Shown piece by piece: positions 1 through 16,424 of a stretch of 16,424 bases of DNA. Positions within the stretch are counted from its first letter, which is position 1. The number at the start of each line of letters is the position of its first letter. The position numbers and the translations under genes were made by a program. This DNA is from a virus, in UHGV virus genome UHGV-0409449; one strand, given 5' to 3'. The notes below the pieces were generated by a model. It saw only the letters and a program-made list of their open reading frames with translations, was not told the DNA's origin and made no database searches.

Positions 1-9561: not shown

Positions 9562-11477
9562 GCCGCTACCCCCGCTTTCTGGATTGCTACCAGCAGATCA
9601 GCCAGGTGGCGAGCTGCGCCATTAACCAGCTCTTCGTTTTCCTCAAAACGCCCGGCAGCCTGAAGGGCTGCAATAGCTTCCCGGACATTACCCCGGGCGT
9701 TACGGATCTCCGCCATGTCAGTGCTTTGCATATCCATCACGTTATTGAGATATTCAATGGCTTTATTAGCCTCTGCATCTGCTTCGCTAACCGTTTCATC
9801 AGGCTGTGCCGGGGCCGGTTCTGGCTGAGTAATCTCACCGACTTCGGCCTGCAATGCATTGATCATGCTCTGCACCATTTTCTCGGTGCCAGTGCCCCCA
9901 GGAAACGCAATATTGGGGAAAGTTTTTTGAAACTGAGTTTTCAGCATTACGCGGAACTCGTCTGGTGAGCTGGTGGCCAGCTCCAGAGCTTTTTGTGCAT
10001 ATTTGCCAAACGGACCATTAGTAAGTGTCTTCGCCAGGAAGTCGAAAGAATCCTCGCGAGGCAATAACTTCAGGTCGTACTCACTCATTTGCTGATCAGA
10101 AAGCGGGGTATCGTAAGTAGCAATGCCGTAGCGTGCATATTCATAATACGGGTCACCTTCATCAGGGCGCGGCAGAATCGCTTTGTTACCTTCAGGTATT
10201 GCGCCAGGGGCCGCCGGACGCATTTGCAGGGCATATCGATATGCACCTACAGAGACTTCTGGTTCAGGCGAAGAGCTACCGGTATCCTCCGCTGGTTCAG
10301 GTTCGACGTTTTCCGGTTTATGTTCTTCTGGTTGGACCAGATATTCCGATACATTACCCGCTTTATAGGCTTTAAACAGCTTGCCGATCGCTTCTGCCAT
10401 GTCCACACCCTGTATGGATTTAGCCTTGATCATGTATACGCTGCCATCCGGATCGGTTAACTGGATATACCCTTCGCCATCCCCAATGAATTGCTTCATT
10501 GATGCACCATTACTGAGCGTCGCTTCCCCGTCCATATGCATACGATTTTTGATACTGGCAAGGCGATCCGTCAGCGCGCGAGAGTGCCCACCAGTCATCC
10601 CCGCTGGAGCAATGGTATCGCGCCCACCAGTGCGATTGAGCTGATCAATCTCCGCCTGCAAACGCTCATTTTCTTGATAAAGAGAATCCGCTTCCGAAGC
10701 AACCGCGTTAATTTTCTGCTCCAGATCTGCCTTCTGGCCTTCTACCGCTGCCACCTGATCCGCGAGGTCGCTCATGGCATCCTCTTTCTGGTCACTGTCA
10801 GCCTGTAGTTGGGTTATTTCATCAACCAGGGCTTTTTTCTTCTTCTGCGCACGCTGGAATTTTGCCGAGTTTTTCTCTGCAAGGTTGGCAAGTTTCATGG
10901 TGACCTGCGCCAGCGTCATATCACGTCCACTCATCGGAGCAACGGTGTGAGTAACGTCTTTTTTATTCAGTAAGAACTGGAAAGCAACCAGCGTATCGCT
11001 ATTGGTGATCCGGTTTTCCGCTGTCGGGCTATGAAACAAAATGCTGATAGTCTGACCATCACTGAGCGGAATAATGGCTGGCAGGACCGGCAGCCCGTTA
11101 ACGTTACGTGCCCGACCAATTTCAGCGCCGCCGATCGCGCGCGCGCCGCTCTGGGCCACATCCCCCGTTTTATCACTCCCCGCAGAGATTCCGGTACCAT
11201 TCAGCTTCTGGTTCAATGCCCGGACAAATGCCTGCATGGTCCGGTGTAACTGCAAACGAGTAGAACTAATCGCCTCCAGTAAATCCGTAGCACACCAGTG
11301 GATCGGCGTGTCATAGAAGAACGTAGCCTCGATTTCCTCCAGGGTGTTGGATTCCGTCATCAGATAGCGGTCCTCACCGGCCATTAATGCGCGATATTCA
11401 TCATCAGTCACTGGCGGGGGAAGCACGTCAAGCCCAGGCTTGATCGTCACCCCTTTATTGATATTGAACTGTTCCAT
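9558..11477 (-). CDS. darA: Antirestriction head protein DarA-like
   Basis: 639 aa, ATG at 11477 with AGGAAA upstream, 1 nt after the hdf stop. An internal segment (...LSDGQTISILF...KLANLAEKNSAKFQRAQKKKK... then coiled coil) is paralogous to the upstream 200-aa protein, the relationship that defines hdf as a homolog of a DarA fragment in P1. Size and operon context match P1 DarA as recalled. Confidence 0.72.
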   Translation of the reverse strand: MEQFNINKGVTIKPGLDVLPPPVTDDEYRALMAGEDRYLMTESNTLEEIEATFFYDTPIHWCATDLLEAISSTRLQLHRTMQAFVRALNQKLNGTGISAGSDKTGDVAQSGARAIGGAEIGRARNVNGLPVLPAIIPLSDGQTISILFHSPTAENRITNSDTLVAFQFLLNKKDVTHTVAPMSGRDMTLAQVTMKLANLAEKNSAKFQRAQKKKKALVDEITQLQADSDQKEDAMSDLADQVAAVEGQKADLEQKINAVASEADSLYQENERLQAEIDQLNRTGGRDTIAPAGMTGGHSRALTDRLASIKNRMHMDGEATLSNGASMKQFIGDGEGYIQLTDPDGSVYMIKAKSIQGVDMAEAIGKLFKAYKAGNVSEYLVQPEEHKPENVEPEPAEDTGSSSPEPEVSVGAYRYALQMRPAAPGAIPEGNKAILPRPDEGDPYYEYARYGIATYDTPLSDQQMSEYDLKLLPREDSFDFLAKTLTNGPFGKYAQKALELATSSPDEFRVMLKTQFQKTFPNIAFPGGTGTEKMVQSMINALQAEVGEITQPEPAPAQPDETVSEADAEANKAIEYLNNVMDMQSTDMAEIRNARGNVREAIAALQAAGRFEENEELVNGAARHLADLLVAIQKAGVAA

Positions 11478-11478
11478 G

Positions 11479-12081
11479 TTAATTTCCTGCTTTCAGTTGC
11501 TTAAGACGACGTTTAAGTTCGCCATTCCGTGCCTTTTCGTTATTGAGTCGGCCCGTCTCCTTATCCAGCTTCGCCCGCAAATCAGTGATCTGCTGTTGAT
11601 TGAAAGACACCGAATTCTGCGCGGACTTATAAGCGGCAACCACCTGAGCATTCCGCTGTTTTGCTTCTTGCAGGCGCTGAAAGTTGGATTTAACTGCCGG
11701 TTTCTTGTCTACCGGATTGGCAACACGCTTCGCTTTGGCGATCAGTGATTTCTGGAATTTTGCGGAGTTTTTGCGGGCCGCCTGTCCCATGACGGTACCA
11801 AGCGTCTTGATATCCGGCGACTGAGCGTTAGGAATAGCTTTTCCATTCAGTTTCACAGACGATATATCGCCAGTATCGTTTACCTGTATGGCAAGAATTT
11901 GTCCGTCGTTAAGAACCAGCTTTGCGGTTTTAACTTTAACGCCATCTTTCGTTGTTGCGCGGTTGCTGGAGTCAACCTCAATTACCGTAACACCGGTTTT
12001 ATTGATCGCCGCGATAAGGGATTTCAGCCCCTTTTCATTAACCTGGTCAAAATCGACCGTTGCATACTTATTTTTCGTCAT
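11479..12081 (-). CDS. hdf: Hdf-like protein (homolog of DarA fragment)
   Basis: 200 aa from the ATG at 12081, which has AGGA about 8 nt upstream; the ORF-track start at 12090 has no spacing to the AGGA. Overlaps the lydB 3' end. Shares KNSAKFQ and a following Lys/Gln-rich coiled coil with the DarA-like protein. Confidence 0.68.
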   Translation of the reverse strand: MTKNKYATVDFDQVNEKGLKSLIAAINKTGVTVIEVDSSNRATTKDGVKVKTAKLVLNDGQILAIQVNDTGDISSVKLNGKAIPNAQSPDIKTLGTVMGQAARKNSAKFQKSLIAKAKRVANPVDKKPAVKSNFQRLQEAKQRNAQVVAAYKSAQNSVSFNQQQITDLRAKLDKETGRLNNEKARNGELKRRLKQLKAGN

Positions 12082-12511
12082 CTGACACATCCTGTGCGAG
12101 ATTTATTACGTAACTTCTGCGGATTTTCTGAGTAACAGGGAAAATCCGATACAACGGGTTAATGAACGAGTCGCCATGCGTAACCATGACGTTGAAATGC
12201 CACAGTCGCTCTCCTTTACCCATATATTCAGTGGGTATGTACAACCATTCACTGTTTTCGCCCTGTTCAGCCGACGTCAGACAACGTTGTTCGCCTTCAA
12301 TCACTGTCGTTGGCTTCTGAACATCGCGGATCCAATATCTGACCGTTGCGCCGCGCAAAAACGGGAATTTAGACCGGTATTTGAACGGCACCCGGATGAA
12401 GCCCTGTTTAATTTCCACATCACCAAGTTCTAAATGCGTGATGTCCTTGCGTTTTAGCAAATAGCGATCGGCTAAGGCTAACGCAAGAACGCATACACCC
12501 CAGCCAATCAT
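12068..12511 (-). CDS. lydB: Antiholin-like protein (P1 LydB-like)
   Basis: 147 aa. ATG at 12511-12509 overlaps the lydA stop (ATGA), with GGAGG 8 nt upstream. N-terminal hydrophobic segment, then a soluble domain. Assigned by position after the holin-like gene and by recalled P1 order. Confidence 0.55.
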   Translation of the reverse strand: MIGWGVCVLALALADRYLLKRKDITHLELGDVEIKQGFIRVPFKYRSKFPFLRGATVRYWIRDVQKPTTVIEGEQRCLTSAEQGENSEWLYIPTEYMGKGERLWHFNVMVTHGDSFINPLYRIFPVTQKIRRSYVINLAQDVSDDEK

Positions 12512-12837
12512 TTCCCACCTCCCTTTTTCACCAAACTTGTAAGAACATTCAGAATGCTATCGATATTCACTCGTTTCATCCCTGAAATCACCTCATGACC
12601 GTTATTGCTGGCTATCGTTACCATTAAGTACGTAATTGATAACTCCCAGCCTTCGTGTTGCCCCAATAGGTACGCCACCGCGCCAGCTGTCACTGCAACA
12701 AAGATCTCCGTAACCAATCCCAACAAATTGCCAGACTGGCGACCATCTCGGACATCCATCAGGAACGTGCCTATCCCACCAATTACTGAAAGCAGGAGCG
12801 CAATAGCAACTGGAGCTAATTCCTGTGTGTCAAGCAC
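12508..12837 (-). CDS. lydA: Holin-like membrane protein (P1 LydA-like)
   Basis: 109 aa with GTG start at 12837-12835 and a strong SD (AGGAGGG) 5 nt upstream. Two to three hydrophobic helices (APVAIALLLSVIGGIGTFLM; LLGLVTEIFVAVTAGAVAYLL; LSITYLMVTIA) and a charged C-terminus KKGGGK. First gene of the overlapping lydA-lydB-hdf-darA chain. Confidence 0.6.
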   Translation of the reverse strand: MLDTQELAPVAIALLLSVIGGIGTFLMDVRDGRQSGNLLGLVTEIFVAVTAGAVAYLLGQHEGWELSITYLMVTIASNNGHEVISGMKRVNIDSILNVLTSLVKKGGGK

Positions 12838-12904
12838 AAGTTCCCTCCTACGTTGTCAGGAGGTAATGGTATGCAAAGTAACTTCTCAACCGGTCATTTG
12901 TTGC

Positions 12905-13186
12905 TTAAGAGGCATTTCTATTGAGGTACGAATCGATAAGCCTTTGTAACCTTTCAAGAATGAGCCTGTTATTGATGCTGCAAATAAGAGTCACGCAATT
13001 CTGAAGACTTTCATCCATACCCTTATATTCCGCGAAACACATGCCTATAAAGCCTGCAAGTACGGCAGCAAGACACTCGGCCAGCAATTGCCTGCATGAT
13101 GCTTCGTAACGTTTTTCACGAACCCCATTCAGAAACGAATGCACTCCGCCAAAGATGGATATGAAAATGATTTTTAGATCAAACAT
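12905..13186 (-). CDS. Small two-TM membrane protein upstream of lydA (possibly P1 LydC-like)
   Basis: 93 aa from the ATG at 13186 with AAGGAA 6 nt upstream; the ORF-track start at 13255 has no RBS. Hydrophobic segments LKIIFISIFGGVHSFL and LLAECLAAVLAGFIGMCFA. Sequence family not recognised. Confidence 0.4.
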   Translation of the reverse strand: MFDLKIIFISIFGGVHSFLNGVREKRYEASCRQLLAECLAAVLAGFIGMCFAEYKGMDESLQNCVTLICSINNRLILERLQRLIDSYLNRNAS

Positions 13187-13312
13187 AACTATTTCCTTAA
13201 TGGTTAAATAAACATCATTGGGAAACGGTATGTACTTTGTGATTTCCACACACACTGGTTTTGTTAATTAAAATCCGCAGCTTGCTATAAATAACGATAG
13301 TGAGCAGAAAAT

Positions 13313-13873
13313 ATGCTAATAGGCTATGTACGTGTATCAACAAATGAACAAAACACTGCTTTACAACGAAACGCTCTTGAAAGCGCAGGATGTGAGCTAA
13401 TTTTTGAGGACAAGGCGAGCGGCAAAAAGGCTGAGCGCCCTGGGTTAAAAAAGGTACTCCGTATGCTTTCCAGAGGTGATACCCTGGTCGTATGGAAGTT
13501 AGACCGTCTTGGGCGCAGCATGCGTCACTTAGTTGTGCTGGTGGAAGAGCTGCGTGACAGAGGCATTAACTTCCGGAGTCTCACTGACTCCATCGACACC
13601 AGTACACCAATGGGGCGCTTTTTCTTTCACGTAATGGGTGCGCTGGCAGAAATGGAACGTGAGCTTATCGTTGAACGTACACGCGCTGGACTTGATGCAG
13701 CTCGCGCAGAAGGTCGTATAGGTGGGCGTCGGCCTAAATACCAAGAAGAAACATGGCAGCAAATGCGGCGATTGCTGGAGAAGGGTATCCCCCGTAAGCA
13801 GGTTGCAATCATCTATGATGTGGCTGTTTCCACGCTTTATAAGAAGTTTCCGGCGTCATCATTTCAATCCTAA
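13313..13873 (+). CDS. cin: Serine recombinase, site-specific DNA invertase of the Cin/Gin/Pin/Hin family
   Basis: 186 aa. N-terminus MLIGYVRVSTNEQNTALQRNALE carries the catalytic Ser, and the sequence runs through the diagnostic core (GDTLVVWKLDRLGRSMRHL...FRSLTDSIDTSTPMGRFFFHVMGALAEMERELIVERT...GRIGGRRPK) to a C-terminal HTH (IPRKQVAIIYDVAVSTLYKK). Essentially the Cin sequence as I recall it. Confidence 0.92.
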   Translation: MLIGYVRVSTNEQNTALQRNALESAGCELIFEDKASGKKAERPGLKKVLRMLSRGDTLVVWKLDRLGRSMRHLVVLVEELRDRGINFRSLTDSIDTSTPMGRFFFHVMGALAEMERELIVERTRAGLDAARAEGRIGGRRPKYQEETWQQMRRLLEKGIPRKQVAIIYDVAVSTLYKKFPASSFQS

Positions 13874-13890
13874 ACCTTGGTTTAAGAGAA
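13865..13890. other. cix-type crossover site for the invertase (26 bp, imperfect dyad)
   Basis: CAATCCTAAACC-TT-GGTTTAAGAGAA: two 12-bp half-sites matching at 8 of 12 positions when the right half is reverse-complemented (TTCTCTTAAACC), around a 2-bp core at 13877-13878. This is the Hin/Gin/Cin crossover-site architecture with the AAACC..GGTTT core. The cin stop codon (13871-13873) lies inside the left half-site. It is the only such site in the window. Confidence 0.75.
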
Positions 13891-15420
13891 CTCGGTACCA
13901 GCGGTGAAAAGATCCCCCTGTTGAGCACGGCTAACACATGGAGTGCACGCCAGACTTTCAACGGCGGGATCACCGGGGCGCTGACAGGGAATGCCGACAC
14001 CGCGACGAAATTGAAAACAGCGCGGAAGATTAACAACGTTTCATTTGACGGTTCGGCAGATATTTCTTTAACAGCCTCGGATGTCGAAGCATTGTCACTG
14101 GAGGATGCCAGGAAGATTATTCAACCGCTGCCAGATGTGTGGATACCGTTTAATGATTCACTGGATATGATTGCGGGCTTTTCTCCATCATATAAAAAGA
14201 TTGTTATTGGCGACGACGAAATAACAATGCCTGGCGACAAGGTTGTTAAGTTTAAACGCGCATCGAAAGCAACCTATATAAATAAATCTGGTGTGCTGAC
14301 AGAGGCTGCCATTGACGAGCCACGATTTGAACGTGATGGCCTGCTTATTGAGGGACAACGAACAAACTACATGCTCAATTCGGAAAACCCTGCCAGTTGG
14401 GGGCGATCGTCAAATATGGATGTTCCCGAAACCGGGACGGATAGTTTTGGTTTTACCTATGGAAAGTTTGTCTGTAACGATTCTCTGATTGGGCAAACAT
14501 CAGCCATTAATATGGCATCAATTGCTGCTACAAAGTCAGTTGATGTTTCAGGCGATAACAAGTACGTGACAACCTCATGTCGTTTTAAAACAGAACGACA
14601 GGTAAGGTTGCGTATCCGCTTTGATAAATATGACGGTAGTGCAACAACTTTTCTTGGTGATGCATATATTGATACACAAACGCTTGAAATTAATATGACA
14701 GGTGGCGCGGCATCAAGGATTACAGCGAGAGTCAGAAAGGACGAAGCTACTGGATGGATTTTTGCAGAGGCAACAATCCAGGCAATTGATGATGAGTTAA
14801 AAATAGGATCTCAGATACAGTATTCTCCTAAGCAGGGCGGAGCAACCGTATCTGGAGACTATATTTATCTGTCTACCCCTCAAGTTGAGGATGGTTCTTG
14901 TGCATCATCTTTTATTATCTCAGGAACGACGGCGGCTACCCGCGCAAGCGATATAGTTACAGTTCCAATTAATAATAATCTTTATAATCTTCCTTTTACG
15001 GTTCTTTGTGAGGTACATAAGAACTGGTATAAAACGCCAAATGCAGCGCCACGTGTTTTTGATACCAGCGGTCATCAAACCGGAGCGGCTATTATTCTTG
15101 GGTTCGGATCTTCGGCAGATGGGCCAGACGGATTTCCTTATTGCGATATTGGAGGAGCTAACAGACGGGTAAACGAAAACGCATCGCTTGAAAAAATGGT
15201 TATGGGGATGCGTGTAAAATCAGATCAGTCTACGTGCTCAGTAAGTAACGGGCGCATATCCAGCGAAAAAAAGACTACGTGGTCCTATATTCAGAACTCT
15301 GCAACCATCCGTATTGGAGGCCAGACTACAGCAGGGTTACGTCATTTATTTGGTCATATCAGGAATTTCAGAATATGGCATAAAGCATTAACAGACCAAC
15401 AAATGGCTGAGGTTATTTAA
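13879..15420 (+). CDS. Tail-fibre variable C-terminal cassette (Sv-prime-like) with no initiation signals of its own; LamG-like tip domain
   Basis: Frame is open from 13843 across the cix site with no ATG and no RBS; the listed start at 13921 is a TTG. Carries the conserved tail-fibre hinge motif GNADTATKLKTARKINNVSFDGSADISL. C-terminus LFGHIRNFRIWHKALTDQQMAEVI resembles the terminal strand motif of Laminin_G_3 / concanavalin-like jellyroll domains. Expression would require inversion-mediated fusion to a constant 5' part located outside the window. Confidence 0.7.
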   Translation, partial: GLRELGTSGEKIPLLSTANTWSARQTFNGGITGALTGNADTATKLKTARKINNVSFDGSADISLTASDVEALSLEDARKIIQPLPDVWIPFNDSLDMIAGFSPSYKKIVIGDDEITMPGDKVVKFKRASKATYINKSGVLTEAAIDEPRFERDGLLIEGQRTNYMLNSENPASWGRSSNMDVPETGTDSFGFTYGKFVCNDSLIGQTSAINMASIAATKSVDVSGDNKYVTTSCRFKTERQVRLRIRFDKYDGSATTFLGDAYIDTQTLEINMTGGAASRITARVRKDEATGWIFAEATIQAIDDELKIGSQIQYSPKQGGATVSGDYIYLSTPQVEDGSCASSFIISGTTAATRASDIVTVPINNNLYNLPFTVLCEVHKNWYKTPNAAPRVFDTSGHQTGAAIILGFGSSADGPDGFPYCDIGGANRRVNENASLEKMVMGMRVKSDQSTCSVSNGRISSEKKTTWSYIQNSATIRIGGQTTAGLRHLFGHIRNFRIWHKALTDQQMAEVI

Positions 15421-15698
15421 TGAAAGATATTACGTTGAAATTCAGAGACAGGGAAGAATACGACTCTTTTTTAGAGAGTATATCCTGGCACGATAATGAA
15501 GAACTGCAAAACAACATCCTTCTTGATGTTGTAGGTATTACATATACCGAAATACCAAACGGCGAGAACGAAGAACCAACAGTGATTAAAAATGATGGCT
15601 TCTTCGTTAATGTTCGTATTTTAAACAACAGTTTGAAACAACAAATGTTTGATGGTTTTGAAGTTCAATTAGAACAACCGCTGCGGGAATGGGCGTAA
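15420..15698 (+). CDS. Small protein translationally coupled to the tail-fibre cassette (possible fibre chaperone/assembly factor)
   Basis: ATG overlaps the upstream stop (TAATG) with GAGG 7 nt upstream. 92 aa, acidic. Does not resemble Tfa/U-type assembly proteins that I know. Confidence 0.4.
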   Translation: MKDITLKFRDREEYDSFLESISWHDNEELQNNILLDVVGITYTEIPNGENEEPTVIKNDGFFVNVRILNNSLKQQMFDGFEVQLEQPLREWA

Positions 15699-15707
15699 GG
15701 AATTAAT

Positions 15708-16424
15708 ATGGCAACAGTGACAACGATACCAGCAGATATAACTAATCTGAAAAAAGAAATCGACTCTATTAAGAGTGATGTTGCTAAAAAACTGGAAAGT
15801 TCAGGCGGCACAATAACTGGTGATCTAACAGTTGTTGGTGGCATTTCTGGTGAGCTGTCCGGCAATGCCTCAACGGCTACAAAGCTGAAAACCGCGAGAA
15901 AGATTAATTCCGTTTCGTTTGATGGTTCAAAAGACATTAACCTCACGCCTCAAGATATTGATGCATTGCCAATAACCGGAGGAACTCTTACCGGCGGTTT
16001 AACGGTTGATGGTGAGATTGTCTCCAAGTCAGGAAATGGCTTCCGCATCGTACAGGGTGACTATGGATTCTTTATCCGAAACGATGGTTCAAGCACATAC
16101 TTCATGTTGACCAATTCGGGCGACAGCCTGGGAACATGGAATAGTTTAAGGCCGCTTACCATTAACAACGCCAATGGTGCTGTTTCAATCGGTAATGGTT
16201 TAACTGTTAATGGTTCTGTTGGTCTGGGTACTGCAAATGCTCTTGGTGGTAACTCTATCGTCCTTGGCGATAATGATACTGGTTTTAAACAGAATGGTGA
16301 TGGCATTCTTGATGTTTACGCTAATGGTCAGCGAGTATTCCGCTTTCAGAATGATGCGGCTTTTTCTTTAAAAAAATTGCTGGCCGGAGATAGTAAAACT
16401 TTTTCACTATCAAGTTCTAACACA
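15708..16424 (+). CDS. Tail-fibre-like protein with its own start, 3'-partial (runs off window)
   Basis: ATG at 15708 with AAGGAA 5 nt upstream. Open frame of 239 codons to the window edge, not in the ORF track because no stop lies in-window. Has the same hinge motif (GNASTATKLKTARKINSVSFDGSKDINL) about 50 aa from the N-terminus, followed by Gly/Asn/Thr-rich beta-rich fibre-like sequence. Confidence 0.7.
   Translation, partial: MATVTTIPADITNLKKEIDSIKSDVAKKLESSGGTITGDLTVVGGISGELSGNASTATKLKTARKINSVSFDGSKDINLTPQDIDALPITGGTLTGGLTVDGEIVSKSGNGFRIVQGDYGFFIRNDGSSTYFMLTNSGDSLGTWNSLRPLTINNANGAVSIGNGLTVNGSVGLGTANALGGNSIVLGDNDTGFKQNGDGILDVYANGQRVFRFQNDAAFSLKKLLAGDSKTFSLSSSNT

Follow-up and report, generated by a model that had tools for sequence, protein, structure and literature searches.

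A very probable cixL crossover site at the end of cin in a P1-type phage-plasmid sequence, with a tentative nested cassette in its tail-fibre segment

Inversion by the serine recombinases of the Hin/Gin/Cin family depends on Fis and on supercoiling and proceeds by rotation of recombinase subunits; this mechanism is well established. The literature on phage P1 has covered the crossover site, its overlap with the stop codon of cin, the enhancer and the host-range switch since the 1980s. The Gin/gix system of the Mu G segment and the Pin/pix system of the e14 P segment belong to the same recombinase family and use sites of the same 12+2+12 layout, with half-sites of the form TTNTCNNAAACC. Like the locus described here, they swap tail-fibre 3' ends together with chaperones, and their invertase genes carry conserved enhancer blocks in the 5' end. 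We read gix from the Mu record as TTATCCAAAACC TC GGTTTACAGGAA, and pix from the e14 record as CTCTCGAAAACC TT GGTTTGGGAGAA and TTCTCCCAAACC AA CGTTTATGAAAA. The core of gix is TC/GA, whereas cix and pix have TT/AA. A second difference lies in the position of the invertase gene: gin and pin point away from the site, starting 55 bp outside it, whereas cin of P1, and of the DNA studied here, reads in and ends inside the site.

Two further systems are relevant. Sandmeier, Iida and Arber reportedly described in 1992 a multiple-inversion system, Min/mix, with six crossover sites in p15B. The plasmid is related to P1, and there is more than one invertible unit in its tail-fibre region. In the 1980s, Iida and Hiestand-Nauer are said to have identified quasi-cix sites (cixQ, cixPp) that Cin uses at low frequency.

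The crossover site, its invertase and the enhancer

The window analyzed here is a stretch of viral DNA of 16,424 nucleotides (UHGV-0409449). It is collinear with IncY phage-plasmids of the P1 type, matching Salmonella pCFSAN058545_02 best (99.0%), and 125 plasmid records covered at least 80% of the window. Upstream of cin lie homologues of ddrB, ddrA, darA, hdf, lydB, lydA and lydC in the same order as in P1, and Sv' follows downstream, again as in P1. In a megablast search with the right-hand 3.4 kb, phage P1 matched with 97.3% identity over the first 1,022 bases.

The original prediction placed a crossover site at 13865-13890 and took it to mark the edge of an invertible tail-fibre segment. 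The letters there are CAATCCTAAACC TT GGTTTAAGAGAA, in which the first 12 bp form the outer (cin-side) half-site and the last 12 bp the inner one; the half-sites are complementary at 8 of 12 positions and surround the 2-bp core TT. A three-way alignment of the window with P1 and P7, together with a scripted scan at the annotated cixL positions, showed that this 26-mer is base for base the same as the "recombination site cixL" annotated in NC_005856 (P1) and NC_050152 (P7). Allowing up to three mismatches, it matched once in the window and in none of 200 shuffles. We also built a half-site matrix from the eight half-sites of the P1, Mu and e14 sites in the annotated records. With this matrix the proven cix, gix and pix sites score 28-32 bits; the site at 13865-13890 falls inside this range with 29.8 bits and is the best 26-mer in the window, the runner-up scoring 10.9 bits. 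With a probability of about 95%, we take it to be cixL, which together with a second crossover site makes up the Cin/cix inversion switch of a P1-type phage-plasmid. The site as such is already known, being annotated in the reference records of P1 and P7.

The annotation of P1 could be carried over in detail. NC_005856 has cin, the enhancer, a Cin-binding feature, cixL and the crossover at aligned positions, and P7 is annotated alike. The P1 crossover site within cixL, between nucleotides 32224 and 32225, is given there as the left boundary of the C segment and maps by offset to 13877/13878. The central dinucleotide of the window (13877-13878) is thus the strand-exchange point and the left boundary of the invertible segment on the mapped annotation. 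The Cin protein-binding feature of P1 maps to 13864-13894, using the offset from the scripted scan. The role as segment edge is upheld by this mapping and by the identity with cixL of P1 and P7. The prediction also had the dyad begin inside the last codons of cin and its core lie 4 nt past the stop; the coordinates agree, the core at 13877-78 beginning at the fourth nucleotide. That only one site is present in the window held for canonical sites: no second strong cix site was found in the window, which extends 2.5 kb beyond the core on the right. It did not hold for weaker sequences, as the runner-up, at 16072-16097, is relevant in relatives and is taken up below.

The only long ORF that ends at the site is cin itself, a gene for a serine DNA invertase of 186 aa (13313-13873, plus strand) that reads towards the invertible segment. 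Since the ORF ends at 13873, cixL starts at the penultimate codon of cin and the stop lies inside the left half-site; the codons concerned are CAA (Gln, 13865-67), TCC (Ser, 13868-70) and TAA (13871-73). The protein is identical to P1 Cin at 186 of 186 residues. It has the N-terminal resolvase catalytic domain and the C-terminal helix-turn-helix of a small serine recombinase (Pfam Resolvase, 4.6e-51; HTH_7, 1.9e-18), and it matched the Gin structure 3UJ3 over residues 1-182 (E = 8.6e-89).

A divergent P1-type invertase of 190 aa is encoded by pEC361_3 (NZ_AP027414.1, gene at 6300-6872 and site at 6852-6877 of the extracted locus). Its outer half-site is CAATCTCAAACG, and the stop that overlaps cixL has been lost; the gene continues for four codons over the core and ends at a TAA of the inner half-site. 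Because the gene crosses the crossover core, its last codons come from the invertible segment. The double constraint that had been proposed for the left half-site, as coding sequence and as recombinase binding site, is therefore real, but looser than implied, as an invertase without the overlapping stop exists.

At the other end of the gene, P1 has a weak cix-like sequence upstream of cin, TTTCCACACATA CT GGTTTTTGTTAA (6.0 bits), at the place that corresponds to 13243-13268 of the window; we take it to be the quasi-site cixPp. It overlaps the predicted -35 element of the cin promoter. The window differs from P1 there by a 1-bp deletion and a substitution, which weaken the cix-like match.

A recombinational enhancer was expected near the 5' end of the invertase gene but had not been found by eye. 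A scan with the degenerate Fis consensus (GNNNRNNWNNYNNNC) was of no help either, giving 128 matches against 125 expected, and was thus uninformative. Homology to P1 did place the enhancer (sis): the "enhancer of Cin-mediated C-segment inversion" of P1 (31678-31749) corresponds to 13331-13402, inside the 5' end of cin and in the same position as in P1 and P7. The two sequences are identical at 71 of 72 positions, and the single difference, at 13333, is synonymous. When the 5' ends of cin, gin, pin and the divergent invertase gene of pEC361_3 were aligned, two blocks were nearly invariant (13334-13347 and 13381-13396), with centers about 49 bp apart. Presumably these match the two Fis sites of the Hin and Gin enhancers. 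The window carries a sequence homologue of the P1 enhancer at 13331-13402, to which Fis is predicted to bind.

With these components, a Cin dimer would bind each 26-bp site and, on supercoiled DNA, both sites would meet at the Fis-bound enhancer about 0.5 kb away in the 5' end of cin. Cin would then cut both strands at the central dinucleotide (13877-78), half of the complex would rotate by 180 degrees and the ends would be rejoined, flipping the stretch between cixL and its inverted partner, cixR. The partner of the window's cixL should lie beyond the window end, about 6.1 kb to the right of cixL. In the state represented by the window, Sv' abuts the end of cin and would be silent; inversion would fuse it in frame to the constant 5' part of S, giving the fibre a different receptor-binding end and thereby changing the host range. 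The S/S' background in P1 and its host-range consequence are given in bioRxiv 10.1101/2022.07.24.501295.

The invertible segment and its partner site in relatives

The segment begins with the left arm of an inverted repeat (13867-14024), which is also the conserved start of the variable tail-fibre part. This arm aligned, reversed, to the cixR-proximal arm of relatives with 95.6-97.5% identity over 158 nt. Sv', the 3' portion of the tail-fibre gene S, occupies 13878-15420 on the plus strand. Its frame is open from 13843 and runs across cixL, with no start codon of its own at the site. In NZ_CP123334.1, where the segment is flipped, the same frame is fused in frame to the constant 5' part: 511 of 515 residues of Sv' are identical to residues 454-968, the C-terminus, of the 967-aa S protein. 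Because the flipped form has Sv' as the C-terminus of an intact S, Sv' of the window is a silent cassette, and judging from these sequences it would be expressed only after inversion had fused it to Sc.

The cargo of the segment differs from that of P1. Homology to P1 Sv' stops near 14021, about 145 bp inside the segment, and beyond this point another fibre module takes its place: 14021-15420 matches tail-fibre genes of Escherichia phages HannyBb, Tritos and 2G7b with about 93% identity. Given this switch in likeness, phage types have apparently exchanged a fibre module. Sv' is followed by a predicted 92-aa ORF (15420-15698, plus strand) that had no Pfam match; the assembly collection contained the exact 92-aa protein in 184 blocks. 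Next comes a second fibre gene, which has an ATG of its own at 15708 and runs off the window end, leaving its 5' part (15708-16424, plus strand). In relatives its product is a protein of 365 aa with Pfam Gp34_trimer, annotated as a phage tail fiber protein (WP_236926552.1), and genes for Caudo_TAP chaperones are found in both halves of the segment. The cin-proximal half in relatives thus has four ORFs (Sv', 92-aa, 365-aa fibre and chaperone) where P1 has two, and the segment measures 6.1 kb in relatives compared to 4.2 kb in P1.

Some other sequences bear on the segment and its cargo. In the IMG/VR loci (L047-L124), GGTTTAAGAGAA and the conserved fibre sequence after it were joined to at least 17 different outer 12-mers, several of them unlike half-sites; from these junctions, the inner half-site of cix appears to be a common junction for fibre-module exchange. 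The same Sv'/92-aa/second-fibre/chaperone module was found in NZ_CP173594.1, an unrelated phage-plasmid of 47.8 kb (loci L006 and L012). Its fibre gene contains a cixR-like site, TTATCCAGTACC TT GGTTTAAGAGAA, which is an orphan or fossil crossover site, and the whole record has no annotated invertase. Inside the 92-aa ORF of the window a third weak dyad, GTATTTTAAACA AC AGTTTGAAACAA (15616-15641), scored 6.8 bits and is probably due to chance.

The prediction that the DNA to the right of cixL inverts, up to a partner beyond the window, was followed up in relatives. An exact 41-mer from the window end had no match in IMG/VR or in GTDB representative genomes. NZ_AP029607.1 is 98.7% identical to the window's right end and has the same orientation; 6.1 kb past its cixL, inside the tail-fibre gene S, lies the inverted sequence TTCTCTTAAACC AA GGTATTGGATAA, which is cixR of P1. 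The closest complete relatives likewise have cixR 6.1 kb to the right of cixL, inverted and with the core AA/TT, and it is intact in the four closest relatives of the same arrangement (NZ_AP029607.1, NZ_CP077708.1, ERZ21878089 and GCA_014470655.1).

A look-up of the exact 92-aa protein gave ten further contigs, and among the relatives compared, the cin-joined and the Sc-joined orientations were each seen several times. The segment is joined to cin in NZ_AP029607.1 and ERZ21878089 and to Sc in NZ_CP123334.1 and GCA_014327865.1; between plasmids of opposite orientation the segment is 99.5-99.8% identical and the flanks 99.8-99.96%. NZ_CP123334.1 has the same 6.1-kb segment at 99.5% identity, with the flanks inverted relative to it, and the near-isogenic pair ERZ21878089 and CP123334.1 shows opposite orientations with 99.79-99.96% identity in the flanks and 99.76% in the segment. 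These observations run against a single fixed orientation and against the lack of a partner within several kb, and they agree with inversion of the DNA to the right of cixL as predicted.

The position of the exchange could be narrowed by comparing ERZ21878089 with GCA_014327865.1. SNPs in the repeat arms, from site position 32 inwards, go with the segment, and the bases that distinguish the half-sites at positions 1, 2, 7 and 9 go with the flank. This confines the exchange to a 22-nt interval that contains the core. Such an interval is what site-specific exchange at cix predicts, unlike homologous recombination over the 158-nt repeat. Both the two orientations and the location of the exchange are comparative evidence from near-isogenic plasmids, that is, from molecules other than that of the window.

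Might the site of the window be a relic, its partner lost or damaged and the segment frozen? Degenerate relatives do exist. GCA_034319715.1 and GCA_054503125.1 (L038 and L041) have lost cin and cixL and kept cixR, while locus L040 has a hybrid site instead of cixR (see below). Phage-plasmids of 48 kb carry a cixR-like site in a fibre gene and no annotated invertase, and P1-like plasmids with truncated cin or altered C segments have been reported (PMC6906374). Here, however, cin, the enhancer and cixL are all intact, Cin and the site are identical to those of P1, and the four closest relatives of the same arrangement keep an intact cixR. On both counts we consider an orphan site quite improbable. 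A dyad of this kind, an imperfect inverted repeat right at a stop codon, could also form a transcription terminator of cin or some other RNA hairpin. Yet no terminator-like site was called there, the 2-nt center bars a full hairpin and no run of T follows the dyad. The RNA fold is also poor (-4.4 kcal/mol, z-score +0.35), 120 of 200 shuffles folding at least as well. We rejected this identity of the dyad as scarcely credible and retain cixL as the reading of the site.

In the two relatives without cin and cixL (L038 and L041), Sv' is fused to Sc, and the lyd genes come after a short, different region. With both cin and cixL gone, the switch in these two is frozen in the Sv'-expressing state.

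A weak inner site and inversion of a 2.5-kb cassette

The runner-up in the matrix scan, a weak cix-like site that we call q (16072-16097), is a candidate secondary crossover site on the basis of its matrix score and of its behaviour in relatives. It reads TTATCCGAAACG AT GGTTCAAGCACA and lies inside a conserved box (16060-16214). With 10.9 bits it is second-best in the window but consists of one good half-site and an inner half of -0.2 bits, and at this score 0.17 matches are expected per window by chance. It is nevertheless identical to cixR at 18 of 26 positions and is read in the same frame (TT ATC CGA AAC GAT GGT in q, TT ATC CAA TAC CTT GGT in cixR). Relatives have two inverted copies of q within the C segment, for example at 12070-12095 and 14609-14634 of locus L003. 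The copies sit in a 155-bp inverted repeat of 99-100% identity, each at 12 bp from the outer end. On the outer side, the sequences flanking this repeat agree at only about 70%, and on the inner side they are unrelated tip sequences. Across 10 arms there was no variable position at q or from -12 to +27, and about 11 in the rest of the conserved box.

The stretch between the two q sites was found in both orientations. ERZ21878089 and GCA_014470655.1 have four mismatches in a flank of 16 kb, and the 2,539 bp between their q cores are inverted, with a single base of difference. NZ_CP123334.1 and NZ_CP098912.1 share backbone (98%), Cin protein and outer orientation, and their 2.5-kb inter-q cassette is inverted. 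The latter pair is about 2% diverged from the clade of ERZ21878089 and GCA_014470655.1, and because of the divergences between the two pairs at least two independent inner inversions must have occurred. All four combinations of outer and inner states were seen among relatives. The inner cassette carries two receptor-binding tips and two chaperone genes. Because the arms are identical in the informative pair, the inner crossover is not mappable by SNPs. A second tip pair, tried as a test of inner inversion, gave matches of only about 93% identity and is not clean evidence.

One locus has a site that combines q with cixR. In GCA_019138875.1 (ABBDII010000021.1; L040, 12048-12073) the sequence is TTATCCAATACC TT GGTTCAAGCACA, with its outer half from cixR and its inner half from q. 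To one side of the junction the DNA is identical to the Sc flank, and to the other side it is identical to the q box; the switch point lies within 5 nt next to the core, and the parents have no other homology. An assembly artefact is unlikely with an exact match of only 5 nt between the parents. About 1.4 kb is missing from the locus, and the S protein of 673 aa that results is in frame. The hybrid is the signature that would be expected if Cin had recombined q with cixR, and the event looks like a Cin-mediated deletion between directly repeated sites. This is the only hybrid among 164 loci. No further hybrid of either kind (cix-outer/q-inner or q-outer/cix-inner) was found in IMG/VR, none of 5,426 complete E. 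coli genomes had a match across the junction, and a chimeric q-outer/cix-inner peptide, searched against proteins, matched only fragments that correspond to one half.

These observations raise the possibility of a nested, four-state switch in which Cin flips the 2.5-kb inner cassette through the pair of q sites in addition to the outer segment, an extension of the cixL/cixR explanation. Crossover sites in the lineage of the window may then number four, not two. In its favor are the likeness and shared frame of q and cixR, the inverted pair in relatives, the recurrent inversion of the cassette with all four combinations present, the hybrid with its in-frame product, and the invariance of q and its immediate surroundings. 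Against it stands the strength of the site: 10.9 bits as opposed to the 28-32 bits of proven sites, at a score that is reached by chance 0.17 times per window. The 155-bp repeat around q is near-perfect, so RecA could invert the cassette by itself. We had regarded the place of q at the outer edge of this repeat as an argument for Cin, but dropped it since the repeat reaches 132 bp outside q in another P1-type contig. The q peptide motif is, moreover, conserved in other phages with different codons, and the hybrid is a single case, with no counterpart in IMG/VR, in complete E. coli genomes or, for the q-outer/cix-inner form, among proteins. On balance, we hold the nested switch as a tentative reading, with odds somewhat short of even.

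The described systems offer partial parallels to a nested switch. p15B, with its Min/mix system, is a precedent for a possible nested cassette in a tail-fibre region. A p15B-type arrangement would have more than two full-strength sites of the same core, whereas each relative here has two sites above 28 bits, with the next at 10.9 bits; the inner candidate sites, in contrast to those of p15B, are weak, have a palindromic AT core and lie inside the 155-bp repeat. The quasi-cix sites resemble q in being weak matches to cix with essentially one good half-site, and when they recombine with a true cix the hybrid is joined at the core, as it is in L040. The quasi-sites of the laboratory are fortuitous, however, whereas q is in frame at a junction of fibre-gene modules, forms an inverted pair and leaves intact genes in every configuration.

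Consequences for annotation and for P1-type elements

The identification of cixL as such adds nothing new, and its practical value is one of annotation. Because cixL is the left edge of an invertible segment, assemblies of such plasmids may legitimately differ in orientation, and the gene that adjoins cin should be read as a silent cassette and not as a pseudogene.

The inner cassette would have wider consequences. If the nested switch is true, an inner flip would shift two tips, along with the chaperones that belong to them, between the long fibre (Sc-B-tip) and the separate second fibre protein (A-tip). Even then, Min of p15B would be the precedent for multiple inversions in a P1-related plasmid. 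Nested inversion, if confirmed, would mean that natural P1-type elements have doubled their receptor-binding configurations by means of weak secondary sites, and would bear on host-range prediction and on P1-based delivery vectors.

Follow-up and report, generated by a model that had tools for sequence, protein, structure and literature searches.

What is the role of a long open reading frame that follows directly on a DNA invertase gene and yet carries no signals for its own translation? Such a frame lies at 13879–15420 of the window (the whole stretch of 16,424 nucleotides analysed here, from virus genome UHGV-0409449), and the original prediction took it to be a silent tail-fibre C-terminus ending in a lectin-like tip. 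The source of the window is a P1-like (IncY) phage-plasmid. The frame is very probably (about 0.88) the Sv'-type silent cassette of the Cin-invertible C-segment of this phage-plasmid, with a lectin-fold tip. It is a new cassette within a classic, already well-understood host-range switch.

The anatomy of the locus is that of a Din-family invertible segment. The cassette is adjoined by cin (13313–13873, plus strand), which encodes a serine DNA invertase whose catalytic domain is of the resolvase family (Pfam Resolvase, E 4.6e-51) and whose C-terminal part is a helix-turn-helix (HTH_7, E 1.9e-18). The protein is identical to P1 Cin at all 186 residues, and the gene is 99.2% identical at the DNA level. 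At the boundary of the segment lies the crossover site cixL (13865–13890), a 26-bp sequence identical to the annotated P1 site and made of two imperfect 12-bp half-sites that are separated by a 2-bp core (CAATCCTAAACC TT GGTTTAAGAGAA, with the TT at 13877–13878). It overlaps the cin stop codon (13871–13873) and is the only exact match to TAAACCNNGGTTTA in the window. A putative recombinational enhancer occupies the 5' part of cin (13331–13402, plus strand), the position annotated in P1 (cin +18 to +89), and differs from the P1 enhancer at 1 of 72 bases, counted by eye. The window ends at 16424, inside the invertible segment, and the second crossover site, cixR, and the constant part of the fibre gene, Sc, would lie beyond its end.

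As an Sv'-type cassette, 13879–15420 (plus strand) would supply tail fibre S with an alternative C-terminus of 513 codons. No stop codon interrupts its frame between 13843, inside cin, and the TAA at 15418–15420 (525 codons), the preceding in-frame stop being the TAA at 13840. The frame thus runs through cixL, as originally described, and the start first assigned to the cassette, 13879, is the base directly 3' of the crossover dinucleotide. The claim that it has neither start codon nor ribosome-binding site is equally well founded: a scan for in-frame starts finds no ATG before 14167, the earliest start-like codon is the TTG at 13921 (upstream sequence GCGGTGAAAAGATCCCCCTG), and no Shine–Dalgarno sequence lies at a usable distance from either. 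A functional promoter, which together with a start would make the cassette an ordinary gene, was also looked for. Sigma-70-like sites are no more frequent than chance predicts (6 found, 6.4 expected), and the -22 box of P1 late promoters, AAGTTACTT, is absent both upstream of and inside the cassette, its sole occurrence being that of LPdar on the minus strand at 12884. The translated product ends in RHLFGHIRNFRIWHKALTDQQMAEVI before the stop codon, in agreement with the terminal sequence quoted in the original prediction. Near its start, the cassette carries the conserved tail-fibre motif GNADTATKLKTARKINNVSFDGS (13987–14055, plus strand), which recurs in a second fibre gene downstream (61% identity over 61 aa, E 9e-21); residues 17–70 of the cassette match several tail-fibre PHROG families. 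This motif is probably the 'hinge motif' noticed earlier.

Close relatives show how the cassette comes to be joined to a fibre gene. The cassette is also present in plasmids U2501 and pAVS0578-B (98.8–99.1% identity), there in flipped orientation and fused in frame to the constant 5' part Sc to give a fibre of 966–967 aa. CP077708 has the orientation of the window. Comparison with these relatives shows the cassette to be a silent alternative C-terminus that is switched on by inversion, as had been proposed. Both orientations are thus found between near-identical plasmids, CP077708 on the one hand and pAVS0578-B and U2501 on the other. In the comparison of CP077708 with pAVS0578-B, cassette and flanks are 98–99% identical, but the flanks have the opposite orientation with respect to the cassette. 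Outer half-sites remain with the flanks and inner half-sites with the segment; across the four junctions, the swap of half-sites falls precisely on the core dinucleotide. An inverted second cix site is present in these relatives, at 15641–15666 of the CP077708 locus (L002) and 11960–11985 of the pAVS0578-B locus (L005), and in CP077708 the inverted cixR is accompanied by terminal inverted repeats of ~197 bp. The idea that homology with a P2-like plasmid starts exactly at cix was rejected, since Sc-like sequence extends upstream at lower identity.

These arrangements suggest the following course of events. In the present orientation the cassette lies directly against the 3' end of cin and would remain untranslated, because it has no start codon, ribosome-binding site or late promoter. 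Cin, with the enhancer inside cin and presumably host Fis, would recombine cixL with the inverted cixR, which lies ~6.1 kb away in close relatives and past the end of the window here; strand exchange would take place at the central TT dinucleotide. Inversion would fuse the constant part of gene S (~450 codons) in frame to the cassette and bring the latter under the late promoter LPs, so that a fused fibre of ~966 aa could be made. A 92-aa open reading frame, the second fibre gene and tfa, a chaperone gene, would flip together with the cassette and come to lie in the same late operon. In the new tip, a beta-sandwich like that of the GTA head spike fibre is predicted to precede a jellyroll of the ConA/LamG type. 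The most likely ligand of the tip is a polysaccharide of the cell surface, such as LPS core, O-antigen or capsule, so that inversion would change the host range. To judge from the sequence of its parts, the switch is probably active in this particular element.

The tip contains two domains, of which the first was absent from the original prediction. This upstream domain (14344–14946, plus strand) matches NCBIfam NF048003 (GTA_spike_fiber) at 55.1 bits, above the cutoff of 36 (E 1.3e-14); the match covers cassette residues 159–359 and model positions 1–181 of 182. When PDB sequences were searched with the single sequence, the fibre of the gene transfer agent RcGTA was the only match. With a profile of the family, RcGTA Rcc01080 is matched at E 7e-38, Pa193 gp46 at 7e-18 and E217 gp45 at 1e-17. 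A profile that included lambda-Stf N-termini was set aside, its matches being mostly shaft proteins. A renewed homologue search with the diverse profile and the window sequence was dominated by close E. coli relatives and added nothing.

The second domain (14935–15417, plus strand) ends in the motif FGHIRNFRIWHKALTDQQM and is predicted to adopt a beta-sandwich jellyroll of the ConA/LamG type, so that the fold first proposed for the tip is borne out by structure prediction; its length is ~160 residues, not the ~200 first estimated. Membership of Laminin_G_3 (PF13385) holds at the level of the family and not for the window's own sequence, which scores 17.9–18.2 bits against a gathering threshold of 27.6, in a match restricted to the last third of the model (positions 99–149 of 151). 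Homology of the tip to Laminin_G_3 is nevertheless supported, because diverse homologues act as intermediates: 23 of 29 match at E <= 0.01, the best at 6.6e-12. The AF2 model of the tip was built from an alignment of 29 sequences at 25–47% identity, drawn from a search of representatives; an earlier model from 43 sequences (83–99% identity) had a mean pLDDT of 43, left the C-terminal domain unmodelled and was discarded. The top structural and profile matches of the C-terminal domain are AbnA domain 4, CBM40, the HCN domain of BoNT, pentraxins and LamG. No specific report of Laminin_G_3 in tail fibres came up in a literature search. That the tip binds carbohydrate is suggested by its fold and by a distant homologue, the RcGTA fibre, which has been shown experimentally to bind capsular polysaccharide (PMC10218006, PMC7296036). 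The class of ligand proposed for the tip is likewise a reading of these likenesses.

The composition of the cassette is consistent with acquisition from elsewhere. Its GC content is 0.444 (0.429 in the variable part, 14119–15420), against 0.500 in the Dar block (6196–12511) and 0.520 in darA; the impression, first gained by eye, that the cassette is more AT-rich than the Dar operon thus survives calculation (44% versus 50%). The horizontal exchange of host-range modules that had been proposed on this ground also holds, the variable part having 93% nucleotide identity to side-tail-fibre genes of lambdoid phages.

The cassette is the first gene of a multi-gene, co-inverted module of tip, 92-aa open reading frame, second fibre gene and, in the relatives, tfa. 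This module also occurs in P2-like and lambdoid phages. The 92-aa frame (15420–15698, plus strand) starts within the stop codon of the cassette and matches phrog_1361, a family of unknown function, over its full length (E 1.8e-35). The second fibre gene has its own ATG (15708–16424, plus strand; Pfam Gp34_trimer, E 3.2e-29) and runs off the window; the annotation of U2501 gives its counterpart as a phage tail protein of 365 aa, followed by tfa. After inversion these downstream genes would presumably be co-expressed with the cassette.

The conservation of this module is also what speaks for an alternative function of the tip, namely that it serves mainly as a docking platform for the second fibre, with its own start and tfa, possibly via the 92-aa protein. 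The product would then be a branched fibre like that of DT57C LtfA/LtfB, for which branched two-protein lateral fibres provide a precedent (PMC4728585). The 92-aa frame lies directly 3' of the tip, and the second fibre gene after it, in P1-like, P2-like and lambdoid elements alike; the small protein is 46% identical to its homologue in the lambdoid phage Tritos, and the second fibre is conserved with its Tritos counterpart only over the first ~45 residues (42% identity), as expected of an attachment peptide. However, the linkage could equally mean that two independent fibres are transferred together. A docking role, which would be compatible with glycan binding by the tip, is unlikely to be its main function.

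A second elaboration concerns the segment itself. Within the second fibre gene lies a candidate inner crossover site (16072–16097; TTATCCGAAACG AT GGTTCAAGCACA) with 4 mismatches to the consensus of Din-invertase sites, of which ~0.08 such matches are expected by chance per window. This quasi-cix site is the centre of a block identical in all copies, across which tip cassettes have been re-assorted among relatives. If Cin could use an inner quasi-cix pair, it might swap distal tips and tfa between genes in a nested, multi-state switch, with two fibres, the S fibre bearing the LamG-like tip and the second fibre, made at once in one outer state, and at least 4 receptor-binding configurations, some of them branched or of dual specificity. 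We regard such a switch as rather doubtful. The second copy of the quasi-cix site in this nested arrangement lies in the Sv of the other cassette, inverted relative to the site at 16072–16097. The predicted isomer, in which the 5' part of the second fibre gene is joined to tip c of CP077708, has no PLSDB record covering >=80% of the query.

It might also be supposed that the switch is frozen, the cassette being a fossil of past recombination after inversion had been lost. Both cixR and Sc lie outside the window, and several P1-like plasmids have a truncated cin or altered C-segments, that is, decayed switches (PMC6906374). Against this, Cin has the same sequence as the functional P1 enzyme (100% identity), cixL is identical, the enhancer is changed at that single base, the 1.5-kb frame of the cassette is intact and relatives 98–99% identical to each other occur in both orientations; a frozen switch is therefore very unlikely. 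It also seems highly improbable that the ConA-like domain at the C-terminus cleaves glycans in the manner of a glucanase or lyase instead of binding them as a lectin would, since the structures and profiles that it matches best are those of binding modules without catalytic activity and no catalytic family in Pfam or NCBIfam matches the tip.

The weakest alternative, an ordinary independent gene read from TTG 13921 or ATG 14167 by read-through from cin promoters to give a free lectin-like protein, can draw on the fact that cin transcription runs towards the cassette on the same strand and on stand-alone database entries of 416–433 aa (P0019, P0088, P0090), whose length fits a start equivalent to ATG 14167, but is scarcely credible given that neither start has a Shine–Dalgarno sequence, promoter-like sites are at chance level with no late promoter, conserved fibre-shaft residues lie upstream of both starts and in frame with Sc in relatives, and homologues with long context carry the tip as the C-terminus of fibres of 650–1000 aa. 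These short entries probably arose when silent cassettes were annotated automatically as genes.

A silent cassette in a Cin-invertible segment leaves the understanding of the mechanism unchanged. What it adds is an instance of the re-arming of a classic phase-variable host-range switch, the Cin-controlled C-segment of P1, in natural phage-plasmids, with a new receptor-binding module that comes from phages of the lambdoid and P2-like groups. Resistance genes travel on P1-like phage-plasmids, which also serve as delivery vectors, and a list of their switchable tips helps to predict or engineer host range; the entry added here is a two-domain, lectin-like module, the probable target of which is a surface glycan. 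Silent cassettes of this kind are skipped by automatic annotation or may be mis-called as short stand-alone proteins.

The closest known system is the C-segment of P1 itself. The two share an identical Cin and an identical cixL over the cin stop codon. Their neighbouring genes also agree (lydC, lydA and the Dar operon with LPdar), as does the sequence for ~143 nt beyond cix, and the logic by which inversion joins an initiation-less Sv' to Sc is common to both; the P1 annotation has the same layout of cin, cixL and then Sv prime as a non-CDS feature. Beyond ~14021, however, the cassette is unrelated to P1 Sv'. The segment is ~6.1 kb with terminal repeats of ~0.2 kb in the window's relatives, compared with 4.2 kb and ~0.6 kb in P1, and where P1 has U' the cassette is followed by the 92-aa frame, a complete second fibre gene and, in relatives, tfa.

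A further known system is the Min system of p15B, reportedly described by Sandmeier, Iida and Arber as a multiple-inversion system with six crossover sites and many isomers. It, too, has a Din-family invertase adjoining a tail-fibre segment in a P1-related plasmid, and the window's family may share with it the possession of inner crossover sites, as its inverted quasi-cix pair and re-assorted tips suggest. In contrast to Min, genuine cix sites were found in the window's family only as a single outer pair, and the inner pair has 4 mismatches and an AT core.

For the tip, the comparisons lead outside P1. ConA-like carbohydrate-binding modules and LamG or pentraxin domains (AbnA domain 4, CBM40, BoNT HCN, CRP/SAP and laminin LG) are related to it at 8–15% sequence identity. 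The RcGTA head spike fibre Rcc01080 (GhsB) is homologous to its middle domain, that of NF048003; there the domain sits on the capsid spike as a single subunit (PMC7296036), whereas here it belongs to the far tip of a tail fibre, where an extra LamG-like domain follows it. The nearest sequences are those of lambdoid E. coli Stf tips (Tritos, HannyBb and 2G7b), with 93% nucleotide identity over 14119–15390, and of siphovirus lateral-fibre tips (VogelGryff/Bas25 and tunus), with 80–83% over the same stretch. A literature search for HannyBb and Tritos gave no relevant matches. In Tritos the tip is likewise followed by a 93-aa frame and then a second fibre gene. The N-terminal attachment part is of the lambda Stf type (PF08400) in the lambdoid phages and P1 Sc in the cassette's relatives; and the lambdoid and siphovirus tips are constitutively fused to their fibres, not switched.

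The ORF map and similarity searches identify the window as part of a P1-like IncY phage-plasmid. On the minus strand at 6196–12837, ddrB (995 aa), ddrA (121 aa), darA (639 aa), hdf, lydB and lydA follow the P1 gene order; lydA and the Dar operon are preceded by a late promoter (12866–12884, minus strand) identical to P1 LPdar, whose −22 box AAGTTACTT, accompanied by a −10 element, is the only late-promoter box in the window. The invertase gene cin (13313–13873, plus strand) encodes Resolvase and HTH_7 domains, and its product is identical to P1 Cin at 186 of 186 residues. The DNA matches that of P1 at 99.2% identity from cin to position ~14021, where the homology ends.

The stop codon of cin falls within a 26-bp crossover site, CAATCCTAAACC-TT-GGTTTAAGAGAA (13865–13890), whose sequence is exactly that annotated as cixL in P1. 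The fibre cassette (13879–15420, plus strand), whose first base directly follows the crossover dinucleotide, had been described as open through this site and devoid of a start codon or ribosome binding site. The observation is confirmed in all elements but the label ‘hinge’. The frame is open from 13843, after an in-frame TAA at 13840, to the TAA at 15418–15420 (525 codons), and the protein ends, as quoted, with ...FGHIRNFRIWHKALTDQQMAEVI. The earliest in-frame start-like codon in the cassette is TTG at 13921, for which no usable Shine-Dalgarno sequence was found, and the earliest ATG is at 14167. The search for a promoter was also negative: the number of sigma-70-like sites (6) is no more than chance would give (6.4 expected), and the P1 late-promoter box AAGTTACTT was not found on the cassette strand. 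The ‘hinge’ is probably the conserved motif GNADTATKLKTARKINNVSFDGS (13987–14055), which matches many tail-fibre PHROG families and is repeated in a second fibre gene downstream (61% identity over 61 aa).

The window stops within the invertible segment, so evidence for inversion was taken from relatives. Plasmid CP077708 has the window's orientation, with a cassette 99.5% identical; a second, inverted site, TTCTCTTAAACC-AA-GGTATTGGATAA, lies ~6.07 kb away adjoining Sc, the constant 5' part of the fibre gene, and the terminal inverted repeats are ~197 bp. In plasmids U2501 and pAVS0578-B the same cassette (98.8–99.1% identity) is instead joined to Sc; the joint reads ...VIQYLGLRELGTSGEKIPLL... 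and the annotated fibre is 966–967 aa, while in pAVS0578-B cin adjoins the other cassette, at the opposite end of the segment. The flanks of CP077708 and pAVS0578-B are 98–99% identical and inverted relative to the cassette. The outer half-sites, TCAATCCTAAACC next to cin and GTTATCCAATACC next to Sc, remain with these flanks and the inner half-site GGTTTAAGAGAAC travels with the segment, the pattern predicted for Cin-type recombination at the core dinucleotide, as judged by comparison between plasmids rather than within one culture. The same between-plasmid comparison bears out the proposal that the cassette is a silent alternative C-terminus, expressed on inversion.

The tip encoded by the cassette had been read as a LamG-like jellyroll of ~200 residues. 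Alone, the cassette scores below threshold against Pfam Laminin_G_3 (17.9 bits versus a gathering score of 27.6; residues 461–511, the final third of the model), whereas NCBIfam NF048003, a GTA head-spike-fibre domain, is matched at residues 159–359 with 55.1 bits (cutoff 36). An exhaustive search identified 2,290 relatives among cluster representatives. In an alignment of the window sequence with 28 trimmed relatives of 25–47% identity, 23 of the 29 sequences individually match Laminin_G_3 (best E 6.6e-12). The C-terminal part of the alignment profile finds ConA-like chains in the PDB (4qvs, 2e-5; BoNT/D and BoNT/C HCN, 5e-4; pentraxins, 2e-3 to 5e-3), and the middle part finds RcGTA Rcc01080 (7e-38), Pa193 gp46, E217 gp45 and a gp17 tail fibre. 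With this alignment AlphaFold2 gives a nearly all-beta model (pLDDT 89.5, pTM 0.88), versus pLDDT 43 with a shallow alignment; Foldseek searches of PDB and BFVD are concordant, the BFVD matches including phage proteins with ConA-like or LamG-like annotations as well as tail fibres of E. coli phages, the latter at TM 0.9. The jellyroll prediction thus stands, though with a length of roughly 160 residues (14935–15417, plus strand); N-terminal to it is a further beta-sandwich domain, missed in the original reading.

That the tip binds glycan is a reasonable inference from these relationships. The RcGTA homologue has been shown experimentally to bind capsular polysaccharide (PMC10218006, PMC7296036), and lateral fibres of siphoviruses sharing this tip have been proposed to bind O-antigen glycan motifs (PMC8594841). 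One of them, VogelGryff, whose fibre gene shows ~80% nucleotide identity, additionally requires the LPS core (PMC8594841).

The greater AT-richness of the cassette relative to the Dar operon, previously judged by eye, holds on computation (GC 0.444 versus 0.500 for the Dar block and 0.520 for darA). The 5' part shared with P1 (13879–14118) has a GC of 0.521 and the variable part (14119–15420) 0.429, so that the drop roughly coincides with the end of P1 homology. Stf genes of the lambdoid phages Tritos, HannyBb and 2G7b match the variable part at 93% nucleotide identity, and siphovirus lateral-fibre genes match it at 80–83%; the same tip (83–99% identical in protein) is carried on both P2-type (PF12571, PF03406) and lambda-Stf-type (PF08400) N-termini. 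The 93% identity and the differing N-termini uphold the suggested horizontal exchange of a host-range module. Among P1-like elements, the region cin-Sv'-U'-U-S has already been listed as a hot spot of hypervariability and low GC (PMC9603915, PMC6906374). In Tritos, the fibre gene with the same tip is followed, ~1.6 kb downstream, by a PinR-type invertase gene (6191–6781).

A point missed earlier is that the cassette heads a module of several genes. A 92-aa ORF (15420–15698, plus strand; phrog_1361, function unknown) begins at its stop codon, and the product may serve the tip as adaptor or chaperone; the second fibre gene (15708–16424, plus strand), which starts from an ATG of its own at 15708 and encodes a Gp34_trimer domain, runs off the window end and is followed in relatives by a tfa chaperone gene. 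Since this complete gene lies in the invertible segment, one orientation would express two fibre proteins. The order of tip, small ORF and second fibre recurs in P1-like elements, a 48-kb P2-like phage-plasmid and Tritos, where the 92-aa ORF is 46% identical and the second fibre is conserved only in its first ~45 residues. This order and short conserved stretch suggest, speculatively, a docking arrangement in the form of a branched fibre.

Within the second fibre gene is a 26-mer resembling a crossover site, TTATCCGAAACG AT GGTTCAAGCACA (16072–16097), with four mismatches to the invertase-site consensus; ~0.08 hits of this quality are expected per window by chance. Copies occur in CP077708 (11773 and 14273), pAVS0578-B (8206 and 10601) and U2501 (8203 and 10742). 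It is central in a ~60-nt block that the second fibre gene shares, without a difference in any copy, with the Sv of the other cassette, where it is inverted. Plasmids differ in how four types of distal tip are combined across this block, and the central ~2 kb of the CP077708 segment is the reverse complement of that in pAVS0578-B (97.8% identity). These patterns could reflect either homologous recombination at a conserved motif or a nested inversion like that of p15B Min; the predicted nested-inversion isomer was not found in PLSDB, and site-specific nested switching seems unlikely.

Hundreds of database entries of 416–433 aa from E. coli chromosomes (P0019, P0088 and P0090 among them) are labelled ‘phage head spike fiber domain-containing protein’. 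Translation from the internal ATG that corresponds to 14167 would give this length, so that the entries may represent silent invertible cassettes wrongly annotated as stand-alone genes. In the 48-kb P2-like phage-plasmid pMB9880_3, a cixR-type junction, TTATCCAGTACC TT GGTTTAAGAGAA (~4995–5020), follows Sc-like sequence within a constitutive fibre gene of 792 aa; the 12-kb stretch examined has no invertase gene, and from its sequence the fibre gene resembles the same fusion fixed in the ‘ON’ state. Together, the findings support a classic Cin C-segment switch with a different, horizontally acquired tip module of two lectin-fold domains.

Follow-up and report, generated by a model that had tools for sequence, protein, structure and literature searches.

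A P1-type tail-fibre switch with a four-gene arm that probably encodes a jointed, two-protein fibre

The DNA analysed here, a stretch of 16,424 nucleotides that we call the window, belongs to a P1-like (IncY) phage-plasmid and includes the cin-proximal, currently silent arm of a C-segment switch of the P1 type. Compared with P1, one arm of this switch has grown from two genes to four: a fibre cassette without a start codon (Sv') is followed by a small gene (orf92), by an independently initiated tail-fibre gene (fibre2), and by a Tfa gene. We consider it probable that the switch holds a two-part fibre, with fibre2 as the separately made outer half, docked on the protein that results when the constant fibre sequence Sc is joined to Sv'.

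A plasmid search returned about 700 records that match the window, of which 125 cover at least 80% of it. P1 itself is 98.5% identical at the nucleotide level to window positions 13200-14021 (822 bases, cin included), a stretch that takes in the region in the 5' part of cin annotated in P1 as the recombinational enhancer. A full cix match occurs just once in the window: CAATCCTAAACCTTGGTTTAAGAGAA at 13865-13890 overlaps the end of cin, stands at the same place as the cixL annotated in the P1 record, and forms the left edge of the invertible segment. The cassette frame is open from 13876 to a TAA codon at 15418-15420; phrog_1419 matches it through to its C-terminal end (E 6e-236), the matches to NCBIfam GTA_spike_fiber (E 1e-14) and PDB 6tb9 (E 4e-6) describe a domain like that of GTA head-spike fibres, and a weak LamG/galectin-like match stands at the end of the cassette. 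The ATG of orf92 at 15420 overlaps the cassette stop as TAATG, suggesting that the two genes are translationally coupled, and orf92 ends in turn at a TAA (15696-15698). The features are collected in Table 1. A P1-like plasmid with the window's orientation, NZ_AP045735.1, has an IS2 inserted in the cin / fibre-cassette region.

Table 1. Coordinates of features in the window (position 1 is its first nucleotide)
Feature	Position	Strand	Basis
cin, serine DNA invertase, 186 aa	13313..13873	+	98.5% nt identity to P1 cin; recombinase annotation in relatives
cix, cin-side crossover site, CAATCCTAAACC TT GGTTTAAGAGAA	13865..13890	.	exact 26-bp match, 0 expected by chance
Sv' cassette, silent, start-less, 514 codons plus stop	13876..15420	+	open frame; in-frame Sc fusions in L002 and L006
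orf92, 92 codons, small conserved protein	15420..15698	+	phrog_1361 over its full length, E 2e-35
AAGGAA, Shine-Dalgarno-like	15697..15702	+	read from sequence; overlaps orf92 stop; 5 nt to fibre2 ATG
fibre2, independently initiated tail-fibre gene, 239 of about 365 codons in the window	15708..16424	+	ATG; homology
Proposed docking peptide, fibre2 N-terminal motif MATVTTIPADITNLKK	15708..15755	+	conserved in other elements
fibre2 hinge motif region, residues 29-89, including TATKLKTARKINSVSFDGSKDINLT	15792..15974	+	shared with cassette 13918-14100
fibre2 T4 gp34-type C-terminal trimerisation domain, residues 56-152	15873..16163	+	Pfam PF21446 Gp34_trimer, E 3e-29; PDB 4uxe/5nxf, E about 1e-30

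The window stops inside fibre2, and the right-hand side of the arrangement was read from relatives that are 98.7-99.5% identical to it over positions 13200-16424 or the segment part of them, none of the records found being a perfect match. Two of these have the window's orientation, Salmonella pCFSAN058545_02 (L001) and E. coli p2022H047-2 (L005); in both, cin, cix, the start-less cassette, orf92, fibre2 and Tfa follow one another on one strand, and the opposite strand carries Tfa', S (with the second cix inside it), R and the baseplate genes. In E. coli U2501 (L002, L004) and in the AREA_494 plasmid (L006) the same segment has its flanks exchanged, such that the Sv' cassette of the window is fused in frame to Sc and followed by orf92, fibre2 and Tfa, and the other Sv adjoins cin. 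The 6.1-kb segments of L005 and L006 share 99.5% identity and have their flanks exchanged, and L001 and L002 are an isomer pair of the same kind; both isomers thus occur among database records.

Each element has exactly two cix sites, which bound the 6.1-kb segment in inverted orientation in the relatives, and the partner of the cin-side site (18733-18758 in L001, 15777-15802 in L005) is present in all relatives examined. Inversion between two sites predicts that the outer half-sites are swapped between the isomers, and the observed swap fits it: the inner half-sites stay the same, and those on the outside (CAATCCTAAACC at cin, TTATCCAATACC in Sc) change places. In the relatives the S reading frames, of 967-1137 aa, cross the junction in frame in both isomers, and both have the same protein junction, ...VIQY/LGLRELGTSGEK... 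The two arms, Sv'-orf92-fibre2-Tfa and Sv-Tfa', converge on a GC-rich stem-loop between their Tfa genes; Sc, R and, upstream of R, the P1 late promoter LPs (18 of its 19 positions are conserved in the relatives) lie outside the segment.

Judged by the close relatives, this is a standard two-site, two-arm switch of the P1 type with fibre2 inside the segment. It shares with the C-segment and Cin of P1 (and with the Mu G/Gin and e14 P/Pin systems) an invertase 98.5% identical to that of P1, an identical cin-side cix with the second site at the Sc/Sv junction, a constant Sc that, like R and the late promoter, is not part of the segment, two arms that run towards each other and have a Tfa/U-type gene last, and the occurrence of both isomers in nature. 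It differs from P1 in the length of the segment, which is 6.1 kb here as against 4.26 kb (4,256 bp); in the content of one arm, which has four genes (Sv', orf92, fibre2, Tfa) where each P1 arm has two; in the distal part of Sv', which is a GTA-spike/LamG-type domain of siphovirus lateral fibres and not a Mu S-like tip; and in the Mu S-like tip, which is present on a separate polypeptide. The initial annotation had proposed that the invertible region might contain a complete short-fibre gene as cargo, and the location has held up, with fibre2 between the cix sites in every close relative that extends rightwards; fibre2 is more than cargo, being part of a conserved module (see below). The same annotation had named a standard inverted two-cassette arrangement with fibre2 outside the invertible region as the outcome that would speak against it; the relatives do have the standard two-arm inverted arrangement, but fibre2 lies inside the segment.

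The other proposal in that annotation was a multi-cassette architecture. Min of p15B, a P1-related plasmid, rearranges the ends of tail-fibre genes by means of an invertase; it has six crossover sites and several cassettes. If the window had a switch of this kind, fibre2 would be a third alternative cassette that could be joined to Sc through extra crossover sites, and there are features that invite such a reading, including the hinge motif common to fibre2 and the cassette, the nested inverted repeats within the segment, and an internal 1.6-kb inversion that exchanges the tips of fibre2 and Sv between L005 and L001. We scanned for crossover sites both strictly (cix with at most 3 mismatches) and with a loose core pattern (at most 2 mismatches), and neither scan revealed any in an element beyond the two boundary sites; the loose pattern has one 2-mismatch match inside orf92 (15619-15638), which is at the chance level, with 0.74 expected per window. 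The statement in the initial annotation that no crossover site separates the cassette, orf92 and fibre2 is borne out. The comparison with Min fails because each element has only two crossover sites, and with them two converging arms. In addition, fibre2 has a ribosome-binding site and an ATG of its own and begins with a 28-residue leader unlike Sc, the edges of the internal swap have just an inverted repeat and nothing resembling cix, and the invertase is Cin. We therefore regard a Min-like multiple inversion as extremely improbable, and return to the two-arm switch of the P1 type. The match within orf92, TTTTAAACAACAGTTTGAAA, is cix-core-like with two symmetric mismatches, and it is found in L002 too and not in L001.

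The internal inversion is an observation in its own right. L005 positions 12389-14010 and L001 positions 15210-16828 (2709-4330 and 2538-4156 in segment coordinates, respectively) are inverted relative to each other, with 94% identity over 1.6 kb, in otherwise collinear relatives. The inverted piece comprises the part of fibre2 for its C-terminal tip, the tip sequence of the other Sv, and the pair of Tfa genes, indicating that the arms have exchanged pairs of tip and chaperone. Its edges are at a 72-nt inverted repeat of 71% identity that encodes ...SNYSNFDSRYALK..., and a second internal inverted repeat, between fibre2 and Sv, extends over 261 nt at 86%. We rejected Cin as the agent of this inner swap, since no cix-like sequence is present at the inversion edges. 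One could imagine a nested generator with two levels, in which Cin flips the 6.1-kb block and recombination at the internal repeats flips the inner piece with the tips and Tfa genes, such that tips would be exchanged between the directly fused and the docked fibre; we think this quite unlikely, although if it were to occur at appreciable frequency within a lineage, four fibre configurations would be available from two sites in one element.

How the fibre2 gene is constituted can be seen partly in the window and partly in its relatives. As the initial annotation had described, it is a second fibre gene with its own start, co-oriented with the small ORF and with the cassette that has no start codon: its ATG at 15708 is preceded by AAGGAA (15697-15702), and the frame stays open for 239 codons up to the window end at 16424. 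Over this shared part it is 99% identical to the 365-aa gene of L005 and L006, and close relatives that reach rightwards have fibre2 genes of 326-365 aa, each with its own start. The hinge motif is indeed shared, and it lies about 50 residues from the N-terminus, where it had been noted: cassette residues 15-75 and fibre2 residues 29-89 are 61% identical over 61 aa (E 5e-18). In addition to the gp34-type trimerisation domain (Table 1), the fragment in the window matches many tail-fibre PHROGs. In a full-length relative, the alignment to the T4 gp34 C-terminal trimer domain covers residues 91-176 and that to residues 265-504 of Mu S (PDB 5yvq, E 2e-37) covers residues 97-365, and a Caudo_TAP Tfa gene (E 7e-21 to 7e-29 in the relatives) lies 3' of fibre2, past the window end. 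This is the order of Mu S and its chaperone U, with the difference that in Mu and P1 the tip is the C-terminal end of a long S protein, whereas here it is detached, with its own start and a docking leader. Comparison of fibre2 with the copy in a P2-like plasmid gives a pN/pS of 0.36 over 170 codons, from small counts. On the strength of its ribosome-binding site and ATG, this ratio, the Caudo_TAP gene behind it and its two domains, the gp34-type trimer and the Mu S-like tip, we take fibre2 to be functional; the Pfam and PHROG matches mark it as a genuine tail-fibre gene.

Cin flips the whole block, and fibre2 and the cassette in front of it are switched as one unit. A search for a sigma-70-type promoter belonging to fibre2 gave no more sites than chance, with 6 sigma-70-like sites as against 6.4 expected from shuffles. 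In the orientation of the window the arm is without a late promoter, and cin reads into it. We found no terminator-like site close behind cin, and low-level read-through expression of orf92 and fibre2 in this orientation is thus possible.

The neighbour of fibre2, orf92, does not encode an assembly protein: it belongs to phrog_1361 and has no Caudo_TAP match, and the real Tfa gene is 3' of fibre2. In the large protein collection, the closest orf92 relative is 98% identical to that of the window. Homologues of orf92 occur in 182 phage records, each adjoining a lateral tail-fibre gene, and in at least 8 phage groups the position is directly 3' of lateral fibre genes that end in a GTA-spike/LamG-type domain. 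An AF2 model of orf92 (pLDDT 80.7) has an alpha/beta fold, for which a fold search returned no informative structural neighbour.

We inspected representatives of these lineages more closely, including IrisVonRoten (T5-like), KarlJaspers and tunus (Drexlerviridae), JenP2 (Nonagvirus), KarlBarth (Dhillonvirus), HannyBb, and Lambda_ev203 (Jouyvirus). In each, the first fibre protein ends in a homologue of cassette residues ~80-514 (42-90% identity) and orf92 homologues are 40-64% identical to that of the window. In all of them except Lambda_ev203 the gene after orf92 begins with M[AV]TxTxIPxDIxxLK, and 10-13 of the 16 residues of this motif are identical to the window's MATVTTIPADITNLKK. Across 8 other elements 10-16 of the 16 motif residues are identical, and in six of the eight the remainder of the protein is largely or wholly unrelated to fibre2: in four of them nothing matches significantly, and in HannyBb and JenP2 the similarity is confined to a short stretch of ~30% identity. 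At least five of these six proteins with unrelated remainders have a similar heptad-rich C-terminus, which may be of the intramolecular-chaperone type.

A scan of IMG/VR with a degenerate DNA pattern for the motif yielded at least 120 loci, a set that is redundant, drawn mostly from E. coli prophages and selected by the motif itself, whereas the nine lineage representatives were chosen through orf92 and not through the motif. Among the matches listed, the motif is at the start of an open reading frame in 120 of 120, and at all 119 testable loci an orf92 homologue ends 12-15 nt upstream on the same strand and is preceded by a homologue of the cassette distal domain. Taken together, these comparisons point to fibre2 being part of a conserved module, consisting of the cassette distal domain, orf92 and fibre2, which is here closed by a Tfa gene. 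The co-occurrence of orf92 and fibre2 may partly reflect genetic linkage, as the genes are neighbours. The absence of a second fibre in Lambda_ev203, which has the fibre-1 domain and orf92, indicates that orf92 goes with the platform, that the platform can work alone, and that the distal fibre is optional.

Several further observations concern the surroundings of the module in other phages. In HannyBb a serine recombinase annotated as a DNA invertase (L003, 7182-7772) is encoded at most a few kb from the fibre module, and at about 14 of the IMG/VR loci among the matches listed, in prophages of lambdoid type, there is a serine recombinase ~36% identical to Cin a few kb from the module. HannyBb (L003, 6655-6954) and Lambda_ev203 (L009, 4292-4585) also have, 3' of the module, near-identical proteins of 97-99 aa that are hydrophobic, begin MDI[ST]P[FL]LHALCAVAAQ... 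and look like small membrane proteins.

The four-gene arm is rare among P1-like plasmids, being present in about 6 of 600-700. Together orf92 and fibre2 are found at 80% coverage or more in 12 of 72,556 plasmid records, namely six P1-like plasmids of 90-99 kb and six 48-kb P2-like plasmids. The P2-like plasmids, from E. coli, have the same four genes (93-97% identical) behind the baseplate genes V, W, J and I, and no invertase gene is annotated beside the module in the 16-kb stretch examined. In one of them, the 48.9-kb plasmid pMB9880_3 (L011), the fibre gene has TTATCCAGTACCTTGGTTTAAGAGAA at 6993-7018. This is almost exactly the hybrid cix of an Sc/Sv' junction, and the coding sequence upstream of it resembles Sc; to judge by this sequence, the site looks like a fossil P1-type junction fixed in the expressed orientation. 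A P1-like element in the chromosome of E. coli ST2747 (L012; NZ_CP007392.1, 2134949-2151007) has Sc fused to the window's cassette; its copy of fibre2 is cut short, it has no cin, and the place of the second arm is taken by a serine acetyltransferase gene.

The rarity of the arm, together with the truncated fibre2 of this chromosomal remnant and the second-fibre-less arrangement of Lambda_ev203, could be taken to mean that fibre2 is a hitch-hiker, a leftover fibre from a donor phage for which a P1-like virion has no use. The fibre2 frame is nonetheless intact in all six P1-like and all six P2-like plasmids that carry the arm, its changes show an excess of synonymous ones, the genes have the features of translational coupling, and the only Tfa gene of the arm follows fibre2 and matches its tip of Mu S type. 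Moreover, the distal domain of the cassette, the platform that accompanies fibre2 everywhere, is exactly the part that becomes fused to Sc. For these reasons we consider it unlikely that fibre2 is carried as unused cargo, and favour a working part of a two-part fibre.

A working fibre2 might also be attached elsewhere, as an independent short fibre placed directly on the P1 baseplate in the manner of T4 gp12 and not on the S' fibre. Its own start, its shortness (365 aa) and an N-terminal region unlike Sc would all suit such an arrangement, but the same N-terminal motif is found in siphoviruses and myoviruses with unrelated baseplates, and its constant companions are orf92 and the fibre-1 distal domain only, which argues that the attachment site of fibre2 lies within the module. 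Direct attachment to the baseplate thus seems quite improbable, and we prefer docking of the fibre2 N-terminus on Sc-Sv'.

In this jointed fibre, Sc-Sv' would after inversion be the proximal part, ending in a domain of a glycan-binding (GTA-spike/galectin-like) type, and fibre2 would be the distal part, its trimers docking onto the distal end of Sc-Sv' through an N-terminus of about 16 residues, M[AV]TxTxIPxDIxxLK. The orf92 product would possibly be a connector or an assembly factor between the two, the downstream Tfa would fold the Mu S-like tip of fibre2, and this tip would be the receptor-binding part; in Sv', the GTA-spike-fibre/LamG-type domain could be an additional glycan-binding site. 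A flip of the segment would then toggle the virion between a fibre of one polypeptide (Sc-Sv) and a jointed one (Sc-Sv' plus fibre2).

Some lateral fibres of T5-like phages and small siphoviruses are known to consist of two or more proteins (PMC8594841). In IrisVonRoten (Bas32) the distal fibre Gp24 has been modelled by structure prediction on the proximal Gp22, with a galectin-like domain protruding at the joint (PMC11990801). The Gp22-Gp23-Gp24 set resembles the arm described here in the C-terminal domain of the proximal fibre (65% identity over 437 aa), in the small ORF (54%), and in the N-terminal motif of the fibre gene that comes next. It differs in that its distal fibre is T-shaped with dual RBDs and an intramolecular chaperone, whereas fibre2 has a gp34 trimer domain and a Mu S-like tip for which a separate Tfa is required, and in that the module is constitutive there and inversion-switched here, grafted onto the fibre shaft (Sc) of a myovirus. 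The branched, L-shaped fibres of the T5-like phage DT57C, formed by LtfA and LtfB, and also phiEco32 gp14/gp15, are alike in principle, with a second fibre that has its own start and whose extreme N-terminus anchors it to the first fibre and not to the tail, as shown genetically for DT57C (PMC4728585, PMC10713586). We rejected homology in this case, for the N-terminus of LtfB (MSRPLMPKSG...) is unrelated and lacks the motif, and there is no orf92 between ltfA and ltfB; DT57C is an analogue only.

In the literature on the diversity of C-segments in P1-like elements we did not find the four-gene arm, only general statements of variability. Neither the switch, a classical one, nor lateral fibres built of several proteins are new. 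A module of this kind that stands under Cin control and is grafted onto Sc extends both modestly, and no new recombination mechanism is revealed. The N-terminal motif together with orf92 is a candidate for a portable docking interface, common to at least 7 phage lineages, which could serve in engineering for exchangeable receptor-binding proteins on P1-based delivery particles. For the P1-like phages the arrangement means that a complete module for a two-protein fibre can be taken over from siphovirus lateral fibres into a switch of the classical P1 type, and if the jointed fibre is formed as proposed, a single flip would change the architecture of the fibre, from one polypeptide to a jointed structure or back, in addition to its tip.
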